Origin: an uncultured Erysipelotrichaceae bacterium
GTDB taxonomy: Bacteria; Bacillota_I; Bacilli_A; RFN20; CAG-826
NCBI GenBank assembly: GCA_900317165.1
Contig: ONFU01000009.1
Coordinates: 1 to 63,887 of the forward strand
Direction: 5' to 3'
Length of the DNA stretch: 63,887 nucleotides
Part shown: one piece after another, positions 1-63,887 of the stretch
Layout: the number at the start of each line of letters is the position of its first letter
Position numbering within the stretch: the stretch's first letter is position 1
The notes under the pieces: model-generated
Databases searched by the model: none
What the model was told of the DNA's origin: nothing
What the model saw: only the letters and a program-made list of their open reading frames with translations
Program-made: the position numbers and the translations under genes

Positions 1-2573
1 GCGGCCGAATCGGTCTTGAAGTCGATGACCGTGTCGTTCATGTGGTTAGCGACCAAATAGTTGTAGATATCCACTGATGGATAAGGAACCTCGTTCTTGT
101 TGATGGCCATATGGAAACTGAGGTTGGTCGTGTTGAAATTGGTGTAGAGGGAATATTGGTGGTTCGGGGAGATATAGACGATGCGGTTTTGATCATCGAA
201 CTCCTGGGTGAAACCTAATTCATATAAGGAATATGGGTATTCGTTATAGACGGTCATGGCCTTCTTTTCGCCATCATACATAAGGCCTTGAATCTCGAAG
301 CGTCCAGATTCTGGACCATCGGTCTTGAGGTCGAACAATTTGACGTTGCCAAGTTTTGGTAACGGATCGGTGAATCCGAAGGCTGCCAATGTTTCCGCGA
401 CGAGTTTGCTATCCCAAGCATCAGGTGCATCGGGGATGACGTATTTGGTTGGGGTGACGCCTTCAGCAAGGCCAAAGACCATCTTGGAGGTCATCGATTT
501 GACGCTACCCATGCCATCGGTATAGACCTCGGTTACCTCAAAGAACAGTTCGTTCTTCTTGGCGTCGAGATAGAACCTCTTGGCGAAAGTCGTATCTCCG
601 GATGCGCCATTGATGACCTGGTCTTCGCCATTGAAGTCGATCGCGTAGATGTCCTCGCCATAATATTTATCGGAGGCTGCGGTTGGCTCAATGGAATAGG
701 AACCGCGGACGACGAATTCGTTTTGCTCGATCCTCCCAGATTCCGGAACCATCGCGAACTTAGCTTCGCCATATCCTTCCTCGAAGAGGCTGATCGCGGA
801 ATTCGCATATCCTTGTTGGTAACGCAAAGCCAAGTTGTCGTCTCCGCCTTCAAGTCTCGTAAGTTCCTTGAAGTTGAAGAGTTTGTTTTCGACTAACTGT
901 TCGTAATTATCATCATGAGGATCCTCTGGGAGATTATCCAAACGGCTTGGGGAATCGTTGACGGCTTCGAATTCGATGCCGCCTTTGAAAGAGACGCTTG
1001 AGCCGGCACCCTTGGAGGTGGTGATATAGCCTTCTGCCTTGAAGGATTCGGTGGAAGGAAGGTAATCGAAGTACATGTAATCGCCTAGGACGAAGACTTC
1101 CTGTCCGTAATCATTGATGTGATCACCATGATAGTATTTGCCGGCCTTGCCATTGAAGTAGGTTTCCAAAATAACTTCGGAGTAGACATACGAATCACTG
1201 ACTTCGGAATCGAAATGGCCCAAGAAGGCGTAATTGATTCTGCCGTCTGCTGAGGTGGAATACATCTCAAACGAAGCTCCGGTGATGTTTCCGTCATCAT
1301 CAATTTCGCCGTCATCGAAGAAGGAGACGGTGATGGTGGAGAGGAAGTTTTCGAGCCATTCCTTGGTGTATTTTGGATCTTCGGAATAACCATCCGCCAT
1401 AGATTCGGCCTTATATTTAAGGGTTAACCCCGCAAATGGATTGAGCTTATCGTCTTCCTGGCTCTCCGCGACGACGGTGATTTCGCAGGTCGCGATTAAT
1501 TTGCCTAAGGTGGCCGTGATGGTCGCCTTGCCTTCAGCAACGGCAGTCACGATGCCATATTCGTTAACGATGACGACGTTTTCGTTGCTGGAATTGAAAG
1601 TCGGCATCGAAGGAGTGGCGTCAGCCGGTTCAAAGATCATCGAGAGGGATTTGCTCTCGCCGACTTTCAAGGTCAAAGCCTTATCTACGAACTCGATTTT
1701 GGTGACATCGACGCCTGGGGCGACTTCCGGCAAAGTAACCTCTGTTGTGCCCCATTTTTCGGTGGTGATATTGACTGAGCCTCCTCCAGTAGGAGCGGAC
1801 GCTTTGTAAGACATCGAAATCAATTTCTGATCTTCGAATTTGATGACGATATCGGTGACATTGACTTCAAAGGTTCCTTCATCGTCTTCCATAACCCAAA
1901 CGTCGGAGGCTTTGACATAGGCATGAAGATCGCCATTGAAGGTGAACTCATTGAAGGCCCATGGATGGATGAAGGTTCCTACGATTGCCATGTATTGGGT
2001 AGCGACCGCGGCGCTTACGTTTACTTTTGTCCATTTGCCATCGCTGGATTGGACGTACATATCGTAAGTGCCATCTTGTTTAGGAACCGTATATGTGTTG
2101 AATTCCGATTCGCCGCCGACGGCTTTCAAATGGAGCTTGCCGTTTTCGTTTTCGATGAGGACTGTTTCGGTCGAGCCGTTATCTTGAACGGCCACGATAT
2201 TGAAGGTCAGGTTGTTGTTTACGCCAAAATAACCACCTCTTGTGATGTTCTCGGTCCAGAGGTTTTCGCTGACTTTATATTTTTCAAGCCCTTGTTCGCT
2301 GCTTGATTGATCGGGGCTTGTGGATTCCGATGATTCCACGGGCCCCGTTTCAGAAGAATCGTGTTCGCCTTCGCTTGAAGCGGATGATTCTCCGGAAGTC
2401 GATTCACCTTCGCTTGGTCTTGAAGTAGATGACTCCTCGGTGGTTAATGAGGTTGTCGCGCTGCCTTCGCTTCCGCCACTAGAGGAAGAGGATTCTGGAG
2501 CAACGCCAGGAGAGCAACTCGCCAAAAGGGCGGTCAGGGCAACCGCTGATAAAAGAATAAATGACCGTTTCAT
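1..2573 (-). CDS. Surface lipoprotein with Ser/Glu-rich linker and bacterial Ig-like (Big_2-type) domain; C-terminus runs off the left edge
   Basis: Absent from the supplied ORF track because it is open to the window edge. Reverse-strand ATG at 2573-2571 is preceded by GGAGGA. N-terminus MKRSFILLSAVALTALLASC is a signal peptide plus lipobox (LASC), followed by an S/E/G-rich linker. Segment VTKIEFVDKALTLKVGESKSL...IVTAVAEGKATITATLG fits the Big_2 pattern. My manual translation stays open to position 1. Track ORFs in 254-2598 are off-frame shadows. Confidence 0.8.
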   Translation of the reverse strand, partial: MKRSFILLSAVALTALLASCSPGVAPESSSSSGGSEGSATTSLTTEESSTSRPSEGESTSGESSASSEGEHDSSETGPVESSESTSPDQSSSEQGLEKYKVSENLWTENITRGGYFGVNNNLTFNIVAVQDNGSTETVLIENENGKLHLKAVGGESEFNTYTVPKQDGTYDMYVQSSDGKWTKVNVSAAVATQYMAIVGTFIHPWAFNEFTFNGDLHAYVKASDVWVMEDDEGTFEVNVTDIVIKFEDQKLISMSYKASAPTGGGSVNITTEKWGTTEVTLPEVAPGVDVTKIEFVDKALTLKVGESKSLSMIFEPADATPSMPTFNSSNENVVIVNEYGIVTAVAEGKATITATLGKLIATCEITVVAESQEDDKLNPFAGLTLKYKAESMADGYSEDPKYTKEWLENFLSTITVSFFDDGEIDDDGNITGASFEMYSTSADGRINYAFLGHFDSEVSDSYVYSEVILETYFNGKAGKYYHGDHINDYGQEVFVLGDYMYFDYLPSTESFKAEGYITTSKGAGSSVSFKGGIEFEAVNDSPSRLDNLPEDPHDDNYEQLVENKLFNFKELTRLEGGDDNLALRYQQGYANSAISLFEEGYGEAKFAMVPESGRIEQNEFVVRGSYSIEPTAASDKYYGEDIYAIDFNGEDQVINGASGDTTFAKRFYLDAKKNELFFEVTEVYTDGMGSVKSMTSKMVFGLAEGVTPTKYVIPDAPDAWDSKLVAETLAAFGFTDPLPKLGNVKLFDLKTDGPESGRFEIQGLMYDGEKKAMTVYNEYPYSLYELGFTQEFDDQNRIVYISPNHQYSLYTNFNTTNLSFHMAINKNEVPYPSVDIYNYLVANHMNDTVIDFKTDSA

Positions 2574-2899
2574 ATTTGGTCCTCCATTGCAAAAATAATT
2601 TAAGGCTTTATGTGCGGTTAGACAAGGATTATATGTATATAATCTATGCTCGTGCATACACGCAAATTGGCATTTTCGACCACCGTTTCTAAAGATTTTA
2701 CGGTTTTGCGAAATCTCTAATTTAGTATCCATTTTGTTAATTTTAGATTCGCGCTTACGCACGTGTTCTTAAGCGTGCGAGAATGGCGTTTGGAAAAATA
2801 AAAATTTTTTGAAATTTCTTTGCAAAAATGTGGTGAGAAATTCAAAAAGATTAGAAATAATCGAAGAAAAATATTAATAAAAAAATTTTTAAAAAACTC

Positions 2900-2927
2900 T
2901 TGACAAGGATAAAAATATCTCCATAAT
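2900..2927 (+). promoter_or_regulatory. Sigma70-type promoter with A/T-rich UP-like tract, driving the 2931-4153 RNA
   Basis: TTGACA (2900-2905), 16-nt spacer, CATAAT (2922-2927). Positions 2820-2899 are almost pure A/T (aaaaatttttaaaaaactc just upstream of the -35). Confidence 0.6.
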
Positions 2928-3003
2928 TATGCTCCTGCCGCTTGAAAAGGCGACAGTAAGGAGCTAAGGTCCTTCTGGTAACAGGGGTGACCCGTTAAGC
3001 TCC

Positions 3004-3030
3004 GGGAGCTGGAACTTCGCTCCCAAGAAG
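3004..3030 (+). repeat. ncRNA hairpin module A: GGGAGC-UGGAACUUC-GCUCCC followed by AAGAAG
   Basis: Read directly; shares loop and 3' tail with modules B-D, stem differs but remains complementary. Confidence 0.75.
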
Positions 3031-3134
3031 ATCGCGGCCGAGTCGAGTCGAGCGAGCCGAACCGCAACATGGTCAAAGCCGTGTTGTCAGGAGTTAGGGT
3101 AACCGAGTAATCGGTCGAAACCCGCCAAGCTCCA

Positions 3135-3160
3135 GGGTCTGGAAATTCGACCCTAAGAAG
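3135..3160 (+). repeat. ncRNA hairpin module B: GGGUC-UGGAAAUUC-GACCC followed by UAAGAAG
   Basis: Read directly; 5' flank ACCCGCCAAGCUCC parallels ACCCGUUAAGCUCC before module A. Confidence 0.75.
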
Positions 3161-3384
3161 ATTGGGGAGCGTGCTTCTCAATCCGCAGCGAACCCCCTGC
3201 AGCGATGCAGGCGCCGGCTACCGTACCTTGAGTAATCTAGGAACCGGGCACAAGTCGGAACACCTTGCTTGGGTGTTGAGAAAGGGAATGGGAAACCTGA
3301 ACCAAGGCCAAGCAACGGCGATAATGTATCGTCGGTACCGGATAGGGCAGCGGAAGTAATTCCGCCGAACCTGCAGAAGCCGGA

Positions 3385-3410
3385 AGGTCTGGAACTTCGA
3401 CCTTAAGAAA
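3385..3410 (+). repeat. ncRNA hairpin module C: AGGUC-UGGAACUUC-GACCU followed by UAAGAAA
   Basis: Read directly; same loop as module A with a co-varied stem. Confidence 0.7.
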
Positions 3411-3510
3411 ACCGCTGGACACGTCTAGCGGATCGAACCGTGGGAAACGGTAGAACGCTTCCCTGATCGCATAGGGTCTTCTGAGAAATTGGTTTGACCT
3501 GATAAGGCGA

Positions 3511-3539
3511 GCGGTCTGGCACACATCGGCCGCAAGAAG
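3511..3539 (+). repeat. ncRNA hairpin module D: GCGGUC-UGGCACACAUC-GGCCGC followed by AAGAAG
   Basis: Read directly; loop keeps 5' UGG and 3' UC, stem includes one U-G wobble. Confidence 0.6.
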
Positions 3540-4127
3540 GAACCGCGCAAGTGGTTCACAACCCGGAGCCGTGAGAGAAATCTCGCGCAGCTGGCTAGGG
3601 CGACTGCGATAGCATCAAGGACCCGCCTTCGCAAGCCAGGCGGTTAGCTTCCGACCGTACGAAGGCCGAGAGACGAAAGTCTCCAGTCGAGAGGGAGCGC
3701 ACATCACGTAAGTGGTGTGGTCCGGAGAGGGTACGATCTCACGAAGATCGCAACCCGTTAACAAACCGGGCGGCAAGGTAACCCCGCCGCAAGAAGGGCA
3801 AGGAAAACAGGCCTTGTCCGGAGTGGTCCGCTCCATGGGCAAAACCATGGAAGTCCAGTTAGGGCGCTTGAGCGATCAAGAATTCCTGCTAAAACTGGGG
3901 AAGATGATTGGCGCTCCCTGCCGATCACCGTCCAAGAAGGAAGGCTGTCAGGTCTTCCGCCGCCAGGAGGAGCGGTTAAGAAAAACCTTCTACTTCCGGA
4001 AAAGGGAAAGGCTGAGGACAAAAGCCCTCTCCCGGGATCCGGCGCCTTGTATCAGGCGAGAAGAACCAAAGCGTAAGTCAGGGTTCAAAGATGCGCCAGG
4101 GAAGCCACCTGATCGATTGGCTTGGGA

Positions 4128-4153
4128 GGGTGAGAGTGATCTCATCCTTTTTT
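4128..4153 (+). terminator. Intrinsic terminator ending the 2931-4153 RNA
   Basis: GGGTGAGA (4128-4135), loop GTGA, TCTCATCC (4140-4147), then TTTTTT (4148-4153). Confidence 0.75.
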
Positions 4154-4227
4154 GTTATTTATTGGCTATCGGTTTGCAAAAAAGTACTATAGTTTCGTGT
4201 AGCAAAAGTTCGAAAAGGAGGAAAAGT

Positions 4228-4779
4228 ATGAAAAAAACATTTCCTTTGCCTTTAATCTTAATGTGCCTTTCTTCATGTGGAGGTCAAGCCAATCCATATG
4301 GGACGATAGACCAAGAATCCTTAACTGCCATTTCCGGAAGTTATTATTTCTACGCGCCTAATGGCTGGTATGAAGAGAATCCAGAATGCGAACCCGTTAC
4401 CCTAGAGCTTAGAAGCGACTTAACCTACACGATTAATCTCGGAGAAGAATCCTATCAGCAAAAATACGAGATCCATCGCGTCAAAAACGAGGCCGCTAGA
4501 GATTATCAATATGCCGGAAGCATCGGCGATCCTTACCCCGAGGATAAAATACACAGCTATTCGATTGCCTTCGATTTTATCGATAAGGAACTCCCCTCTC
4601 CTTTAGCCTCTTCCTTCAGCCATTATAAAATGTCTTATCAATTCATCTATGTGGCCGTTGAGAAATACGGTTCGTATAAAAAAGGCACCACGTGGCTCAC
4701 CAAATATGGGGCCGCCATGGCAGATCCTATCTATGAGAGGGATCCAGATAGTAGGGGCATGACCTTCTATAAAGATTAA
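4228..4779 (+). CDS. Small lipoprotein, function unknown
   Basis: ATG at 4228 is preceded by AAAGGAGGA. MKKTFPLPLILMCLSSCGG is a signal peptide plus lipobox (LSSC). The track ORF 3712-4779 over-extends upstream through the terminator. Confidence 0.8.
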   Translation: MKKTFPLPLILMCLSSCGGQANPYGTIDQESLTAISGSYYFYAPNGWYEENPECEPVTLELRSDLTYTINLGEESYQQKYEIHRVKNEAARDYQYAGSIGDPYPEDKIHSYSIAFDFIDKELPSPLASSFSHYKMSYQFIYVAVEKYGSYKKGTTWLTKYGAAMADPIYERDPDSRGMTFYKD

Positions 4780-4852
4780 GCTTTATTAATAACCACTTAG
4801 CAAAAAAGCGTTTAGGTATTACAATACTTCCATATCTTAAAGGAGCAAACAA

Positions 4853-5080
4853 ATGGCAACCAAAGTCTATCATGTTTCCAAACGCGAAAAAGACGGCAAA
4901 TGGCAGGTCTTTATTCAGGGCAGCGATAAGGTCATCAAACTCTTCGATACCCGCAAGGAAGCCGAAGAATACTGCAAAGAGATGGCCAAGAACCAAGACG
5001 CCACCCTTCTCGTCCACAAATCCAAGGGCGAAAACAAAGGCAAAATTGATAAAGCCGTCCATAAATCCACCAAAAAGTAA
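4853..5080 (+). CDS. DUF2188-like small protein
   Basis: SD AAAGGAG. MATKVYHVSKREKDGKWQV...FDTRKEAEEYCKEMAKNQDATLLVHKSKG resembles the DUF2188 pattern. Confidence 0.65.
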   Translation: MATKVYHVSKREKDGKWQVFIQGSDKVIKLFDTRKEAEEYCKEMAKNQDATLLVHKSKGENKGKIDKAVHKSTKK

Positions 5081-5088
5081 TTTAAGCT

Positions 5089-5655
5089 ATGAGTGCTAGA
5101 GGAACGGCTAACCGCGATTCCTCAATCTTTCTTGAATTAGTTCGCTTCGTCTTGATCGGGGCCTATGCCACGGTCATCGATTACGTTGTCGAAGTATGGC
5201 TTGAATCCCTCCTTTCAGGATGGATTACTTCCAACCCCGGAAATCACCTATTCGCCTTTATGGCGACCTTTGTAATCGGGCTCGTGGGCTTCCTTTTCGG
5301 AACCCCGGCCACCTGGTCCTTAAGCGCGGTTTGGGGATTCCGCAACGTCGAAGACGAGAGAAAGGGCAAATCCTTAAAAGGCGCGTTGATCTTCACCGCC
5401 TTCGCCTTCGCTGGATTGGTCCTAGCTTCGATTATCCAATTCCTTGGCTACATGACTTGCCTTGAATGGACGAATCTGAACATCAACATTCTCAACATCA
5501 ATTTCTCGACCCTCTTCAAAGAGGACGTCGCGACTTTCTGGGCCTTCACGATTATCTTCGTTTTGAAGACGGTCGTCTCGATGACGTTCAATTACCTCAC
5601 GAGGAAATTCATTATCTTCAGGGCCCCCAAGAAGAAAGAAGAACCCGCGGAATAA
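5089..5655 (+). CDS. GtrA-family membrane protein
   Basis: LVRFVLIGAYATVIDYVVEVWL start and four predicted TM helices are typical of GtrA-like proteins. Confidence 0.7.
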   Translation: MSARGTANRDSSIFLELVRFVLIGAYATVIDYVVEVWLESLLSGWITSNPGNHLFAFMATFVIGLVGFLFGTPATWSLSAVWGFRNVEDERKGKSLKGALIFTAFAFAGLVLASIIQFLGYMTCLEWTNLNINILNINFSTLFKEDVATFWAFTIIFVLKTVVSMTFNYLTRKFIIFRAPKKKEEPAE

Positions 5656-5656
5656 G

Positions 5657-5695
5657 AAAAACGAACCCAATTTAGATACATGGGTTCGTTTTTTC
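5657..5695. terminator. Bidirectional intrinsic terminator between convergent genes
   Basis: AAAAACGAACCCA (5657-5669) pairs with TGGGTTCGTTTTT (5681-5693); A/T runs on both sides. Confidence 0.75.
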
Positions 5696-5699
5696 ATAA

Positions 5700-6188
5700 T
5701 TAATCAACGTAGATTTCTTTGGTTTCGTCGAAGTTGGCGATGGTATCTGGAGAAGGATCGAGATAATTAAGGGCCATATCGCGGATAACTTCATCCGGGA
5801 CCCATTTATCCTCTCTCCTTTGCTTGTTCCTGATGATGCATTTTTCATAATCATGGAGTTTGAGGAGATAGAGGCAATAATAATCAAACATCGGGAGATG
5901 ACGACGGAAGTAGAGCCTTCTTTCATCAAATAGCATCGTTGTATCGAAGATAACGGTGATCGATTCGTTTTCTTCCGCGAGTTTGGCAGCTCGATTAATC
6001 ATCTCGTTATAAACGAGCATCATGTTGTTGTTGGGTGGGAAATTACGATACGAACCATATAATTCGCATCTTAAATCGTCCGCGGAGATAATAACCACCT
6101 TTTCATCCGGATGGCTATTACGATATCCGTTGCTCCAAGTTGATTTTCCGATCGCGGCCGGCCCGCAAACCAATATCAGTTTTTTCAT
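5700..6188 (-). CDS. Stand-alone P-loop kinase, T4 polynucleotide-kinase-like (AAA_33 type)
   Basis: MKKLILVCGPAAIGKSTWSNGY Walker A, SADDLR, DTTML...RR and VPDEVIRDM parallel the T4 Pnk kinase-domain motifs. Confidence 0.7.
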   Translation of the reverse strand: MKKLILVCGPAAIGKSTWSNGYRNSHPDEKVVIISADDLRCELYGSYRNFPPNNNMMLVYNEMINRAAKLAEENESITVIFDTTMLFDERRLYFRRHLPMFDYYCLYLLKLHDYEKCIIRNKQRREDKWVPDEVIRDMALNYLDPSPDTIANFDETKEIYVD

Positions 6189-6298
6189 ACGCGCACATCA
6201 TACGCGAAAAGAGCCTCTCTTCCAAATAAAAAAACTGCGAAAACAATAAGGACAACCTTTTTATGGAAATAAATGTTAATTAAAGTTAAACTAACCAC

Positions 6299-6670
6299 AT
6301 GAGAAAATACACCGAAAGCCAAGAGGACTTCGTCGAAGCCCTATTGATGTTAGAAAGAAAAGGAGAACCATTAGAGACGACCAGAGTCGCTAAACTCCTA
6401 GGGATCTCCAAACCCGCCGTTCACCAAATGGGAGACAGCATGATCGACCGCGGACTTATTGAACGAGTCGATTACGGCGACATGAGCTTAACCGAAAAAG
6501 GTAGGGCCCTTGCGGAAGAGATCCTCAATCGCCACGAAACGTTGAAAGCCTATCTTATAAAACTCGGCGTTAATGAAAAAATCGCCGAGGAGGACTGCTG
6601 CCGAATCGAACATTCGATTTCCGAAGAGACCTTTTTGGCGATAAGCCATGAATTAGAAACAAAGAAATAA
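6299..6670 (+). CDS. DtxR/MntR-family metal-dependent transcriptional repressor
   Basis: ESQEDFVEALLMLERKG...TRVAKLLGISKPAVHQMGDSMIDRGLIERV...LTEKGRALAEEILNRHETLKAYL is a winged HTH plus dimerisation helix. Confidence 0.8.
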   Translation: MRKYTESQEDFVEALLMLERKGEPLETTRVAKLLGISKPAVHQMGDSMIDRGLIERVDYGDMSLTEKGRALAEEILNRHETLKAYLIKLGVNEKIAEEDCCRIEHSISEETFLAISHELETKK

Positions 6671-6693
6671 CTTAGAAACCCCTTGGAGTATGT

Positions 6694-7077
6694 TTATACA
6701 ATTTCCTTATCCAAAAAGCAATGGAGGGATACGTTTTCCGAAACGATTGGCAAAAGAAAGCGGGTTCTGACTTTATCAAGAGCGACCGCCTTTTGGAATT
6801 CCCTGATAAAAGAGGTTTCAAGCAAGGCGTCAATGATGCAAAGCAAATACCTCTCAAAAGCCAAATAAGAAGGGGCATCCATCTCTTTTGGGACAAAAAC
6901 ACCTTCTTTTTTCTCTAATAATAAGGCTTCTAATGGCGCGGGAATCTCATCGATTCGTAACGCGGAATGAGCGGAATATAAAAGGACGTCACGAACATAC
7001 GTTGAGCATTCCTCCTCGTTCTCAAAGAAGGGAATGAGAAGTGCGTAATTCCTTTTGACTTCCTCTAGATGATCCAT
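6694..7077 (-). CDS. Hypothetical protein
   Basis: 127-aa track ORF; upstream TATAAT (reverse complement of 7099-7104) and a weak SD. No recognisable motif. Confidence 0.5.
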   Translation of the reverse strand: MDHLEEVKRNYALLIPFFENEEECSTYVRDVLLYSAHSALRIDEIPAPLEALLLEKKEGVFVPKEMDAPSYLAFERYLLCIIDALLETSFIREFQKAVALDKVRTRFLLPIVSENVSLHCFLDKEIV

Positions 7078-7372
7078 TGCTTCTCTCGCTACGGGGGTAT
7101 TATACGCATATGCGCATTTAAGAAAATAAAATTATGTTTTTAAGGCATGGCAGACTTTGTTTGAGGCAAGTTTCCTAATTTCCCTTCATATTTGTCTTTT
7201 CTATGTCGTTTTTAGCCCGTTTTCTTAAAGAATAGAGAAAATAAAACTAAATTTACTTCCAAAAAAGTTTCGAATAAAACTAGATTTAAGTTCTATTGAA
7301 GAGTTGCCTATTGCTTTATTTTCCCAAAAAGGCATAATTTTGATGTTGCTTTCATAAAAAATAGGAGTTTTT

Positions 7373-8716
7373 ATGGCTAAATACACGAAATCGGACATTC
7401 TCAAAAAGGCTGAATCTGAGAAAGTCTCATATGTAAGACTACAATTCACAGATATATTCGGAACTATTAAGGCGGTTGAAATTTCCGTCTCTCAATTAAA
7501 GGATGCCTTGGATAATAAGATTATCTTTGATGGCAGCTCTGTCGAAGGCTTTGTCCGTATCAAAGAAGCCGACATGGTTCTTCATCCAGATGTAAACACC
7601 TGGCTTGTCCTTCCTTTTGAAGACGATACCTATGGTAAGGTCGCTAGACTTATCTGCGATGTCTACACAAGTTATGGGAAACCTTTCCAAGGGGATCCCC
7701 GTTATATCCTTAAAAAGCAGATCAAGGCCATGACGGATTTGGGATTCGCGGAACTTAACGTTGGTTTTGAACCCGAATTCTTCCTTTTCAAAATGGGCGA
7801 GGAAGGGCAAATCTCCACCAAGCCAGTTGACCATGGCTCCTATTTCGATTTATCTCCAATAGATGGGGCGGAATACGTTAGGCGTGACATTGCCTTGGAA
7901 CTCGAGAGGCTTGGATTCGAAATCCAAACCGTCCATCATGAAGTCGCCCCGGGACAAGAGGAAATCAATTTCCGCTTCTCCGGCGTCCTCGAGGCTTGCG
8001 ATAACGTCCAAACATTCAAGCAGGTTGTCAAATTCATCGCGAGGAAGCATGGATATAACGCTTCCTTCATGCCTAAGCCAATCGCTGGAATCAACGGATC
8101 TGGCATGCACACCAACTGCTCAATCAGGGATAAAGAAGGAAACAATATCTTCTATGATCCAAACGATCCAATGAAGCTTTCCAACATTTGCCGTAAATGG
8201 ATAAGCGGAATCCTTCGCCATTCCCGTGGATTCGCGGCCGTTACGAATCCGTGCGTCAATTCCTATAAGAGATTGATCCCAGGATACGAAGCCCCTTGCT
8301 ATATTTGCTGGAGCGACGCCAATCGTTCGGCGATGATTAGAATCCCAGCAAGCAGAGGAATGGGTACAAGGACCGAACTTCGTAATGTCGACGCGATGGC
8401 TAACCCCTATCTTGCCCTTGCGGTTATCCTCGCTTCCGGCCTTGATGGCATCAAGAATACCAAAGACGACGAGATTATCCCGCCCGTTTATGACAATATC
8501 TTCGCTTTGACCCGCGAACAAAGGGAATCTCTTGGAATTCTCAATATGCCCGAAAACCTAAAGGATGCCATGAAGGAATTCCGCAATGACAAACTCATGT
8601 ATCAAACCCTCGGAGAACATTGCTTCAACAAATATTGCGAAGCAAAGGACATCGAATGGGAAGAATACCGTTGTCTCATCAGTGAATGGGAACTTAAGAA
8701 GTACCTTCTAAAATAA
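7373..8716 (+). CDS. glnA: Glutamine synthetase, type I
   Basis: SD AGGAG. 447 aa. VSYVRLQFTDIFG, GFEPEFFLF, NGSGMHTN and the NPYLA region are all present. Confidence 0.95.
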   Translation: MAKYTKSDILKKAESEKVSYVRLQFTDIFGTIKAVEISVSQLKDALDNKIIFDGSSVEGFVRIKEADMVLHPDVNTWLVLPFEDDTYGKVARLICDVYTSYGKPFQGDPRYILKKQIKAMTDLGFAELNVGFEPEFFLFKMGEEGQISTKPVDHGSYFDLSPIDGAEYVRRDIALELERLGFEIQTVHHEVAPGQEEINFRFSGVLEACDNVQTFKQVVKFIARKHGYNASFMPKPIAGINGSGMHTNCSIRDKEGNNIFYDPNDPMKLSNICRKWISGILRHSRGFAAVTNPCVNSYKRLIPGYEAPCYICWSDANRSAMIRIPASRGMGTRTELRNVDAMANPYLALAVILASGLDGIKNTKDDEIIPPVYDNIFALTREQRESLGILNMPENLKDAMKEFRNDKLMYQTLGEHCFNKYCEAKDIEWEEYRCLISEWELKKYLLK

Positions 8717-8779
8717 TCTATTAAAAATCTTTTATTCCTCCTTTTAGGAAGTCCTTTTGGACCCTAAAATATTTTCGGT

Positions 8780-9955
8780 ATGAAAATAGGTATCATCGGA
8801 GGTAGCGCAGCCGGACTATATAGCGCGATATTCATTAAAAAAGCCTATCCCGATTTTTCCGTTACCCTAATTGAGAAAAACGATCGCCTTGGCAAAAAGC
8901 TTTCGACCACCGGCAACGGCCATTGCAACCTATTGAATAACAATCTTTCATCCTATTTCTATTTCGATAACCATCTTGTTGACAACATCCTTGATAAATA
9001 CCCATATTCATATTTGGAAAAATCTTTAAATAGCCTAGGCATTACATTATTTTCCAACGGTAATTTGGTTTATCCGCTTTCCTTCCACGCCCCTAGCTAT
9101 GTCGCCCATTTGCAGAAAATCGCCTGTTCGTTAGGAGTTGATATCCGCCTTTCCACCAAGGTTCAAGGCTATGAAGCGGGAGAGAAGATAACCATTGATT
9201 TCGGAGACAAAAAGGAAGATTTCGATAAGCTGATCATCGCTACAGGCGGATCTAGCCAAGGGAATTTAGGAAGCGATGGCTCCTTCTATGAAGAACTTAA
9301 GCGCCATGGCTATAAGATTAATGAATTACTTCCAGGTTTATGCCCAATCAAAACCAAGGAAAAGCTTAAATCCCTTTCTGGACTAAGACACCGCGCAGGA
9401 ATCCGCGTCTTCTCTTCGGGAAGACTCGTTTACGGAGAAACGGGGGAAATCCTTTTTAAAGACGATGGCCTATCTGGCATCGCCATCATGAACGCCTCTT
9501 CCTATATCGCTCACCTAAAGGATAGAAACAACGTTGAAATCCATGTTGATTTATTTCCTTCCTTTGAAGAGCTATCATTCAGGAACGCCCTTCTTTCCGC
9601 GTTTGAGAAAGAGCCAATCTTCTTCCTCGATGGCGTTTTGCAAAAACCATTGAAGGACTATGTCCTTTATTATTGCAAGCTAAACAAGAAGGCTAGGCTA
9701 GATATTCACGATATAATGACGCTTTCCCGCACATTGAAGCACCTCACCTTCCATTACGAGGCAAATTATCCCTTTGATTCCTCGCAGGTCACGATCGGTG
9801 GGCTTTCAATTGATGAAGTCGATTATCATCTCCTCTCCAAAAAAGAAAAGAACGTCTATTTCGTAGGAGAGGTCCTCGATGTCGATGGCATCTGCGGAGG
9901 TTACAACCTTTCCTTTGCCTTGATGTCCGCCTTGGAGGTAGCCTCCAACATATGA
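8780..9955 (+). CDS. HI0933/BaiN-like NAD(P)/FAD-dependent oxidoreductase
   Basis: MKIGIIGGSAAGLYSA dinucleotide-binding motif, TGNGHCNL and a C-terminal GEVLDVDGICGGYNL. Confidence 0.8.
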   Translation: MKIGIIGGSAAGLYSAIFIKKAYPDFSVTLIEKNDRLGKKLSTTGNGHCNLLNNNLSSYFYFDNHLVDNILDKYPYSYLEKSLNSLGITLFSNGNLVYPLSFHAPSYVAHLQKIACSLGVDIRLSTKVQGYEAGEKITIDFGDKKEDFDKLIIATGGSSQGNLGSDGSFYEELKRHGYKINELLPGLCPIKTKEKLKSLSGLRHRAGIRVFSSGRLVYGETGEILFKDDGLSGIAIMNASSYIAHLKDRNNVEIHVDLFPSFEELSFRNALLSAFEKEPIFFLDGVLQKPLKDYVLYYCKLNKKARLDIHDIMTLSRTLKHLTFHYEANYPFDSSQVTIGGLSIDEVDYHLLSKKEKNVYFVGEVLDVDGICGGYNLSFALMSALEVASNI

Positions 9956-11373
9956 TGTATTTGGTCGACAACATAAAATTGCCCTTGAACGTCGAAGAGA
10001 AGGATATAAAAAACGCGATAAGGGAAAAGCTTGGGCTCCACGCCCGTTCTTTCCGTTATGAGGTTTTAAGGAAAAAGGTCGAATACGAACCATTGCTGCA
10101 AAAAAGCCATCTTCTTTATACCTTCTCGGTAGAGACCAATGAATTCGTAAGGAACACCTCCATTTCCTTCCTTCCCGAGAAGGAAGAGGAGAAGAAGCGA
10201 AATTATCCTTATGCTTCTAGCCCGTATGTTATTTCTAGTGGTCTCCACGGGCTTTTGTTCACTTATTTTTTGGCTAAGCAAGGGCTTAACCCCGTCCTTC
10301 TTTGCGATGAAGGGGATCTATGCCATCGCCTAAGGATGCAGGGAGGTTATATTTATTTCCCTTCGCCGATAATCGATAGCAAAATTGAGGACATGTATCG
10401 CTTATTGTTGGGGAATAAGGTCCCTTTGCCTGGCGCGGTTGCTTTCCTTTCCCCAACGGAATTAAGCGCCTTGATTGATAGATTCATTTCCCTTATAGAA
10501 GAAAAAGGCGGGAAGATCATCTATAACGCCAAGCCGGTTTTTGCTTCCAATATCCTTGGAAGGTTCCGTAAATTGATTTATCAAGTAGGTGACGAACAGC
10601 GCGAGGCCAAAATGCGTCATATCATCATGATGGATCAAGGCAAGAACGCTTCCTTCTATTCGAACATGAAAGCGAAAAAGACCAAAAGCGATTGCCGCTT
10701 ACGCCTTGTAATCGAATCGCGGAAAAAAGACGCAGATCATCTTTTCTTTGATAATAATCTTTCTTTGCCCATGCCTTTGTTTTTCTATTCCAAGAAATCG
10801 AAAAACGATATCAATGTCTCATTTATTTTCCCGTTTGGAGATATCGGCATCAACAACATGTCTAATGGGGCTCTTCTTGATCCTGAAATCTGCTTTGTTC
10901 CTTCAAAAAAGAAGGGAAATACGACCACTTTGGTGGAAATCTCGATTGGCCCAAACCTAGATGCCTATCGTTATACGATTTCATCTGCGAAAAGGGAGAA
11001 TCTCCCCCTTGCGTTGCCCTGTCAAAAGCTTGATGACTTCCTTTTGAAGAAAGAGACCTTCCATTTAGGTGTTGTAAAAAGCCTTTATCCAAACGGAATC
11101 TATTTGGAGAACCTCAATAAGATTTTGGGAGACGCCGCTTCCCTTGCCTTAAGGAACGCTTTGGCGTCTTTGAAGAAGGACTACCCATATTTCGGAAAGG
11201 ACGCAATCCTTACAGGAGTTTGGGGAAGGAGATTGCCGGGGGAAGCCATATTCCCCAAAAACCTCGAAGGCTTTGTCCGCGCCTATTGGTATTCCGATGG
11301 CGAAGAGGCCGATTTGGTGGGTATCGCCAATTACGCTTACGGACGTTTCGCTGATTTCTTGAAAAACCTTTAG
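9952..11373 (+). CDS. COG2509-like 'FAD-dependent protein' paralogue with degenerate dinucleotide-binding motif
   Basis: ATGA overlap with the upstream gene. The N-terminus LVDNIKLPLNVEEKDIKNAIREKLG is typical of the family, but the expected GxGxxG is replaced by ISSGLHGLL. Confidence 0.6.
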   Translation: MMYLVDNIKLPLNVEEKDIKNAIREKLGLHARSFRYEVLRKKVEYEPLLQKSHLLYTFSVETNEFVRNTSISFLPEKEEEKKRNYPYASSPYVISSGLHGLLFTYFLAKQGLNPVLLCDEGDLCHRLRMQGGYIYFPSPIIDSKIEDMYRLLLGNKVPLPGAVAFLSPTELSALIDRFISLIEEKGGKIIYNAKPVFASNILGRFRKLIYQVGDEQREAKMRHIIMMDQGKNASFYSNMKAKKTKSDCRLRLVIESRKKDADHLFFDNNLSLPMPLFFYSKKSKNDINVSFIFPFGDIGINNMSNGALLDPEICFVPSKKKGNTTTLVEISIGPNLDAYRYTISSAKRENLPLALPCQKLDDFLLKKETFHLGVVKSLYPNGIYLENLNKILGDAASLALRNALASLKKDYPYFGKDAILTGVWGRRLPGEAIFPKNLEGFVRAYWYSDGEEADLVGIANYAYGRFADFLKNL

Positions 11374-11525
11374 TTCAATAAATAGAAGGGACGTGTATTC
11401 GTTTTTGATATTTTTATCCTTCTAAGATTCAATATTCGTTGACTTTTCTATCTTTGATAGACTTTAATTATCAAGCCGCGCGCCGAGCAACAGTTTTCTC
11501 GATGCGCCTGTAGCGAGGTATTTTT

Positions 11526-12479
11526 ATGAGATATTCTTCCACCCCACGTATGTTGAATTTGGTCATCTTCGCCGCCTTGGCAGTTGGCTTTGGATTCCTC
11601 GGCGTCTATTTCGGATTCTTGGTCACCCCATTCCTTTGGAGCGGGATGCACACCACCCCAATCGCGGTCCCCGAGATCTCCGTCGCTCTTTCCGTTATGC
11701 TCGGCTCTCTTGGCATTTCCGGATTGATCATCGCCATCTTCGGACTTTTCAATTCCATCAAGTCCCTTCTTAAGAAAGACGATGTCTACGTCCTCAATTC
11801 CTTCAACTGCTATTTCGCTCTCGGATACCTCCTCGTTGCTGGACTCTTCCTCAACGCGACCTGGCTTATCCGCCTTACCACCACGAACTTCAACCCGAAC
11901 ATCGCCGTCTGGTTCGTCATCATCGTCTATATCGTCGCGATGATCGCCATCATGATTGGCACCAACGTCCCTCTTGTTAGGATTTATAACGAAGACGAAT
12001 CTGGAAAATCCATCGGTGACGTTCTCCTCCGCGCTTCCTTTGCCGGCGGACTTGGCGTTGCGATTGTCTTCCTCGTTTCCCTTCTTATCACCGCGATCGG
12101 TGGCGAAGCCGGCGCTGGAAAGAATGTCATCTCCGTCAAATTCGCCGTCTATGGCATCATCCCATTAATCGGTGCCATCCTTGCTTTGGTTGGTAGATTC
12201 CTCGCCAAGAAAGAAAGCGAATCCAAACTCTCCGCCGGACTTCTTTATGGCTCCCTTGGTGTTTATGGCATTGCCATGATGGTCTGCGGCATCTTCTCCA
12301 TTATCTATAATGGCGAAAAGGACAAGTTCTCCTTGATGACCCAAACCCCATATGGCCATTGGAACAACTGGCTTGATACCACCGTCCTCTCCTTCATCTT
12401 CGGTGGCTTGGTCCTAATCGGAGGCATCGTCCTCGTCGTCGTTACCTTCCTTCCGAAAAAGGAAAAGGCCAAAAGATAA
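11526..12479 (+). CDS. Polytopic membrane protein (about 8 TM), unknown function
   Basis: 317-aa ORF with GAGG SD, long hydrophobic segments and a C-terminal KKEKAKR tail. Confidence 0.7.
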   Translation: MRYSSTPRMLNLVIFAALAVGFGFLGVYFGFLVTPFLWSGMHTTPIAVPEISVALSVMLGSLGISGLIIAIFGLFNSIKSLLKKDDVYVLNSFNCYFALGYLLVAGLFLNATWLIRLTTTNFNPNIAVWFVIIVYIVAMIAIMIGTNVPLVRIYNEDESGKSIGDVLLRASFAGGLGVAIVFLVSLLITAIGGEAGAGKNVISVKFAVYGIIPLIGAILALVGRFLAKKESESKLSAGLLYGSLGVYGIAMMVCGIFSIIYNGEKDKFSLMTQTPYGHWNNWLDTTVLSFIFGGLVLIGGIVLVVVTFLPKKEKAKR

Positions 12480-12494
12480 AATATCCTAACTAAT

Positions 12495-12519
12495 AAAAAT
12501 GGGGCGCGACCCCATTTTT
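12495..12519. terminator. Bidirectional intrinsic terminator
   Basis: AAAAATGGGG-CGCGA-CCCCATTTTT between convergent genes; overlaps the stop of the minus-strand gene. Confidence 0.75.
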
Positions 12520-13024
12520 ATTTGTCTCCTTGGCTATCCTTATATTCCTGAGATACGAATTTCTGCGTGACGGTTATCACTTCGTCATAGAGAGAGATAA
12601 TCTCCTCATTTGGTTTTTCGAAGTCGTTCCACATCTTCCTTAAGGCGTATTCAGGGACGATGCGGTTAGGTTCCCTCATCTTGTTTTGGAATAAGCAAAT
12701 CTCCAAAGGTATATCGAAAACCACGAGGATACGCCTATCGAATTCGGGGGTATTCGTCGCGTAAAGCTTACGGAATTTATTGTTGATCATCGTCGCGTCG
12801 GCGATGACGGTCGACCCATCTTCCTTACCATATTCATGGATTCTATCCATAAAGGCTTTCCAAACCTCATCCTCATGATCGAAATTGTTGGGTTTTCCGC
12901 CGAATTCTATACGTAAATCATCAGAGGAAACGATGCGGGTACCGGGATGCTCGCTCACATAACGTTTGGCCCATGTTGATTTACCAGAACCTGGGATTGC
13001 AGAAAGAAGGATGAAGGTCTTCAT
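12518..13024 (-). CDS. Stand-alone P-loop kinase, T4 Pnk-like (paralogue of 5700-6188)
   Basis: MKTFILLSAIPGSGKSTWAKRYV, SSDDLR, ADATMINNKFRK and VPEYALRKMW. Confidence 0.7.
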   Translation of the reverse strand: MKTFILLSAIPGSGKSTWAKRYVSEHPGTRIVSSDDLRIEFGGKPNNFDHEDEVWKAFMDRIHEYGKEDGSTVIADATMINNKFRKLYATNTPEFDRRILVVFDIPLEICLFQNKMREPNRIVPEYALRKMWNDFEKPNEEIISLYDEVITVTQKFVSQEYKDSQGDK

Positions 13025-13169
13025 ATAATTAATCCTAAAGGAGTTAAACTCCTTTTGCCATCTTTTTTATGGGAAAGCAACAGGTTGATTTTGCAAAAAG
13101 GGGAATAAAAATAAACAGTTAATGTATGAATATTTAACAAGAAGATAGATTTTTTGATAAAATCAAAGC

Positions 13170-13760
13170 ATGCAGGAAATATGGATCAAGACAAAACGAT
13201 TCGTCATTGAGGATACAAAGGCCGTTCATCCAGATCATTCCACCTATACATGTTCTTGGAGCAATCGCCCTTATTTGATTCGCACTTTCAATGACGCGGA
13301 ATCCTACCAACAGGCAATCGCGGATTACAAAGTCCTCAAGAGGGCCGGCATCAACATGGCGAAGGTTTGCTTCCACGATGATACCCAACACGTCATCGTC
13401 TTCGATTTGTTTCCTGAGGACGATTGCCTTACCGATTTATCCAAAGGCCCGTTATCGGATTTGCATTTCCAATCCCTTTTCGCCTTGTATCGTTTCGCGA
13501 GGTTTGCCAAAGTGTCTTTGGACTGGGAACCCCAAAACTTTATGCTTAGGGGAACCCAAATGTTCTACCTCCCTACCAAATGGTCCCCAATGAAACAAGA
13601 TGATCGATTTGAGACCAGCGTCGCTTATCGCACATGGTTCTTAGGTAAGGAAGGAATAGGCCTTTTAAAGAAAAAAGGCTATGACGTCTCCGCGTTAAAG
13701 ATGATGTCGGAACCGGAGGTCAACAAGGCTTTGACCCTCATGGCCGTTCGTTATTGGTAA
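13170..13760 (+). CDS. Hypothetical protein, possibly a minimal protein-kinase-like fold
   Basis: 196-aa ORF. LDWEPQNFML resembles the D-x-x-P-x-N catalytic loop of APH/Kdo-type kinases, but no clear metal-binding Asp follows. Weak call. Confidence 0.5.
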   Translation: MQEIWIKTKRFVIEDTKAVHPDHSTYTCSWSNRPYLIRTFNDAESYQQAIADYKVLKRAGINMAKVCFHDDTQHVIVFDLFPEDDCLTDLSKGPLSDLHFQSLFALYRFARFAKVSLDWEPQNFMLRGTQMFYLPTKWSPMKQDDRFETSVAYRTWFLGKEGIGLLKKKGYDVSALKMMSEPEVNKALTLMAVRYW

Positions 13761-14927
<1,167 letters not shown>

Positions 14928-14928
14928 A

Positions 14929-15987
14929 ATGGATATTAACCTATTTGATTTCCCTCTTCCTGAGGAACGAATTGCCCAAACCCCCTTGAAAGACCGCGAC
15001 CAATGCAAATTGATGGTCATCGATAGGGAACATAAAACCTTTGAGCATCGCCTATTCAAGGATATCGTCGAATACCTAAAACCAGGGGATGTCCTTATTA
15101 GAAATAATACAAAGGTTATCCCCGCGCGCCTTATTGGTATAAAGGAACAGACCAAAGGCCACGTTGAGGTTTTGCTTTTAAAACAACTTAATGGCGATGT
15201 TTGGGAGTGCCTTTTGGGCAACGCCCGTTCCGTACACGTTGGTTCAAGTGTTTCCTTTGGCGATGGAAGGCTTCGCGCCGTCTGCGTCAAAGAGCTAAAT
15301 GAAGGCATACGTCATATGGAATTCATCTATGAAGGAATCTTTTTGGAGGTCCTTGATTCCCTTGGCGAAATGCCCTTGCCTCCATATATCAAAAAGAAGA
15401 TTTCCGATAAGGACGATTACCAAACGGTCTACGCGAAAATACCGGGTTCGGCCGCCGCGCCGACCGCGGGCTTCCATTTCACCGACGCCCTTTTCGAGAA
15501 GATCAAATCCATGGGGGTCGAGGTTATCGACGTTACCTTGAATATTGGACTAGGGACTTTCCGTCCGGTTAAGGTAAGCGACACCAAAGACCACGTAATG
15601 CATTCCGAATTCTATTCCATCGATGAGGAAGCGGCCTTTAAGCTCAACAAAGCCAAAAAAGAGGGCAGGCGTCTCATCGCTATCGGAACGACTTCGGTCA
15701 GAACGCTAGAAAGCAACTTTGCCAAATACGGGGAATTCAAGGCTACAAGCGAAGATACGGCTATCTTCATTTCCCCAGGTTACCATTATCAGGCGGTCGA
15801 TGCCCTCATCACCAATTTCCATTTACCAAAATCGACTTTGGTGATGCTCGTTTCCGCCTTCATGGGACGCAATTTCGCTTTGTCTTGCTACCAAGAAGCC
15901 ATCAAGGAGGACTATCGTTTCTTCTCCTTCGGGGATGCGATGTTCATTTATGGAAGATTTGATTACGATAAGGCAATGGATGATTGA
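14929..15987 (+). CDS. queA: S-adenosylmethionine:tRNA ribosyltransferase-isomerase
   Basis: LFDFPLPEERIAQTPL..., PLPPYIKK, AAPTAGFHFT and the GTTSVRTLE motifs. Confidence 0.95.
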   Translation: MDINLFDFPLPEERIAQTPLKDRDQCKLMVIDREHKTFEHRLFKDIVEYLKPGDVLIRNNTKVIPARLIGIKEQTKGHVEVLLLKQLNGDVWECLLGNARSVHVGSSVSFGDGRLRAVCVKELNEGIRHMEFIYEGIFLEVLDSLGEMPLPPYIKKKISDKDDYQTVYAKIPGSAAAPTAGFHFTDALFEKIKSMGVEVIDVTLNIGLGTFRPVKVSDTKDHVMHSEFYSIDEEAAFKLNKAKKEGRRLIAIGTTSVRTLESNFAKYGEFKATSEDTAIFISPGYHYQAVDALITNFHLPKSTLVMLVSAFMGRNFALSCYQEAIKEDYRFFSFGDAMFIYGRFDYDKAMDD

Positions 15988-16654
15988 TGTCCTCTCTTCC
16001 CCAAAGAAGAACTACGACCTTCTCGCTTTGGAGGAAATAGAAAGGATAAAGGAAGCGGGCACGCGCCCGAGTCTATTGATGCACGTTTGCTGCGGGCCTT
16101 GCTCTTGCTACCCCCTTACGATGCTTTGCCCCGTTTTCGATCTCACCCTTTATTACAACAATTCCAACATCTATCCCCGCGAGGAATTCGATAGAAGGTT
16201 GGAGGAGCTTAAGAAACTCATCGTCGACGTCAAAGCCGATTATGGTTTCGACGTCAAATTGGTGGAAGCCCCATATGATGAAACATACGAGGCCTTCCTC
16301 GCCCAATACGCGAACGAGAAGGAAGGCGGGCCTAGATGCAAGCTTTGCTATGAAAGGCGCATGGGCGAAGCCTACGATTACGCGGAAGCCCATAATTATG
16401 ATTATTTCTGCACGGTCATGACCGTATCTAGGCAAAAATCATCCCTTATCCTTAACGCGGTTGGGAAACAGTTGGAGGAGAAGGGCCACAAGACCAAATA
16501 TTTCTATTCCGACTTCAAAAAGCGCGATGGCCTATTGAAGGGCAAAGCCATCAGGGAAAAGTATGGCCTTTACAATCAGGATTACTGCGGTTGCATCTTC
16601 TCATTCAAGGAAAGGCAAGCGAAGAAAGCGCTTTCAGCTAAGAAGAGTCAATGA
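15980..16654 (+). CDS. queH: Epoxyqueuosine reductase QueH (DUF208)
   Basis: LLMHVCCGPCSCYPL and CKLCYERR cysteine motifs. ATG at 15980 overlaps the queA stop; the start could instead be 15935 or 15950. Confidence 0.85.
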   Translation: MIDVLSSPKKNYDLLALEEIERIKEAGTRPSLLMHVCCGPCSCYPLTMLCPVFDLTLYYNNSNIYPREEFDRRLEELKKLIVDVKADYGFDVKLVEAPYDETYEAFLAQYANEKEGGPRCKLCYERRMGEAYDYAEAHNYDYFCTVMTVSRQKSSLILNAVGKQLEEKGHKTKYFYSDFKKRDGLLKGKAIREKYGLYNQDYCGCIFSFKERQAKKALSAKKSQ

Positions 16655-16716
16655 AAAACAAAAATTGACCCCATCATTTCGTTAAAGTTTGTGCACGGTG
16701 CACAATAAAGTTATAA

Positions 16717-16750
16717 CGCGAGGATTATGCCGATGGCCTCGCGCTTTTTT
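16717..16750 (+). terminator. Intrinsic terminator after queH
   Basis: CGCGAGG (16717-16723) pairs with CCTCGCG (16737-16743), followed by CTTTTTT. Confidence 0.75.
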
Positions 16751-16814
16751 CTTTTTGGGTTTTTAAAAATGCCAGAAAAAGCCCGCTATTTATGAAATAA
16801 AGGCAAAAAAAGTC

Positions 16815-16843
16815 TTGCCAATGCTCACGTAGGCGCGTAGTCT
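16815..16843 (+). promoter_or_regulatory. Candidate promoter of the S10 operon
   Basis: TTGCCA (16815-16820), 17-nt spacer, TAGTCT (16838-16843), preceded by an A-rich tract. Confidence 0.45.
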
Positions 16844-16868
16844 TATGCACGCTGGCGCCAGCGATGAA

Positions 16869-16929
16869 TAGCGAGGTTGCCGACACACCAACAGGCGTTG
16901 TCATGAACAGGGTGTCGGGGAATTCGCTA
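16869..16929 (+). promoter_or_regulatory. Structured 5' leader hairpin upstream of rpsJ (possible autoregulatory element)
   Basis: Outer stem TAGCGA (16869-16874) pairs with TCGCTA (16924-16929). Inner stem CCGACAC (16880-16886) pairs with GTGTCGG (16912-16918). Confidence 0.4.
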
Positions 16930-16975
16930 AGAGCAAGCGTCGGAAGCCTGAAAAAATCATTTAGGAGGAACATTC

Positions 16976-17287
16976 ATGGCAAAGACTGACAAAGTCCGTG
17001 TTCGCTTAATGGCCTATGACCACAAGATCCTCGACCTCAGCATCGAGAAGATCCTAACCTTGGCCAACGCGACCGGCGCCTCGGTTAAGGGACCTATCCC
17101 CTTACCGACCGAAAAGCAGGTCTACACGATTCTCCGCGCTACCTTCAAATATAAGGATAGCCGTGAGCAATTCGAGATCCGCACCCACAAGAGATTGCTT
17201 TATCTCTGTAACCCGTCGAAAGAGACCTTGGATCAGTTGAGGAGACTCGACCTTCCAACTGGAGTCGATATCGACATCAAGTTATAA
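16976..17287 (+). CDS. rpsJ: 30S ribosomal protein S10
   Basis: [23 protein letters not shown]...GPIPLPT. First gene of the conserved S10 operon. Confidence 0.97.
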
Positions 17288-17301
17288 GGAGGACCAACAT
17301 C

Positions 17302-18003
17302 ATGAAATCACTTATTGGAAGAAAGATTGGCATGACCGAGGTCTTCGCCGCCGACGGCACGATGTACCCCGTCACCGTCGTCGAGGTTCTCCCAAACGTC
17401 GTTCTCGGAAAGAAGACGCTTGAGAAAGATGGCTATGAAGCCCTTGTCGTCGGATATGAAGACAAGGCCGAGAGGAAAGCGAGCAAATCCGAGAAGGGAA
17501 TGCTCAAGGCCTCCGGAAGCACCCCGAAGTCCGTCGTCCTTGAACTCAAAGGCGATGAGATCTACGGAAAGGCCCTTGGAGAATCCTTCGGCGCTGAGCT
17601 CTTCGCTAACGGAGAGGTCATCGACGTCATCGGACACAACAAAGGCCACGGCTACTCCGGTACCATCAAGAAGTACCACCACTCAATCGGCCCGAAAGGC
17701 CACGGCTCCGGCTACCACCGCGGAATCGGCTCCCTTGCTAACAATGGACGTGACAACAACCGCGTCATCCCAGGCAAGAAGATGTCCGGCCACTGGGGCC
17801 CCGAGCAAGTCACCGTGCAGAACCTCACGGTCGTCGAGAGCAACTCCGAGAAAGGTTACATCCTCGTCAAGGGTGGCCTCCCCGGACCAAAGAAAGCCAT
17901 CGTTGTGCTTCGCTCCCCCGTCCGTAAGCAGTTCGCGAAACCGGTCGTGAAGGAAATCCTCGACCTCTCCGCCAAGGAAGAAGCCGAGAAGAAAGGAGAA
18001 TAA
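17302..18003 (+). CDS. rplC: 50S ribosomal protein L3
   Basis: MKSLIGRKIGMTEVF... and operon order. Confidence 0.97.
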   Translation: MKSLIGRKIGMTEVFAADGTMYPVTVVEVLPNVVLGKKTLEKDGYEALVVGYEDKAERKASKSEKGMLKASGSTPKSVVLELKGDEIYGKALGESFGAELFANGEVIDVIGHNKGHGYSGTIKKYHHSIGPKGHGSGYHRGIGSLANNGRDNNRVIPGKKMSGHWGPEQVTVQNLTVVESNSEKGYILVKGGLPGPKKAIVVLRSPVRKQFAKPVVKEILDLSAKEEAEKKGE

Positions 18004-18006
18004 CCC

Positions 18007-18648
18007 ATGGCTGCTAAGAAGATCAGCTTACCGGTCCTTACCTGGAAGGGTGAGGAAGCCGGAAAGGTCGACCTCTCCGCTGAGGTGTTTGGGGCGAAAG
18101 ACGTTAATCCCCAAGTCATCCATGATGCCGTTACGGTTTATCTCGCTAATCTCCGTCAGGCTACCGCCAAAACGAAGAAACGCCACGAGATTCATGGAAC
18201 GAACAAGAAACCATATCGTCAAAAAGGCACTGGTCGTGCCCGTGCGGGTGATGTGAAATCCCCAATCTGGGTCGGAGGCGGAAACGTCTGGGGACCAGAT
18301 GGCACACAAAACTTCAAGCTCAAGCAGAACAAGAAAGAGCACAACCTCGCTCTCCGCGGCGTTCTCTCCGAGAAGGTTGCCGAGAAGAAGGTCATCGTCG
18401 TCGATTCCTATGATCTTGACAAAGTCTCGACCAAGGAACTCGCCAAAGCCTTCTCTGCCATCAAGGCCGAAGGCAAAGTGCTCCTCGTCGTCGAAGGCGA
18501 AGAAGAGAAGCTCATTCTCTCCGCCCGCAACATCGGCAACGTCGGTCTCACTGAGCTTGGCAACATCTCCGTCTACGATGCTCTCTACTTCGATAACATC
18601 GTCGTGAGCAAAGACGGCATCAAGAAAATCGAGGAGGCTCTGAAGTAA
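18007..18648 (+). CDS. rplD: 50S ribosomal protein L4
   Basis: KPYRQKGTGRARAGDVKSPIWVGGG motif and operon order. Confidence 0.95.
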   Translation: MAAKKISLPVLTWKGEEAGKVDLSAEVFGAKDVNPQVIHDAVTVYLANLRQATAKTKKRHEIHGTNKKPYRQKGTGRARAGDVKSPIWVGGGNVWGPDGTQNFKLKQNKKEHNLALRGVLSEKVAEKKVIVVDSYDLDKVSTKELAKAFSAIKAEGKVLLVVEGEEEKLILSARNIGNVGLTELGNISVYDALYFDNIVVSKDGIKKIEEALK

Positions 18649-18649
18649 T

Positions 18650-19072
18650 ATGGCTGAAGAAATCAAGGAAGCGGTTGTCGAAGAGGCAGTCGCCGAGAAG
18701 CCCGCGAAGAAGCGCGCTCCAAAGAAAGCCTCCAAGAAAGAGGAGAAGAAAGTTGAGGAAGCGAAGAAATTCGCCGCCCCGATTGAACACGACTTCGAAG
18801 TGATCGTCGAACCCTTCATCACCGAGAAGTCCATGGCCCTTATGCAAAACGCTAACAAAGTTACCGTCAAAGTTGCTAAAGGCGCCAACAAGATTGAGAT
18901 CAAAGATGCCTTCGAACGCATCTTCCAGGTCAAGGTCACTGCCGTCAAGGTCGTCAACCAAGTCGGCAAGACCACAACCCGCGGCGGCCGCTATCGCGGA
19001 AGCATCCCCGGGTTCAAGAAGGCGATCGTCACCCTTGCCGATGGCGAGGCGATCGATCTCTTCAAGGAGTAA
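18650..19072 (+). CDS. rplW: 50S ribosomal protein L23 with ~45-aa K/E/A-rich N-terminal extension
   Basis: The core EPFITEKSMALMQNANKVTVKVAKGANKIEIKDAFERIF begins about residue 50. Confidence 0.9.
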   Translation: MAEEIKEAVVEEAVAEKPAKKRAPKKASKKEEKKVEEAKKFAAPIEHDFEVIVEPFITEKSMALMQNANKVTVKVAKGANKIEIKDAFERIFQVKVTAVKVVNQVGKTTTRGGRYRGSIPGFKKAIVTLADGEAIDLFKE

Positions 19073-19143
19073 GGAAACACCCACGCGTAACCAATTATTA
19101 ATTAATACGTACGCGTAAAGCATCCAATATAGGAGACAAAGAA

Positions 19144-19974
19144 ATGGCAATCAAAACTTATCGCCCCTATACTCCGTCTCGCCGTGCCATGACGAGCCGC
19201 GACTATAGTGGCCTATCCAAAGTCGCTCCTGAAAAATCATTGCTCGTCCCGATGAAACATTCGGGTGGGCGCAACAATCAGGGCAAAATCACCTGCCGCC
19301 ACATCGGTGGAGGCAACAAAAGGCGCTATCGCATCATCGACTTCCGTCGCCGCAAAGATGGCATTCCAGCGACCGTGAAGACCATCGAGTACGATCCAAA
19401 CCGCAACGCCAACATCGCCCTCGTCTGCTACGCAGATGGCGAAAAGGCCTATATCATCCATCCAGCGGGACTCAAAGTTGGGGACGTCATCGTCTCCGGT
19501 CCCGTCACCGATATCAAAGTCGGCAACTGCCTCGAATTGGTGAACATTCCAGATGGAACCTTCATCCATAACCTCGAGCTCCAGCCTGGCAAAGGTGCCC
19601 AGATGTGCCGTGCCGCCGGAACAAGCGCTCAGAAGCTTGGCTCCGAAGGCCGTTACGTCACCGTCCGTCTTGCCTCTGGTGAAGTCCGCAAGCTTCTCAA
19701 CAACTGCCGCGCCACCATCGGTATCGTCGGCAATGAGGACGCGAACCTCATCAACCTCGGCAAAGCCGGCAAAACCCGCTACCTCGGTGTCCGTCCAACG
19801 GTCCGTGGTTCCGCGATGAACCCTTGCGATCACCCTCATGGTGGTGGTGAAGGTAAGTGCCCAGTCGGCCGCGATGCCCCGCGCAATCCGTGGGGAAAAC
19901 GCACCCAGGGCGTCAAGACCCGCAGGGTCAAGAAGAATTCCACCCGCCTCATTGTCAGGCGCAGGACGAAGTAA
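19144..19974 (+). CDS. rplB: 50S ribosomal protein L2
   Basis: [14 protein letters not shown]..., [10 protein letters not shown] and [17 protein letters not shown]. Confidence 0.97.
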
Positions 19975-19992
19975 GAAAGGAGATAGAGAACA

Positions 19993-20286
19993 ATGTCCCG
20001 TTCACTTAAAAAAGGACCATTCGTGGATGAGTACCTTCTTAAGAAGGTCGACGAACTCCAGAAGTCCGGTAAGAAAGAGATCATCAAGACATGGTCCCGT
20101 CGTTCGACGATCTATCCTTCCTTCGTCGAGCACACCTTCGCCGTCTATAACGGCAAGGAACACATCTCCGTCTACGTCACCGAGGATATGGTCGGTCATA
20201 AGTTAGGCGAATTCGCCCCAACCCGCACCTTCTCCGGTCACCACGGCAACAACGCCGAAGACCGCGCGGCCGCGGCTAAGAAGTAA
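19993..20286 (+). CDS. rpsS: 30S ribosomal protein S19
   Basis: [19 protein letters not shown]...[13 protein letters not shown]. Confidence 0.97.
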
Positions 20287-20299
20287 GGAGTAACCAACT

Positions 20300-20809
20300 A
20301 TGGCAGAAACTGAAAAGAAAACCGTCGCCAAGAAAGCTCCGGCGAAGAAAGAGGCCCCCAAGAAGGAGGCCGCCCCAAAGAAGGAAAAGGCCGTCAAAGC
20401 CCCGAAGGAAGAAGCTCCTACGAAGGAGAAGAAAGCCAAGAAGGTCGAGGCCGTTCCCGAAAAACCAAAGGTGACCGAAGCCCGTTGCTTCGTCCGCGAT
20501 GTCCGCATCACCCCGCGCAAAGTCCGCTACGTTGCTGACTATGTGAGAGGCAAAGACGTCAAAGTCGCCCTCGGCATCCTTGCCAGGGTCAACAAAGTCG
20601 CGGCCAAGCCAATCGCCAAGGCCATCGCGAGCGCTTCCGCCAATGCCACCAACAACTTCGGCATGGACGGCAGCAAGCTCTATGTCGCCGAAATCCAAGT
20701 CGGCGATGGACTCAAAATCAAGCGTTACATTCCACGCGCCAAAGGCAGTGCCTCCGGCATCGTCAAGCGCAACGCCAACTTGACCGTCGTGGTCAAGGAA
20801 AGAGAATAA
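20300..20809 (+). CDS. rplV: 50S ribosomal protein L22 with ~55-aa K/A/E/P-rich N-terminal extension
   Basis: The core ARCFVRDVRITPRKVRYVADYVRGK begins about residue 58. Confidence 0.9.
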   Translation: MAETEKKTVAKKAPAKKEAPKKEAAPKKEKAVKAPKEEAPTKEKKAKKVEAVPEKPKVTEARCFVRDVRITPRKVRYVADYVRGKDVKVALGILARVNKVAAKPIAKAIASASANATNNFGMDGSKLYVAEIQVGDGLKIKRYIPRAKGSASGIVKRNANLTVVVKERE

Positions 20810-20821
20810 GGAGAGAAGAAC

Positions 20822-21592
20822 ATGGGTCAGAAAGTCAATCCCGTCGGAATGCGCATCGGCATCAACCGCGATTGGAATTCCAAATGGTTCGCCTCCAAGA
20901 AAGATTACGGCAACTTCCTCATCGAGGACGTCAAGATCCGTGCCTTCCTTGAAAAGGACCTCAAAAAATCGATGCTCTCCCACGTCGTCATCGGCCGCGT
21001 CAAATCCGCGGACGGATATAACGTCAACGTGAAAATCTATGTCGCCCGTCCGGGTGACGTCCTTGGTCAGGACGGCTCCAATCTTGCCCGCATCCGCAAG
21101 GAACTCTCCAAGATCATCAAAGATGGCAAACTCAACCTCGAAGTCGTCGAGGTCAAGAATCCTGATCTTGATGCCGTCTTGGTCGCCAAGTGGGTCGCCA
21201 GCGAGCTCGAAAACCGTGCCGCCTTCCGTTCCACGATGAAAAAAGCCATCCAGCGCATGCGCAAAGCGGGTGCCCTTGGATGCAAGACCCTTTGCTCTGG
21301 CCGTCTCGGCGGAGCCGAAATCGCTCGCGACGAGGGTTACAAAGAGGGCGTCGTTCCTCTACACACCATCCGCGCCGACATCGATTTCGCCCACGTCCCC
21401 GCTGCTACCACCTATGGTAACATCGGCGTGAAGATCTGGGTCTGCCGCTCACTCAACAAAGTCGGCACCGAAGAAGTCAACGAGCCCGCTCCACGTGAGG
21501 AGCGTGAACCACGCGAACAACGCCGCGGACCACGTGACTCCCATCGCCCAAATAGAGGAGGAGATAGCAATGCTTCAACCAAAGCGCGTTAA
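20822..21592 (+). CDS. rpsC: 30S ribosomal protein S3 (charged C-terminal tail)
   Basis: [23 protein letters not shown]... plus a C-terminal R/E/P-rich tail of about 45 aa. Confidence 0.95.
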
Positions 21593-21992
21593 GTATCGCC
21601 GCCCACATCGCCTTTCCTACGAAGGTAAGGCCAAAGGCGGAACAACCGTCGAGTTCGGAGATTACGGACTCGTCGCCCTCGAAGGGGCCTACATCACCGA
21701 TCACCAGATCGAAGCCGCTCGTATCGTCCTCTCCCGTCAGACCGATCGTACCGGACAGGTCTATATCCGCATCTTCCCGCATCTTGCCCGTACCAAGAAG
21801 CCCGCTGAGGTTCGTATGGGTTCCGGGAAAGGCTCCCCAGAAGGATGGGCTGCCGTCGTCGAGAAGGGTCGTATCCTCTTCGAGATCGGCGGAACCACCC
21901 CGGAGATTGCCCGCGAGGCCCTTCGCCTTGCCGGTTACAAGCTCCCCATCAAAACCAAGATAATCGCCCGTGAGGCCAAGGAGGGAAAATAA
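21570..21992 (+). CDS. rplP: 50S ribosomal protein L16
   Basis: [14 protein letters not shown] at ATG 21570 with GAGGAGGAG SD. The track ORF start at 21495 is an upstream over-extension. Confidence 0.93.
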
Positions 21993-22183
21993 TGGAAATC
22001 AAAGAATTCCGCGAACTTACCCCCGAAGAACTCGACAAGAAGATCTATGACCTCCGCGCCGAACTCTTCGAGCTCCGCCGCAAGAAAGCGGTCGGCAGCT
22101 TGGAAAACCCCAACCTCATCCACGGTCTCCGCAAAGACATCGCGAAGGCCCTAACCGTCAAGCGCGAACGCGCCGCTAAATAA
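21992..22183 (+). CDS. rpmC: 50S ribosomal protein L29
   Basis: 63 aa, [33 protein letters not shown] overlap with rplP. Confidence 0.9.
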
Positions 22184-22194
22184 GGAGAACACTC

Positions 22195-22530
22195 ATGGAA
22201 AGAAACAGTCGTACATCCGTGCAGGGCGTCGTCACTTCCAAAAAGAATGCGAAGACCATCACCGTCACGGTTTCCACCGAGCGCAACCATCCCCTTTATC
22301 AAAAGCGTGTCGGTTATTCAAAGAAATACTATGCCCATGATGAAAACGAGCTCGCCAACACCGGCGACACCGTCACCATCATGGCCTGCCGCCCCATCTC
22401 CAAGACCAAGAGGTGGCGCCTAGTCTCCGTCGACAAGAAGGCCGTTGTGGCCACCACCGTCGATGAGGCCGAGGCGACTCTCGAAGCTGAAGAGGGGGTC
22501 AAAGAAGCGGAAGCTAAGGAGGGAGAATAA
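22195..22530 (+). CDS. rpsQ: 30S ribosomal protein S17 (acidic C-terminal tail)
   Basis: [16 protein letters not shown]...[30 protein letters not shown] plus a tail of about 25 aa. Confidence 0.93.
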
Positions 22531-22898
22531 TGGTCCAGAACGAAACCAACCTCGTCGTTGCCGATAACTCCGGCGCGAAGAGCGTGCGCGTCTTCAAGCA
22601 GTATGGCGGATCCCACAGGAAGACCTCTTCCATCGGTGATGTCGTCCTCTGCGCCGTCAAAGACGCTATCCCAAACGGCAAAGTCAAGAAGAGTGATGTC
22701 GTCAAAGGCGTCATCGTCCGCTGCAAACACCCAATCCAAAGGAAAGATGGTTCGACCATCGCCTTCGATGATAACGCCATCGTCATCATCGATAACGACG
22801 GAAACCCAGTCGGCACCCGTGTCTTCGGGCCGGTCGCCAGGGAACTCCGTGACAAGGGATACCTCAAGATTCTCTCCCTTGCCTTCGAAGTGCTATAA
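22530..22898 (+). CDS. rplN: 50S ribosomal protein L14
   Basis: [17 protein letters not shown].... Confidence 0.97.
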
Positions 22899-22912
22899 GG
22901 AGGAGACAGAAC

Positions 22913-23218
22913 ATGAACATCAAAAAAGGTGATAAGGTCATCGTCATCTCCGGCGCCGATAAGGGCAAGACCGGAGTGGTCCAGGCCGTTTACCCCAAGC
23001 TCAACAAAGTCGTTGTCGAGGGTGTCAACGTCCACAAGAAGCACAAGAAGCCAACCCAGAACGTCTCCGAAGGAAGCGTCCTTGACATCTATGTGCCAAT
23101 CGATGCGAGCAAAGTCGCCCTCATCGACCCCAAAACCAAGAAGCCAACCCGCGTCCATATGGGTGAGGTCAAAGGCAAAAAAGTGCGTCTTGCCAAATCC
23201 GGCGAGAGCCTTGACTAA
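22913..23218 (+). CDS. rplX: 50S ribosomal protein L24
   Basis: [21 protein letters not shown] (KOW motif). Confidence 0.95.
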
Positions 23219-23232
23219 AGGAGGAACCAGAA

Positions 23233-23850
23233 ATGGCTGAAACAACCAAAAAACCAGCAGCCAAGAAGGCTGCTCCGGCGAAGGAAGCGAAAGTGGTCGA
23301 AAAGGCCGCCGAAAACCGCCTCGCCAAGAAATACCGTGAGGAGATCGTCCCCGAACTCGTCAAGGAGTTCGCCTACACGACCCCAATGCAAGCTCCACGC
23401 CTAGAGAAGATCGTCATCAACATGGGCGTTGGCGAAGCCACCCAGAACTCCAAGGTTCTTGAGGATGCCGTCGCCGACCTCACCCAGATCGCCGGTCAAC
23501 GTCCAGTCATCACCAAGGCCAAGAAGTCCATCGCGACCTTCAAGGTCCGTGAAGGCCAGGCCATCGGCTGCAAAGTCACCCTCCGCGGCACGAGGATGTA
23601 TGAATTCCTCGATAAGCTCGTCTCCATCGCGCTTCCCCGCGTCCGTGACTTCCGTGGTATCTCCAAAAACGCCTTCGACGGCCATGGTAACTACACCCTC
23701 GGCGTCAAGGAACAATTGATCTTCCCGGAGATCGATTACGATAAGGTCGCCAAGGTCCGTGGTATGGACATCGTCGTCGTCACCACCGCTAGAAGCGACA
23801 AGGAAGCCCATGCCCTTCTTGAGAAGCTCGGCATGCCCTTCCGCAAATAA
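23233..23850 (+). CDS. rplE: 50S ribosomal protein L5 (about 25-aa K/A-rich N-terminal extension)
   Basis: [18 protein letters not shown]...INMGVGEA. Confidence 0.95.
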
Positions 23851-23865
23851 AGGAGAAGCGAAACA

Positions 23866-24051
23866 ATGGCAAAGAAAAGTCTTATCGCAAAATCGCAGCG
23901 CAAGCAGAAATTCGAAGTTCGTAGCTACACCCGCTGCAAGAAATGCGGCCGTCCACACGGCGTCATTCGCCGCTTCGGCCTCTGCCGCATCTGCCTCCGC
24001 GAGCTCGCCTACAAAGGTGAGATCCCAGGCATGAAGAAGGCCTCTTGGTAA
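23866..24051 (+). CDS. rpsN: 30S ribosomal protein S14, short zinc-binding type Z
   Basis: 61 aa, CKKCGRPHG...CRIC. Confidence 0.95.
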
Positions 24052-24067
24052 GGAAAGGAGAATCATC

Positions 24068-24463
24068 ATGAACGCAGATCCAATTGCCGATATGCTCACC
24101 CGCATTCGCAACGCGAACGCCTTGCGCTATGAGGAAGTCTCTCTTCCTTCATCCAAAATCAAAGAAGGAATCGCGGAAATCCTTAAGAACGAAGGATTCA
24201 TCTCCGGCTTCGCCGTTAACGAGGAAGCCGGTAAGAAGACCCTTACCCTAACCCTTAAGTATTCCGCTTCCGGAGAACGCGTCATCACCAACTTGAAGCG
24301 CATCTCCAAACCCGGTCTCCGCGTCTACGCGGAAGCCGATAAAATCCCAAGCGTCCTCAAGGGCCTTGGAATCGCGATCGTCTCCACTCCGAATGGCCTC
24401 CTCACCGACAAACAGGCGAGAAAGCAGCATGTCGGAGGCGAGATCCTCGCTTACGTCTGGTAA
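24068..24463 (+). CDS. rpsH: 30S ribosomal protein S8
   Basis: [13 protein letters not shown].... Confidence 0.97.
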
Positions 24464-24487
24464 TTATTGCCAAAGGAAGGAAAAATT

Positions 24488-25036
24488 ATGTCTCGTATCG
24501 GATTAAAACCCGTCGTCCTCCCTGCTGGCGTGACCGTTAGCGAAGCTAATGGCCTCGTTACCGTCAAAGGAGCCAAAGGCGAATTAAGCGTGGCGATCCC
24601 CGCCAACGTGAGCGTCGAGGTCAAAGACGGTGTCCTTCATGTCCATCGCGCGACTGAAGCTCAGCACAACATCATGATGCATGGCACCGCAAGGGCCAAC
24701 ATCGCCAACGCCATCAAAGGCGTCTCCGAAGGTTTCAAGAAAGAACTCGAGATCTCCGGTATTGGTTATCGCTGCTCAATGCGCGGAACCTCCCTTGTCC
24801 TCAACGTCGGTTTCTCCCATGAGGTCGTGATCGCTCCAGTCGATGGAGTCAAGGTCTCCACCCCCGATGAAACCCATATCGTCGTCGAGGGCATCGACAA
24901 ACAGAAAGTCGGCCAAGTCGCCGCTCTCATCCATGACACCAAGCGTCCTGAGCCATATGGTGGCAAAGGCATCAAGTACAAGGGTGAGCACATCATCCGC
25001 AAGGAAGGCAAACGTGCCGCCGGCGGTAAGAAATAA
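24488..25036 (+). CDS. rplF: 50S ribosomal protein L6
   Basis: [15 protein letters not shown] at ATG 24488 with GGAAGG SD. The track start at 24467 is an upstream TTG. Confidence 0.95.
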
Positions 25037-25047
25037 GGAGTACAGCC

Positions 25048-25404
25048 ATGATCGAAAAAATGTCACGTACAGCGGTTCGTCAGCGCCGTGCCCTTCGCGT
25101 CAGGAAGAAAGTCACTGGCACCGCCGAGAAGCCGCGTCTATGCGTCTTCCGTTCCAACAAGAACATCGAAGCCCAGCTCATCGATGACGTCAAAGGCGTC
25201 ACCCTTGTCTCCGCTTCCTCAACCCAACTCAAACTCGCCAACGGAGGCAACTGCGAAGCAGCCGCCAAAGTCGGCGCTTCCCTCGCCGAGAAGGCGAAGG
25301 CCAAAGGCATCGAATTCGTTGTCTTTGACCGCAACGGCTACATCTACCACGGTCGCGTCGCGGCCTTGGCCGATGCCGCAAGAGAAGGAGGCCTTAAATT
25401 CTAA
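25048..25404 (+). CDS. rplR: 50S ribosomal protein L18
   Basis: [36 protein letters not shown]. Confidence 0.95.
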
Positions 25405-25415
25405 GGATACCAACT

Positions 25416-26141
25416 ATGGCAGATGAAGAATTGATCAATACCGAAGAAGCCCCAGAGACCCCGGTCGAAGAGGCTGCCACTGGTAACGAGCCACATGGCT
25501 CCGCCTCCGCTCCCCGCCCAGGGGATCGCAAATACGGCAACCGCAAAGGCCGTCCATCCGAAAGGCGTGGTGGCCGTGGCGGATTCCGTCGCAACACCGA
25601 TGACTACCTCGAAAGAGTCGTCGCCATCAACCGTATTTCCAAGACCACCCAAGGTGGTAAGAACGTTCGTTTCTCCGCCCTCGCGGTCGTCGGAGACGGC
25701 AAAGGCCGTTATGGCTTCGCCCTCTCCAAATCCTCCGAAGTCCCCGATGCCATCAAGAAAGCGCTCGCGAAAGCCCGCAAGAACATGGTCACCGTCGAAC
25801 TCGTCAATGGCACCATCGCCCATGATACCGAAGGAAAATTCGGAGCCACCAAAGTCGTCTTGAAACCAGCCCCAGAAGGCACTGGTATCGTCGCTGGCGG
25901 CGCCGTCCGTGCGGTCGTCGAACTCGCCGGGGTCAAGAACCTCGTCGCGAAGGTCTACGGTTCCCGTTCCCCCATCAACGTCATCCGCGCCACAAACGCC
26001 GGCCTTGCCGCTTTGAAGCGCTATGACCGCGTCATGGTCCTCCGCGGAAAGAAGAGCGAGGAGGAAATCCGCGCCCTCCGTTCTAAGAGAGCCCCCAAAG
26101 ACGTCACCCCTCTCCCCGAGGAGAAAGGAGATGCTGAATAA
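25416..26141 (+). CDS. rpsE: 30S ribosomal protein S5 with N- and C-terminal extensions
   Basis: The core ERVVAINRISKTTQGGKNVRFSALAVVGDGKG begins about residue 65. The C-terminal tail is about 35 aa. Confidence 0.93.
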   Translation: MADEELINTEEAPETPVEEAATGNEPHGSASAPRPGDRKYGNRKGRPSERRGGRGGFRRNTDDYLERVVAINRISKTTQGGKNVRFSALAVVGDGKGRYGFALSKSSEVPDAIKKALAKARKNMVTVELVNGTIAHDTEGKFGATKVVLKPAPEGTGIVAGGAVRAVVELAGVKNLVAKVYGSRSPINVIRATNAGLAALKRYDRVMVLRGKKSEEEIRALRSKRAPKDVTPLPEEKGDAE

Positions 26142-26593
26142 TGTCCTCCCTTAGCGAACTCAAAAACGCCAAAGGCGCCCGCGTCGACTCCTATCGTAAG
26201 GGTCGTGGCGTTGGCTCCGGCAACGGCAAAACCGCCGGTAAGGGCCAAAAAGGCCAGGGTGCCCACGCCCATACCAAGAAGAACGGCTTCGAAGGTGGTC
26301 AGAACCCCATCGCCCGCCGTCTTCCGAAATTCGGCGTCCGCAAAACCCACACCGGACACAAAATCCAATACGCGATCATCTCCCTCGATAGGCTCAATGC
26401 CTTCAAAGATGGCGACGTCGTCAACATGACCGTCCTCCTTGAAAAGGGCATGATCAAGAAAGAACTCGACGGACTCAAAGTCCTCGGAAACGGCAAGCTT
26501 GAAAAGAAGCTCGTCGTCGAAGCCAAGGCCTTCTCGGCCGCGGCCAAAGCCGCCATTGAAGCCAAAGGCGGCGAAGCGAAGGTAATCGAATAA
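26141..26593 (+). CDS. rplO: 50S ribosomal protein L15
   Basis: LSELKNAKGARVDSYRKGRGVGSGNGKTAGKGQKGQ. Start overlaps the rpsE stop (TAATG), leaving no room for rpmD. Confidence 0.93.
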   Translation: MSSLSELKNAKGARVDSYRKGRGVGSGNGKTAGKGQKGQGAHAHTKKNGFEGGQNPIARRLPKFGVRKTHTGHKIQYAIISLDRLNAFKDGDVVNMTVLLEKGMIKKELDGLKVLGNGKLEKKLVVEAKAFSAAAKAAIEAKGGEAKVIE

Positions 26594-27969
26594 TGAAAAA
26601 GTTCGCTTCGATCTTCAAAAATAAGGAAATCGTCGGTCGTATTTTCTTTACGATCATGATTCTCTTCGTCATCCGGATCGGGGCGGCTATCACGGTTCCT
26701 GGCGTCAAAACGACATCCTCGTTCACCGACGCCATGAATTCGGGGAATGCCATCGCGATGATGAACCTCCTCGGAGGTGGTGCGTTAAGCAACTTCTCGG
26801 TGTTCGCGTTAGGCGTCTCGCCTTACATCACATCGCAGATCATCGTCCAGCTTCTCTCGAAAGACGTCTTGCCGGCGTTGACCGAGCTCTCCAAGCAAGG
26901 CCAATACGGCAGGAAGAAGATTGAGATGGCGACTCGTTATCTGACCCTTCTCCTGGGCGCTGTACAGGCTTACGGCATCATCATGATGATGCAGAATAGC
27001 TCCTACATCAGCCTAACCCTCTCCACGTCAGGCGGAGGGGCCTTCTGGACCTACCTATATATCATCACCGTCTTGCTTGCAGGTGCGATGTTGACCATGT
27101 GGTTAGGTGACCAGATCACGGAAAAAGGCCTTGGAAACGGCATCTCCATCATCATCTTCGCAGGCTGCGTCAGGAGCCTACCGATTCAGATCTCCACAGC
27201 GTGGGAGAAATGGGTCGCCGCCAACCTCCGCATCGCCGATTCCACGGCGATCATCAGGGGGTCATTCCAATTCGCCCTCTACATCGTGGCTCTTCTAGCC
27301 ATCGTCACCGGCGTCGTCTTCTTCGAGATCTCACGCCGCAAGATTCCGGTTCAACATGCCGGGAAGAGCGGGCAAAGCGCCTCAATGGCCAGAGCCTCCT
27401 TCCTCCCGATCAAGGTCAACTCGGCCGGAGTCATCCCCGTCATCTTCGCTTCCTCCATCCTTATGGCCCCAACGGTCATCGCCTCGTTCATCTCCGCAGA
27501 TGCGGCGCAGGCGCCATGGCTCAAGATCTTCTCCTATTCCGAGATGTTCACGATGCCCTGGTTCAATGGAGGCACCTGGAAGATGCCATGGGGCTTACTG
27601 ATCTATTTGACCCTCATCATCGTCTTCACCTTCTTCTATTCGGAGATGCAGATCGATCCGGAATCGCTCGCGGACAATTTCCAAAAGAACGGTTCCTACA
27701 TCCCGGGCATCCGCCCAGGAAAGGCGACCGAACGCTACGTACGCCGTGTCCTTAACCGCGTTACCTGCATCGGCGCCATCGCCCTCGCTGCGATCTCGGC
27801 TCTTCCAGTCGCCCTCACTCTTTCCGGAGTCTTCGGCGGCGATTCGAGCCTCGCTCTTGGCGGTACCGGCATGATCATTATCGTCGGCGTCGCGATCGAG
27901 CTTAATTCGCAGATCGACGGTCTTCTCGCCGGCAAGAGCTTCGACGAGGTTAGAGGAGGAATGGCCTAA
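26593..27969 (+). CDS. secY: Preprotein translocase subunit SecY
   Basis: 458 aa, 10-TM pattern, LGVSPYITSQIIVQLL. Confidence 0.97.
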   Translation: MKKFASIFKNKEIVGRIFFTIMILFVIRIGAAITVPGVKTTSSFTDAMNSGNAIAMMNLLGGGALSNFSVFALGVSPYITSQIIVQLLSKDVLPALTELSKQGQYGRKKIEMATRYLTLLLGAVQAYGIIMMMQNSSYISLTLSTSGGGAFWTYLYIITVLLAGAMLTMWLGDQITEKGLGNGISIIIFAGCVRSLPIQISTAWEKWVAANLRIADSTAIIRGSFQFALYIVALLAIVTGVVFFEISRRKIPVQHAGKSGQSASMARASFLPIKVNSAGVIPVIFASSILMAPTVIASFISADAAQAPWLKIFSYSEMFTMPWFNGGTWKMPWGLLIYLTLIIVFTFFYSEMQIDPESLADNFQKNGSYIPGIRPGKATERYVRRVLNRVTCIGAIALAAISALPVALTLSGVFGGDSSLALGGTGMIIIVGVAIELNSQIDGLLAGKSFDEVRGGMA

Positions 27970-28622
27970 TGCTAAACATCATTCTCATGGGTCCCCCAGG
28001 GGCCGGCAAAGGCACCCAGGCAACCCGCTTGGTCGATAGCTTCCATCTTCCCCATATCTCGACGGGCGACATGTTCCGCGAGAACATCAAAAACGGCACG
28101 CCCCTTGGTCTCCAAGCCAAGGCGATAATCGAAGCCGGCGGCCTCGTCCCAGATGAGGTCACCTGCGCGATGGTCAAGGATAGGCTATCCCGCGAAGATT
28201 GCGCGAACGGCTTCCTTCTCGATGGCTTCCCCCGCACGATCCCTCAGGCCGAAGAGCTTGAGAAAATCGGTGAGGAACTCGGAAGGAAAGTCAACCTCGT
28301 CATCGACATCGCCGTTCCTGAAGAGGAACTAATCCGCCGCATCTCCGGCAGAAGGGTCTGCCCAAAATGCGGAGCTTCCTATCATATCGATACCATGAAG
28401 CCCCAAAAGGAAGGCATCTGCGACCGTTGCGGTTCCGAAATCGTCCAACGCAAGGACGATAACGCGGAATCCTTCCGTGTCAGACTCGAGAATTATTACG
28501 AGTCCACCCAGCCAATCGCCGATTTCTACAAGGAAAAAGGCAACTACCGTCTCTTCGATGGCACCATCGGAGCGGACAATCTCTTCCGTGAGATCGCAAA
28601 ACTCTTGGAGGAGCATAAATAA
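27969..28622 (+). CDS. adk: Adenylate kinase (zinc-lid type)
   Basis: GPPGAGKGTQA. Lid cysteines CPKCG...CDRCG. Confidence 0.97.
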   Translation: MLNIILMGPPGAGKGTQATRLVDSFHLPHISTGDMFRENIKNGTPLGLQAKAIIEAGGLVPDEVTCAMVKDRLSREDCANGFLLDGFPRTIPQAEELEKIGEELGRKVNLVIDIAVPEEELIRRISGRRVCPKCGASYHIDTMKPQKEGICDRCGSEIVQRKDDNAESFRVRLENYYESTQPIADFYKEKGNYRLFDGTIGADNLFREIAKLLEEHK

Positions 28623-29371
28623 TGATCATCATCAAATCCCCGCGCGAAGTGGCCCTCATCAGAGAAGCCGCTCGCGTGGTGGCCTTGGTGTTTGAGAAGG
28701 TGGGACCCCTCATCAAACCGGGTGTCTCCACCAAATACCTCAACGACGAAGCGGAGAAAGTGATCCGCGGGGAAGGCGCGATTCCAAGCGAACTTGGCTA
28801 TTACGGCTATCCCGCCTCCATCTGCGCTTCCGTCAATGAGTGCATTCTCCATGGCATTCCTTCCCCAAGGCAAATCCTTCGCGATGGAGACATCATCACC
28901 CTTGACCTATGCGCGACCAAGAACGGGTATGTCGGCGATGCCGCGAGAACCTTCCCGGTCGGAATAATCGGCGAAAGGCAACAAAGGATGATCGATATCG
29001 CAAAAGAAGCCTTCGAAAATGCCGTGGCCCTGGTAAAACCAGGGGTGCATCTAGGCGATATCTGCCATATGATTGAGATGACCGCGAAGAAATACGGTTG
29101 CTCGGTCCCCCGCGATTACACGGGGCATGGCATTGGTCGCTCCATGCATGAAGACCCCTATATCCCCTGCTATGGCAAAGAGGGCACCGGCCCCTTGCTG
29201 AAGGAAGGGATGACTATCTGCATCGAGCCGATGATCCTCGAGCATCGTCCCGAGGTTCGTGTGCTCAAAGATGGCTGGACCGTCGTCGCCAAAGACGGCG
29301 GACTCACGAGCCATTACGAGAACACCATCGCCGTCACCCATGACGGTTATGAGATTCTCAGCAAGCTCTAG
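28622..29371 (+). CDS. map: Methionine aminopeptidase type I
   Basis: IIIKSPREVALIREA..., DGDIITLD, HGIG and the ENTIAVT motifs. Confidence 0.95.
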   Translation: MIIIKSPREVALIREAARVVALVFEKVGPLIKPGVSTKYLNDEAEKVIRGEGAIPSELGYYGYPASICASVNECILHGIPSPRQILRDGDIITLDLCATKNGYVGDAARTFPVGIIGERQQRMIDIAKEAFENAVALVKPGVHLGDICHMIEMTAKKYGCSVPRDYTGHGIGRSMHEDPYIPCYGKEGTGPLLKEGMTICIEPMILEHRPEVRVLKDGWTVVAKDGGLTSHYENTIAVTHDGYEILSKL

Positions 29372-29389
29372 AGAAGGAGGAATTCGCGC

Positions 29390-29611
29390 TTGAGCAAACA
29401 AGATTGCATAGAAGTAGAGGCGACGGTGTTGGAATGCCTTCCAAACGCCAACTTCAAGGTGAAGCTCGCCAACGGAGCCGTAGTCCAAGCCTGCGTTTCG
29501 GGAAAAATCCGAATGAACTACATTCGCATTCTCCCCGGTGATAGGGTTACGGTCCAATTCTCACCTTACGATTTAACACGTGGGCGCATAACGTTCCGTT
29601 ATAGGAACTGA
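29390..29611 (+). CDS. infA: Translation initiation factor IF-1
   Basis: TTG start after [36 protein letters not shown]. Confidence 0.93.
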
Positions 29612-29634
29612 TCTGATTAATAAGGAGCAAAGAA

Positions 29635-29748
29635 ATGAAAGTCAGACCGTCAGTCAAGCCGATCTGTGACAAGTGCAAAGTCATTCGGCGCCATGGCAAA
29701 GTCATGGTTATCTGCTCCAACCCGAAGCACAAACAGCGTCAGGGTTGA
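29635..29748 (+). CDS. rpmJ: 50S ribosomal protein L36
   Basis: Below the track's size cut-off, so translated by hand: [37 protein letters not shown], with AAGGAG SD and a TGA stop. Confidence 0.93.
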
Positions 29749-29768
29749 GAAGAAAGGAAATCTAGAAT

Positions 29769-30143
29769 ATGGCACGTATTGCTGGGGTTGATATCCCAAA
29801 TGAAAAACGCGTCGTCGTCTCCCTTACCTATATTTATGGTATTGGACCGACAACCGCCAAGAAGATCCTCGAAGCCACCAAAATCTCCGAGGACATCCGC
29901 GTGAAGAACCTCACCGACGAACAGCTCACCGCTATCCGTTCCGAGGTCTCCAAATACCGCACCGAAGGCGACGCCCGTCGTGAGTCCAGTCTCAACGTCA
30001 AGCGCCTCGTCGAAATCGGCTGCTACCGTGGCCAACGCCACAAAAAGGGCCTCCCAGTCCGTGGACAGAGGACCCGCACCAATGCGCGTACCCGTAAAGG
30101 ACGCAGGAAGACCATCGCCAATAAGAAGATGGCTTCTAGATAA
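29769..30143 (+). CDS. rpsM: 30S ribosomal protein S13
   Basis: [16 protein letters not shown].... Confidence 0.97.
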
Positions 30144-30161
30144 TGAAAGGAGAGCTCTACA

Positions 30162-30575
30162 ATGGCTGCTGCAAAAACCGCTAAGAAGGGCAAATCTACG
30201 ACCGCAAGGAAGAAGAAGATCAAACGCTCCTTTACTCATGGCGTCGCCCATATCCACGCCACCTTCAACAACACCATCGTTACCATCACCGATACCTCCG
30301 GCAACGTCATCGCCTGGTCCTCGGCCGGTGCTCTTGGCTATAAAGGCGCCAAGAAATCCACACCGTTCGCCGCTCAACTAGCTTCCGAAGCCGCTGCCAA
30401 GACTGCCTTCGACCAAGGCATCCGCCAGGTCGACGTCGAGGTCAAGGGTCCAGGTGCCGGACGCGAATCCGCCGTCCGCGCCCTCACGGTCGTTGGTCTC
30501 CAAGTCCTCTCCATCGAGGATACGACTCCAATCCCACACAACGGCTGCCGCCCGCCCAAGCGTCCGCGCGGCTAA
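30162..30575 (+). CDS. rpsK: 30S ribosomal protein S11
   Basis: [18 protein letters not shown].... Confidence 0.97.
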
Positions 30576-30646
30576 TGACGTAACTCCCTAGCATTGCTAG
30601 AGGAGAAAGAAAGCAAGAACATAATTAGGAGGAAAAGAACGCAATT

Positions 30647-32038
30647 ATGGCTAATGCTAAAACTGACATTCGCTCCGTCGAGGAGCTTAAACTCCCCAAT
30701 CCATTCGAGCCCGTTACGATCACCGTTGACGAAGGAACCGACCCAGACGAGAACTATGCTCGTCTCGTCGTCTCCCCTCTTGAAAGGGGATTCGGAATCA
30801 CCCTTGGCAACGCGCTACGCCGCGTCTTGCTAAGCGCCCTTCCCGGCGCGAGCGTCTATGCCGTCCAAATCGAAGACGTCCGTCATGAATTCACCGCCCT
30901 TCCAGGCATCATGGAAGACGTCACCGGCATCATCCTCAACCTCAAGGACCTCGTCCTTAAGATTGATGACCACACCACCGATACCAAGAAGATCGAAGTC
31001 GACGTCAAAGGACCAAAGGTCCTCACCGCCGGAGACCTCGAACTCCCAACCCTCACCGAAGTCTGCAATCCTGATCTCGAGATCGCCCATATCAACGAGA
31101 AGGGCCATCTCCGCATGACCATCTATGCCGGCACCGGCAGGGGATATGTCACCAGCGATGGCAACAAGGTCGAGAAGAGGGTTCTTCGCGACACCGTCGG
31201 CTTAATCGCCACCGACTCCAACTACAGCCCGGTCGTCAAGGTTGCTTACTCCGTTGAGCCAACCCGCGTCGGACACGATTCCCGCTTCGACAAATTGATC
31301 CTCGAAGTCACTACCAACGGTTCCATCAAACCGGCTGAAGCCGTCGCGATGGCCGCCCAACTCCTCATTGCCCACTTCCAGAAATTCGCCGACCTCGATA
31401 AGGGCGTCCGCGAAATCAAACTCGTTAAGGAAGAGAACAAGACCGAGGAGAACAAATATCAGAACATGTTGATCGAAGAACTCGATCTCAGCGTTCGTAG
31501 CAACAACTGCCTCAAGCGTTTCGGCATCACCACCGTCATGGAACTCACCCAAAAGAGCGAGGATGAGATGATGAAGGTCCGCAACCTTGGCAAGAAGTCG
31601 CTAAAAGAAGTCAAGGAGAAGCTCGCCACCATCGGCCTGCATTTCCGCGATTATGTAGGAGAAGGCAAGACCGGTGTGCGTTTCAAGACTGGCTATACCG
31701 CTAGCAAAAACAAATCGATGCTTCGCAACGTCGTCACCGACCTCATCCTCAACGAGGAAGTCAAGGTCACCTCTGGCGTCGTCAAGGAGCTCAAATCCTT
31801 AGCTGACAGACTCGTCACCTATGCGAAGAAAGGCGACCTCCACCATCGCCGCCTCGCCGCCTCCGTGGTTCGCCCAGGAGTCGTTGGCAAAGATGGCAAA
31901 GACGCCCTTTCCAAGCTCTTCGATGATCTCGCCCCACGCATGGCCGCCCGCAACGGTGGCTACACCAAAGCCCTCAAGCTTGGTCAGCGCCGTGGCGATG
32001 CCGCCGAAGTCGTGATCGTCCGTTGGTCTGATCGCTAA
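30647..32038 (+). CDS. rpoA: RNA polymerase alpha subunit continuing in frame, without a stop, into a full ribosomal protein L17 module
   Basis: 463-aa continuous ORF. Residues 1 to about 336 are RpoA (NTD, then CTD ...MKVRNLGKKSLKEVKEKL). Residues 344-463 are L17. Confidence 0.85.
   Translation: MANAKTDIRSVEELKLPNPFEPVTITVDEGTDPDENYARLVVSPLERGFGITLGNALRRVLLSALPGASVYAVQIEDVRHEFTALPGIMEDVTGIILNLKDLVLKIDDHTTDTKKIEVDVKGPKVLTAGDLELPTLTEVCNPDLEIAHINEKGHLRMTIYAGTGRGYVTSDGNKVEKRVLRDTVGLIATDSNYSPVVKVAYSVEPTRVGHDSRFDKLILEVTTNGSIKPAEAVAMAAQLLIAHFQKFADLDKGVREIKLVKEENKTEENKYQNMLIEELDLSVRSNNCLKRFGITTVMELTQKSEDEMMKVRNLGKKSLKEVKEKLATIGLHFRDYVGEGKTGVRFKTGYTASKNKSMLRNVVTDLILNEEVKVTSGVVKELKSLADRLVTYAKKGDLHHRRLAASVVRPGVVGKDGKDALSKLFDDLAPRMAARNGGYTKALKLGQRRGDAAEVVIVRWSDR
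31676..32038 (+). CDS. rplQ: Ribosomal protein L17 module (possible internal GTG start inside the rpoA frame)
   Basis: An in-frame GTG at 31676 is preceded by AGGAGAAGG (31657-31665). VRFKTGYTASKNKSMLRNVVTDL...GGYTKALKLGQRRGDAAEVVIV matches L17. Confidence 0.6.
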   Translation: MRFKTGYTASKNKSMLRNVVTDLILNEEVKVTSGVVKELKSLADRLVTYAKKGDLHHRRLAASVVRPGVVGKDGKDALSKLFDDLAPRMAARNGGYTKALKLGQRRGDAAEVVIVRWSDR

Positions 32039-32064
32039 TTCTAGGCTACAAAGCTAAATCTAAT

Positions 32065-32088
32065 AGGCCAGGGATTCCTGGCCTTTTT
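32065..32088 (+). terminator. Intrinsic terminator ending the ribosomal superoperon
   Basis: AGGCCAGG-GATT-CCTGGCCT followed by TTTT. Confidence 0.8.
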
Positions 32089-32175
32089 CTATTTCTCCTT
32101 AATCTCTTTATTGGTTTAGCCCTATAAACGCTTCTACGGGGCTTTTAGAGGCCTTTTATGGTAAGATATACATGT

Positions 32176-32829
32176 ATGTATAAGAATTTGATTTTTGATT
32201 TGGATGGCACCTTAATCGATACGGTTGGGGATATCAGTTTCGCAATCAATGAGGCCCTAGAATCAATTGGCCTTCCACAACGTTTCGACCTTGAAGGAAC
32301 AAAGAGGCTTATAGGCAATGGGGCGGACATGCTCGTTCGTCGCGCCTTGCTTGAAGAGAAGGATAACGAAGAATTATTCATTAAGCTTAAACAAGCCTAT
32401 GGCCCACGTTATAAGAAGTACCAGGACACAAACTCATTTCCTTACCCCAAAATGGTGGAAACTCTAAAGGAATTGAAAAGGCTCGGAAAGCGTCTATTCG
32501 TAGTGACCAACAAACCAGATGAGTTAGCTAAGACGATCCTCAAACACCATTTTCATGATCTCTTTGATTATATTCAAGGAGACCAAGCTGGGACCCCCTT
32601 AAAACCTGATCCCTATTCGGTTAACAGTTTAATTGAAAAAAATAAATTAGACAAAAATGAAACTATCTATATCGGTGATTCTATCGTCGATATAGAAACT
32701 GGTAAAAACGCGGGAATTGCAGTGATTTTATGCCTATATGGATATGGCATTTACGATGCAAAAACCGTCTCTAAGGCCGATTATTCAATTGATAACCCTG
32801 CCCAAATTCTTTCGATTGTGTGTGAATGA
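32176..32829 (+). CDS. HAD-family hydrolase (phosphoglycolate-phosphatase-like)
   Basis: MYKNLIFDLDGTLIDT, VVTNK and GDSIVDIETGKNAG. The start may instead be 32158. Confidence 0.8.
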   Translation: MYKNLIFDLDGTLIDTVGDISFAINEALESIGLPQRFDLEGTKRLIGNGADMLVRRALLEEKDNEELFIKLKQAYGPRYKKYQDTNSFPYPKMVETLKELKRLGKRLFVVTNKPDELAKTILKHHFHDLFDYIQGDQAGTPLKPDPYSVNSLIEKNKLDKNETIYIGDSIVDIETGKNAGIAVILCLYGYGIYDAKTVSKADYSIDNPAQILSIVCE

Positions 32830-32999
32830 ACATAAAAAATATTTGGGTTTTGCAGGCTTTTCGATTAAGTCTAACCATTTCTAAACGATATACAAACCTC
32901 TTTAATACTAAAAATAATTTGATAAATTGACAAAAAATAGTTAATCTATTTTATCCTTTCTATTCTTTTTCAAGAGTACTCTCTCTTCTATAAGAAGGC

Positions 33000-33008
33000 T
33001 GGTATAAT
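33000..33008 (+). promoter_or_regulatory. Extended -10 promoter (TGGTATAAT) 6 nt upstream of the cysS ATG
   Basis: TG at 33000-33001, TATAAT at 33003-33008, ATG at 33015. No SD in between. Confidence 0.5.
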
Positions 33009-33014
33009 TGGCCC

Positions 33015-34361
33015 ATGAAAAAAGTTACTCTCTATTCGTCGCTGAAAAATGATTATGAGGAATTCGTTCCTATCCAAGATGGCAAGGTCTCTTTTTATGT
33101 CTGTGGACCTACCGTCTATAACGATCCCCATATTGGAAACTTCAGACCCGTTATCGTCTTCGATGCCTGGAGGCGTCTTTTCATCCGTTTGGGGTATGAC
33201 GTGACCTTTGTTTCCAATTACACCGATGTCGATGACAAGATCATCAATAGGGCCAAGGAACTAGGGATTCCTGAACGGCGGTTGACCGATGAGATAATCG
33301 AGAAGTTCCGTAACCTAACAAATGAAGTCGGTTCATTGCAACCTGATATCACCCCAAAGCCAACCGAATACATGGATAAGATTATTTCCTATGTCGATGA
33401 CCTAGTTAATAACGGATCCGCCTATAAGGCCGATGGAGATGTTTATTTTAGAGTAGCTTCCGTCCCAACTTACGGCGAACTTTCCGGGAATACCCCCGAA
33501 AGGCTCATCTCTGGGGCGAGGATCGAAGTCAATTCGCAGAAGGAATCGCCGATTGACTTCGCTTTATGGAAGAAAACCGAGGAAGGAATCAAATGGGAGA
33601 CGCCATTTGGGGAAGGAAGGCCGGGATGGCATACCGAATGCTGCGTCATGATTTCCTCCATTTTTAGAGATACAAACGGTTATATCGATATCCATGGTGG
33701 TGGCTTTGACCTCAAATTCCCCCATCACGAGAACGAAATCGCCCAATCGAAGGCCCATAACCATAACGGCCTAGCGAAGTATTGGCTTCATAACGGATTT
33801 ATCAACATCGATAACGAGAAGATGTCCAAATCCCTTGGAAACGTGATTCTTGCCAAAGACGTTATCGCCCAATATGGCGGAATGCCGCTTCGCATCATGA
33901 TGCTTTCCACCCATTACAGGGCCCCACTAACATTCACCAAAGCCACGATTATGGAAGCCCAAAAGACTTATCAAAAGATAGCGACCGCCATGAAGCAGGT
34001 CTCTTTGACCCTGCAACTCGCGGATATCAAGATTGAGGGTGAGCCTCTTCCGGCGGAAGGGGAGTTCTTCGATGAACTTTGCAACGACCTCAATACGCCA
34101 AACGCCATCGCCATTTTGCTAAGCGAACTAAAAACCCTCAACACCATTTTGCGTTCAAGGCCAATCAATTACGAAGCCTTGCTTCTTTCCTATCGCAAAG
34201 TCCTCGATTACCTAGACACTCTAGGTATCAAAGTCGATCTCCCCTCTCTAAGCGAAGACGACAAATCGCTTTATCGCCAATATAACGAAGCCAAAGCCGC
34301 GAAAGACTTCGAGCGCAGCGACGAGATCAGGGGTGAGCTCATTAAGCGCGGACTTTTCTAA
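33015..34361 (+). CDS. cysS: Cysteine--tRNA ligase
   Basis: CGPTVYNDPHIGN (HIGH) and KMSKSLGN motifs; 448 aa. Confidence 0.95.
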   Translation: MKKVTLYSSLKNDYEEFVPIQDGKVSFYVCGPTVYNDPHIGNFRPVIVFDAWRRLFIRLGYDVTFVSNYTDVDDKIINRAKELGIPERRLTDEIIEKFRNLTNEVGSLQPDITPKPTEYMDKIISYVDDLVNNGSAYKADGDVYFRVASVPTYGELSGNTPERLISGARIEVNSQKESPIDFALWKKTEEGIKWETPFGEGRPGWHTECCVMISSIFRDTNGYIDIHGGGFDLKFPHHENEIAQSKAHNHNGLAKYWLHNGFINIDNEKMSKSLGNVILAKDVIAQYGGMPLRIMMLSTHYRAPLTFTKATIMEAQKTYQKIATAMKQVSLTLQLADIKIEGEPLPAEGEFFDELCNDLNTPNAIAILLSELKTLNTILRSRPINYEALLLSYRKVLDYLDTLGIKVDLPSLSEDDKSLYRQYNEAKAAKDFERSDEIRGELIKRGLF

Positions 34362-34373
34362 CCTGACTCGAAT

Positions 34374-34401
34374 TTGACAAGCAAAATTGTCAATTTATAG
34401 T
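34374..34401 (+). promoter_or_regulatory. Candidate promoter for rlmB
   Basis: TTGACA (34374-34379), 16-nt spacer, TATAGT (34396-34401). The -35 is part of the inverted repeat TTGACA/TGTCAA. Confidence 0.55.
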
Positions 34402-34443
34402 CTGATTTAAAACCTAAATTGTTCTTGTAAGGAGCCATGAAAG

Positions 34444-35160
34444 ATGAATAAAATCGAATTTGGCAAAAACACCGTGAGGGAGGCCGTCCGTTCTGGAGAG
34501 GCCATTGCCGTCTATGTTTTAACTAAGCATAGAAACGACCCCATCGTGTTAGAAGCCAACGAGTCTAAGATCCCCGTTGAATTCGTAACGGAGGAGGAGC
34601 TCCGCCGCATTAGCAAGTCGAATTTATCCCAGGGCTTTGCCGCAAAGGTCAAACCCATCAGGGAATATTCCCTTAATGAAATCATCGATTACGCTAAAGA
34701 TAAGGAGAACCCCCTTATATTAATTCTCGACGGAATCGAAGACCCACATAATCTTGGCGCCATATTGCGCTCATCCGATGCTTTCGGCGTTGATGGAATC
34801 GTGTTGAAAAAACGCGGGGAAGTCCAACTCAACGCTACGGTTGCGAAAGTCTCCACCGGTGCTATCCATTATGTAAAAACGACTACCGTTTCCAATCTTT
34901 CTGCTTCAATTACCACTTTAAAGAAGAACGGATACTGGGTCGTAGCCTCTGATGGATCAGGAACGATGTCCTACGATGAAGTCGACTATCGTGGGCCGAT
35001 TGCCCTTGTTGTTGGAAGCGAGGGCTTCGGTATTTCCAATCTCGTTCTTCGCAATTCCGATTTCATCGTGAAAATCCCAATGCTTGGACACGTTAATTCC
35101 CTTAATGCGTCCGTTGCGACCGGAATCTTGCTTGCAGGGATTCGCCAGTTGCAAAAATAA
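34444..35160 (+). CDS. rlmB: 23S rRNA (guanosine-2'-O)-methyltransferase, TrmH/SpoU family (RlmB/YacO-like)
   Basis: ILDGIEDPHNLGAILRSSDAFG, LVVGSEGFGIS and SLNASVATGILL. Sits in the conserved position after cysS. Confidence 0.85.
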   Translation: MNKIEFGKNTVREAVRSGEAIAVYVLTKHRNDPIVLEANESKIPVEFVTEEELRRISKSNLSQGFAAKVKPIREYSLNEIIDYAKDKENPLILILDGIEDPHNLGAILRSSDAFGVDGIVLKKRGEVQLNATVAKVSTGAIHYVKTTTVSNLSASITTLKKNGYWVVASDGSGTMSYDEVDYRGPIALVVGSEGFGISNLVLRNSDFIVKIPMLGHVNSLNASVATGILLAGIRQLQK

Positions 35161-35232
35161 GCAACCCCTGTATACCTTTTTCAGGGAAAACCATATTAAT
35201 TTATCTCATATTTATTTACGCAGGATCGAACC

Positions 35233-35883
35233 ATGAATTTTAATGACCCTATTTTTAAACCATTCAGTTATTATTTACGGAAAAGCGACGAAGAACTCGT
35301 CGAATTAATACGCCAAGGCGATACCTCCGCTAGAGACACTCTATCTGTTCGCTATTGGAGGGAAAAGAATACCCTAGTCTCGGCAGTGCTTCCTAATGTC
35401 CGCGATATTGTGGATGATTGGGATATAAACGAAGCCTTCTTCGTCACCTATTTGAACGCGGAAAAGAATTTTGACGCGGACCATGCTACGAAATTTCTGA
35501 CTTATTTCTGTGAAATCCTTAAAAACGAGCTTCTGTTAATCATTGCAAAGACAATGAGAAACAATGATATCAGTCTGCCTTTATCACTTGATACCTTTGA
35601 AACTCTTGATGAGGATGCCCCAACCCTTCATGAATTGGTGGGGAGCATGGATGAAAAGATCTCCGGACAGATTGATTTGAATGACGTCATCAATTTGATT
35701 TTCGCTTATAAGGACAATTTTCCAAGCTATACGATAGAACTGGCCAAACTGTTAGGTATGGGCCATAGCGTGGCTTCCGCTAGCAAGATATTGGGGGTGC
35801 CTGTTTCCTCTGTGAAAAGAACCCTTGTGGCCTTAAGGAAATTCTTGACTAAACAGATCAATAAACTGTTTGACCCAGCTTGA
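35233..35883 (+). CDS. Divergent sigma-70 family factor in the SigH position
   Basis: ELVELIRQGDTSARDTL is region-2-like. A C-terminal HTH reads GHSVASASKILGVPVSSVKRTL. Gene order cysS-rlmB-sigma-rpmG-secE-nusG matches Bacillus. Confidence 0.6.
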   Translation: MNFNDPIFKPFSYYLRKSDEELVELIRQGDTSARDTLSVRYWREKNTLVSAVLPNVRDIVDDWDINEAFFVTYLNAEKNFDADHATKFLTYFCEILKNELLLIIAKTMRNNDISLPLSLDTFETLDEDAPTLHELVGSMDEKISGQIDLNDVINLIFAYKDNFPSYTIELAKLLGMGHSVASASKILGVPVSSVKRTLVALRKFLTKQINKLFDPA

Positions 35884-36046
35884 TGAAATTTCGTCAACGG
35901 TAAACCATTTATTTAGGCAATCTTCACTTTTCCCGTAGATTAAATAATCTTTCTGTTTTGAATCAGAAAGCCTTCTATCCGCGGGATTTTTGCTTCTATT
36001 ATCTTTTGGCCTTTGGAAAAACCTGTTCCCTTATACATGTTGTCTA

Positions 36047-36075
36047 TTGACAAGCGCTCTTCTTGAGAGGATAGT
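36047..36075 (+). promoter_or_regulatory. Candidate promoter for rpmG-secE-nusG
   Basis: TTGACA (36047-36052), 17-nt spacer, GATAGT (36070-36075). Confidence 0.45.
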
Positions 36076-36099
36076 TTGTAGGCTGAAAGTAGATGAACA

Positions 36100-36249
36100 A
36101 TGGCAAGGGAAAGGGTTTTTTTGATTTGCACTGAGTGCCTCGGACGGAATTACTCTGTCATGAGGAGAAAAGACGACCCACGTCGAGTCGAACTCAGCAA
36201 GTATTGCCCACATTGTGGGAAGCATACTTTGCATAAACAAAGCAAATAA
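36100..36249 (+). CDS. rpmG: 50S ribosomal protein L33
   Basis: Below the track cut-off, so hand-translated: MARERVFLICTECLGRNYSVMRRKDDPRRVELSKYCPHCGKHTLHKQSK. Confidence 0.9.
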   Translation: MARERVFLICTECLGRNYSVMRRKDDPRRVELSKYCPHCGKHTLHKQSK

Positions 36250-36264
36250 GCGAAAGGAGATTTC

Positions 36265-36459
36265 ATGGGACCAATCAAGTACACCAAAGAAGTCGTCAAA
36301 GAGGGAAGGCGCATTCGCTGGCCGAAGCGCGAGGACCTCGTTAAAACCGTTATTGTTGTCGTTATCATCGCGGCCTTTGCCGCTTTGTTCCTCTCATTAG
36401 AGGATTTGACCGCTGGAAGTTTGATTTCCCAGCTCCGCAACGCGTTTGGAGGTAAATAA
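36265..36459 (+). CDS. secE: Preprotein translocase subunit SecE
   Basis: 64 aa, EVVKEGRRIRWPKREDL followed by a single TM; SD AAAGGAG. Confidence 0.9.
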   Translation: MGPIKYTKEVVKEGRRIRWPKREDLVKTVIVVVIIAAFAALFLSLEDLTAGSLISQLRNAFGGK

Positions 36460-36461
36460 CA

Positions 36462-37016
36462 ATGGCTGATCAATATGGCGAAAAGCAGTGGTACATCGTT
36501 ACCACCTACTCAATGCACGAATCAAAAACCGCTGAGAACCTAAAGAAACGTATTCAAACCATGGGCATGGAAAACCTCATCCTCCGTGTCTTGGTCGCCG
36601 AACAGGAAGTCGATGTCATCAAAGATGGCGTCGCTACGGGCAAGAAGAAGGTCGTCAACCTCTTCCCAGGTTATATCTTCGTTGAGATGATCATGACCGA
36701 CGATTCCTGGTACATCGTCCGTAACACTCCGGGCGTTACGGGTATCGCAGGTTCTTCCGGTGGAGGTCAAAAACCGACCCCCGTCACCCGCGAGGAAATC
36801 GAACCGGTCCTTAAGAGAATGGGCGAGATCGATGAATCGATGTATGACCGTTACAAAGTTGGTGACTTTGTCAAAGTCATCCACGGACCTCTTGAAGGAA
36901 CCGAAGGTAAGATTCTCTCCATCGACAAAGAATCCGGTGTCTGCCGTGTCGAAACCATGTTCTTCGGACGTTCGACCCCAGTTGATGTCGACTTCGCCGA
37001 AATCGAAAAAATCTAA
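36462..37016 (+). CDS. nusG: Transcription termination/antitermination factor NusG
   Basis: KQWYIVTTYSMHE..., NLFPGYIFVEM and the KOW motif GDFVKVIHGPLEGTEGKI. Confidence 0.95.
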   Translation: MADQYGEKQWYIVTTYSMHESKTAENLKKRIQTMGMENLILRVLVAEQEVDVIKDGVATGKKKVVNLFPGYIFVEMIMTDDSWYIVRNTPGVTGIAGSSGGGQKPTPVTREEIEPVLKRMGEIDESMYDRYKVGDFVKVIHGPLEGTEGKILSIDKESGVCRVETMFFGRSTPVDVDFAEIEKI

Positions 37017-37020
37017 AAAG

Positions 37021-37058
37021 AAAGGGCATTTGGATGAAACGTTCCAAATGCCCTTTTC
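37021..37058. terminator. Bidirectional intrinsic terminator after nusG
   Basis: AAGGGCATTTGGA (37022-37034) pairs with TCCAAATGCCCTT (37043-37055), flanked by A and T runs. Confidence 0.8.
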
Positions 37059-37065
37059 GTTTGCC

Positions 37066-37671
37066 TTAATCGTCGATTTCCGCGCGGATTCTCTCGAATT
37101 CCTCGCTTACGTCTTGGAAGAATGGAAGCGAGGCGAGCTTAAGGTATTTCTCTTTTAGGCTTGCCTTAAGGCATTGGGCGAAGGCATCGACCATATTTAG
37201 GAAGATGATCTCCGCAATACGGAGCTTTTCGATTTCGGGGTGTTCAACCGCCATAAGGGTGACGAGTTGGTCGATATAGACAAGAGCCAAACGCCCTGCC
37301 TTGTCCTTAAAGGCCTCGAGGACCTCTTCCTTTTCTTCGGCAATCCAAGCGACATAATCCCTTAAAGGCGATCTACCTTTGGCGAATTCGTCGCCTTCAA
37401 GAAGGGCGTACATCTCCTTGGCTTTTTCACTTAGCTTTTTTGCCTCGAATGTCGAGCCGATATCTTCCGCGGCCAATTTTGTTATGGTTTCGCCAGCTTT
37501 TTCCTTGATGAAGATATTATCCAAAAGGAAGGCTGCGGAGGCGTGCAACAATATAGCCTCATTTTCGCTTCCTTCCGCTAAATCACTCCTCAACCAGCTT
37601 TTGACTGAATAAGAGAAGGCGTCTTTTAATATTTCGTAATTGTTCTTCGCGAGTTTCATGAGCACAATCAT
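37066..37671 (-). CDS. Hypothetical all-helical protein
   Basis: 201-aa ORF with no recognisable motif. The start may be the second ATG (MKLAKNNYE). Confidence 0.55.
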   Translation of the reverse strand: MIVLMKLAKNNYEILKDAFSYSVKSWLRSDLAEGSENEAILLHASAAFLLDNIFIKEKAGETITKLAAEDIGSTFEAKKLSEKAKEMYALLEGDEFAKGRSPLRDYVAWIAEEKEEVLEAFKDKAGRLALVYIDQLVTLMAVEHPEIEKLRIAEIIFLNMVDAFAQCLKASLKEKYLKLASLPFFQDVSEEFERIRAEIDD

Positions 37672-37695
37672 ACATTAATTTTCTATAATTGGGGC

Positions 37696-38208
37696 ATGCG
37701 TTATCTTATCGTCTCCGATATCCATGGCTCCGTTTCGGGGGCCAATAGGACCAAAGACCTTGTGAAAAAAGAGAATCCCGACGTTTTGATAATCCTTGGG
37801 GATATACTCCATGGAGCAAGAGACGAAGACGATTTACATGTAGCGTCCATCCTCCTTTCCCTTCCCTGCGGCCTTCTTTTGGTGAAGGGGAATTGCGATT
37901 ATTCATCTGATGAAAACATTCTGAAGACCAGCCTTCCTACCTCAAGGCGCTTGGATTTTGGCTTGCATTCCGTCTATTTGATGCACCGTCCCCCATATGT
38001 CTCCTTTCCCATAAATGATTTAGTGATGCACGGACATACACACGTGAAACGATTAGAAAAAGTAGAGGGGGTTTATTATTTCAACCCCGGCTCAATATCT
38101 TTGCCTAGGGATGATGGTCCAGGATATGGCTTATTCGACGGGAAAAGAATCTCCCTTTATGACGCTTTAACATACGAATTGATTGCTTCAGAAGCGTTGA
38201 ATTATTGA
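37696..38208 (+). CDS. YfcE/MJ0936-type metallophosphoesterase
   Basis: MRYLIVSDIHGS, ILGDILHG, GNCD and HGHTH motifs. Confidence 0.85.
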   Translation: MRYLIVSDIHGSVSGANRTKDLVKKENPDVLIILGDILHGARDEDDLHVASILLSLPCGLLLVKGNCDYSSDENILKTSLPTSRRLDFGLHSVYLMHRPPYVSFPINDLVMHGHTHVKRLEKVEGVYYFNPGSISLPRDDGPGYGLFDGKRISLYDALTYELIASEALNY

Positions 38209-38244
38209 ATTTCTTCAAAGAAGAAAAAATATATTAAAAAAACC

Positions 38245-38302
38245 TTGAAATATGAATGGGTATTCATATAATAATGGCATAAATATGAATGACTGTTCAT
38301 AT
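38245..38302 (+). promoter_or_regulatory. Promoter with two ArsR/SmtB-type inverted-repeat operators
   Basis: TTGAAA (38245-38250), 16-nt spacer, TATAAT (38267-38272). IR1 is ATATGAAT-gggt-ATTCATAT (38250-38269), overlapping the promoter. IR2 is ATATGAA-tgactg-TTCATAT (38283-38302), just before the SD. Confidence 0.7.
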
Positions 38303-38314
38303 TAGGAGGCTCTT

Positions 38315-38614
38315 ATGGCAAAAATCCCGAATGAAGAAACGATCGACCGCATGGAAGAGATGCTCAATATCGCAAGCGATTCCACCAGATTGAAGATACT
38401 CTATGCCTTAATCGGAGAAGAGAAGTCGGTCTCTGAAATCGTGGAAGCCGTCGAGGCCTCCCAATCATTGGTCTCACATCAACTTCAGATCCTCCGTAAG
38501 TCGGATCTTGTGAGCTTTAGGAAAGAAGGGACTTCGGTTATCTATTCTTTGGCAGACGAACACGTCGAAGCCCTTCTTTCCGTTGTTCATGAACACGTTA
38601 AGGAAAAGATGTAG
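38315..38614 (+). CDS. ArsR/SmtB-family metalloregulator with an alpha5 (SmtB/CzrA-type) site
   Basis: HTH LKILYALIGEEKSVSEIVEAV...SLVSHQLQILR. C-terminal ADEHVEALLSVVHEHVKE fits D-x-H-x10-H-x2-E. Confidence 0.85.
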   Translation: MAKIPNEETIDRMEEMLNIASDSTRLKILYALIGEEKSVSEIVEAVEASQSLVSHQLQILRKSDLVSFRKEGTSVIYSLADEHVEALLSVVHEHVKEKM

Positions 38615-38618
38615 CTTT

Positions 38619-40535
38619 ATGAAAGACAAGGAGAAAAAAGAAAAACTGCATTTCCTAATTCTTGGAATCCGTATTGTCGTTTCCTTGACACTTGCCCTAC
38701 TTGGTTTCTTTCTTTTCAACGAAGGATCCTATGAGCTATGGGTAAACCTCATTTTCATGGTGACGGCCTATTTAATCATTTCCTATGACCTCTATATCGA
38801 GATGGTCGAGGAGATGAAGGAAGGCCATATCTTTAACGAAGCGACTTTGATGATCGTCGCCTCTCTAGGTGCGTTTTCCTTGCGTTTCTTTGGGAAGGAA
38901 CATAATGAATTCCTTGAAGCCTACCTCGTAATTCTTCTTTTCCAAGTCGGGGAGGTTTTCCAAGATCTCGCGGAAGACAAATCCCGTAAAGCCATTTTGA
39001 AGTCGATTGATTTACGTGAGGAATTAGCCTCCGTTTCAAGTGGCGAAGAAATAATAAGAAGGAAACCGGAAGAAGTGCATGTGGGCGATATCGTCATCGT
39101 TTCAACCGGCGAAAAGGTTCTTTGCGATGGCAGGGTCATAGATGGGAACGCCGAGATCGACGAATCCTCCTTAAGTGGCGAATCCGCTCTTATCGCCAAA
39201 CAAAACGGCGACCCCGTGTATTCGGGAACGCTTCTTTCTTCTGGTTCCATTAAAGTCGAGGTAACCAAAGAATATTCCGATTCGACCGTCGCCAAATTGA
39301 TGGAAGCTATCGAAGAAGGGGCAAACGGGAAATCTCGTTCGGAGAAATTCATCAGAAGGTTCTCCAAATGGTATACCCCAATCGTTATGCTTATCGCTTT
39401 GTTTGTTGCAGTCCTACCCCCTTTGTTCTTAGGGGCAAACCAAGCTCAAAACTGGTCAAAATGGATATATGTCTCGCTTAGTTTCCTCGTAGTCTCTTGC
39501 CCTTGCGCGATTGTTATCTCAGTCCCATTAGCCTATTTCTCAGGTCTTGGCCTAGCTTCCAAAAACGGGATTTTGGTTAAAGGGGCCGTCTATTTTGACG
39601 CCTTGAATTCCTTAAAGGCCGTCTATAGCGATAAGACGGGTACCATTACCGAAGGCAAACCAACCATTTCCGGCTTACGCGTTTTTGGAGTCAGCGAAGT
39701 CGAACTTGAGCAAACCCTTACCCTCATTGAATGCCGTAGCCATCATCCTCTTGCAGAATCCTTATATCGTTCTTTCAATAGGCCTAACATCGATTTCGAA
39801 TCCTATGATGAGATCCCTGGTTATGGAATCAAGGCTTCTTTTGAAGGCCATACTTATTTGGCTGGCCGTAAAAACCTTCTTGAGAAGGAAAACGTCGTTA
39901 TCAAGGGAGAAGAAAAAGGGACCGCGATTTATATCGCTAAAGACGGGGAACATATCGGAAACGCCCTCTTTGTTGATAAAGCCAAACGCCATTCCGCCCA
40001 TCTTGTTTCCTATCTCCACGAAAAAGACATAACGGTATCCTTGCTTTCTGGGGACGCCGAGGATTCCGTCAAGGATATCGCCACATCCCTCCAAATGGAT
40101 TCTTATCGTTCATCCCTTCTTCCTGAGGAGAAGATAGCGGCCTTGAAGGAAGAAAAAGCGAGAATAAACGGAACCATTGCCTATTTAGGCGATGGAATCA
40201 ATGACGCCCCAAGCCTCGCCTTTAGCGATGTTGGGGTTGCTATGGGCGGTCTAGGTTCCGATCTTTCTGTCATGAATGCCGACTGCGTCATCCTTAATGA
40301 TGATCCCCTTGCCTTTAGAAAGCTCCATAAGATTGCTAAAGCAACTAGGAATAGGGCCATCTTCAACATTGTCTTTTCCCTAACGGTTAAATTCGTAATC
40401 GTTTTCCTAGCTATCCTTTCTACCGTGATGGGCAGTTGGGAACTTCCATTATGGGTTTCCGTAGCAGGGGATTCTGGTTTGGCTTTGCTTGCGATAATCT
40501 CCTCTTTATTGCTTCAATTTAAGAAAATCGACTGA
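38619..40535 (+). CDS. P1B-type heavy-metal-translocating ATPase (Zn/Cd/Co-like), no N-terminal metal-binding domain
   Basis: SCPCAIVIS, DKTGTITEG and GDGINDAP. ATG at 38619 sits just after the regulator's stop. There is no CxxC before the first TM. Confidence 0.9.
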   Translation: MKDKEKKEKLHFLILGIRIVVSLTLALLGFFLFNEGSYELWVNLIFMVTAYLIISYDLYIEMVEEMKEGHIFNEATLMIVASLGAFSLRFFGKEHNEFLEAYLVILLFQVGEVFQDLAEDKSRKAILKSIDLREELASVSSGEEIIRRKPEEVHVGDIVIVSTGEKVLCDGRVIDGNAEIDESSLSGESALIAKQNGDPVYSGTLLSSGSIKVEVTKEYSDSTVAKLMEAIEEGANGKSRSEKFIRRFSKWYTPIVMLIALFVAVLPPLFLGANQAQNWSKWIYVSLSFLVVSCPCAIVISVPLAYFSGLGLASKNGILVKGAVYFDALNSLKAVYSDKTGTITEGKPTISGLRVFGVSEVELEQTLTLIECRSHHPLAESLYRSFNRPNIDFESYDEIPGYGIKASFEGHTYLAGRKNLLEKENVVIKGEEKGTAIYIAKDGEHIGNALFVDKAKRHSAHLVSYLHEKDITVSLLSGDAEDSVKDIATSLQMDSYRSSLLPEEKIAALKEEKARINGTIAYLGDGINDAPSLAFSDVGVAMGGLGSDLSVMNADCVILNDDPLAFRKLHKIAKATRNRAIFNIVFSLTVKFVIVFLAILSTVMGSWELPLWVSVAGDSGLALLAIISSLLLQFKKID

Positions 40536-40686
40536 TTTTTCCAAAGATTTAACCTCATTTTTCGGAAAAACCGGTCGTTTTTTCTTCAAAAATCATAAAA
40601 ATCTATCTTTTTACTAAAGATATTGCCCCAAATACATATAAAGAAGTGCTATCATTTAGGCATCTCGCCAAAAGGAGAAATAATAA

Positions 40687-41985
<1,299 letters not shown>

Positions 41986-42005
41986 GTTTCAACAATTAGC
42001 AATTA

Positions 42006-42032
42006 GGGCCGCCGACTTTGGCGGTCCTTTTT
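42006..42032 (+). terminator. Intrinsic terminator after eno
   Basis: GGGCCGCC (42006-42013) pairs with GGCGGTCC (42020-42027), followed by TTTTT. Confidence 0.8.
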
Positions 42033-42079
42033 GTGTGCGGTGTAGTCACTCGAATGATAATTTTAAAACGCTTTTTGAT

Positions 42080-42090
42080 TCTAGAAAACA
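42080..42090 (+). repeat. Left copy of the 11-bp direct repeat TCTAGAAAACA flanking the AT-rich island
   Basis: An exact copy recurs at 45267-45277. Confidence 0.7.
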
Positions 42091-42157
42091 TTGCTTACTG
42101 GTTACATAGAGTTGGGGTGAGGTTGAATTTTATTACTGGCAGGCTTTTAATATTTAT

Positions 42158-43399
42158 ATGTTAAAATTAGTTTTTGCACTTCTGAATTTATGTTTATTCT
42201 CTTATTCAAATGTTGGGCCCATTGATTTTGCTTGGGAAAGTCCTAAAGCCAATGAAGAATCTCTTAGGCAACATTATGATGAGTTTTTGAGCAGAACTTC
42301 TAATGATAATGCTTTGATGTCGCTTCCGTATGAGACGTTTGTCAATTATTATTTGAATTCCAGCGGATTAACTTTAGATGATTTTACTGCAACGCTAATC
42401 TCAGAATATTGCCACAGACAAAATAATCATGTTGAGGAATTATCAGATCATCAGATTGAGCGCTCATCCAACGATGCCTTTTATATTTTGAAAGATGGAA
42501 ATGGAGGAAACTCTATCTCTAACCCCTATTCGACTCTCTTCGATCCGATTTTTACGCCATATTATTGTTTTCAACAATTTCCATCTTATACCTCATTCGA
42601 TTTCAGTTCAGTAAAGAAAGGGGATATAATTTTAGAAACTGCAGCTCCAGATTTTGGTATGGGCCATGCCGCGATTGTCTATGACACCCACAAGTTTTAT
42701 GAAACTGAAGAAGGCATCTGTTTAACCTATATTCAAACAATTGAGGCTGTAGGTGGCGGAGTTCAATTTGGATTTTTAGATACGAATAGAATAAACCAAT
42801 TCGGAGTAATGATTCTTAGAACGCTTGCCGATGATGATGAAATAGAAGATTGTTTAGATTTTATCTATGCACAATTGGGAAAACCCTATAATTATCCTTT
42901 TGAACAAGGCCGCATAAATACAAGCATCAATTCAACCGAATGGTATTGTTCAGAACTAGTTTATGCAGGTTATTACTCAATTGGAGTTGTTTTCAATCAA
43001 ACATCGAGTGGTTGGATTAACCCATTTGATATTTTGTGGAGTTCGTACGTCTTTCCTACCTGCTTTTCCAACACTCCAGATCCTGTCCTTGTTGGCAAAT
43101 CGGGAAATACCTGGTCTTTTAAAGTTTATAATAGAACGGGAATCTCTCGCCCGCTTTATTACAATTCAAAACTATGCTTTCTAGGAGCAGGACTTACATG
43201 GAGCGGTTTATATGATGTTGTTACCATACCGAATGTCCAAAATAACCTGTTTTACTACGTTGGTGTTGATGAAAATTTGTTTGCCACGACAGCGGCCTTC
43301 TCTTTTACTGCAAACAATAAGAGAATGATTTCATGCTGCAAGTCCTTGGCAAGTCAGACTTTACATTTCGAAATGAAAAAGGCCGTGATTAATGTTTAG
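42158..43399 (+). CDS. Secreted/anchored protein with a permuted papain-like (NlpC/P60 superfamily, YiiX/YaeF C92-type) domain
   Basis: N-terminal hydrophobic MLKLVFALLNLCLFSYS. His-before-Cys order: GDIILETAAPDFGMGHAAIVYD...IEAVGGG...AQLGKPYNYPF...WYCSELVYAGY. Confidence 0.65.
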   Translation: MLKLVFALLNLCLFSYSNVGPIDFAWESPKANEESLRQHYDEFLSRTSNDNALMSLPYETFVNYYLNSSGLTLDDFTATLISEYCHRQNNHVEELSDHQIERSSNDAFYILKDGNGGNSISNPYSTLFDPIFTPYYCFQQFPSYTSFDFSSVKKGDIILETAAPDFGMGHAAIVYDTHKFYETEEGICLTYIQTIEAVGGGVQFGFLDTNRINQFGVMILRTLADDDEIEDCLDFIYAQLGKPYNYPFEQGRINTSINSTEWYCSELVYAGYYSIGVVFNQTSSGWINPFDILWSSYVFPTCFSNTPDPVLVGKSGNTWSFKVYNRTGISRPLYYNSKLCFLGAGLTWSGLYDVVTIPNVQNNLFYYVGVDENLFATTAAFSFTANNKRMISCCKSLASQTLHFEMKKAVINV

Positions 43400-43874
43400 T
43401 TTGCATCATATCTTTTTAAAAAATCAAGGAGGGCTTTTATTTGACAATTTATCGTTATCTTTTGAAGACATCGGTTTGGTATTCTTAATTGGTGAATGCA
43501 CTGTTAATGAATCAGTTTTTAGTTTTTTCTTTAGACCAAAAGAATACACGGGCAAAATTGTTTTTAATGGAAGAACTGTAAAAAAGGACTCTCCAGGATC
43601 GGTGTATAATTATAAAAGCGCAGTTGCTTTTCAAAAAACTGGTTCTTTAAATAAAGAACGCATTTCTTTGAGCCGTATTGCAATAATTTTAGATGATTCT
43701 GCTGACGTTTTTTCCGAGTTGGCCTATCTAAAAAGCGAATCTTTAAAGAGACTGGTTATTGTTGTTTCGAATAACAAAGAATTGGCAGAGAGTGTTGCAG
43801 ACAAAGCATATTATTATAAAGGACACAACTATGAACAGTTTATTGGTCAAAAAAAGTGTTTCTCCCGACTTTGA
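43392..43874 (+). CDS. Truncated, catalytically degenerate ABC nucleotide-binding-domain relic
   Basis: 160 aa. The ABC N-terminal strand pattern is LHHIFLKNQGGLLFDNLSLSFEDIGLVFLIG, then GECTVNES replaces Walker A. IAIILDDS is Walker-B-like and VIVVSNN replaces the H-loop. ATG overlaps the upstream stop. Confidence 0.55.
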   Translation: MFSLHHIFLKNQGGLLFDNLSLSFEDIGLVFLIGECTVNESVFSFFFRPKEYTGKIVFNGRTVKKDSPGSVYNYKSAVAFQKTGSLNKERISLSRIAIILDDSADVFSELAYLKSESLKRLVIVVSNNKELAESVADKAYYYKGHNYEQFIGQKKCFSRL

Positions 43875-45216
43875 AAAACAAAAGCGGCAGAAGAATATAT
43901 TTCACTTTAGAAATCTATTCAAATCCAAGGTTTCGATTGTTCTCTTGCTGATATCGCTGTTTTTTCTCTCATTCGCTACAGGGATAAACTATTCTGATAA
44001 TAGACAATCTTACCTATGCGATGCTTTTTTCTACCATAACCAAGAAATCGTTTGGACGAACACCAAACGAGAGGCTGGAATCATTATGGGTGTTTTTCAT
44101 CCCGGAACTATGTCTTTGCCTTGTATAAACAGGTTTATTACTGGTCTTGGAACCAAGAGCGAAACCACCGTCGGCTTTAGCGATGAACAATTGAAAATGA
44201 TTTGCGAGAACGCAAACGCGCTTCCCGCCGAGAGAAACTCTTTTGATTTAACTGAGGTTCTTGATTCTCCTTTGGCAAAGGATTTAAAGAAAGCTGGCAA
44301 ATACGGTGAATTCAATCTTGTAATCAACGAAAACACAAAAGGGGCTTCGGCTTTTATATCGATAAGCAACGAAGGCCAAGGCGGAAGACTTCCTAAATCA
44401 TCTGAAGAAATAGCGATATCTGACGCAAATGCGGCTTTGTTGGTGGCTAATGGATATAAGAATGATTTGGGAGAAACAATTAAGCCATCCACCGTTTCCG
44501 AACTCATCGGAATAGATTTGCTTGGAAGAAAAATCGTTGGCATATTCAAAACGCAGTTCCTCGGCTCTTCTTTTGAAAACGCATCAATGTCCTTAACGGA
44601 TTTGAATTCAGAAGGACGACTTGAGCAATATAAAGATTTCGTTCAAGCCAACAAAAAGATAGCCTCGTTTGTTGTTTTTAAAGAGAACGCTGCAACCTCT
44701 TCCTTCTTCCTAAAAACAAGAGGGAATCTCTTTGGGGATTTGATGTTTTTACTTGTTTTAGGAAGCGATGCCCCGTTTCACGATAAAACGCTTTATGGCC
44801 CAGCGATTACTATGTCATGGCCAATTTCCATCGCCATCTTTTATACTTTAGCCTTGTTATTTGCTATTCTCTCAATCGTTATTGGTCACGTTTCTTTTTC
44901 CAAGTCATTGTCTAAGGAAGAGATATCCATTTATATCGAAAATCGGCCCCAAAAACGTAAGATTTTTGGATGGGTTTATTCCAAAATGATTGCGGTACAT
45001 TTGCTTTTTGGAGGCGCGGCCATCCTCGCGAGCCAAATATCGTTTGCGATAATCAATTCCATTGCGGGAGAATTCCTTTTTTCGCATTTTGCAATTAGCG
45101 CTGCCATCGTTTTGGCCTTAATCGCTTTGGTTGATCTTCTTGTTGCGGCTTCAAAAACAAAACAGATTTTAAGAAAGCTCAGTGGAATTACCGATAATAA
45201 TGCCGAAAAACAATAA
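43831..45216 (+). CDS. FtsX/MacB-type ABC permease-like membrane protein
   Basis: N-terminal TM (VSIVLLLISLFFLSFATG), an extracytoplasmic domain of about 300 aa, and three C-terminal TMs. ATG at 43831 is preferred to the track start at 43759. Confidence 0.6.
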   Translation: MNSLLVKKSVSPDFEKQKRQKNIFHFRNLFKSKVSIVLLLISLFFLSFATGINYSDNRQSYLCDAFFYHNQEIVWTNTKREAGIIMGVFHPGTMSLPCINRFITGLGTKSETTVGFSDEQLKMICENANALPAERNSFDLTEVLDSPLAKDLKKAGKYGEFNLVINENTKGASAFISISNEGQGGRLPKSSEEIAISDANAALLVANGYKNDLGETIKPSTVSELIGIDLLGRKIVGIFKTQFLGSSFENASMSLTDLNSEGRLEQYKDFVQANKKIASFVVFKENAATSSFFLKTRGNLFGDLMFLLVLGSDAPFHDKTLYGPAITMSWPISIAIFYTLALLFAILSIVIGHVSFSKSLSKEEISIYIENRPQKRKIFGWVYSKMIAVHLLFGGAAILASQISFAIINSIAGEFLFSHFAISAAIVLALIALVDLLVAASKTKQILRKLSGITDNNAEKQ

Positions 45217-45258
45217 GCTTTAGCAAACCGTTCTTGCCTCGTATCCAACGGCCTAACC

Positions 45259-45267
45259 TGTTATAAT
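45259..45267 (+). promoter_or_regulatory. Extended -10 promoter (TGTTATAAT) upstream of preT
   Basis: TG at 45259-45260, TATAAT at 45262-45267. Abuts the right copy of the direct repeat. Confidence 0.5.
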
Positions 45268-45277
45268 CTAGAAAACA
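45267..45277 (+). repeat. Right copy of the 11-bp direct repeat TCTAGAAAACA
   Basis: Exact match to 42080-42090. Confidence 0.7.
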
Positions 45278-45291
45278 ACGAAAGGTTTTCT

Positions 45292-46497
45292 ATGAGCAAG
45301 ACACATTTTTCAGAAGAGAGTGTGGGATTTAGCCCAACCTTGGCAATGGAGGAGGCTGCACGTTGTCTCCTTTGCCATGACGCCCCGTGCAGCAAGGCTT
45401 GCCCCGCCATGACCGACCCAGCGAAATTTATTCGCTCGATCCGTTTTAAAAACACAAAAGGAGCAGCCCGTACCATTAGGATTAATAATCCGCTCGGCGG
45501 TATCTGCGCCCGTGTTTGCCCAACGGAGAAATACTGCCAATTAGGCTGTTCCCGTTCAGGCATCGACCGTCCAATCGAAATCGCCAAATTGCAACGTTTT
45601 GCAACTGATGTCGAAGCCTGCTTAGGCATGGAATTCCAAGAAAGAAAAGAAAATAACGGCAAGTGTGTAGCGATTATTGGTTCAGGCCCAGCCGGTTTAA
45701 CCGCCGCGGCTATGTTAGCTAGAGAAGGAACCGCCGTCGATTTATATGAAAGAAAACCAAAACTCGGCGGATATCTCCGTTATGGTATTCCTTCCTATCG
45801 TTTAAGTGAGGATGTCCTTGATAAAGAAATCGGCCATATCCTTAAATTGGGAGTTAACCCTATCGTTAACAACAAAGTTAAGTCGATAAAAGAATTAGAA
45901 GCCAAATACGATGCCGTGATTGTGGCAATTGGCTATTCCGCAGGCAAAATGCTTCCATTATTCGAAGGCAACAAGAGAGCCATGACCGCGGTAGTTTTCT
46001 TAGCTAAAGCCAAAAGGAAAGGATATCGCGTCAAGGATAACGTTCTTGTTATCGGCGGAGGAGACGTTGCAATGGATGCAGCGACTACCTCCAAAAAACT
46101 TGGTGCCAAACAAGTCACCGTCATCGCTTATGAAACTAACGAGGAATTTAGGGCAAGCCGCGATGAATTGGCTTTGACCCGCGAAATGAAGGCCTCGATA
46201 TATGATGGCTTCGTTCCAACGAAGGTGCTTCGTGGGGGAACAGTCATTTTCGAACATCGTTATGTGCCGACATCCATCAAGATCAAGGCTGATCAAATCA
46301 TTCTTGCGGTCGGCCAAGAAATAGATCATGGGTCCCTTGAACTTGAAAAAGGCAAGGCTGAATTCATCCATCAAAAAGGAAGCAAAGTCTATTATGCCGG
46401 GGACATTGCTCCGTTAGATAAAACGGTTGTCTACGCCGTTAGGAAAGGCAAAGACGTCGCTAATGAAGTCCTAAAGGATTTGGAGGCAAAAAGATGA
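45292..46497 (+). CDS. preT: NAD-dependent dihydropyrimidine dehydrogenase subunit PreT (GltD-like)
   Basis: N-terminal Fe-S cysteines ([25 protein letters not shown]), [12 protein letters not shown], and a second Rossmann motif [10 protein letters not shown]. Confidence 0.8.
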
Positions 46498-47762
46498 AAG
46501 ACCTTTCGATAACCTTCATGGGGGTTAAGTTCCCCAATCCATTCTGCCTATCTTCGTCTCCAGTTGGAAATTGCTATGACATGTGCGCCAAAGCCTATGA
46601 ATCAGGCTGGGGTGGTGTCGTTTTCAAGACAATTGGGCCAGCCCATTACCTAATTGATGAGGTTTCCCCTCGCTTTGACGCCTTGGCAAAAGAAGGGGAG
46701 CCATTCGTCGGTTTTAAGAACATGGAACAAATCGCTGAACATTCTCTTGAAGAGAATCTTGCCGATTTGAGAAAACTAAAGAAGAACTACCCCGATAAAG
46801 TCCTTATTGCCTCCATCATGGGGAGTAACGAAAAGGATTGGGAAGAGCTTGCTAGACTCGTCACCGAGGCCGGCGCGGATATGATCGAACTTAATTTCTC
46901 CTGCCCGCAGATGACAAGCCACGCGATGGGAAGCGACGTTGGTTCAAACCCTGAGTTATGCAAGAAGTACTGCGAGGCCGTTAGGCGTTCGACCAAACTT
47001 CCGTTCATGGCCAAGATGACCCCAAACGTCACCGATATGTGTGTTCCTGCCCTTGCTTCTTTAGAAGGCGGGGCAGACGGTATCTCCGCGATCAACACCA
47101 TTAAATCAATCATCAATCTTGATCTTAACCAGAAGGTTGGCCTTCCAATCATCGATGGAAAGTCCTCGATTTCCGGTTATTCAGGCAAAGCCGTGAAACC
47201 TGTTGCGTTGCGCTTTATTGCCCAAATGGCCAATAACCCGAAGATGAAGGGCGTCCAGATTTCTGGAATCGGCGGAATCGAAACCTGGGAGGATGCCGCG
47301 GAATTCATTCTCCTTGGGGCGAGAAACCTTCAAGTCACCACCGCCATTATGCAATACGGTTACCGTATCGTCGAAGACCTATGCGAAGGCCTTAGCTTCT
47401 ACATGGAAGAACAAGATGTTGATTTCTTGGAAGAACTTGTTGGCTTAGCCAATAAAAACATCATTCCAGCGGAAGAATTGAACCGCGATTACATAGTCTA
47501 CCCAGAAATCGATAACGATAAGTGTGTCGGCTGTGGAAGATGCGTTATCTCTTGCTATGATGGAGCCCATCAAGCCATGGAATGGAATGAGGAGACCCGT
47601 AGGCCAAATTGCAACCACGATAAGTGCGTCGGTTGTCTTCTCTGCGGCCTAGTCTGCCCAGTCCATGCGATCAACCTTGGTGAGAGAAAGCTCAAAAAAG
47701 GAAGGAAGCCACTTGATTTCAAGAGGGTGAAAGTCCAAAAGAGTTTTGACAAGATTTCCTAA
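46494..47762 (+). CDS. preA: Dihydropyrimidine dehydrogenase subunit PreA (DHODH-like TIM barrel plus 2x[4Fe-4S])
   Basis: ATGA overlap with pre[12 protein letters not shown], and C-terminal [11 protein letters not shown] and [12 protein letters not shown]. Confidence 0.8.
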
Positions 47763-47856
47763 AATCCGTTAAAGACATACATGCGTTTTCACTTAATGTT
47801 AAGCCCATGAAAGAACAACTTTGCGTGGGCATAGCGTAAGTGTAAGCGCATTTTTC

Positions 47857-47884
47857 TTGTATTGCTTTTCCTTAAGCATACAAT
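47857..47884 (+). promoter_or_regulatory. Candidate promoter for the MATE gene (very short or no leader)
   Basis: TTGTAT (47857-47862), 16-nt spacer, TACAAT (47879-47884). ATG is 9 nt downstream with no SD. Confidence 0.45.
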
Positions 47885-47893
47885 TACGCCGCT

Positions 47894-49339
47894 ATGGAAA
47901 AAGAAGGCGGCAAAAAGCGATTCTCCCTGTTTGAATCAGTTGATATGACAACTGGTAATCTTTTCCTCAAGATCGGCCTTTTTGCCTTGCCTATTGCTTT
48001 GACGGTCGTCATGCAATTGCTTTATACAACCGTCGACCTCATCACCGTCCATTATGGCGATTCCGCGGAATCCATGGGAGCGATTGCTTCAAATACCGCT
48101 TTGATAAACCTCATCGTCGTTGTCTTTACCAATATCTCCTTGGGGGCTAACGTCGTTTTGGCCCAGGCTAGGGGAGCAGGGGAAAAGGAAAAAGCGGAAA
48201 AGGTGATGCATACCTCGATTATTTTTGCTTTGATTTCAGGAATTGCGGTAGGCGTGTTAGGGTTTTTCATTTCTGATGACCTTTTGCGAATGATGGGAAC
48301 GGAAGCCCATTACTTAGAAAAGGCCACCCTTTATCTTAAACTTTACTTCACGGGTCTCCCCTTTTTGATGCTTTATAACTACGAAGCCCAACTTTTAAGA
48401 GCCCAAGGCGATTCCCAAACCCCGTTCTTCGTTTTGATGATCGCTGGTATTATTAACGTCGGTTTCGACTGCTTGTTCGTTTTCCCTCTTCATATGGGCG
48501 TTGCCGGAGTAGCGGTTGCTACTGTCATCTCTCAAGGGGTCTCAGCTGTTCTTTGCTTCCTTTCCCTATTGCTATCAAAAAAGCACTACGTTTCCCTATA
48601 TTTTAGGAAATTCCGTATCGATGGAAAAATTCTTGGTGAAGTAGTTAAAGTCGGATTACCTGCTGGTTTACAGGGCTTTTTCTTCTCTTTGCCCAACGTT
48701 TTCATCCAATCGAGCCTTTACACGATTGACCCGGGGAACGAACAACTAGAAAACGGCGCCATCGCCTCAAGCAACATTGAAGGGTACATCTATGCAGGTG
48801 TTGAGGGCCTTACCAGCGCGGTTATGAGCTTTATCTCCCAAAACTACGGCGCCAAGAAACCCGAGAACATAAAAAAGACCCTTTGGTATGGCTTGATATG
48901 GGTAACCATGTATTGGGGTTTGGCTTGTGTGGTCACTGCTTTTAGCTACAGGGGTTTGTTAAGTTTGTTCGTTGATACCGAAGAAGCCATTGAGGCGGGA
49001 CGTCAACGACTGTTCCTTATGGCGTTCACTTACGTCCTCGATGGAACGATGATTATCACGGGTGGAGCATTGCGAGGTATGCGACATTCAACCTTCCCAA
49101 TGCTTACGACTTTGGTTTTCTGCGCTCTTTTCAGAATTATTTTCCTAAGGACGCTTTTCCGAGTCGATATGTTCCATACCTTGTTTTGGCTTTATGCCTG
49201 CTTCCCTATCTCATGGGTTTTAGCAACAATCTCGAACGCTATCGCCTTGATTTATTTCATGCCTAGAGAATGCAAAAAACTTGAACAGACTACGATAGAA
49301 GCAGAGACTGCAGACTCGCGCTCTTCCGAAGCCAAGTGA
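47894..49339 (+). CDS. MATE-family efflux transporter
   Basis: 481 aa, 12-TM pattern, typical N-terminus LFLKIGLFALPIALTVVMQLLYTTVDL. Confidence 0.85.
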   Translation: MEKEGGKKRFSLFESVDMTTGNLFLKIGLFALPIALTVVMQLLYTTVDLITVHYGDSAESMGAIASNTALINLIVVVFTNISLGANVVLAQARGAGEKEKAEKVMHTSIIFALISGIAVGVLGFFISDDLLRMMGTEAHYLEKATLYLKLYFTGLPFLMLYNYEAQLLRAQGDSQTPFFVLMIAGIINVGFDCLFVFPLHMGVAGVAVATVISQGVSAVLCFLSLLLSKKHYVSLYFRKFRIDGKILGEVVKVGLPAGLQGFFFSLPNVFIQSSLYTIDPGNEQLENGAIASSNIEGYIYAGVEGLTSAVMSFISQNYGAKKPENIKKTLWYGLIWVTMYWGLACVVTAFSYRGLLSLFVDTEEAIEAGRQRLFLMAFTYVLDGTMIITGGALRGMRHSTFPMLTTLVFCALFRIIFLRTLFRVDMFHTLFWLYACFPISWVLATISNAIALIYFMPRECKKLEQTTIEAETADSRSSEAK

Positions 49340-49424
49340 TTAAGGAATTACGATACCCCTGGTCTCCGGCCATAGCCCCCCTTGAAAGGGTCCGGTCCTG
49401 GGGGTATCATAAAGATGGGTTTTA

Positions 49425-49454
49425 GGGACCGACTATTCGTCGGCCCTTTTATTT
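49425..49454 (+). terminator. Intrinsic terminator downstream of the MATE gene
   Basis: GGGACCGAC-TATTC-GTCGGCCC followed by TTTTATTT. Confidence 0.7.
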
Positions 49455-49793
49455 ACCACCTATGGGGGAACAGCGTCCCTAACAGCAGCAGGGCCGCGAG
49501 CAGGATCCTCAGCGCCGCTTTCGCGATCGCCTCGGGCCACCCTGGCCTCCCGTGCGTCTTCGGCACGCCGTATTCCTCCTTTCCTCCCGCGCCTAGGGAA
49601 CGTCGTCCAGAGGGCTTCGCGCGGATTGACGGGGGTTGGAAATACATCCCAGATCTCTTCAATCATGGAAATGTCCTCCTACTTAACTATTAGTGGGAAA
49701 AACCGAAAATTGGCTCAGATTTTTAAAAAATTTTTTGAGAAATCGTTTTTTTAACTGTACAACCTTTAGGTTGAAGTTTTTGATAAAAAATCC

Positions 49794-49822
49794 TTGCGTC
49801 GGTCCATATATACGCGTATCAT
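49794..49822 (+). promoter_or_regulatory. Candidate promoter for rplKA
   Basis: TTGCGT (49794-49799), 17-nt spacer, TATCAT (49817-49822), followed by a leader of about 100 nt containing the hairpin GGGCC-UAGGUGAA-GGCCC. Confidence 0.5.
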
Positions 49823-49924
49823 ATGCAACGCTTGCGAAAATTGCGTAAGCATTATGCGTGGGAGGGCCTAGGTGAAGGCCCACGAACACCACTGCATGAT
49901 CTTCAACCGAAAGGAGAAACCATC

Positions 49925-50332
49925 ATGAGAAAGAAAATCACCAAAGTCGTCAAGATGGAGTTGCCAGGCGGCAACGCCCATCCGGGACCTAAGCTAGCTT
50001 CCGCTGGCGTCAACATGGCTAAGTTCTGCACCGATTTCAATGCTCAAACCGGCGACAGGAAAGGCCAGACCGTTCCCGTCATCATCACCGCCTACGAAGA
50101 CAAGTCCTACGACTTCGTCATCAAGACCTCCCCGGTCGCTGAGTTGATCCTCAAGGCCGCCGGTCTACCAAAAGGCAGCGGCAGCGCCAAGCAGGTCGTC
50201 GGTTCCATCACCGATGCCCAGCTCACCGAAATCGCGACCTACAAGCTTCCAGACCTCAACACCGATGATGTTGATGCCGCCAAGAAGATCGTCGCCGGAA
50301 CCTGCCGTCAAATGGGTATCGCCATCAAGTAA
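49925..50332 (+). CDS. rplK: 50S ribosomal protein L11
   Basis: ATG at 49925 after AAAGGAG. KITKVVKMELPGGNAHPGPKLASAGVNMAKFCTDFN. The track start at 49823 is an over-extension. Confidence 0.95.
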   Translation: MRKKITKVVKMELPGGNAHPGPKLASAGVNMAKFCTDFNAQTGDRKGQTVPVIITAYEDKSYDFVIKTSPVAELILKAAGLPKGSGSAKQVVGSITDAQLTEIATYKLPDLNTDDVDAAKKIVAGTCRQMGIAIK

Positions 50333-50346
50333 TCGAGGAAACCACC

Positions 50347-51039
50347 ATGAAGAAGTACAGCAAGAAATATCAGGCGGCCCTCGCCAAAGTCGATGCCGAC
50401 AAAATCTATAGCCTCGAAGAAGCGGCCAAGCTCGTCAAAGAGACCTCCGTCACTTCCTTCGACGCCTCTGTTGACGTTAGCTTCAACCTCAACGTCAACC
50501 CAACCCTCGCCGATCAATTGATCCGCGGCACCCTCTCCCTCCCGCACGGAAACGGTAAGGAAAAGAGAATCCTCGTCGTTACCAACGCCAAACAGGAAGA
50601 AGCCAAAGCCGCCGGAGCCGATTTCGTCGGTGGCAAGGAAATCCTCGAGAAAATCCAAACCCAGAACTGGTTTGACTTCGATATCATCGTCGCCACTCCG
50701 GATATGATGGGCGAACTCGGAAAAATGGGCCGTGTCCTCGGTCCAAAAGGCTTGATGCCAAACCCCAAGAGCGGCACCGTTACGATGGATGTCGCGACCG
50801 CCGTCCACGAGATCAAGAAAGGTAAGATCGCTTACCGTGTCGATAAGCATGGCAACCTCGCTATGCCAATCGCCAAGGTCTCCTTCACGGAAGAGAAGCT
50901 TCTCGATAACCTCAAGGCTGTCACCGAAGCCATCCAAAAGGCCCGCCCAAGCTCAGTCAAGGGCACCTACATCGTCTCGGCCGCCATCTCCACCACGATG
51001 GGTCCGGCCATCAAATTCACCTTCCCAGGCCGCAACTAA
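50347..51039 (+). CDS. rplA: 50S ribosomal protein L1
   Basis: 230 aa, SFDASVDVSFNLNVNP..., ATPDMMGELGKMGRVLGPKGLMPNPK. Confidence 0.97.
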   Translation: MKKYSKKYQAALAKVDADKIYSLEEAAKLVKETSVTSFDASVDVSFNLNVNPTLADQLIRGTLSLPHGNGKEKRILVVTNAKQEEAKAAGADFVGGKEILEKIQTQNWFDFDIIVATPDMMGELGKMGRVLGPKGLMPNPKSGTVTMDVATAVHEIKKGKIAYRVDKHGNLAMPIAKVSFTEEKLLDNLKAVTEAIQKARPSSVKGTYIVSAAISTTMGPAIKFTFPGRN

Positions 51040-51204
51040 TCGCGCCTAGGGAACTCCCAAATTTGGTGAAACGCTCACTATACCTAAGATAGCCGGGGGC
51101 ACGTGCCTTAAAAACAACACCCTGCTGAGGCTAGCGGAAAACGCTCACAACTCACTAGTTATAATGCAGCTTCACAATATATCGCAAAGAAAGGAGGTAG
51201 AAAC
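51040..51204 (+). promoter_or_regulatory. rplA-rplJ intergenic leader (possible L10-leader-type element and/or internal promoter)
   Basis: 165-nt gap. Direct repeat AAACGCTCAC at 51069-51078 and 51139-51148. TATAAT at 51160-51165. Assignment is by position only. Confidence 0.3.
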
Positions 51205-51714
51205 ATGAATCAAAAGATTCTCGAGAGCAAAAAGAACACCGTTGCCGAAATCACCAAAGCCTTCGAAGACGCTGGTTCGTTCACCGTCGTTTCCTACCAA
51301 GGACTCACCGTTGCCGAACTCCAGGAACTCCGCAAGAGCCTCGATAAGGCCGGTTCGACATTCACCGTCTACAAGAACACGATGGTTCGTCGCGCCCTCG
51401 CCGAAGCCAACCAGCCGGCGATCGATGACGTTCTCAACGGTCCGAACGCGTTTGTCTTCTCCAAAGAGCTCGGTGCTGGTCCCAAAGCCCTCATCAAGTT
51501 CGCCCGTCGCCACGAAAACCTTGTCGTCAAAGCGGGTATCGCCGAAGGAAAAGTGCTCGATGCCGCTGGAGTCAAGACCATCTCGAACCTACCAGACAAG
51601 AATGGCATGATCTCCATGTTCCTATCGTGCTTGAATGCACCAATTCAGAAATTTGCCGCCACGGTCAAAGCCTTGGCCGACAAAGGAGCTCCTGCAGAAG
51701 GGGCAAACGCCTAA
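51205..51714 (+). CDS. rplJ: 50S ribosomal protein L10
   Basis: SD AAGGAGG. VVSYQGLTVAELQELRKSL.... Confidence 0.95.
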   Translation: MNQKILESKKNTVAEITKAFEDAGSFTVVSYQGLTVAELQELRKSLDKAGSTFTVYKNTMVRRALAEANQPAIDDVLNGPNAFVFSKELGAGPKALIKFARRHENLVVKAGIAEGKVLDAAGVKTISNLPDKNGMISMFLSCLNAPIQKFAATVKALADKGAPAEGANA

Positions 51715-51732
51715 TAATAGGAGGATCACACA

Positions 51733-52110
51733 ATGAAACTTACCAACGAAGAGATCATCTCCGCTCTTAAGGAGATGTCCGTCCTCGAGCTCAATGAGCT
51801 CGTCAAAGCGGTCGAAGCCGAATTCGGTGTCACCGCTGCCGTCGCCGTCGGTGGCCCAGCCCCCGTCGAAGAAGAAGCCGTCGAGGCCAAGGGACCAGCT
51901 GAGGTCTCCCTCGTTCTCAAAGGCCTTGGCACCGGTTCCAAAGTCGCCATCATCAAAGCCGTCCAGGCCATCACCGGTCTTGGCTTGATGGATGCCAAGA
52001 AGCTCGTCGACGCTCTCCCAGCCCCAATCAAGGAGCACATCTCCCCAGTCGAGGCCGAAGGTCACAAGAAGACCCTCGTCGACGCCGGCGCCGAAGTCGA
52101 AATCAAGTAA
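51733..52110 (+). CDS. rplL: 50S ribosomal protein L7/L12
   Basis: SVLELNELVKAVEAEFGV...AIIKAVQAITGLGLMDAKKLVD. Confidence 0.97.
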   Translation: MKLTNEEIISALKEMSVLELNELVKAVEAEFGVTAAVAVGGPAPVEEEAVEAKGPAEVSLVLKGLGTGSKVAIIKAVQAITGLGLMDAKKLVDALPAPIKEHISPVEAEGHKKTLVDAGAEVEIK

Positions 52111-52205
52111 TTTCGCTTCACCCTCAACAACACTTTCACAAACACCCGCTTGGAGGACGTTCCCTCTAGGCGGGGTTTGTGCGCTTTTAGGAGGAATATG
52201 GACCC

Positions 52206-52802
52206 ATGCCGCAATACTTCGATAACATCGACACTTTGAAGCATGCAGATCTTAGTTATTCCTTCTCTCTCCTCGGAGAGGAGTACACCTTCAAAAGCGA
52301 TTTAGGGGTCTTCTGCAAAGATGGCCTTGACGATGGTAGCAGATTGCTGCTTGAAACCATCGCCAAGACCGATCTTGGGAAGAACATACTGGATCTTGGG
52401 GCGGGAGTCGGACCAATCGGACTAATCCTGGCTCACCTCGACCCTAGTCGTTCCGTCACTTTGGCGGATGTCAACGATAGGGCCCTGGACTGCTGTCGAA
52501 AAAACGCCGCATCCCTCGGCGTCGAAGCACAAGTTCAGATCATCCATAGCGACGTCTACTCCAACATTAACTCCACATACCAGACGATCGTTACCAACCC
52601 GCCGATACGGGCTGGAAAGCGCGTCACCTATGCGATGTACGCGGGCGCACCTTCCTATTTATCTAATGGGGGGCGACTGATCATTGTCATTCGTAAACAG
52701 CAGGGGGCCGAATCGGCTGAAAAATACCTGCGAACCCTATTTCCAAAGGTCGAGCGTATCGCCCAAAGGAAAAGCTACCGCGTCATAGTCGCGACAAAAT
52801 AA
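52206..52802 (+). CDS. Class I SAM-dependent methyltransferase, YbxB/RsmC-like
   Basis: ILDLGAGVGPIG and IVTNPPIRAGK. Sits in the conserved position between rplL and rpoB, as in Bacillus. Confidence 0.75.
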   Translation: MPQYFDNIDTLKHADLSYSFSLLGEEYTFKSDLGVFCKDGLDDGSRLLLETIAKTDLGKNILDLGAGVGPIGLILAHLDPSRSVTLADVNDRALDCCRKNAASLGVEAQVQIIHSDVYSNINSTYQTIVTNPPIRAGKRVTYAMYAGAPSYLSNGGRLIIVIRKQQGAESAEKYLRTLFPKVERIAQRKSYRVIVATK

Positions 52803-52814
52803 GGAGAAAATTAC

Positions 52815-55800
52815 ATGCAAGAAGACAAATTCACCCCGATGACCGAATTCAAGAATTACCCGGTCGGCATCAATGGACGTCTAGATTTCTCTAAGATTTC
52901 CGGACGTTTGCCCTTGCCCTATCTATGCGAAATCCAAGTGGATTCCTATCGTTGGTTCCTTGAGAAGGGAATCGACGACGTCCTCCGCGAGGTCTTCCCG
53001 ATCTCGAACTACACGGGGACCCTTTCAATTGACTATTATTCCTGCCGCCTCGAGGAGCCAAAATATAGCCCTCTCGAATGCAAAGCGGGAGACATGACTT
53101 ATTCAAGCAAGCTCAAAGTCAAATTGTTCCTCAAATTCAAGAGCACCGGCGAAATCAAGCAAGCCGAGGTCTACATGGGTGAAATCCCCTTAATGACCGA
53201 ATCCGGCACCTTCATCGTCAACGGTGCCGAACGCGTTATCGTCTCGCAGATCGTCCGTTCCCCTGGCGCTTATGTCCAGGATACCGTCGATAAGAACGGC
53301 ACCCATCTCTATAATGGCGAGATCATCCCAACCCACGGTACTTGGCTACAGTTCGAGACCGACGCCAAGAACATTTCCTACGTCCGTATCGACCGTCAAA
53401 GGAAGATGCCTTCCGTCATCCTTTTCAAGGCCCTTGGCATCGATGACGTCGATAAAATCCGTGAATTGTTCGGCGATAACGAACATATCAACAACACCTT
53501 AAGGAAAGATGAAGACAACAAGAACCAAATCCAGGCCCTTGGTGACATCTTCTCCAAATTGAAACCGGGCGAACCGATCACCGAAGAAGGCCTCCGTACC
53601 TTCCTCATCCAGAAATTCTTCGATGAGAAGCGTTATGACCTTGGCCGTGCCGGACGTTATAAATACCTCCAAAAACTCGGTATCTATAACCGTCTCCCTG
53701 GCCGCGTCCTCGCTGAGCCACTCGTCTCCGCGGAAGGCGAAATCCTCTTCCCAGAAGGCCATAAGCTCACCAAGGAGGAAGTCAACAGCCTCCGCGACGC
53801 CGAAGTCTTCGAGAAAGGCGCCCACACCGAGACCCTTAAAGTCGACACGAAGATCGATGACAATTCGACCGTCAACGTCCTTAAGGTCTACGCCCATGAT
53901 AAGCAGGGCGGAGACGTCGTCCGCATCGTCGGTACCAACCTCAACTGCGGACTCCATCGCGTCACCGTTTCCGACATGGTCGCTTGCTTCTCGTATTTCT
54001 GCAACATCATGGATGGCATCGGAAATACCGATGATATCGACCATCTTGGCAACCGTCGCGTCCGCTGCGTCGGAGAGCTTCTCCAGACCCAGTTCCGCCT
54101 CGGCCTCAACAAGATGAGCAAGACCGTCCAGCAGAAGATGTCCATCTCCGACCTCGAATCGGTCACCTTGCAACAGCTTATCAACATCCGTCCCCTCACG
54201 ACCTCCGTCCGTGGATTCTTCGCCTCTTCCCAGCTCTCGCAGTTCATGGATCAGACGAACCCCCTCGCCGAACTTACCAACAAGCGCCGTATCTCCGCTT
54301 TAGGTCCTGGTGGACTTACCCGTGACCGCGCTTCCATGGAAGTCCGCGACGTCCATTACACCCATTACGGCCGTATCTGCCCAATCGAATCTCCAGAAGG
54401 TCAGAACATCGGTCTTATCAACAACCTTTCCACCTATGCGAAGATCAACCGTTATGGCTTCATTGAGACCCCATACCGTTCCATCTTCCATGATCCGAAG
54501 ACCGGTCGAGCCTTCGTCGCCGAAGAAAAGACCGAATACCTCTCCGCCGATGGCGAAAGGGGCCTATACATCGCCGAAGCCAACATCAAACTCGGCGAGG
54601 TCTGCAAATTGAAGGAAGTCTGGAAAGGCTGCCCGAAGGGCGAAGGCGACCTCCTCGTTAGGGAAATCGTCGACTCCGAAGTCGTCGTCCGTCATGACGA
54701 AGACAACCTCTCCGTCGACCGTTCCCTCGTCGATTTCGTCGACGTCTCGCCGAAGCAGATCGTTTCGATCGCCGCGGCTTGCATCCCCTTCCTCAACCAC
54801 GACGACGCGACCCGTGCTCTCATGGGCGCGAACATGCAACGTCAGGCCTTGCCTCTCCTCCGTCCGTCCATCCCATATGTCGGAACCGGTATGGAGCATG
54901 TCATTGCCAAAGACTCCGGCTTAGCCGTCGTCGCCGTCAATGACGGAACCGTCAAATATGTCGATTCCAGGACCATCGTCGTCCGCGAAGGCAAGGAAAA
55001 CCGCACCTATCAATTGCAGAAATTCGACCGTTCCAACAACGGTACCTGCATCAACCAAACCCCAATCGTCAACGTTGGCGATAAGGTCAAGAAAGACCAG
55101 ATCATCGCGGATGGCCCAGCCATGCGCAATGGCGAGCTCGCCCTTGGCCAAAACATCCTCATCGCCTACATGACATGGAACGGCTACAACTACGAAGACG
55201 CCGTCATCATGAGTGAGAGGATGGTTAAGGAAGATACCTTCACCACCATCCACATCGAGAAATTCGAGTGCGAATGCCGCGACACCAAACTCGGTGCCGA
55301 GACCATCACCCGCGATATTCCAAACGTCGGTGACGAAGCTAAGAAATGGCTCGATGAAGACGGCATCATCATCGAAGGTGCCGAGGTCAAGGAAGGTGAC
55401 ATCCTCGTCGGTAAAGTCACCCCGAAGGGCCAGACCGAACCGACCCCAGAGGAAAAGCTCCTCATGGCCATCTTCGCCGAGAAGACGAAGGAAGGAAAGG
55501 ATTCCTCCCTCCGCGTTCCTCATGGCGGAGCCGGTATCATCCATTCCGTCAAGATCTTCTCCCGTGAGAAGAAGGACCCACTCCCCCCAGGAGTCACCAA
55601 GGTCGTCCGCGTCTATATCGTCCAGAAGAGGAAGATCTCCGAAGGCGATAAGATGTCTGGCCGCCACGGCAACAAGGGCGTCATCTCCAAGATCCTCCCG
55701 GTCGAGGATATGCCATTCCTAGCCGATGGTACCCCAATCGACATCCTCCTCTCCCCGATGGGCGTTCCTTCCCGTATGAACATCGGTCAGATCTTCGAGA

Positions 55801-56543
55801 TCCATTTGGGCCTCGCCTGCAGCAAGCTCCATATGCGCGTTGCGACCCCGGCCTTCGATGGCGTCTCCAACGAGGAAGTCTTCGAAATCATGCAGAAAGC
55901 CGGTATTTCCAAAGACGGAAAGACCGTCCTCTACGATGGCCGCACCGGTGAGCCGTTCGCCGAACGTATCGCCGTCGGTGTGCAATACATGATCAAACTC
56001 GTCCACATGGTCGACGACAAATTGCACGCCCGTGCCACCGGCCCATATTCACTCGTCACCCAGCAGCCTTTAGGCGGTAAAGCCCAAAACGGCGGCCAGC
56101 GTTTCGGTGAAATGGAAGTGTGGGCCCTAGAGGCTTATGGCGCTGCCCATACCCTCCAGGAAATGCTCACCATCAAATCCGATGACCGCGTCGGGCGCCG
56201 CAAGACCTACGAAGCGATCATCAAACAAAACGAGATTCCAAAGCCCGGCATCCCCGAAGCCTTCAAGGTCTTCACCAAGGAACTCAAGGGTCTTTGTATG
56301 AACGTCACCCTCTTCAACCAAGACGGTGAGGAAATCGACACCGACGCCCTCGCGAAGATGTCCCTCATCGAGGAAAGGAAGGTCAATTCCTCCATCCGTT
56401 CCGCGATGGCGCCTCGCGATAATGGCGAAGGCAGCGACGGACCTAACTTCGACGAACCGGCCGTCACGGTCGCCGAAGACCTAGCCGCCGAAGAAGGCCT
56501 CTCGGTTGGATTCAACCCAAGTGGTCTCAACTCTGATGATTAA
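52815..56543 (+). CDS. rpoB: DNA-directed RNA polymerase subunit beta
   Basis: 1242 aa, SQLSQFMDQTNPL, GDKMSGRHGNKGV. Confidence 0.98.
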   Translation: MQEDKFTPMTEFKNYPVGINGRLDFSKISGRLPLPYLCEIQVDSYRWFLEKGIDDVLREVFPISNYTGTLSIDYYSCRLEEPKYSPLECKAGDMTYSSKLKVKLFLKFKSTGEIKQAEVYMGEIPLMTESGTFIVNGAERVIVSQIVRSPGAYVQDTVDKNGTHLYNGEIIPTHGTWLQFETDAKNISYVRIDRQRKMPSVILFKALGIDDVDKIRELFGDNEHINNTLRKDEDNKNQIQALGDIFSKLKPGEPITEEGLRTFLIQKFFDEKRYDLGRAGRYKYLQKLGIYNRLPGRVLAEPLVSAEGEILFPEGHKLTKEEVNSLRDAEVFEKGAHTETLKVDTKIDDNSTVNVLKVYAHDKQGGDVVRIVGTNLNCGLHRVTVSDMVACFSYFCNIMDGIGNTDDIDHLGNRRVRCVGELLQTQFRLGLNKMSKTVQQKMSISDLESVTLQQLINIRPLTTSVRGFFASSQLSQFMDQTNPLAELTNKRRISALGPGGLTRDRASMEVRDVHYTHYGRICPIESPEGQNIGLINNLSTYAKINRYGFIETPYRSIFHDPKTGRAFVAEEKTEYLSADGERGLYIAEANIKLGEVCKLKEVWKGCPKGEGDLLVREIVDSEVVVRHDEDNLSVDRSLVDFVDVSPKQIVSIAAACIPFLNHDDATRALMGANMQRQALPLLRPSIPYVGTGMEHVIAKDSGLAVVAVNDGTVKYVDSRTIVVREGKENRTYQLQKFDRSNNGTCINQTPIVNVGDKVKKDQIIADGPAMRNGELALGQNILIAYMTWNGYNYEDAVIMSERMVKEDTFTTIHIEKFECECRDTKLGAETITRDIPNVGDEAKKWLDEDGIIIEGAEVKEGDILVGKVTPKGQTEPTPEEKLLMAIFAEKTKEGKDSSLRVPHGGAGIIHSVKIFSREKKDPLPPGVTKVVRVYIVQKRKISEGDKMSGRHGNKGVISKILPVEDMPFLADGTPIDILLSPMGVPSRMNIGQIFEIHLGLACSKLHMRVATPAFDGVSNEEVFEIMQKAGISKDGKTVLYDGRTGEPFAERIAVGVQYMIKLVHMVDDKLHARATGPYSLVTQQPLGGKAQNGGQRFGEMEVWALEAYGAAHTLQEMLTIKSDDRVGRRKTYEAIIKQNEIPKPGIPEAFKVFTKELKGLCMNVTLFNQDGEEIDTDALAKMSLIEERKVNSSIRSAMAPRDNGEGSDGPNFDEPAVTVAEDLAAEEGLSVGFNPSGLNSDD

Positions 56544-56561
56544 GGAAAGGAGAACGCAACA

Positions 56562-59500
56562 ATGGCAGATATCAATCTTACCCTAGAAGCGACTTCCGCG
56601 ATGGAAGAAGCGCCCCGTCGTCGTGAACCCCGTTCCTCCAATGGAAAAGAGACCTTCGACATCAACAACCTTTCGGCGGTCCAAGTCGGCTTAGCCTCCC
56701 CAGAAACCATCCGTTCCTGGTCCAAAGGCGAAGTCACCCGTGCCGAAACCATCAACTACCGTAGCCAAAAACCGGAAATGGGAGGTCTCTTCTGCGAAAA
56801 GATCTTCGGTCCGGCCAAAGACTATGAATGCCACTGCGGCAAATACAAAAAGATCAGATACCAAGGCATCACCTGCGAGAAGTGTGGCGTTGAGGTCATC
56901 TCCAAGGAATGGAGACGCGAGAGGATGGGCCATATCGAGCTCGTCTCCCCTTGCTCCCATATCTGGTACCTCAAATCCATCCCTTCCCGTATGGGTCTTA
57001 TCCTCGATATCTCCCCGAAGCAACTCGAGGAAGTCATCTATTTCGCCGCCCACATCGTCTTGAACAAAGGCAATGCGGACAAACTCAAATACAAACAGTA
57101 TATCTCCGAGGCCGTTGGCCGTGATGTTTTCCCGGGTGTCCTCCGCGATATCCTCGAAACCGGCACACCAGCCAAGGATACCCTCGATTACGAGCGCGCC
57201 GTCCACCTCATTGAGAGCTTGGAAAAGAAGAACGAGGCCGGTACCTATACCGAAGCCTACGACATCCTTTCCGTCACGAGCTTCATCAACAAATACACCG
57301 GAGCCGAATTCGGCCAGGGTGCCGCGGCCATCAAGAGGCTTCTCCACGAAGTCGATCTCGACAAGGAATTCAACGAACTCAAAGCCGAACTCCTCAAAGA
57401 GAGCGAGGACAAGACCTCGGCCCAGAAGAAGCTCAAAGACGCCAAACGCCTCGAGGTCATCTCCGCTTTCCGCGATTCCGGACAGAAACCGGAATGGATG
57501 GTCCTCGACGTCATCCCCGTCATCCCACCGGATCTCCGTCCGATGCTTCAACTCGACGGCGGACGTTTCGCCGCGAGCGACCTCAACGACCTCTATCGCC
57601 GTGTCATCTCCCGTAACACCCGTTTGAAGAAGCTCATCGACATGAAGGCCCCATACGTCATCATGATGAATGAGAAGCGTATGTTGCAGGAAGCCGTCGA
57701 CGCCCTCATCGATAACGGTCGCCGTACGAAGGCCATCACCGGTCCAAACGGCCGTCCGTTAAAGTCCCTATCCGCTGGATTAAAGGGCAAGCCCGGTCGT
57801 TTCCGTCAGAACCTCCTCGGCAAACGTGTCGACTATTCCGGACGTTCCGTCATCGCGGTCGGACCGGACCTAAAGATGTATCAATGCGGCATCCCAAGAG
57901 AGATGGCGATCCAACTTCTCCGTCCCTTCATCGCCGCGATCCTTATCAAGGAGCAGAAGGTCAACGCCCATAAGGCGGCCGATAAGATCATCGATCGTTA
58001 CGACCCAATCGTCTTCGATATCGTCGAACGCATCATCTCCGATCACCCCGTCCTCCTTAACCGTGCCCCAACCCTTCATAGGCTATCCATTCAGGCCTTC
58101 CAGCCAAAGCTCGTCGATGGCCGTGCGATCCGTTTGCACCCCCTCGTCTGCCCTGGCTTCAACGCCGACTTCGATGGTGACCAGATGGCCGTCCACGTCC
58201 CATTAGGGAAAGCGGCCCAACAGGAAGCCGTCAAATTGATGCTCGCCTCCAACAACATCCTTGGTCCTAAGGATGGTAAGGCCATCGTCGTTCCTGGACA
58301 GGATATGATCCTTGGCAACTGGCACCTCACCACCGAGGAAACCGCGGACGACTTCCTTGCCCGCGCCAAAGCTCTCCGTGCCATCGAGGAAACCGAGGAG
58401 AAGGACGGCACCGCCGCACTTGAACGTGCCGAAATCCTCCGCATGGCCGAAAAGGATGAGGAATTCGCCGCTAACGAAGCCAAGGTCTTCGCTAACGTCG
58501 ACGAAGTCTTCCTCGCCTATAACGCCAATGCCGTTTCCCTCCATTCCCGTATTGCTATCCCCGCCTCCAAAATCCATAAGGACGAAGGCAAGGGTATGCC
58601 AAGGGGCGTGATGGGCAAATACCTCATCACCACCGTCGGTAAGATCATCTTCAATGAAGTCTTCCCAGACGACTTCCCCTATATCAACGACGCCATCAAG
58701 GGCGATTCCACCCTCACCCTTCTCGCCAAACTCAAAGGCGACTTCGTCTCCCCTGCCGATATCGAAGGCAAGGTGAAGGAAGAAGAGGGCAAATCCCCAC
58801 TTGCTTCCTATGTCGCTTCCCGTCCTTTGAAGAACGCTATCGGCAAGGTCTCCCTCGGCTTGCTCATCGACCTCCTTTTCAAGGAATATGGTACTTCCAA
58901 GACTTCCGCGGTCCTCGATAAGATCAAAGACCAAGGCTTCAAGTACTCGATGATCTCCGCGGTCACCGTCTCCATCAGCGACATCAAAGACGTCGACAAG
59001 AAGTACGACCTCGTCGCCGAAGGACAAGCCAAAGTCGATCAGATCGAAAGAGCCTATCGCCATGGCTTCCTCACCGTCGAAGAACGTCATAAGCAAATCG
59101 TCGCCATCTGGACCGATATCACCAATCGCGTCAAAGGCCTCGTCGCCAAACAGATGCAAAACGACAAGCGCAACCCGCTCGTCATCATGGCCGACTCCAA
59201 GTCCCGTGGCTCCGTCGATAACTTCAAGCAGCTCATCGGTATGAAAGGCCTTGTCGCTAACCCAAAGAACGAGGAAATCGAACTTCCGATCATCTCCTCT
59301 TACCTCGAAGGTATGAAGGTCAGCGAGTTCTTCATCAACACCCACGGTGCCCGTAAGGGTTCCGCAGATACCGCCCTTAAGACCGCGGACTCCGGTTATC
59401 TTACCAGGCGTCTAGTCGACGTCTCCCAGGATGTCGTCGTCCGTGAGGATGACTGCCATACCGACCATGGCTTCAAGGTCCGCGAAATCCGCGATACCTC

Positions 59501-60701
59501 CCAAGACACGGTCATCCGTTCCCTCCAAGAACGTATCATCGGCCGTTATTCCATGCGCGACGTCGTCAATTCCGACGGCATCGTCCTCGTCAGGGCCAAT
59601 GAGCTCATCACCGAGGACATCGCCGAAGCGATCGTCAACGCGGGCATCAAGGAAGTCGAGATCCGTTCCGTCTTCACCTGCCAAACCAAAGATGGCGTCT
59701 GCCGTCATTGCTATGGTCTTAACATGGCGACTGGTCAACTCGTCGAAAAAGGCGAGGCGGTCGGTATCATGGCCGCCCAATCCATCGGCGAACCTGGTAC
59801 CCAGCTCACCATGCGAGTCTTCCATACTGGTGGTATGGCCGGTACCGACATCACCCAGGGTCTTCCCCGTGTCCAAGAGCTCGTCGAAGCCCGTAACCCG
59901 AAAGGCGAGGCCCTTATCTCCAAGATCGATGGCTATGTCTATAGCGTCGAACCGAAGAACGAATGCTACACGGTCGTCATCCGTAAATATCGTAACGGTG
60001 ACCCAACCGACAATTCTCCGGAGAACATCCTCGACGAGAAGACGGAAGAAACCCCATACGGTGCCCGTCTCCGCATCTCCGCGAAGGTCGATCCCGCGCA
60101 TCCTCAGCACGTTGAAGCCGGCGCGAAGATCACCGAAGGCGCCATCTCGCCAAAGACCCTCCTTAGCTATGCGGGTGTCGAGAAACTCGAGATCTACATG
60201 ATCAAGGAAATCCAGAAGGTCTATCACTCTCAGGGTATCGGCATTTCCGATAAGCACCTTGAGATCATCATCCGTCAGATGCTCCGCAAGGTGCAGATCA
60301 ACGATGGTGGCGATACCTCCTTGCTCCCTGGCACGAGGGTCTCGGTCGCGAAATTCACCGAAGAGAACGCGAAAGCCCTTCTCGAAGGCAAGCGCCCGGC
60401 CGTCTGCAGCCCACTCGTCCTCGGCATCACCAAAGCCGCCCTCGAAACCGAATCCTTCCTCTCCGCCGCCTCCTTCCAGGAGACGACCCGCGTCCTCACC
60501 GACGCCGCCATCAAAGCCAAGAAGGACTACCTCCATGGCTTGAAGGAAAACGTCATCACGGGCAAACTCATCCCAGCTGGCACTGGCTTACGCACCCCTG
60601 AAGAAGAGGAAGAGGCCCTTGCCGGATTCACCGTCGCCTCCGCGATGGATGAGGTCAAGGACAAATACATCGAGAAGCATGACCGTCGTCATCACGCCTA
60701 A
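56562..60701 (+). CDS. rpoC: DNA-directed RNA polymerase subunit beta'
   Basis: 1379 aa, zinc motif CHCGKYKK...CEKCG, catalytic NADFDGDQMAVH. Confidence 0.98.
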   Translation: MADINLTLEATSAMEEAPRRREPRSSNGKETFDINNLSAVQVGLASPETIRSWSKGEVTRAETINYRSQKPEMGGLFCEKIFGPAKDYECHCGKYKKIRYQGITCEKCGVEVISKEWRRERMGHIELVSPCSHIWYLKSIPSRMGLILDISPKQLEEVIYFAAHIVLNKGNADKLKYKQYISEAVGRDVFPGVLRDILETGTPAKDTLDYERAVHLIESLEKKNEAGTYTEAYDILSVTSFINKYTGAEFGQGAAAIKRLLHEVDLDKEFNELKAELLKESEDKTSAQKKLKDAKRLEVISAFRDSGQKPEWMVLDVIPVIPPDLRPMLQLDGGRFAASDLNDLYRRVISRNTRLKKLIDMKAPYVIMMNEKRMLQEAVDALIDNGRRTKAITGPNGRPLKSLSAGLKGKPGRFRQNLLGKRVDYSGRSVIAVGPDLKMYQCGIPREMAIQLLRPFIAAILIKEQKVNAHKAADKIIDRYDPIVFDIVERIISDHPVLLNRAPTLHRLSIQAFQPKLVDGRAIRLHPLVCPGFNADFDGDQMAVHVPLGKAAQQEAVKLMLASNNILGPKDGKAIVVPGQDMILGNWHLTTEETADDFLARAKALRAIEETEEKDGTAALERAEILRMAEKDEEFAANEAKVFANVDEVFLAYNANAVSLHSRIAIPASKIHKDEGKGMPRGVMGKYLITTVGKIIFNEVFPDDFPYINDAIKGDSTLTLLAKLKGDFVSPADIEGKVKEEEGKSPLASYVASRPLKNAIGKVSLGLLIDLLFKEYGTSKTSAVLDKIKDQGFKYSMISAVTVSISDIKDVDKKYDLVAEGQAKVDQIERAYRHGFLTVEERHKQIVAIWTDITNRVKGLVAKQMQNDKRNPLVIMADSKSRGSVDNFKQLIGMKGLVANPKNEEIELPIISSYLEGMKVSEFFINTHGARKGSADTALKTADSGYLTRRLVDVSQDVVVREDDCHTDHGFKVREIRDTSQDTVIRSLQERIIGRYSMRDVVNSDGIVLVRANELITEDIAEAIVNAGIKEVEIRSVFTCQTKDGVCRHCYGLNMATGQLVEKGEAVGIMAAQSIGEPGTQLTMRVFHTGGMAGTDITQGLPRVQELVEARNPKGEALISKIDGYVYSVEPKNECYTVVIRKYRNGDPTDNSPENILDEKTEETPYGARLRISAKVDPAHPQHVEAGAKITEGAISPKTLLSYAGVEKLEIYMIKEIQKVYHSQGIGISDKHLEIIIRQMLRKVQINDGGDTSLLPGTRVSVAKFTEENAKALLEGKRPAVCSPLVLGITKAALETESFLSAASFQETTRVLTDAAIKAKKDYLHGLKENVITGKLIPAGTGLRTPEEEEEALAGFTVASAMDEVKDKYIEKHDRRHHA

Positions 60702-60727
60702 TCTTCTCGTTAATTGACCTATTTATT

Positions 60728-60758
60728 GGGGCAATCCATCCGGGTTGCCCCTTTAATT
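60728..60758 (+). terminator. Intrinsic terminator after rpoC
   Basis: GGGGCAA (60728-60734) pairs with TTGCCCC (60745-60751), followed by TTTAATTT. Confidence 0.7.
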
Positions 60759-60780
60759 TGCCTTCCTTTTAAGGGAAAAT

Positions 60781-62322
60781 ATGACCGTTATGCGAAAGAA
60801 TGCCGTTTTTATAATCTCGCTTCTAGGACTCGCCCTCCCTTCCTGCGCGAATCCTATTTATAGGGATTATGTTTATTCCCCCTTGAATAGCGATCCTTTC
60901 GTCGAGATCCAAAAAGACGGTTTTTACAGGATTGGGGATTACGATTCCTATGAATCGAACGGCCATAAGATAAATATGGATTTTTCCTCCATTTACCAAC
61001 TAGGTAACGTAAGGTTCAATATGCCGACCGTTGGTGAAGTGCCATTGCTAGTCATCCCCATCGATTTTGAGGATTCGGTAGGGAATATTTCCTCCATCAA
61101 GAACATCGAATCCGCCTTTAAAGGGGATAATGGCACCAACCAATACGTCTCGGTCGCCGAATATTACGACCGTTGTTCAATGGGAAGACTTCATCTTCTC
61201 CCCCATGTGACGGATAGGTTCTTCCGTTCATCGACCTATCCAAAGAAAAGCGACCTTGCCTCCTTGACGGGCTCAGGGGCCGTTTCGACTTTGACGCGTC
61301 TATATAACGAGGCTTTGGCCTGGTTTGGTGAGACCTATCCTTCGATACCGTTGGACGATTATTCCTTCTTGGCCAAGAACGGAAGCAAAAAGATTCCGCT
61401 CTATTTCATCTATAACGCCCCATATTCCGGGGAAGCGGATGGAAGTAGCAACCGCGATTCGATGTTTTGGGCCTTCACAATCAATTCCCCTGCCCCAATC
61501 TCCTGGAGCAGCATCGACATGATGCACCTTTCCTCCAACAAGGTGGACGCGCATACGTATATCCATGAAACGGGCCATCTGCTTGGACTAGAGGATTATT
61601 ACGATACCTTCTCCACGAGTATCCTTTCCAAAGTCTCCCCCTTAGGGAGGATGGACATGATGGATTGCTCTTTGGGAGACCAAAACGCCTTTTCGAAGAT
61701 GCTCCTTGGCTGGGAAAGGCCCTTTGTCCCAACCTCTGATTGCGATATCACCATCCATCAGTCCTCCTTGAATAACGAATGCATCCTCCTTTCCCCTTCT
61801 TGGAACAAGACTTTGTTCGACCAATACGTCTTGCTCGAATTCTATACCCCGACCGGCTTAAACAAAGTCGATGCCCTCTATAGAAACGATCCTTCGATGA
61901 GGCTCATGAGGCGTCCTGGGGTCAAGGCCTATTTAATTAGGGGAAACCTAAAGCTTTATAACGGGAACGTCCAAACGGGCGAGTACCTCACCCCCAACAA
62001 TTACAATGGGGGCCGTCTATATTTTGGAAGGAACAACAATTCCAAGGATAACCCCCTTATCCAAACATTGAACAAATACGGGAATAAGGTCACTTTACCC
62101 GATTATTTCGTCGCTTCCGACCATGAGGAGGACGTTTCCTTCATCCAAAACGGGGAAGTGGTGTCCATCCATCTATCAGAATCCCTTTTCTTCCAAAACG
62201 AAGGCATCGACAATGAACATTTCTCCGATCTGAGGATAAACGGGAACAAACTCGGATGTTCCTTCAAGGTCTCAGAACTCACTTCCTCCTACGCGAAGAT
62301 AAAAATCACCTTCGATAAGTGA
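60781..62322 (+). CDS. Lipoprotein with an M6 (immune-inhibitor-A-like) HExxH zinc-metalloprotease motif
   Basis: Signal plus lipobox VFIISLLGLALPSCAN. YIHETGHLLGLEDYYD resembles the M6 active site. Confidence 0.7.
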   Translation: MTVMRKNAVFIISLLGLALPSCANPIYRDYVYSPLNSDPFVEIQKDGFYRIGDYDSYESNGHKINMDFSSIYQLGNVRFNMPTVGEVPLLVIPIDFEDSVGNISSIKNIESAFKGDNGTNQYVSVAEYYDRCSMGRLHLLPHVTDRFFRSSTYPKKSDLASLTGSGAVSTLTRLYNEALAWFGETYPSIPLDDYSFLAKNGSKKIPLYFIYNAPYSGEADGSSNRDSMFWAFTINSPAPISWSSIDMMHLSSNKVDAHTYIHETGHLLGLEDYYDTFSTSILSKVSPLGRMDMMDCSLGDQNAFSKMLLGWERPFVPTSDCDITIHQSSLNNECILLSPSWNKTLFDQYVLLEFYTPTGLNKVDALYRNDPSMRLMRRPGVKAYLIRGNLKLYNGNVQTGEYLTPNNYNGGRLYFGRNNNSKDNPLIQTLNKYGNKVTLPDYFVASDHEEDVSFIQNGEVVSIHLSESLFFQNEGIDNEHFSDLRINGNKLGCSFKVSELTSSYAKIKITFDK

Positions 62323-62378
62323 TAAACCCCATGTTTTTTGTTCAAGATAAAAATCTCTTAATATAATTAAAAATCTTG

Positions 62379-62407
62379 TTGACTTACCACATAGCCCCGC
62401 GTATCAT
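62379..62407 (+). promoter_or_regulatory. Candidate promoter of the str operon (rpsL-rpsG-fusA)
   Basis: TTGACT (62379-62384), 17-nt spacer, TATCAT (62402-62407). Confidence 0.6.
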
Positions 62408-62508
62408 CTCCCACGGACGAAAGATTACGGTTTTGTCCGTTTTATTTTCCCTGGGTGTTGATACACCGGGGAAAGTGTGTTCAAAAAAAGAAAGAAAGGA
62501 ACGAGAAA

Positions 62509-62928
62509 ATGCCAACAATTAACCAATTAGTCAGGCAAGGCCGCCACAGCGCGGTCAAGAAATCGAAGAGCCCGGCTCTCGGCAAAAGATGGAACTCCTT
62601 AACCAAGAAGAACCTCAATCAGGCCTCTTCCCAGAAGCGTGGTGTCTGCACCCGTGTCGGAACGATGACCCCGAAGAAACCGAACTCCGCTCTCCGTAAA
62701 TACGCCCGTGTCCGCTTAAGCAACGGCTACGAAGTCACCGCCTATATCGGTGGCGAAGGACACAACCTTCAGGAGCACTCCACCGTCATGATCCGTGGCG
62801 GCCGTGTCAAAGACCTCCCAGGTGTCCGTTACCACATCATCCGTGGCACCCTTGATTGCGCCGGTATCGAAGCCCGTCGCCAAGGCCGCTCCCTCTACGG
62901 CACCAAGAAGCCGAAGGAAGCCAAATAA
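62509..62928 (+). CDS. rpsL: 30S ribosomal protein S12
   Basis: [12 protein letters not shown] at ATG 62509. The track start at 62455 is an over-extension. Confidence 0.97.
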
Positions 62929-62946
62929 GGAAAGGAGAACTAGACA

Positions 62947-63417
62947 ATGCCAAGAAAAGGTTCAGTCGAGAAACGTGACGTCCTTCCCGATCCAGTTTAT
63001 AACTCAAAATTAGTCACCCGCCTCATCAACCGCGTCATGTACGATGGAAAGAGGGGCACCGCCCAGGCCATCATCTACAAGGCCTTCAAGAAGATCGAAG
63101 AGAAGACTGGCAAACCAGCGATCGACGTCTTCGCGACCGCCGTCGGAAACATCATGCCTGAGGTCGAACTCAAGGTCCGCCGTATCGGCGCCGCCAACTA
63201 TCAGGTCCCAGTCGAAGTTTCCCCAGAAAGGAAGCAGACCCTCGGACTCCGCTGGCTCGTCACCTATTCCCGTCTCCGCGGCGAGAAGACCATGGAAGAC
63301 AAGCTCGCTAACGAAATCATCGATGCCGCCAACGGCACCGGCGCTTCCATCAAGAAGAAGGAAGACGTCCACAAGATGGCCGAAGCCAACAAAGCTTACG
63401 CCCACTATCGTTGGTAA
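62947..63417 (+). CDS. rpsG: 30S ribosomal protein S7
   Basis: [28 protein letters not shown].... Confidence 0.97.
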
Positions 63418-63435
63418 TTCAGGAAGGAGTTTACC

Positions 63436-63887
63436 ATGGCTGATAACGAGTTAGAGATCAAAGAATCCGCAACTTACGACCTTCCCCATACCCGCAACAT
63501 CGGCATCATGGCCCATATCGACGCAGGTAAGACCACCACTAGCGAACGTATTCTCTATTACACTGGCCGCACCCACAAAATCGGCGAGGTCCACGAAGGG
63601 GCCGCGACGATGGACTGGATGGCTCAGGAACAGGAAAGAGGTATCACCATCACCTCTTCCGCGACTACCTGCTTCTGGAAGGGTCATCGCTTCAATATCA
63701 TCGACACTCCGGGGCACGTCGACTTCACCGTTGAGGTCGAGCGTTCCCTCCGCGTCCTTGATGGTGCGATTACGGTCCTCGACTCCAAAAACGGCGTCGA
63801 GCCCCAGACCGAAACCGTCTGGCGTCAGGGCACCAAGTATGGAGTTCCCCGTATCGTCTTCTGCAACAAGATGGACGCGACGGGCGC
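63436..63887 (+). CDS. fusA: Elongation factor G, N-terminal part (runs off the right edge)
   Basis: Not in the track because it is open to the edge. ATG at 63436 after [33 protein letters not shown]...DTPGHVDF...NKMD. Confidence 0.95.

Follow-up and report, generated by a model that had tools for sequence, protein, structure and literature searches.

Positions 2931-4153 of this contig very likely constitute a real, separately transcribed gene for a new structured non-coding RNA, and this RNA very likely consists of nine tandem paralogous modules. The window, i.e. the whole stretch of DNA that was analysed, is 63,887 nt long (the 64-kb window below). The features that could be assigned are collected in Table 1.

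Table 1. Features of the predicted RNA gene and its borders (positions in the window; R1, module covariance model; helix numbers refer to the consensus fold)
Feature	Position	Strand	Evidence
Predicted ncRNA, ~1.22 kb	2931-4153	+	Homologues, covariation, no coding signal, no Rfam family
A/T-rich tract immediately 5' of the -35 hexamer	2860-2899	+	Sequence; G+C 0.275-0.315
Sigma-70-type promoter: -35 TTGACA (2900-2905), 16-nt spacer, -10 CATAAT (2922-2927)	2900-2927	+	11/12 consensus matches
5' leader hairpin CUGCCGCU...GGCGACAG	2935-2956	+	Helix 1; 73% paired, weakest helix; consensus fold
Module 1 core: Pa, Pb, Pc (GUAA loop), Pd (loop CUGGAACUUCG), AAGAAG	2960-3031	+	R1 79.5 bits, training member; helices 2-5
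Spacer 1: two hairpins flanking invariant GCCGAACCGCA	3032-3089	+	Helices 6, 7, 9; consensus fold
Module 2 core, best conserved (86% between-clade identity)	3090-3161	+	R1 80.6 bits, training member; helices 10-13
Module 3 core, divergent copy CCGGCUACCG...	3214-3284	+	R1 E=3e-07, outside training set; helices 17-20
Module 4 core	3338-3411	+	R1 78.7 bits, training member; helices 26-28
Module 5 core, Pd loop CUGGCACACAUCG	3467-3540	+	R1 E=4.7e-10, outside training set; helices 33-36
Module 6 core, Pc with conserved GAUAGCAUCAAGG	3591-3665	+	R1 E=0.008 in window, 3e-06 to 5.5e-05 in homologues; outside training set; helices 40-43
Module 7 core	3722-3797	+	R1 E=6.6e-05, outside training set; helices 46-48
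Module 8 core, enlarged Pd arm	3855-3940	+	R1 E=8e-06, outside training set; helices 50-53
Module 9 core, most divergent	3997-4064	+	R1 E=1.6 in window, not significant; helices 55-58
Spacers 2-8	3162-3213, 3285-3337, 3412-3466, 3541-3590, 3666-3721, 3798-3854, 3941-3996	+	Consensus fold
Spacer 9 and 3' closing element: conserved AAGCG-U/A-AAG hairpin, AUCGAUUGGC (4112-4121)	4065-4123	+	Helices 8, 30, 59, 60
Intrinsic terminator: 12-bp stem (4124-4151), GUGA loop, then U-run	4124-4153	+	Sequence; compensatory changes in helix 61

The unit lies in a CDS-free gap (2574-4227) between a minus-strand gene starting at 2573, whose product (MKRSFILLSAVALTALLASCS...) has a lipobox and a Big_2 domain, and a lipoprotein gene starting at 4228. 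Measured in 200-nt windows, its G+C content is 0.53-0.62, against 0.275-0.405 in the adjoining windows. A first-pass annotation of the sequence had reported the promoter, a terminator before the next gene and a sharp switch in G+C content. All three claims held; the terminator stem maps to 4124-4151 and is followed by a T-run, and the flank value given at the time (22-30%) was slightly low. The A/T-rich tract might be a UP element, a function that is inferred, and similar A/T tracts precede TTGAC upstream of the homologues. That annotation also called the RNA probably abundant, an inference based solely on the strong promoter with its A/T-rich tract upstream. In the absence of expression data, the existence of the transcript, the positions of its ends and the amount made are all inferences. 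The 5' end was placed with a precision of a few nucleotides from the -10 hexamer and the 3' end within the terminator U-run, both from sequence alone.

Eight distinct full-length homologues were obtained from rumen and gut Bacilli genome bins and metagenome contigs. They form four to five clades, the only independent ones sampled, with a between-clade identity of 58-69%. Besides the window, seven species-level sequences conserve the whole unit, and promoter and terminator are kept across the eight sequences although the neighbouring genes differ. TTGAC(A/T) is found in all six homologues with enough aligned sequence on the 5' side (the alignment row of L051 starts at TGAC), and a -10-like hexamer is present in all seven other homologues. 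The RNA is missing at the same locus in five related contigs, which would fit a non-universal RNA. As far as sampled, it is confined to one rumen/gut Bacilli clade (Erysipelotrichaceae-like genome bin).

The pattern scans were of limited yield. The first genome-collection pattern (AAGC-N8-CTGGAANTTCG-N5-AAGAA) gave 3 true loci among 13 and was too strict; homologues with CTGGGAATTCG would be missed by it. Of the 18 loci returned by a metagenome scan with TCGGCCGCAAGAAGG-N5-CGNAAG, 3 were true, all of them near-duplicates of homologues already obtained. Distant BLASTN searches gave no match among 50,697 phage records and none among plasmids, and three pattern scans of viral contigs gave only two chance sites. 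The viral hit of a two-copy loop pattern (L011) was rejected as a chance match because it lies within an 854-aa ORF of an AT-rich phage, without wider similarity.

Covariation strongly supports the consensus fold. In the eight-sequence alignment, 92.5% of the helix cells pair, compared to 32-49% in slid controls, and compensatory changes are found in 148 of the 334 pairs, compared to 24-45 in the controls. None of 500 shuffles attained the observed pairing or compensation values. The helices contain 268 G-U cells versus 57 A-C cells, and therefore the same helices pair in just 84.6% if read on the minus strand. The two halves of the RNA have folding z-scores of -5.2 and -4.3 relative to dinucleotide shuffles, and GNRA tetraloops cap 13 of the 37 hairpins of the consensus fold. 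A pseudoknot scan for non-nested helices returned only runs of 4-5 bp with 2-3 compensations, which are indistinguishable from chance with eight sequences, a sample that gives little power.

The first-pass annotation had described a large, structured, self-contained ncRNA of no known class. Among its suggested checks were a comparison with all Rfam models, a homologue search in related genomes and metagenomes and a covariation analysis, and it had named a conserved reading frame with coding substitutions as a refutation. The description is supported by the covariation, the lack of a coding signature and the negative Rfam result; no such frame was found. All seven hairpins it listed are present in the sequence. 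Those at 3197-3210, 3540-3557, 3670-3683, 3700-3719 and 3734-3750 have clear compensatory support across the homologues, and those at 3796-3819 and 3833-3850 have weaker or partial support. It had seen the density of hairpins but overlooked the main feature, the repetition of one module.

Each of the nine units measures ~124-142 nt and is composed of a ~72-nt core followed by a spacer. In the core, the 6-bp helix Pa encloses a UA bulge, Pb (GGG/CCY) and the hairpin Pc, in most cases with a GNRA loop at its tip. The return strand CCYG-N-UAAG closes Pa, followed by the hairpin Pd and lastly by the purine linker AAGAAGG; these single-stranded linkers are conserved. The Pd loop reads CUGG-A-UUCG in modules 1, 2 and 4, where it contains UGGAA, and the motif is missing from modules 6-9. 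GGA as such is present in the Pd loops of modules 1, 2 and 4 as well as in the module 9 loop, not in every module. A role of AAGAAGG as a decoy Shine-Dalgarno sequence is unlikely, because its conserved central A interrupts the GGAGG core of the real genes here.

The covariance model R1 was trained on modules 1, 2 and 4 only (final numbering; M1-M3 when built). When the whole 64-kb window was searched with filters off, this model recovered modules 5, 3, 8, 7 and 6 (E=5e-10 to 8e-3) and nothing outside the modules below E=0.5. At E<0.01, all nine modules were detected in homologues L027 and L030 and six to seven in the other five homologue loci, and none were detected in the five related loci without the RNA or in a short contig (L026). 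No stand-alone module was found elsewhere in the ~430 kb searched, save for weak hits (E 0.01-0.12) at motif-preselected sites. For module 9, the orthologous position gives E=0.0014 in L027 and L030, and its GAGGACAAA loop is invariant in 8/8 sequences. Within the module fold, 92.7% of the cells are paired (slid controls reach no more than 52%), with covariation in each of the four helices. It should be noted that the module alignment was fitted to the model, which favours the tested structure. The number, order and core lengths of the modules (72/72/71/74/74/75/76/~86/68 nt) are fixed across the clades. Orthologous cores have an identity of 0.75 and paralogous cores of 0.63, with a shuffled baseline of 0.57. 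Individual modules also have invariant elements of their own, such as ACCGAG-N-AAUCGGU in module 2 besides the loop of module 9. Tandem Repeats Finder detected no array, because the units are too diverged for this program.

The spacer after each core is 50-59 nt long and most spacers consist of two hairpins. Over a longer range, AUCGAUUGGC in the 3' closing element is predicted to pair with GCCGA (3056-3060, with 4117-4121) and UCGA (3433-3436, with 4113-4116). These pairs are invariant, and therefore covariation neither proves nor refutes them. Another predicted long-range helix joins 3565-3569 to 3830-3834. A pairing of the Pd loops (GGAA-N-UUC) with positions 3879-3889 (AAGAAUUCCUG) was rejected, as the partner is not conserved in the other clades.

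The neighbouring genes vary and indicate no partner protein or ligand. Housekeeping genes flank the RNA in the window, and Big_2, DUF2188, GtrA, AAA_33, DtxR and GlnA are among the Pfam domains of the flanking genes. The gene after the terminator is, depending on the homologue, an orphan lipoprotein, an aldose epimerase, a 4HBT thioesterase or an LRR protein, and the genomic context of one homologue (L015) is wholly unlike the others. The downstream lipoprotein of the window (183 aa) was rejected as a synteny handle, being an orphan. ARAGORN found neither tRNA nor tmRNA in the 64-kb window, and no reverse transcriptase, IscB/TnpB or related ORF was identified in the flanks by ORF, Pfam and PADLOC annotation.

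A comparison with all 4227 models of Rfam 15 using cmscan gave no match in the window at gathering thresholds. At E<=10, region 2600-4400 returned only noise from snoRNA, miRNA, CRISPR-repeat, lncRNA and sRNA models, and the seven homologue loci gave no match either. The covariance models without a match include OLE, GOLLD, ROOL, group II intron, HEARO, retron ncRNA, RNase P, tmRNA, SRP, 6S and rRNA. The family is thus undescribed in Rfam 15 or the searched literature, although unindexed work cannot be excluded.

How might such an RNA work? The explanation preferred here is an independently transcribed RNA of ~1.22 kb whose nine modules act as an integrated scaffold. Taken as a whole, this reading is favoured by a modest margin; the integrated-scaffold part on its own remains tentative, with the balance tipping slightly against it. 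The nine modules would not be redundant copies but would together form one integrated particle, a multivalent scaffold of repeated junctions, GNRA loops and purine linkers. These elements may pack against each other or may display a fixed array of similar binding surfaces. An integrated, non-redundant arrangement is proposed because module number, order and lengths are fixed and orthologues are more alike than paralogues, and because of the invariant module-specific elements, the predicted long-range spacer helices and the GNRA loops. The helices that would join the modules into a single fold are invariant and lack covariation support. In a bolder version, which is possible but less likely than not, the modules would fold back into a ring, solenoid or cage that is closed, pseudo-symmetric and made of a single chain. 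Its contacts would be made by GNRA loops and receptor-like junctions, Pd loops and purine linkers; the likeness to the classical 11-nt tetraloop receptor is no more than a resemblance. Such an RNA would parallel tandem-repeat proteins and would amount to a fused form of the ROOL and GOLLD nanocages, which are homo-oligomeric.

Another possibility might be a multivalent sponge or scaffold for a single RNA-binding protein, which would be titrated or organised by nine equivalent modules. By analogy with CsrB/RsmZ and CsrA or with NORAD and Pumilio, the binding sites would be the modules, the AAGAAGG linkers or the GGA-containing Pd loops. The nine copies of junction, loop and linker sequences per chain, the conserved single-stranded purine linkers, UGGAA in three of the Pd loops and the strong promoter speak for it. 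However, known sponges fix short sites and let the rest drift, whereas modules, spacers and copy number are all fixed here and single modules have invariant elements of their own. In addition, the Pd loop motif is lacking in modules 6-9 and no gene linked to the RNA is a candidate partner. The sponge is considered unlikely.

A polycistronic precursor, cut at the unit boundaries into nine small RNAs of ~70-130 nt in the manner of tRNA or small-RNA arrays, is very unlikely. It would explain the regular 124-142-nt period, the closure of each module by its own Pa, the single promoter and terminator for the whole array and the individual conservation of the modules, like that of distinct gene products. 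Against it, there is no tRNA-like fold according to ARAGORN and no known small RNA according to Rfam, conserved spacer elements are predicted to pair over hundreds of nucleotides, modules do not stand alone in the ~430 kb searched (weak preselected hits aside), and module order and number are strictly fixed.

Very unlikely as well is a repeat RNA of a defence or toxin-antitoxin system, such as a ToxI type III antitoxin or the ncRNA of a reverse transcriptase-based defence system, in which an effector gene would follow promoter, repeats and terminator. The promoter-repeats-terminator layout and the location in a variable island fit this explanation, and a DUF2188 protein close by has a match to the PADLOC candidate family PDC-S16 (E=6e-13). 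However, DUF2188 also occurs at loci without the RNA, neither Pfam nor PADLOC gave a match for the protein encoded directly downstream, and neither a reverse transcriptase nor an endoribonuclease gene was recognised in the vicinity. An array of short, near-identical repeats as in ToxI was not found (Tandem Repeats Finder; the core identity averages 0.63), the repeats being ~128 nt long. A ToxI-like toxin gene after the terminator is not conserved, since the downstream gene differs among the homologues, and this largely refutes the explanation. There are no identical repeats as in a CRISPR array, and Rfam returned a single CRISPR hit, at noise level (E=4.3).

A divergent member of a known family (OLE, GOLLD, ROOL, HEARO, group I/II intron, RNase P, tmRNA, an rRNA fragment or a 5S-like array) resembles this RNA in size class and GNRA-rich ornate fold, and is all but excluded by the negative Rfam 15 results for the window and the seven homologue loci. 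The ~128-nt period and the strings CCGAAC and GUUAAGCUC recall 5S rRNA. This resemblance is unsupported by Rfam, and the module topology, with Pa around a single arm and Pd outside, is unlike 5S rRNA; a 5S-like array was rejected.

Equally close to exclusion is a protein-coding or decayed gene, or a cis-acting leader of the downstream lipoprotein gene. In its favour are a 355-aa ORF (3712-4779) and the ORFs that public gene callers place within two homologues. The ORFs within the unit are short and overlap on both strands, and the long one merely runs on into the lipoprotein start, which confirms the first-pass view that there is no credible CDS. Substitutions are spread evenly over the three codon positions (44/50/46 and 56/48/52), indels in close relatives are mostly 1-2 nt and hence frame-shifting, and no ORF is conserved among the homologues. 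The callers' ORFs lie on the opposite strand and are unconserved; annotating the RNA would remove such spurious calls from public records. Against a leader, the conserved terminator parts the RNA from the downstream genes, which differ between species.

Large, conserved RNAs without a known function are rare in bacteria, and OLE, GOLLD, ROOL and raiA each opened new biology or structural principles. Nine diverged tandem copies of a covarying ~72-nt fold have no counterpart in Rfam 15 or the searched literature. They are relevant to the evolution of large RNAs through internal duplication, as in repeat proteins, and make it testable whether one RNA chain can build a pseudo-symmetric architecture. 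The RNA lends itself directly to cryo-EM and to searches in rumen metatranscriptomes. If the bolder reading is true, no natural RNA before it would have been shown to possess a tertiary architecture of tandem repeats, and no other non-ribosomal class of structured RNA in bacteria would be as large.

Among known systems, CsrB and RsmZ of bacteria and NORAD of mammals also reach multivalency through many motif copies per transcript. The repeat described here is a 72-nt covarying multi-helix fold instead of a short linear or hairpin site, and its copy number is fixed at nine, with a conserved identity of each copy. The STAXI motif, a tandem structured-repeat RNA (PMC2864571), and ToxI likewise arrange structured units head to tail within one transcript. 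Their units are short (tens of nt), closely similar and tied to specific gene classes, whereas the present units of ~128 nt are ~63% identical and have no conserved neighbour, and Rfam gave no STAXI match. OLE is an RNA of ~600 nt that forms a ribonucleoprotein with OapA/B/C (PMC9723947). Like OLE, the present RNA is a large, conserved, stand-alone structured RNA of anaerobic Bacillota; it is twice as long, built of tandem modules and much narrower in distribution, and nothing was recognised as Oap among the Pfam annotations of the flanking genes (flanks only). GOLLD (>800 nt) and ROOL are large ornate RNAs of bacteria and phages that form RNA-only nanocages and are located in phages or prophages, in many cases next to tRNA islands (PMC12286853). 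ROOL is ~580 nt long. At ~1.22 kb, the present RNA exceeds the lengths of OLE, ROOL and GOLLD, by about 50% for typical GOLLD members. It differs from GOLLD and ROOL in being chromosomal, without a tRNA island or phage match, and has no sequence or structure similarity to them according to Rfam. It shares with them a very large size, a high G+C content, many GNRA loops, an intricate fold and an unknown function, and it comes from rumen and gut metagenomes, just as ROOL was first found in rumen samples. Repetition of a unit is central to both: ROOL and GOLLD assemble 8 or 14 identical chains, whereas here the repeats are intramolecular and diverged, with nine similar modules in one chain.

On rereading the sequence, the promoter, intrinsic terminator and 1.65-kb gap between two lipoprotein genes described in the first-pass annotation held, as did its claims of a GC-rich interior in AT-rich flanks (G+C measured at 0.53-0.62 within the predicted ~1.22-kb RNA against 0.275-0.405) and of the absence of a credible CDS. 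The gap contains short, overlapping ORFs only, and the 355-aa ORF at 3712-4779 is the downstream lipoprotein frame extended upstream. Both skews of the RNA region are positive (G>C and A>U), and its two halves fold more stably than dinucleotide shuffles (z-scores -5.2 and -4.3).

Features of the RNA locus, by position in the window
Feature	Position	Strand	Remark
Big_2-domain lipoprotein gene	start 2573	-	upstream of the RNA; product MKRSFILLSAVALTALLASCS...
Promoter TTGACA-16-CATAAT	2900-2927	+	top-ranked promoter-like site within 2400-4500
Module 1 core	2960-3031	+	
Module 2 core	3090-3161	+	
Module 3 core	3214-3284	+	
Module 4 core	3338-3411	+	
Module 5 core	3467-3540	+	
Module 6 core	3591-3665	+	
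Module 7 core	3722-3797	+	
Module 8 core	3855-3940	+	
Module 9 core	3997-4064	+	
Intrinsic terminator, then T-run	4124-4151	+	sole plus-strand terminator-like site within 2400-4500
183-aa lipoprotein gene	4228-4779	+	downstream of the RNA

The ~300-nt divergent intergenic region at 2600-2900 is very A/T-rich, with inverted repeats at 2803-2819/2836-2852 and 2871-2891/2910-2930, and is the presumed site of the promoter for the minus-strand Big_2 lipoprotein gene as well. The 183-aa lipoprotein is an orphan without a Pfam or PADLOC match, its own cluster alone being found among 5.8 billion proteins. A 75-aa DUF2188 protein encoded next to the locus (4853-5080, +) has a PADLOC match to PDC-S16, a candidate defence family (E=6e-13); its gene occurs also in relatives without the RNA. 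Back-to-back ORFs of 1242 and 1379 aa at 52815-60701 (+), putatively rpoB and rpoC on size alone, suggest a chromosomal core region.

The source is an uncultured rumen/gut bacterium whose species is found in many cattle-rumen assemblies and is represented in GTDB by L019, labelled 'uncultured Erysipelotrichaceae bacterium'. Nine cattle-rumen contigs carry an identical RNA and a tenth one with 99.7% identity. The search of related genomes and metagenomes proposed in the first-pass annotation gave eight distinct sequences including the window's; they fall into 4-5 clades, between which identity is 58-69%. A GTDB motif scan found full-length homologues in two further species, L013 ('Bacilli bacterium RUI057'; E=7e-173 with nhmmer) and, at E=1e-102, L015 ('Bacillota bacterium S34M_St_12'). 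Using the conserved neighbour gene for a tyrosine-phosphatase/NUDIX fusion (PTP-NUDIX) as a synteny handle, loci L025, L027, L029, L030 and L051 were retrieved, and the metagenome scan contributed near-duplicates only. Sampling is limited to 4-5 independent lineages and, because the pattern of the single GTDB scan was over-strict, the observed distribution may be incomplete.

The ends of the unit are conserved. In the six homologues with alignment extending upstream as far as the -35 hexamer, this reads TTGAC(A/T) (the L051 row starts at TGAC), and a -10-like hexamer and the terminator, its stem with compensatory changes, are kept in 8/8 sequences. Most relatives have the RNA between their PTP-NUDIX and DUF2188 genes. 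The adjacent genes vary (Big_2 lipoprotein, orphan lipoprotein, aldose epimerase, 4HBT thioesterase, LRR protein, Endonuclease_1), and L015 has a wholly different context, in which an ABC transporter and an AAA ATPase are encoded. That context is incompletely read owing to masked bases (N) at ~4330-4560, which break an ABC-2 permease gene upstream of the RNA copy. The RNA is absent from the PTP-NUDIX/DUF2188 site in five relatives. As a side observation, this stretch is a variable island with species-dependent cargo (window 1-4800; L025, L027, L029, L030, L051), its LRR protein being LRR_5; in locus L052 the two genes are just 57 nt apart. RNA carriers group together when the PTP-NUDIX protein is placed on a neighbour-joining tree, consistent with vertical inheritance in one clade and now and then a loss or relocation.

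The first-pass annotation had named absent covariation and a conserved reading frame as possible refutations; neither was borne out. RNAalifold predicted 295 pairs from the eight-sequence alignment, 141 of them with compensatory double changes. In a related consensus (334 pairs in 61 helices), 92.5% of cells are paired, against 32-49% in slid controls with partners moved by 1-3 columns; double changes occur in 148/334 pairs against 24-45, covariation scores 0.432 where the controls score 0.06-0.12, and 0/500 shuffles equalled the observed values. The large excess of G-U cells (268) over A-C cells (57) identifies the plus strand as functional. Among homologues, substitutions are even across codon positions and no ORF is conserved; indels between close relatives are mainly 1-2 nt. 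Public gene calls inside two homologues are antisense ORFs of 98 aa (L029, 4800-5096, -) and 156 aa (L051, 4526-4996, -), which are probably annotation artefacts.

Three obvious hairpin copies, with loop CUGGAAMUUCG followed by AAGAAG, are part of a larger repeated module. Its ~72-nt core starts with the 6-bp helix Pa, followed by a UA bulge, helix Pb (GGG/CCY), hairpin Pc (in most cases with a GNRA loop), a return strand CCYG-N-UAAG closing Pa, hairpin Pd and a linker AAGAAGG. Each core is followed by a spacer of 50-59 nt, the majority of spacers forming two hairpins, and the start-to-start period is 124-142 nt. The first hairpin of spacer 1 contains 4.6 repeats of the pentanucleotide CGAGT (3039-3060).

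A covariance model of the module, R1, trained on modules 1, 2 and 4 only (final numbering; labelled M1-M3 at building) from eight species, was run filter-off over both strands of the whole window. It recovered untrained modules 5 (E=4.7e-10), 3 (3e-07), 8 (8e-06), 7 (6.6e-05) and 6 (0.008). Module 9 got no better than E=1.6, and elsewhere in the 64 kb nothing fell below E=0.5. At E<0.01, five homologue loci yielded 6-7 modules, whereas L027 and L030 yielded all nine, with module 9 at E=0.0014. No module was found in the five RNA-lacking relatives or short contig L026, nor in unrelated loci except weak matches (E 0.01-0.12) where the site had been chosen beforehand for carrying the motif. Across 58 module instances, the four helices are paired in 92.7% of cells against ≤52% when slid, and compensatory cells number 339, compared with 98 in shuffles; the fitting of this alignment to the model biases it in favour of that structure. 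Module lengths are near-constant between species, and similarity is higher between orthologous modules (0.75) than between paralogous ones (0.63, over a shuffled baseline of 0.57), so the duplications predate clade divergence and each copy is individually constrained. The locus is an autonomous gene on the plus strand for a structured non-coding RNA, and its nine-module architecture is fixed; the transcript itself is inferred, without expression data.

How the RNA works can only be proposed. The modules may act together as one integrated particle and not as nine redundant sites, a reading that is favoured but tentative. It rests on the fixed module number and order, on module-specific invariant elements (ACCGAG-N-AAUCGGU in module 2, GAUAGCAUCAAGG in module 6, GAGGACAAA in module 9), on invariant spacer elements predicted to form long-range helices (GCCGAACC, UCGAACC, AUCGAUUGGC, and GGAGC with GCUCC), and on the GNRA tetraloops, which make up 13/37 hairpin loops. 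GNRA tetraloops in large RNAs typically mediate tertiary packing. Because they are invariant, the long-range helices remain unproven. Anything said of the RNA's ends and processing, its abundance, its oligomeric state or its function is at most an inference from sequence, and no partner has been identified.

Among rivals to the integrated particle, a sponge binding protein multivalently through the modules is unlikely, and a polycistronic precursor releasing nine small RNAs more so. A defence or toxin-antitoxin repeat RNA is largely excluded, the units being long and diverged and the downstream lipoprotein having neither a Pfam nor a PADLOC match. So is a divergent member of a known family: cmscan with all 4227 Rfam 15 models at gathering thresholds found nothing in the whole window, in line with the "unassigned family" of the first-pass annotation, and matches at E≤10 in 2600-4400 were noise (snoRNA, miRNA, CRISPR-repeat, lncRNA and sRNA models, E≥1). 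Seven homologue loci likewise matched no Rfam family, ARAGORN found no tRNA or tmRNA, and BLASTN against phage and plasmid collections gave no match. A coding sequence is likewise largely excluded by the even codon-position substitutions and lack of a conserved ORF, and a cis-regulatory leader is ruled out by the variable downstream gene and conserved terminator.

The nearest known kinds are GOLLD, ROOL and OLE, with which the RNA has size class and ornate fold in common; GOLLD and ROOL are large objects built from a repeated unit (PMC12286853). Every testable feature of membership failed (covariance models, phage and tRNA context, partner genes as far as the flanking genes show), and a fixed series of nine structured units, diverged and ~128 nt long, has no counterpart in Rfam 15 or in the literature searched in full text, where no account of such an RNA was found. 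The RNA therefore very likely represents a new class, although an unindexed description is not excluded. In STAXI (PMC2864571) and ToxI, the tandem structured units are short, similar to each other and tied to specific genes, whereas those of the present RNA are not.

Follow-up and report, generated by a model that had tools for sequence, protein, structure and literature searches.

Bacterial RNAs that are large, highly structured and of unknown function are rare, and new classes of them have opened new biology or structural principles. Three of these, OLE, ROOL and GOLLD, use A-minor contacts and kissing loops and have 2-, 8- and 14-fold symmetry (PMC12286853). The RNA described here is encoded in a 63.9-kb stretch of DNA (referred to as the window, the whole stretch that was analysed) and resembles these three RNAs and raiA in being stand-alone, GC- and purine-rich and heavily structured, with a size in the 0.6–1.2 kb range, many conserved unpaired nucleotides, Firmicutes-type hosts and a function that is not readable from its neighbours; ROOL was, in addition, also first seen in rumen data. 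It differs in that it has no match to their covariance models, is much narrower in distribution (five lineages of one clade) and is not phage-associated. In OLE, ROOL and GOLLD the repetition is between chains, whereas here it lies within one chain of nine modules.

A second group of relevant RNAs comprises CsrB/RsmZ and CrcZ, which, like the present RNA, are independent transcripts carrying many copies of a short motif on or beside hairpins, the stems varying while the motif stays. The units of the present RNA are instead 128-nt four-hairpin modules of fixed copy number and order, and its motif is AAGAA following a stem, in contrast to the A(N)GGA in a loop of CsrB/RsmZ. Tandem riboswitches (glycine and triple c-di-GMP) are described as homologous structured domains placed head to tail in one transcript (PMC4759541, PMC9481103). 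The RNA shares this arrangement, but with nine units rather than two or three, with no downstream gene under its control and with no match to a known aptamer.

A stand-alone RNA gene

The stretch at 2930–4157 is delimited as a stand-alone RNA gene with its own predicted promoter and terminator (Table 1). The non-coding stretch lies between a σ70-type promoter and an intrinsic terminator, each of which is kept in the orthologues: TTGAC of the −35 element and CATAAT of the −10 element are retained in all lineages, whilst the terminator stem of lineages L011, L081 and L082 has a different sequence in which compensatory changes restore the pairing. Within the RNA there are no evident internal promoters, terminators or motifs of the processing type. 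Its GC content is 57%, against about 45% in the genome (GC profile), it is also purine-rich, and its minimum free energy is −503 kcal/mol. The gene 3' of the RNA varies in identity and orientation among lineages, being convergent in L011, and the RNA is therefore not a leader.

Table 1. Coordinates of the predicted RNA gene, its nine repeats and its flanking signals in the window, with scores of covariance model R1.
Feature	Position	Strand	Elements	R1 score	Remarks
Promoter of RNA gene	2900–2927	+	TTGACA, 16 nt, CATAAT		11 of 12 consensus positions
Whole structured ncRNA	about 2930–4157	+			about 1.22 kb, stand-alone
Repeat 1 core	2960–3032	+	Pa 2960–2965/2998–3003; Pd (hairpin A) 3004–3024, stem 3004–3009/3019–3024; tail AAGAAG 3025–3030	70 bits	Pc loop GUAA; helices covary
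Repeat 2 core	3090–3162	+	Pd (hairpin B) 3134–3154, stem 3135–3139/3149–3153; tail 3155–3160	74.3 bits	One Pd G-C pair is A-U in L082 and L206
Repeat 3 core	3214–3285	+	Pd 3259–3277; tail GAGAAAG 3278–3284	Untrained: 19.1 bits, E 1e-3 (window); 18.5 bits (L011); 19.4 bits (L082)	Diverged unit; CUACCG replaces YUAGGG
Repeat 4 core	3338–3412	+	Pd (hairpin C) 3384–3404, stem 3385–3389/3399–3403; tail 3405–3410	65.8 bits	Four Pd pairs covary among orthologues
Repeat 5 core	3467–3541	+	Pd (hairpin D) 3511–3533, stem 3511–3516/3528–3533; tail 3534–3539	61.2 bits	Pd stem invariant, loop varies between lineages
Repeat 6 core	3591–3666	+	Pa CUGG/CCAG; Pd 3640–3658; tail ACGAAGG 3659–3665	Untrained: 20.5 bits (window); 24.6–34.5 bits (orthologues)	Pc loop region GAUAGCAUC conserved; tail AAGAAGG in L082
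Repeat 7 core	3722–3798	+	Pd 3770–3790; tail AAGAAG 3791–3796	61.5 bits	Pd stem and tail invariant
Repeat 8 core	3855–3941	+	Pa CCAG/CUGG; extended Pd 3899–3933; tail AAGAAG 3934–3939	Untrained: 28 bits, E 6e-6 (window); 26–33 bits (orthologues)	4 of 6 Pa pairs covary
Repeat 9 core	3996–4068	+	Pd 4043–4058; tail AGAAGAA 4059–4065	9.7 bits, E 0.45 (window); 19.5 bits, E 2e-5 (L011); 10.5 bits (L082)	Most diverged unit; tail AAGAAGG in three lineages
33-nt block	4097–4129	+	CAGGGAAGCCACCUGAUCGAUUGGCUUGGGAGG		Invariant in 5/5 lineages
Intrinsic terminator	4124–4157	+	12-pair stem, GUGA loop, U-run		

The invariant 33-nt block close to the 3' end contains a self-complementary AUCGAU within its predicted loop. 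Two alternative pairing partners are predicted for this 3' block, and long-range pairings are ambiguous.

Nine tandem modules

The preliminary description of this DNA had recognised four hairpins, A to D, each followed by a purine tail, (Y)AAGAAR. All four are present exactly where it placed them and are shown here to be the Pd stem-loops of repeats 1, 2, 4 and 5, although the recurring design is larger than was described, hairpin and tail being part of a module of about 128 nt that recurs nine times rather than four. The RNA is a tandem array of nine diverged modules, evidently duplicated anciently and spaced 124–141 nt apart. Each module consists of four stem-loops: sub-domain 1 and Pd come first, followed by a purine linker and then the Pe and Pf hairpins. 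Sub-domain 1 has the order Pa 5' strand (4–6 nt)-(N)UA-GGG-Pc hairpin-CCYG-(N)n-AA(G)-Pa 3' strand. Pd abuts Pa with a gap of 0–1 nt, and the invariant, predicted-unpaired linker that separates it from Pe and Pf is of the AAGAAG type. The 5' flank ACCCGNNAAGCUCC reported as common to A and B is indeed shared, but it belongs to a larger element found in all nine repeats, of which it forms the 3' strand.

A covariance model, R1, was trained on repeats 1, 2, 4, 5 and 7. In the window it also detects repeats 3, 6 and 8 (19–28 bits), which were not used in training, and in orthologues it detects these three and repeat 9, which falls at the expected period; elsewhere in the window, in syntenic relatives and in 80 viral loci it finds nothing significant. 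Orthologous units are 80% identical in sequence and paralogous units 52%. Pc of repeats 1–4 and 8 is capped by GNRA loops in 25 of 25 cases, and each RNA has at least 12 GNRA-type tetraloops, counting the terminator loop. The distance from the GNRA loop to the conserved UA/G..AA internal loop is 10–12 nt, approximately one helical turn. Against any role in docking, it should be noted that among stable hairpin caps GNRA loops are simply the most common.

Hairpins and purine tails

The stems of the Pd hairpins differ in sequence and yet stay complementary, as had been proposed: over 20 copies (five paralogues in four lineages) 95.8% of positions are paired, and four of six pairs show two-sided change. 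Both Pa and Pd covary across paralogues. The tail is conserved too, except that the Y placed at its start is the last base of the stem, pairing (A-U) with the base that immediately precedes the stem as first drawn; because Y is paired in this way, the tail follows the stem without a spacer in every unit. The loop frame UGG...UC holds only in repeats 1, 2 and 4, whereas repeat 5 has UCGCGUAAUGUC in two lineages. UGGAA, and with it GGA, is confined to the Pd loops of repeats 1, 2 and 4; the loops of repeats 3 and 5–9 differ, and it is AAGAA rather than GGA that is conserved from repeat to repeat.

The core pattern CTGGRANTTCGNNNNNAAGAA occurs three times in the window, each time within the RNA, against 0.06 expected. 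The RNA contains seven AAGAAR; dinucleotide shuffles contain 2.6 ± 1.6, and seven is reached in 31 of 2000 of them. Tracts of the AAGAAG type, each short (6–7 nt), are predicted to be unpaired in all nine repeats; AAGAAG itself amounts to two A-R-N triplets. The tails are invariant, with a probability of being unpaired of about 0.5–0.9 at the six AAGAA-type tails and 0.34–0.71 at the three diverged ones, the value for the whole RNA being 0.37–0.39. Of the further tails listed in the preliminary description, those at 3790–3796 (repeat 7) and 3933–3939 (repeat 8) are conserved, but that at 3977–3983 is retained only in the closest lineage, and repeat 9 has its conserved tail further downstream (Table 1).

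Pairing of the tails with CUUCU tracts at 2972, 3174 and 3478 had been suggested and is rejected because the tracts, unlike the tails, are not conserved in orthologues; they sit within covarying local stems. Several other candidates were discarded. A pseudoknot between loop UUC and tail GAA involves positions that are all invariant, has too short a linker and lacks the pairing in repeats 5–9. Pairing of the tail with the 16S 3' end (a ribosome decoy) would reach 5 bp at best, and only for tails followed by GG. The internal loop lacks the tandem G-A signature of K-turns and loop E, and tRNA-like, 5S-like or group II domain V-like readings of the unit have no model match and the wrong topology.

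Covariation

Covariation was scored within the RNA and across homologues, a check that the preliminary description had called for. Across the five lineages, 94.3% of the 375 predicted pairs are paired, compared with 33–49% when partners are slid. Two-sided change is seen at 105 of these pairs, against 58 ± 4.5 in shuffled controls (0 of 500 reaching this number) and 6–23 in slid controls, and this support does not extend to invariant elements. There are 112 G-U pairs against 11 A-C pairs, which marks the structure as specific to the + strand. Compensatory substitutions thus exceed both types of control, the stems covary in paralogues and orthologues alike, and substitutions in the RNA have no 3-nt (codon) periodicity. 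These data support the earlier suggestion that selection acts on RNA structure rather than on coding.

Distribution and database comparisons

The RNA is found in five lineages, including that of the window, within one clade of uncultured rumen and gut Bacilli. The four further lineages are 68–89% identical, align across the full length of the RNA and retain all nine repeats in the same order; repeat number, repeat order and the peculiarities of individual repeats are fixed in five of five lineages, and long invariant blocks sit outside the repeated motifs. Identity to L061 is 99.2% in the RNA compared with 92.7% and 97.4% in the flanks, and identity to L206 is 89% in the RNA, with flanks that barely align; the RNA is therefore better conserved than its surroundings. 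It is absent at the syntenic locus in the relatives L014/L015, L083/L084 and L208. A metagenome scan with a 22-mer gave 12 matches, one of them true (L022), and a genome scan with an 18-mer gave 48, of which two were true (the window's own species and L011), so that exact-pattern searching reaches only the RNA's own clade. Orthologous loci were also located by a synteny walk via the Y_phosphatase3-NUDIX gene, a walk via GlnA homologues being mostly unproductive (contigs too short or of different context).

At gathering score, Rfam 15 gives no match in the window or in four orthologous loci, a test that covers OLE, ROOL, GOLLD, HEARO, raiA, CsrB/Rsm and CrcZ as well as riboswitches, group I/II introns, RNase P, tmRNA and 6S. 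At E ≤ 10 over 2600–4400 there are only chance-level matches (E ≥ 1, far below gathering) to unrelated eukaryotic, archaeal and sRNA families. A blastn 'distant' search of the RNA against phage and plasmid collections found no match, and viral-contig scans gave none with the 3' block or another invariant block; with the hairpin and tail pattern they gave at least 120 single chance matches, none of which scores as a covariance model unit. No RNA of this layout was found described in the literature searched. The layout of nine four-hairpin modules matches no catalogued bacterial RNA family, and the 1.2-kb RNA of these uncultured rumen bacteria is apparently undescribed.

Possible architecture and alternatives

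The 11-nt GNRA tetraloop receptor has the consensus 5'-UAUGG-3'/5'-CCUAAG-3', and a GNRA-capped helix with a receptor about one turn away lets two helices dock side by side. The module resembles such loop/receptor systems (the 11-nt and CC:GG helical receptors, and tectoRNA) in having a GNRA-capped helix with an asymmetric internal loop 10–12 nt away, and the loop shares with the 11-nt receptor a skeleton of UA...GG/CC...AAG beside tandem G-C pairs. The module loop, (N)UA-GGG/CCY-G(N)nAA(G), is not a canonical 11-nt receptor since no U separates A from GG and 3–9 extra nucleotides are present.

The reading we lean towards, at slightly under an even chance, is that of a structural RNA or RNP, self-packing or multivalent: a large folded particle, with or without proteins, that would act via its shape. 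Pc-Pb-Pa would be stacked with Pd, giving a rod about two helical turns long, and, because the GNRA loop lies about one turn from the UA/G..AA loop and the GGG/CCY pairs, rods of different repeats could dock side by side via loop-to-minor-groove contacts. The AAGAA linker would exit at the Pa/Pd nick and may serve either as a docking site present in every repeat or as a junction strand whose A-minor-type contacts hold the following hairpins in place. With nine equivalent modules, the architecture would repeat internally, and one chain would be the counterpart of what OLE, ROOL and GOLLD build as homo-oligomers. The loop-receptor and A-minor roles proposed here derive from sequence and geometry only. 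Fixed number and order, invariant non-repeat blocks, GNRA caps and invariant tails that are predicted to be unpaired are pointers to such an architecture over a simple sponge. A more specific form of the proposal, which we regard as doubtful, is that the RNA is built like a repeat protein, with nine protomer-like modules packed into a closed or helical pseudo-symmetric particle via GNRA-loop/minor-groove and AAGAA A-minor contacts.

It had been suggested that the repeated loop and tail could form either a multivalent protein-binding site or a tertiary or intermolecular contact, and the data are compatible with these. The main rival, possible though rather unlikely, takes up the former: the RNA would act like CsrB/RsmZ or CrcZ as a multivalent sponge or titrator, an abundant RNA sequestering up to nine copies of one RNA-binding protein through the Pd hairpin with its single-stranded AAGAAG, the UA/G..AA loop, or both. 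A-R-N repeats are the motif of the Hfq distal face and GGA in hairpin loops is that of CsrA. A sponge would account for the nine regularly spaced, invariant and predicted-unpaired purine motifs directly 3' of a covarying hairpin, for what is predicted to be a strong promoter and an independent transcript, and for the GGA of the three Pd loops; base-specific invariance of AAGAA is equally expected of a protein site. Known sponges, however, are smaller RNAs whose hairpins are simple and whose spacers and copy number evolve fast, and they differ from the four-hairpin units and long invariant non-repeat blocks found here; the Pd loop is not common to all repeats, the many exposed A(N)GGA of a CsrA sponge being represented by UGGAA in three of them, and no CsrB, Rsm or CrcZ model matches.

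The regular period, the predicted accessible A-rich linker in each repeat and the single promoter and terminator would also suit a polycistronic precursor, a 1.2-kb transcript cleaved within its purine linkers to release nine separately acting small RNAs, paralogous and each about 128 nt long. We consider this very unlikely given that processing-type motifs and internal signals are not evident, that the inter-repeat hairpins and the non-repeat parts at both ends are strongly conserved, which argues for one unit, and that repeats keep individual features across lineages and so are not interchangeable. That each sub-domain 1 is a small-molecule or ion pocket, making the RNA an array of ligand-binding aptamers, is highly improbable: a conserved asymmetric internal loop flanked by covarying stems does occur nine times over, but the RNA, unlike a tandem riboswitch, has its own promoter and terminator and no expression platform, the downstream genes are unrelated or convergent, there is no match to any known aptamer class, and a single copy of the unit was not found in any 5' UTR, either in the window or in the relatives' loci. 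The remaining view, that there is no RNA feature but chance hairpins, a DNA-level repeat (such as protein-binding iterons) or an unrecognised coding region, can draw on several ORFs across 2930–4157, all short (51–95 aa) except one artificial 5' extension of the downstream gene, two of these frames being publicly annotated in orthologues. None of these ORFs is conserved across lineages, and the 105 covarying pairs, the strand-specific G-U excess, the lack of periodicity and the threefold occurrence of the core pattern effectively refute this view, which we hold to be next to untenable.

Significance

What is new here is a layout found neither in Rfam nor in the literature searched: a four-hairpin module in nine tandem copies that are conserved among orthologues. 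The RNA can be tested directly in vitro although its hosts are uncultured, and its recognition bears on public records, in which spurious ORFs are currently annotated across it. It is a natural test case for the growth of RNA size and complexity by internal duplication. If the repeat-protein-like particle proves true, it would be an intramolecular counterpart of the homo-oligomeric cages of ROOL and GOLLD, and a snapshot of a large RNA architecture arising by tandem duplication of one unit of about 128 nt. For the poorly known rumen Bacilli, it adds a lineage-specific candidate for an abundant RNA.

Boundaries and non-coding status of the RNA gene

Window positions ~2930–4157 form a candidate gene, read from the sequence, for a large non-coding RNA. 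The region is purine-rich, has a GC content of 57% (~45% in the genome) and a predicted fold energy of −503 kcal/mol, and lies between a promoter and an intrinsic terminator (see table). Apart from the artificially extended 355-aa ORF in the table, possible open reading frames across the region span just 51–95 aa, and in the orthologue comparison substitutions are spread equally over the three codon phases. Two public gene calls without Pfam domains lie inside orthologous RNA genes, one of 98 aa at the related locus L081 (L081:4800-5096, reverse strand) and one of 156 aa at L082 (L082:4526-4996, reverse strand), and are almost certainly spurious. Rfam 15 at gathering score gave no family anywhere in the 63.9-kb window, nothing meaningful for the candidate RNA region at E ≤ 10 and no match in four orthologous loci, and phage and plasmid collections contained no DNA similar to the candidate RNA.

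Directly upstream of both the RNA promoter and a lipoprotein gene in divergent orientation is a stretch of 33% GC (2580–2900); it contains long A/T runs, for example aaaaatttttt and aaaaaaattttt, and looks like a UP element or a shared regulatory region. Elsewhere in the window, two ORFs of 1242 and 1379 aa at 52.8–60.7 kb resemble rpoB and rpoC by size alone; no Rfam ribosomal-protein leader reaches its gathering score in the window, though one might be expected near such genes.

Features of the candidate RNA gene (window coordinates; R1, covariance model built from repeats 1, 2, 4, 5 and 7)
Feature	Position	Strand	Remarks
Promoter	2900-2927	+	TTGACA-16 nt-CATAAT, 5' of RNA region
Untrained repeat	3214-3285	+	R1 19.1 bits
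Untrained repeat	3591-3666	+	R1 20.5 bits
Untrained repeat	3855-3941	+	R1 28 bits, E 6e-6
Ninth repeat	3996-4068	+	weak R1 match in window; 19.5 bits in L011
Intrinsic terminator	4124-4151 plus U-run	+	12-pair stem, end of RNA region
355-aa GTG ORF	3712-4779	+	downstream lipoprotein gene artificially 5'-extended into RNA; true start ATG 4228
Linker, repeats 1, 2, 4, 5, 7, 8			AAGAAG or AAGAAA
Linker, repeat 3			GAGAAAG
Linker, repeat 6			ACGAAGG; AAGAAGG in L082
Linker, repeat 9			AGAAGAA; AAGAAGG in three lineages

Nine tandem modules

The preliminary description had reported four similar hairpins with compensatory stem changes, each followed by a purine tail, and a sequence check confirmed the positions of hairpins and tails. 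The signal is genuine and not due to chance: across the whole 63.9-kb window the core pattern CTGGRANTTCGNNNNNAAGAA has three occurrences, all within the candidate RNA (0.06 expected), and AAGAAR occurs seven times in the ~1.23-kb region, compared with 2.6 ± 1.6 in dinucleotide shuffles. When the regions around the hairpins were lined up, the same larger element was found 5' of each, with the layout Pa 5' strand (4–6 nt), (N)UA, GGG, Pc hairpin, CCYG, (N)n, AA(G) and Pa 3' strand; the reported hairpin, Pd, follows directly, and then come the purine tail and two further hairpins.

Covariance model R1, trained on five repeats only and run unfiltered over the whole window, scored its training repeats at 61–74 bits and also matched the remaining repeats (see table), with nothing significant in the rest of the window. 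The untrained repeats reached up to 34.5 bits in orthologues. The nine units start at 2960, 3090, 3214, 3338, 3467, 3591, 3722, 3855 and 3996, a period of 124–141 nt that is the same in L011, and all nine have a purine linker 3' of Pd. Orthologous units share a mean identity of 80% and paralogous units 52%, which indicates that the duplications are older than the lineage split and that the individual repeats have been maintained separately ever since.

Covariation of the helices

In a MAFFT alignment of 20 copies (five paralogues in four lineages, 81 columns), the unit is 88% paired as a whole compared with 31–51% in slid controls; Pa is 86% paired with two-sided change in four of its five pairs, and Pd 95.8% with two-sided change in four of six, bearing out the compensatory changes first noticed between the hairpins. 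Among orthologues, of the four hairpins first noticed (Pd of repeats 1, 2, 4 and 5), those of repeats 1 and 2 each contain one covarying pair, that of repeat 4 contains four and the stem of that of repeat 5 is invariant. Over the entire RNA, the consensus of local helices counted on the five-lineage alignment comprises 375 pairs in 62 helices, 94.3% paired versus 33–49% with partners slid by 1–3 columns. Two-sided changes affect 105 pairs, versus 58 ± 4.5 in shuffles (none of 500 reaching 105) and 6–23 when slid. G-U exceeds A-C at predicted pairs (112 versus 11), which assigns the fold to the forward-strand RNA. The covarying pairs, the G-U excess and the lack of codon-phase bias uphold the earlier proposal of selection on RNA structure rather than coding, and exclude chance hairpins, DNA-level repeats and a coding region.

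The purine tails are invariant. The six AAGAA-type tails have a predicted probability of being unpaired of ~0.5–0.9 and the three diverged ones of 0.34–0.71, against 0.37–0.39 for the RNA overall. The suggested pairing of tails with CUUCU tracts is not supported, these tracts sitting in covarying local stems and none of the tracts being kept in orthologues; a further proposed tail (3977–3983) is kept in the closest lineage only, and only repeats 1, 2 and 4 have the UGG...UC loop frame.

Relatives and distribution

Ten public cattle-rumen contigs carry the same RNA (nine identical, one at 99.7%), and in L061, the GTDB representative, named 'uncultured Erysipelotrichaceae bacterium', it is 99.1–99.2% identical depending on the stretch compared. 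Walking by synteny, with GlnA and then the Y_phosphatase3-NUDIX gene just upstream, reached four diverged lineages: L206 (88–89% identity to the window), L082 (78%), L011 (~70%; MAG 'Bacilli bacterium' RUI057) and L081/L022 (~70%). In all four the RNA aligns over its full length and promoter and terminator are kept, the terminator stem being rebuilt with different sequence. The RNA is conserved better than its flanks, at 99.2% against 92.7% and 97.4% in L061, and at 89% in L206, where the flanks barely align. The downstream gene varies by lineage (lipoprotein, convergent endonuclease, LRR protein or aldose epimerase), which argues for an independent transcription unit rather than a leader.

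Rearrangement on the downstream side of the RNA is seen in every lineage. Between the phosphatase gene and the RNA lies a ~1400-aa Big_2 lipoprotein gene (window 1-2573 and L206:2485-6789, both reverse strand); it is absent in L011, L081 and L082, where the RNA is directly 3' of the phosphatase gene. The close relatives L014/L015, L083/L084 and L208 have the same gene order and lack the RNA at this locus, with no room and no match.

Exact-pattern scans of genome and metagenome collections, which require exact 18–22-mers and would miss more distant homologues, found the RNA in this clade only. Several genomes of high GC content, from Nocardia, Sphingomonas and others (L028, L036, L046, L047, L064 and more), share the 18-mer GCCACCTGATCGATTGGC; nhmmer found no further similarity in them, and its recurrence within Nocardia points to a conserved stretch of coding sequence that has nothing to do with the candidate RNA.

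Proposed architecture

It is quite possible, if short of probable, that the modules build one defined global fold, with candidate tertiary packing, and are not just binding sites loosely strung together. Such a fold is suggested by the fixed repeat number, order and idiosyncrasies across lineages, by long invariant blocks outside the repeated motifs, and by the at least 12 GNRA-type tetraloops per RNA, terminator loop counted. Since Pa abuts Pd, Pc-Pb-Pa could stack on Pd as a rod of about two turns per module, and the AAGAA linker, which would exit at the Pa/Pd nick, is well placed to be a junction strand making A-minor contacts. The Pc of repeats 1–4 and 8 carries a GNRA tetraloop in 25 of 25 cases. 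Between this loop and the conserved internal loop with its GGG/CCY pairs are 10–12 nt. This spacing would be the geometry for side-by-side helix docking through loop-receptor contacts, and the helices may dock in this way, GNRA loop to internal loop. GUAA loops prefer tandem C:G pairs; the internal loop is similar to the 11-nt GNRA receptor, yet is not that motif.

Among the invariant blocks is the 33-nt CAGGGAAGCCACCUGAUCGAUUGGCUUGGGAGG (4097–4129), identical in all five lineages, whose predicted loop contains the self-complementary AUCGAU and could make a kissing or dimerisation contact. Different runs predicted two different long-range partners for it, 3307–3316 and 3425–3436, all invariant and so without covariation signal. 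Precedent for such organisation exists in OLE, ROOL and GOLLD: in these large bacterial RNAs, A-minor contacts and kissing loops give assemblies of 2-, 8- and 14-fold symmetry (PMC12286853). The candidate RNA would have its symmetry within one molecule.

The main alternative to a global fold, a multivalent protein sponge or scaffold whose predicted repeated site is the hairpin plus AAGAA, is somewhat less likely yet plausible, because a protein site would likewise be expected to show an invariant, base-specific linker. Processing of the transcript into nine small RNAs and an aptamer array are minor alternatives.

No described RNA of this kind was found in Rfam or the literature searched. We class the candidate gene as encoding a putative new class of large structured bacterial non-coding RNA with an unusual internal-repeat architecture; the known set comprises five lineages, and as reached by exact-pattern scans and synteny the RNA appears narrowly distributed among uncultured rumen and gut Bacilli.

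Follow-up and report, generated by a model that had tools for sequence, protein, structure and literature searches.

A very probably degenerate copy of a permuted NlpC/P60 enzyme–type VII ABC cassette in an uncultured Erysipelotrichaceae bacterium

The analysed window is a 63,887-nucleotide (nt) stretch of contig ONFU01000009.1 from an uncultured Erysipelotrichaceae bacterium. Between eno and preTA it carries an AT-rich island of three open reading frames (ORFs), which the ORF coordinates show to be co-oriented on the forward strand and mutually overlapping, as the first-pass annotation had described: the gene 1 stop and gene 2 ATG overlap by 8 nt, and the ATG of gene 3 falls within gene 2, by 44 nt, with an alternative TTG start at 43759. 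The features are as follows.

42005–42038, forward strand: intrinsic terminator 3′ of eno (10-bp stem with 7 GC pairs, 4-nt loop, T-rich tail)
42080–42090, no strand assigned: TCTAGAAAACA, an exact 11-bp direct repeat, upstream copy (sequence match)
42158–43399, forward strand: gene 1, 413 aa, Sec-exported permuted NlpC/P60 (Peptidase_C92/YaeF-YiiX-like) enzyme (Pfam, family alignment, AF2 model)
42266–43889, no strand assigned: segment absent from deletion-type strains, including the whole of gene 2 and the greater part of gene 1 (blastn of strain L062 against the window, and junctions)
42665–42949, forward strand: gene 1 catalytic residues in permuted order (invariant or near-invariant columns)
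43392–43874, forward strand: gene 2, 160 aa, ABC nucleotide-binding domain (NBD) relic, predicted catalytically dead (profile comparison)
43831–45216, forward strand: gene 3, 461 aa, NBD-less type VII (MacB/FtsX-like) permease (profiles, hydropathy)
43849–43855, forward strand: A7 homopolymer in the gene 2/gene 3 overlap (removal of one A gives a single ORF)
45267–45277, no strand assigned: downstream copy of TCTAGAAAACA, exact, 11 bp, with the preT start codon 14 nt further downstream

The G+C content of the island is 37.3%, compared with a window mean of 49.3% (SD 5%), making it the lowest-GC 3.2-kb stretch of the window (bottom 0.3% of sliding windows); its AT-richness therefore stands, although the by-eye figure of 30–35% was slightly low. 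Genes 1, 2 and 3 have 36.6%, 32.3% and 39.4% G+C, against 54.5% for eno, 46.4% for preT and 47.8% for preA, and GC3 is 0.26–0.40 in the island genes versus 0.45–0.61 in neighbouring genes. The predicted terminator sets the island apart from the eno transcript. The repeat pair reported to bracket the island is present and exact; an 11-bp word common to both intergenic flanks is unusual without being exceptional (P~0.002 in shuffles, 1.1% of sliding controls). No empty site for the island was found, and TCTAGAAAACA is therefore not established as a target-site duplication. Composition and non-syntenic relatives make the proposed horizontal acquisition plausible, without proving it.

Gene 1 scores 30.7 bits against Pfam Peptidase_C92 (PF05708, gathering cutoff 27), in line with its earlier reading as a permuted C92 exoprotein. 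Against the NCBIfam YaeF equivalog model it falls short (18.6 versus 279 bits), which places it, on these profiles, in a distinct subfamily. A signal helix (aa 2–13) is followed by a three-helix N-domain (aa 33–89), a catalytic core at about aa 150–300 and a C-terminal beta-sandwich (aa 305–412), and the AF2 model has a pLDDT of 87.9 and a pTM of 0.85. The motifs quoted in the first-pass annotation are all there, with His170 (42665–42667) preceding Cys264 (42947–42949); these two residues, Glu196 (42743–42745) and Tyr244 (42887–42889) are invariant or near-invariant in the family alignment. The best PDB sequence match is YiiX, whose active-site residues have assigned roles (PMC3142127); in the aligned segment, GKPY..YCSE, Tyr244 and Cys264 correspond to YiiX Tyr115 and Cys128, and Glu196 is probably the active site's third polar residue. 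Gene 1 shares with YiiX, YaeF and BcPPNE the Peptidase_C92 assignment, the His-then-Cys order and the conserved Tyr, and differs from them in its 413-aa length, extra helical N-domain and C-terminal beta-sandwich. Its family comprises 82 clusters and, together with the partner family, is extremely sparse and fast-evolving. Signal-like N termini occur in 66 of 71 full-length homologs and lipoboxes in about 10% of homologs, and several metagenome-assembled genomes (MAGs) have two or three paralogous gene 1 loci.

Searches of Pfam and NCBIfam gave no match for genes 2 and 3, and family-specific profiles recovered both. Residues 1–144 of gene 2 align with positions 3–217 of the NBD profile of the partners of gene 1 homologs (hhalign, 97% probability, E=1.1e-10), and hmmsearch ranks gene 2 first among 288 window ORFs (E=8.8e-7). 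Its Walker A motif reads GECTVNES in place of GksGsGKT, a deletion of about 55 residues removes the Q-loop, helical subdomain and LSGGQ, the Walker B DE has become DD and the H-loop SHD has become SNN. By these motifs, gene 2 is a genuine ABC ATPase relic that is predicted to be dead, as the first reading held. It is missing in the nearest relatives (L058, L060 and L061), in which gene 3 directly follows gene 1. Deleting one A from the A7 run joins genes 2 and 3 into one 607-aa ORF, which agrees with the fused partners of about 645–745 aa in relatives. The run is present in four of four full-type strains examined (the window, L001, L063 and L064) and is best read as the frameshift through which an ancestral NBD-permease fusion came apart into two genes.

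Hydropathy gives gene 3 four transmembrane (TM) segments, with TM1 at aa 34–52 (43930–43986), an extracytoplasmic domain at aa 53–333 (43987–44829) and TM2–4 at aa 334–438 (44830–45144). The MacB/FtsX topology assigned earlier is borne out by a full-length match (E=2.9e-25, 83 bits) to a profile that was built, leaving out the window, from the proteins partnering gene 1 homologs. Against the PDB, the gene 3 family profile matches MacB best (E=4.5e-7), then YbbP (E=2.4e-4), YtrF, FtsX and LolF. Gene 3 keeps the conserved RLP..EIAISD and LIG...IVGI motifs and lacks the coupling helix ERKRELGILRALGA. Only five relatives were found among 1.84 billion representatives, and its structure model is poor (pLDDT 51).

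In gut Bacillota, a type VII ABC component directly adjoins the gene 1 homolog in 32 of 41 informative loci, so the co-conservation anticipated from the window is found elsewhere. In this cassette, a permuted NlpC/P60 enzyme (C92/YiiX-type) that is Sec-exported comes first and a type VII ABC protein of MacB type second, with stop and start codons often overlapping; the partner joins an N-terminal ATPase to a permease that has four TM segments and a large extracytoplasmic domain. L002 and L004 carry such ABC_tran+FtsX fusions immediately downstream of their gene 1 homologs. Depending on the locus, the ATPase is intact, degenerate or missing; most partners in other lineages have one that is predicted to be active, and every partner without an ATPase also lacks the coupling helix. 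Tandem cassettes occur in L040 and L034, and in nine loci unrelated polytopic membrane proteins replace the type VII partner. The island is thus very probably a degenerate copy of this recurring two-gene cassette of uncultured gut Bacillota, with a partner that has lost its motor.

Its architecture makes the ancestral partner an NBD-permease fusion of MacB type and not a split FtsE/FtsX pair. It resembles the type VII ABC transporter MacB (PDB 5LIL, 5NIK, 5GKO) in its N-terminal fused NBD and four TM segments, with TM1 and TM2 separated by a large extracytoplasmic domain and TM2 and TM3 by a coupling helix (PMC5985334). The cassette differs from MacB in its Bacillota MAG hosts and in having no MacA or TolC-type partners, its partner gene encoding an exported enzyme instead of an adaptor; in the window, moreover, the dead NBD relic has an ORF of its own.

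This ancestry bears on the first-pass proposal of ATP-driven, FtsEX-like control, in which the gene 3 extracytoplasmic domain would activate a peptidoglycan-cleaving NlpC/P60 enzyme, as FtsEX does with CwlO, RipC and PcsB. Likenesses exist: in FtsEX (with CwlO, RipC, PcsB or EnvC), too, a type VII ABC module has a hydrolase or hydrolase activator as its extracytoplasmic partner, its clients CwlO and RipC are NlpC/P60 hydrolases (PMC10694151, PMC6705773), gene 3 and FtsX belong to the same superfamily, gene 1 shows a weak alignment with the catalytic-Cys segment of CwlO, and in the structure model the helical N-domain of gene 1 could serve as a coiled-coil adaptor. However, ATP-driven control would be impossible at this locus, because the NBD is predicted dead, without any of its ATP-binding and catalytic motifs, and the permease no longer has a coupling helix; in the nearest relatives an NBD is missing altogether. 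The ancestral extracytoplasmic domain, at about 280–300 aa, belongs to a fused MacB-type protein, whereas FtsE and FtsX are separate proteins, near-universal and ATP-dependent, with canonical non-permuted peptidoglycan hydrolases bearing coiled-coil adaptors as clients. The island instead pairs a permuted enzyme of YiiX type, whose S1 pocket and characterised relatives are lipid-linked (PMC3142127, PMC12994826), with an accessory, strain-variable module that is dispensable within the species. The MAGs with gene 1 homologs also include some that bear the labels Mollicutes, Acholeplasmataceae and Mycoplasmatales, in which, taking the labels as given, peptidoglycan may be absent. We consider FtsEX-like control improbable.

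The dispensability is seen in deletion-type alleles, present in about 8 of 58 contigs of the gene 3 cluster (about 14% of same-species contigs), which lack 1.6 kb with a junction at the imperfect repeat GAAGAAT(C/A)T(C/A)TT (junction sequences compared in L062, L069, L071 and L072) and keep gene 3 intact. Two deletion alleles with the same junction differ in gene 3 by Sd=22 and Nd=18, giving a dN/dS of 0.23 and rejecting neutrality (P=7e-6), and dN/dS ranges from 0.18 to 0.31 across comparisons. These substitution patterns indicate purifying selection on gene 3 even without genes 1 and 2, although two separate origins of that junction are conceivable, in which case the dN/dS path would be partly pre-deletion. 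A role for gene 3 as sole controller of gene 1 is therefore not expected, since gene 3 is kept where gene 1 is deleted; its retention could instead reflect a second gene 1 paralog elsewhere in the genome, of which 64 kb are in view here.

The same alleles raise the alternative that the island is a decaying remnant without current function, an acquired cassette in erosion in which the constraint on gene 3 is leftover or an artefact of few substitutions. Decay fits the degenerate gene 2 with its known frameshift variant, the homopolymer split, the deletion allele in the population, a 12-aa in-frame deletion in gene 1 of one strain, the AT-rich composition and a gene 3 dN/dS 5–10 times higher than in neighbouring genes, and gene 3, being about 9-fold less constrained than its neighbours, may be in slow decay. 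The gene 2 frameshift is of 1 nt, in strain L064; none of six strains has a stop codon or frameshift in gene 3. Against erosion of the whole, the 413-aa gene 1 ORF is intact and identical in dozens of contigs with all catalytic residues kept; neutrality is rejected for gene 3; and relatives keep the NBD-less gene 1 and gene 3 arrangement with a gene 3 only 36% identical to that of the window. A functionless remnant is accordingly a reading to which we give little credence.

Characterised permuted NlpC/P60 enzymes are linked to lipid, not peptidoglycan, substrates (PMC3142127, PMC12994826, PMC13559823). The hydrophobic S1 pocket of YiiX contains a bound fatty acid (PMC3142127), LnsA is an acyltransferase dependent on a membrane partner (PMC13559823), and Tox-Act1 is a phospholipase toxin with a membrane-associated immunity protein (PMC12994826). 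One possibility is cooperative lipid or lipoprotein processing of the YbbAP-TesA or LnsAB kind, in which the partner would extract a membrane lipid or lipoprotein, or present it, and the docked enzyme, working on the envelope of the same cell, would cleave or transfer an acyl chain; here the partner would have turned into a passive scaffold, as LnsB is for LnsA. In YbbAP-TesA, a type VII ABC transporter likewise adjoins and complexes an exported acyl-hydrolase acting on hydrophobic substrates (PMC12646458), and the gene 3 family profile also matches YbbP; TesA, however, is an SGNH-type esterase, not NlpC/P60, YbbP, a double-module permease, has its ATPase in a separate protein, YbbA, and the ATP-driven mechanotransmission documented there would be impossible at the window locus. 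In the Staphylococcus aureus lipoprotein N-acylation system LnsAB, the exported enzyme is likewise of the permuted NlpC/P60 kind, has Cys, His and Tyr in its active site and requires an adjacent integral-membrane partner, and the catalytic motifs of LnsB are dispensable (PMC13559823), a parallel to gene 1 with an ATPase-less gene 3; compared by description, LnsB is of the CPBP/CAAX family, not FtsX, and LnsA has 189 aa and no extra domains. Cooperation is further favoured by the tight adjacency and start/stop overlap in the 32 of 41 loci, by intact ATPases in many lineages, which imply mechanical work, by lipoproteins among gene 1 homologs, and by the nine alternative polytopic partners, which resemble an LnsB-like arrangement. 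Yet selection on gene 3 after loss of genes 1 and 2 would require a second gene 1 or an independent role, repeated ATPase loss is hard to square with ATP-driven extraction as the core activity, and the patchy, GC-atypical, strain-variable distribution is unlike that of a housekeeping envelope pathway. On balance, we regard cooperative processing as somewhat unlikely.

The explanation that we tentatively prefer as a whole is a degenerate cassette with an ATP-free, guard- or immunity-like gene 3. Very probably, the ATPase shrank by internal deletions and motif loss to the 160-aa relic, and a one-base insertion in the A-run parted it from the permease, which has dropped its cytoplasmic NBD-docking coupling helix and kept its conserved extracytoplasmic motifs. 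On the membrane's outer face, the gene 3 extracytoplasmic domain might then, without ATP, bind the gene 1-type enzyme or shield its membrane-lipid substrate, a mechanism that we put forward with reservation, making gene 3 a guard- or immunity-like partner to a lipid-directed acyl-hydrolase or acyl-transferase. Gene 2 would have no function of its own and would be in the course of being lost. Gene 1, wherever present, probably still encodes an active enzyme. Such a role would account for the retention of gene 3 after the loss of genes 1 and 2, and the island has accessory or conflict-like traits, including low GC, a gene 3 dS below that of flanking genes, tandem cassettes, partner swaps and a sparse family. 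Tox-Act1/TseH is comparable in its permuted NlpC/P60 core, phospholipase activity, co-encoded membrane-associated immunity protein and accessory, polymorphic distribution (PMC12994826); it differs in T6SS delivery in Gram-negative bacteria, compared with Sec export of gene 1 in Bacillota, and in immunity proteins that are not type VII ABC. Against a guard, the active-looking ATPases elsewhere fit an extraction or presentation machine at least as well, and lipobox-bearing homologs would be tethered to their producer, which is odd for a diffusible toxin. We know of no precedent for an FtsX-like protein giving immunity against an enzyme.

Of the readings weighed here, the likeliest for gene 3, as judged from its sequence and that of its relatives, is that it guards or docks a lipid-directed enzyme independently of ATP. 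The earlier remark that no description of this combination was known agrees with our search, which found no account of a permuted enzyme paired with a type VII partner in the searchable literature. The pairing would add to the type VII ABC–hydrolase pairs, with the function proposed here.

The island lies on the forward strand between eno and preT, and the coordinates and overlaps of its three ORFs are exactly those described in the first-pass annotation:

42158-43399, + strand: gene 1, ORF of 413 aa, permuted NlpC/P60 (C92/YiiX-type) enzyme
43392-43874, + strand: gene 2, ORF of 160 aa, ATG overlapping the gene 1 stop, NBD relic
43831-45216, + strand: gene 3, ORF of 461 aa, start inside gene 2, MacB/FtsX-type permease
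43849-43855, + strand: A7 homopolymer, exactly at the gene 2/gene 3 frame change
42005-42038: strong intrinsic terminator after eno
42080 and 45267 (start positions): exact 11-bp direct repeat, TCTAGAAAACA

No terminator was found in the interval between gene 3 and preT. At 37.3% G+C (36.6, 32.3 and 39.4% for genes 1, 2 and 3), the island has the lowest value of any 3.2-kb stretch in the window, whose mean is 49.3% (SD 5); its GC3 is 0.26-0.40, versus 0.45-0.61 in neighbouring genes. The earlier estimate of 30-35% G+C was somewhat low, but the contrast with the surroundings is real. The adjacent enolase gene (window 40687-41985) lies well above the 49.3% window mean, at 54.5% G+C and a GC3 of 0.61, and its dS among strains is low (0.05-0.10), which fits the strong codon bias of a highly expressed gene.

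The 11-bp direct repeat noted around the island is present as described. Shuffled sequence yields a shared word of this length between the two flanking intergenic regions in approximately 0.2% of cases, and sliding controls do so in 1.1%; other 11-mers are also repeated within the island. Pure chance was dropped as the account of the repeat, which is marginal once the test is limited to these two regions; the repeat is suggestive, hinting at insertion rather than proving it. A search for an empty site through members of the enolase cluster found none, and no integrase is present among the called genes within approximately 8 kb on either side. One relative from the same 90% enolase cluster, an Erysipelotrichaceae MAG (loci L065-L068, positions ~1100-5700), has no synteny with the window and carries RHS/YD-shell-like genes and small downstream ORFs upstream of eno. 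PADLOC, PHROGs and Rfam searches of the island gave zero matches, and it is therefore no catalogued defence system, not phage-related and no known RNA element.

Gene 1 passes the threshold of Pfam PF05708 (Peptidase_C92; 30.7 bits, gathering cutoff 27, aa 168-281), a match that is also precomputed for most gene 1 homolog clusters. The His-before-Cys order on which its C92-type assignment was first based is confirmed: 94 residues separate the catalytic GH170 from the later WYC264, and the whole family conserves the two. Canonical CwlO has its GD..GH segment after the Cys, so the permutation of gene 1 is seen directly. C92 proteins are recognized by a conserved Cys/His dyad, a third polar residue and a signature Tyr (PMC3142127). 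Neither a 37-sequence nor a catalytic-core alignment shows any variation at H170 or Y244, C264 is invariant in the latter and near-invariant in the former, and E196, near-invariant among gene 1 homologs, is the putative third polar catalytic residue. Among PDB sequences, YiiX is the closest match, aligning over GKPY...YCSE and placing Y244 and C264 on its catalytic Tyr115 and Cys128 (PMC3142127), with a marginal profile match to 2IF6 (E=0.13). Gene 1 fails the YaeF equivalog model NF008552 of NCBIfam (18.6 bits against a cutoff of 279) and is therefore not a YaeF ortholog.

In a confident AF2 model of gene 1 (pLDDT 87.9), a signal helix is followed by an N-domain of three helices, an alpha/beta core and, at the C-terminus, a beta-sandwich. 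Foldseek matches to the full-length model are exclusively Ig/FnIII-like and all fall on the beta-sandwich, with none on the catalytic core. The gene 1 family, whose proteins are approximately 430 aa long, comprises at least 82 clusters, nearly all from metagenomic Bacillota; Sec-type N-termini are found in 66 of 71 full-length homologs, and lipoboxes in approximately 10%. In one strain variant of gene 1 (protein P0124), the C-terminal beta-sandwich is shortened by an in-frame deletion of 12 aa, NTWSFKVYNRTG. One gene 1 homolog hit, the 587-aa protein P0017, carries integrase-core domains (PF00665, PF13565), which may reflect gene fusion or insertion of an IS.

Direct Pfam and NCBIfam searches matched neither gene 2 (ABC_tran included) nor gene 3 (FtsX included). 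Profiles were therefore compared that had been built solely from the neighbours of gene 1 homologs, with the window excluded. The NBD profile of these partners ranks gene 2 top among 288 window ORFs (hmmsearch E=8.8e-7), and hhalign aligns the two over aa 1-144 with 97% probability (E=1.1e-10). Gene 2 also occupies, between gene 1 and the permease, the place of the NBD in fused relatives. Its Walker A motif reads GECTVNES instead of GksGsGKT, a deletion of approximately 55 residues has removed the Q-loop, the helical subdomain and LSGGQ, Walker B is IILDD with the catalytic Glu replaced by Asp, and the H-loop SHD has become SNN. With profile homology found and Walker A, signature and H-loop all lost, the earlier description of a dead ABC ATPase relic holds: judged by its residues, gene 2 is a homolog of an ABC NBD but no functional ATPase.

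With one A removed from the A7 tract, genes 2 and 3 become a single ORF of 607 aa, and the split between them is therefore a single homopolymer frameshift. The tract is present in all four full-type strains (those with genes 1, 2 and 3) examined, and it is conceivable that a single-base slip yields the fusion by transcriptional slippage or phase variation. Programmed +1 frameshifting or slippage, though possible, was dropped as a working explanation; the fused product would still be without every ATPase motif. Among the variants of gene 2 are a 1-nt insertion at locus L064 and, in protein P0129, the replacement of three residues (AFQ to KLK). The protein P0130 was rejected as an N-terminal variant of gene 2, as the DNA shows a 1-nt insertion and the contig begins inside the gene; it counts only as weak evidence of decay.

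The partner permease profile matches gene 3 from end to end (83 bits, E=2.9e-25). The profiled partners carry PF02687, the family profile matches MacB, YbbP, YtrF, FtsX and LolF in the PDB, and P0088, a protein with ABC_tran and FtsX domains, matches gene 3 in a library-wide search (E=1.6e-5). Together with this homology, the membrane layout (TM1 at aa 34-52, an extracytoplasmic loop of approximately 280 aa and TM2-4 at aa 334-438, as in the fused relative at locus L002) bears out the MacB/FtsX topology recognized by eye. In type VII ABC permeases, a major coupling helix between TM2 and TM3 engages the NBD (PMC5985334). Its motif in NBD-bearing members, ERKRE(L/F)GILRALGA, is SKEEISIYIENRP in gene 3, which keeps the conserved extracytoplasmic motifs RLP..EIAISD and LIG..IVGI. 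Gene 3 is thus an NBD-less permease that is missing its NBD-docking helix. A structure model from a shallow alignment (pLDDT 51) is too poor to judge the porter subdomain. A word-indexed homolog search with gene 3 finds gene 3 alone, a family-alignment query adds almost nothing, and only five relatives emerge when 1.84 billion representatives are scanned exhaustively with HMMER, so the gene 3 family evolves fast.

Across gut Bacillota, the same pairing recurs. In relatives with approximately 39% identity, the gene 1 homolog is directly followed by one protein of approximately 730 aa with Pfam ABC_tran and FtsX domains. When gene neighbourhoods were mined for co-conservation, as the first-pass annotation had proposed, a type VII component was found directly adjacent on the same strand in 32 of 41 informative instances drawn from GTDB genomes and metagenomes; the stop codon of one gene often overlaps the start codon of the next. 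The NBD of the partner is intact at loci L002, L004, L015, L026, L016, L034 and L044 and in a split pair at L012. It is degenerate, with Walker A lysine, signature and H-loop missing, at L019, L024, L027, L030, L022, L039 and in both copies at L040, and it is absent at L009, L020, L035, L037 and L042. The coupling-helix motif is kept where an NBD is present and lost in gene 3 and the other NBD-less members except L009, whereas the two extracytoplasmic motifs are conserved in all compared partners, NBD-less ones included. In the nearest relatives (L058, L060 and L061), gene 1 is directly followed by gene 3, without gene 2; the L058 gene 1 is 55% identical to that of the window, and the L060/L061 gene 3 is 36% identical.

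All nine loci without a type VII partner have another polytopic membrane protein directly after the gene 1 homolog, with 3-9 TM segments, 136-308 aa and no Pfam family:

L023:5848-6675, alternative membrane partner
L031:5856-6641, alternative membrane partner
L032:1404-2330, alternative membrane partner
L036:5210-5926, alternative membrane partner
L043:5684-6490, alternative membrane partner
L038:1864-2316, alternative membrane partner
L045:4747-5193, alternative membrane partner
L041:5566-5985, alternative membrane partner
L013:5988-6398, alternative membrane partner

A gene 1-type enzyme seems always to be paired with a membrane protein, though the type of partner varies. The comparisons show the island to be a degenerate copy of a conserved cassette of an exported permuted NlpC/P60 enzyme and a MacB-type partner, and the window's copy is a late, eroded stage.

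Several loci depart from the simple pair. L040:116-6850 is a tandem enzyme-partner-enzyme-partner array with degenerate NBDs in both partners, and L034:2274-7846 has a single enzyme followed by two paralogous fused partners. At L035:6306-10329 and L037:5871-9892, a protein of 825-834 aa with two ABC NBDs is encoded approximately 150 nt downstream of the NBD-less permease; it could be an ATPase acting in trans or an unrelated ABC-F-type protein. L006:328-7326 contains a BceRS/BceAB-like set of response regulator, histidine kinase, ABC NBD and 780-aa FtsX permease, with a gene 1 homolog immediately downstream of it.

Type VII ABC systems are viewed as ATP-driven mechanotransmitters with extracytoplasmic partners; the pairs include FtsEX with peptidoglycan hydrolases, LolCDE with LolA and MacAB with TolC, joined in 2025 by YbbAP with TesA. 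The FtsEX-hydrolase system uses a separate FtsE ATPase and FtsX permease, with ATP-dependent activation through a coiled-coil partner. FtsEX-like control of a peptidoglycan hydrolase, which the first-pass annotation put forward for the island, fares poorly in these comparisons and is improbable: the ancestral partner is a MacB-type fusion and not a separate FtsE and FtsX, the window locus has no working ATPase, the docking helix is gone, and the modelled gene 1 protein appears to have a three-helix N-domain and no long coiled coil. Given a dead NBD in gene 2 and a lost docking helix in gene 3, ATP-driven mechanotransmission therefore cannot take place at the window locus.

Strain variation shows that gene 3 can persist alone. 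The island is identical across dozens of contigs, and L063 is approximately 100% identical to the window. A related strain (L062; 95.9% nucleotide identity, same eno...preT synteny) is without window 42266-43889, with the junction at an imperfect repeat, GAAGAAT(C/A)T(C/A)TT, and also without a small stretch at the gene 1 start; an intact gene 3 remains. A second deletion lineage (L069, L071, L072) has an identical large junction and a different small 5′ deletion, and deletion-type alleles, with genes 1/2 lost and gene 3 kept, make up approximately 8 of the 58 contigs of the gene 3 cluster. The dN/dS of gene 3 is 0.18-0.31 in all strain pairs, compared with 0.01-0.07 for copA, eno, preT and preA. 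Between the two deletion lineages, gene 3 shows 22 synonymous and 18 non-synonymous differences, for which neutrality is rejected (P=7e-6); its constraint is approximately 9-fold weaker than that of the flanking genes (P=8e-8). Pure decay of the island, to which we give little credence, has to be set beside both the lesions in gene 2 and this rejection of neutrality in gene 3.

The synonymous divergence of gene 3 is approximately one-third of that of its flanks (window 38619-40535 and 45292-47762): in the same strain pairs, dS is 0.04-0.08 for gene 3 (43891-45216) and 0.13-0.25 for copA, preT and preA. The island segment looks younger than its flanks, which suggests that the gene 3 segment spread among strains, by recombination or a sweep, more recently than the flanks diverged.

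We tentatively favour an ATP-independent guard or immunity-like role for gene 3, in which its conserved extracytoplasmic domain would be the working part. The reasons are that gene 3 is selected without genes 1 and 2, that cassettes occur in tandem, exchange partners and have a patchy, GC-atypical distribution, and that published work links lipids as substrates, and in one instance a membrane-associated immunity protein, with permuted NlpC/P60 domains (PMC3142127, PMC12994826). The main rival, possible but rather doubtful, is a cooperative lipid- or lipoprotein-processing complex, for which YbbAP-TesA (PMC12646458) and LnsAB (PMC13559823) are models; on this reading, another copy of gene 1 would have to exist elsewhere to account for gene 3 being retained. 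The deletion polymorphism within the species offers a genetic handle on whether the pair is cooperative or antagonistic.

In agreement with the initial impression that the combination is undescribed, a literature search found, within the library covered, no paper joining Peptidase_C92 with FtsX and no description of the pairing. What is new within the known type VII ABC-hydrolase theme is a new enzyme class as partner and an ATPase that has been lost repeatedly in nature. If permuted (YiiX-type) NlpC/P60 enzymes are conserved partners, the type VII ABC pairs would gain a third enzyme class, and the poorly understood C92 family would gain a genomic context pointing to membrane-lipid chemistry. 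The series of intact, degenerate and absent ATPases is a natural experiment on a type VII membrane and extracytoplasmic module without ATP. Extending the guard reading to the family, we regard it as a speculative possibility that FtsX/MacB-type proteins that have shed their ATPase provide ATP-independent immunity against Sec-secreted, lipid-targeting permuted NlpC/P60 enzymes. If so, the cassettes would form an unrecognised toxin-immunity family in gut Firmicutes and Mollicutes-like bacteria, the toxin-deleted, guard-keeping strains seen here would be 'orphan immunity' genotypes, and the type VII ABC fold would be repeatedly functional without any ATPase.
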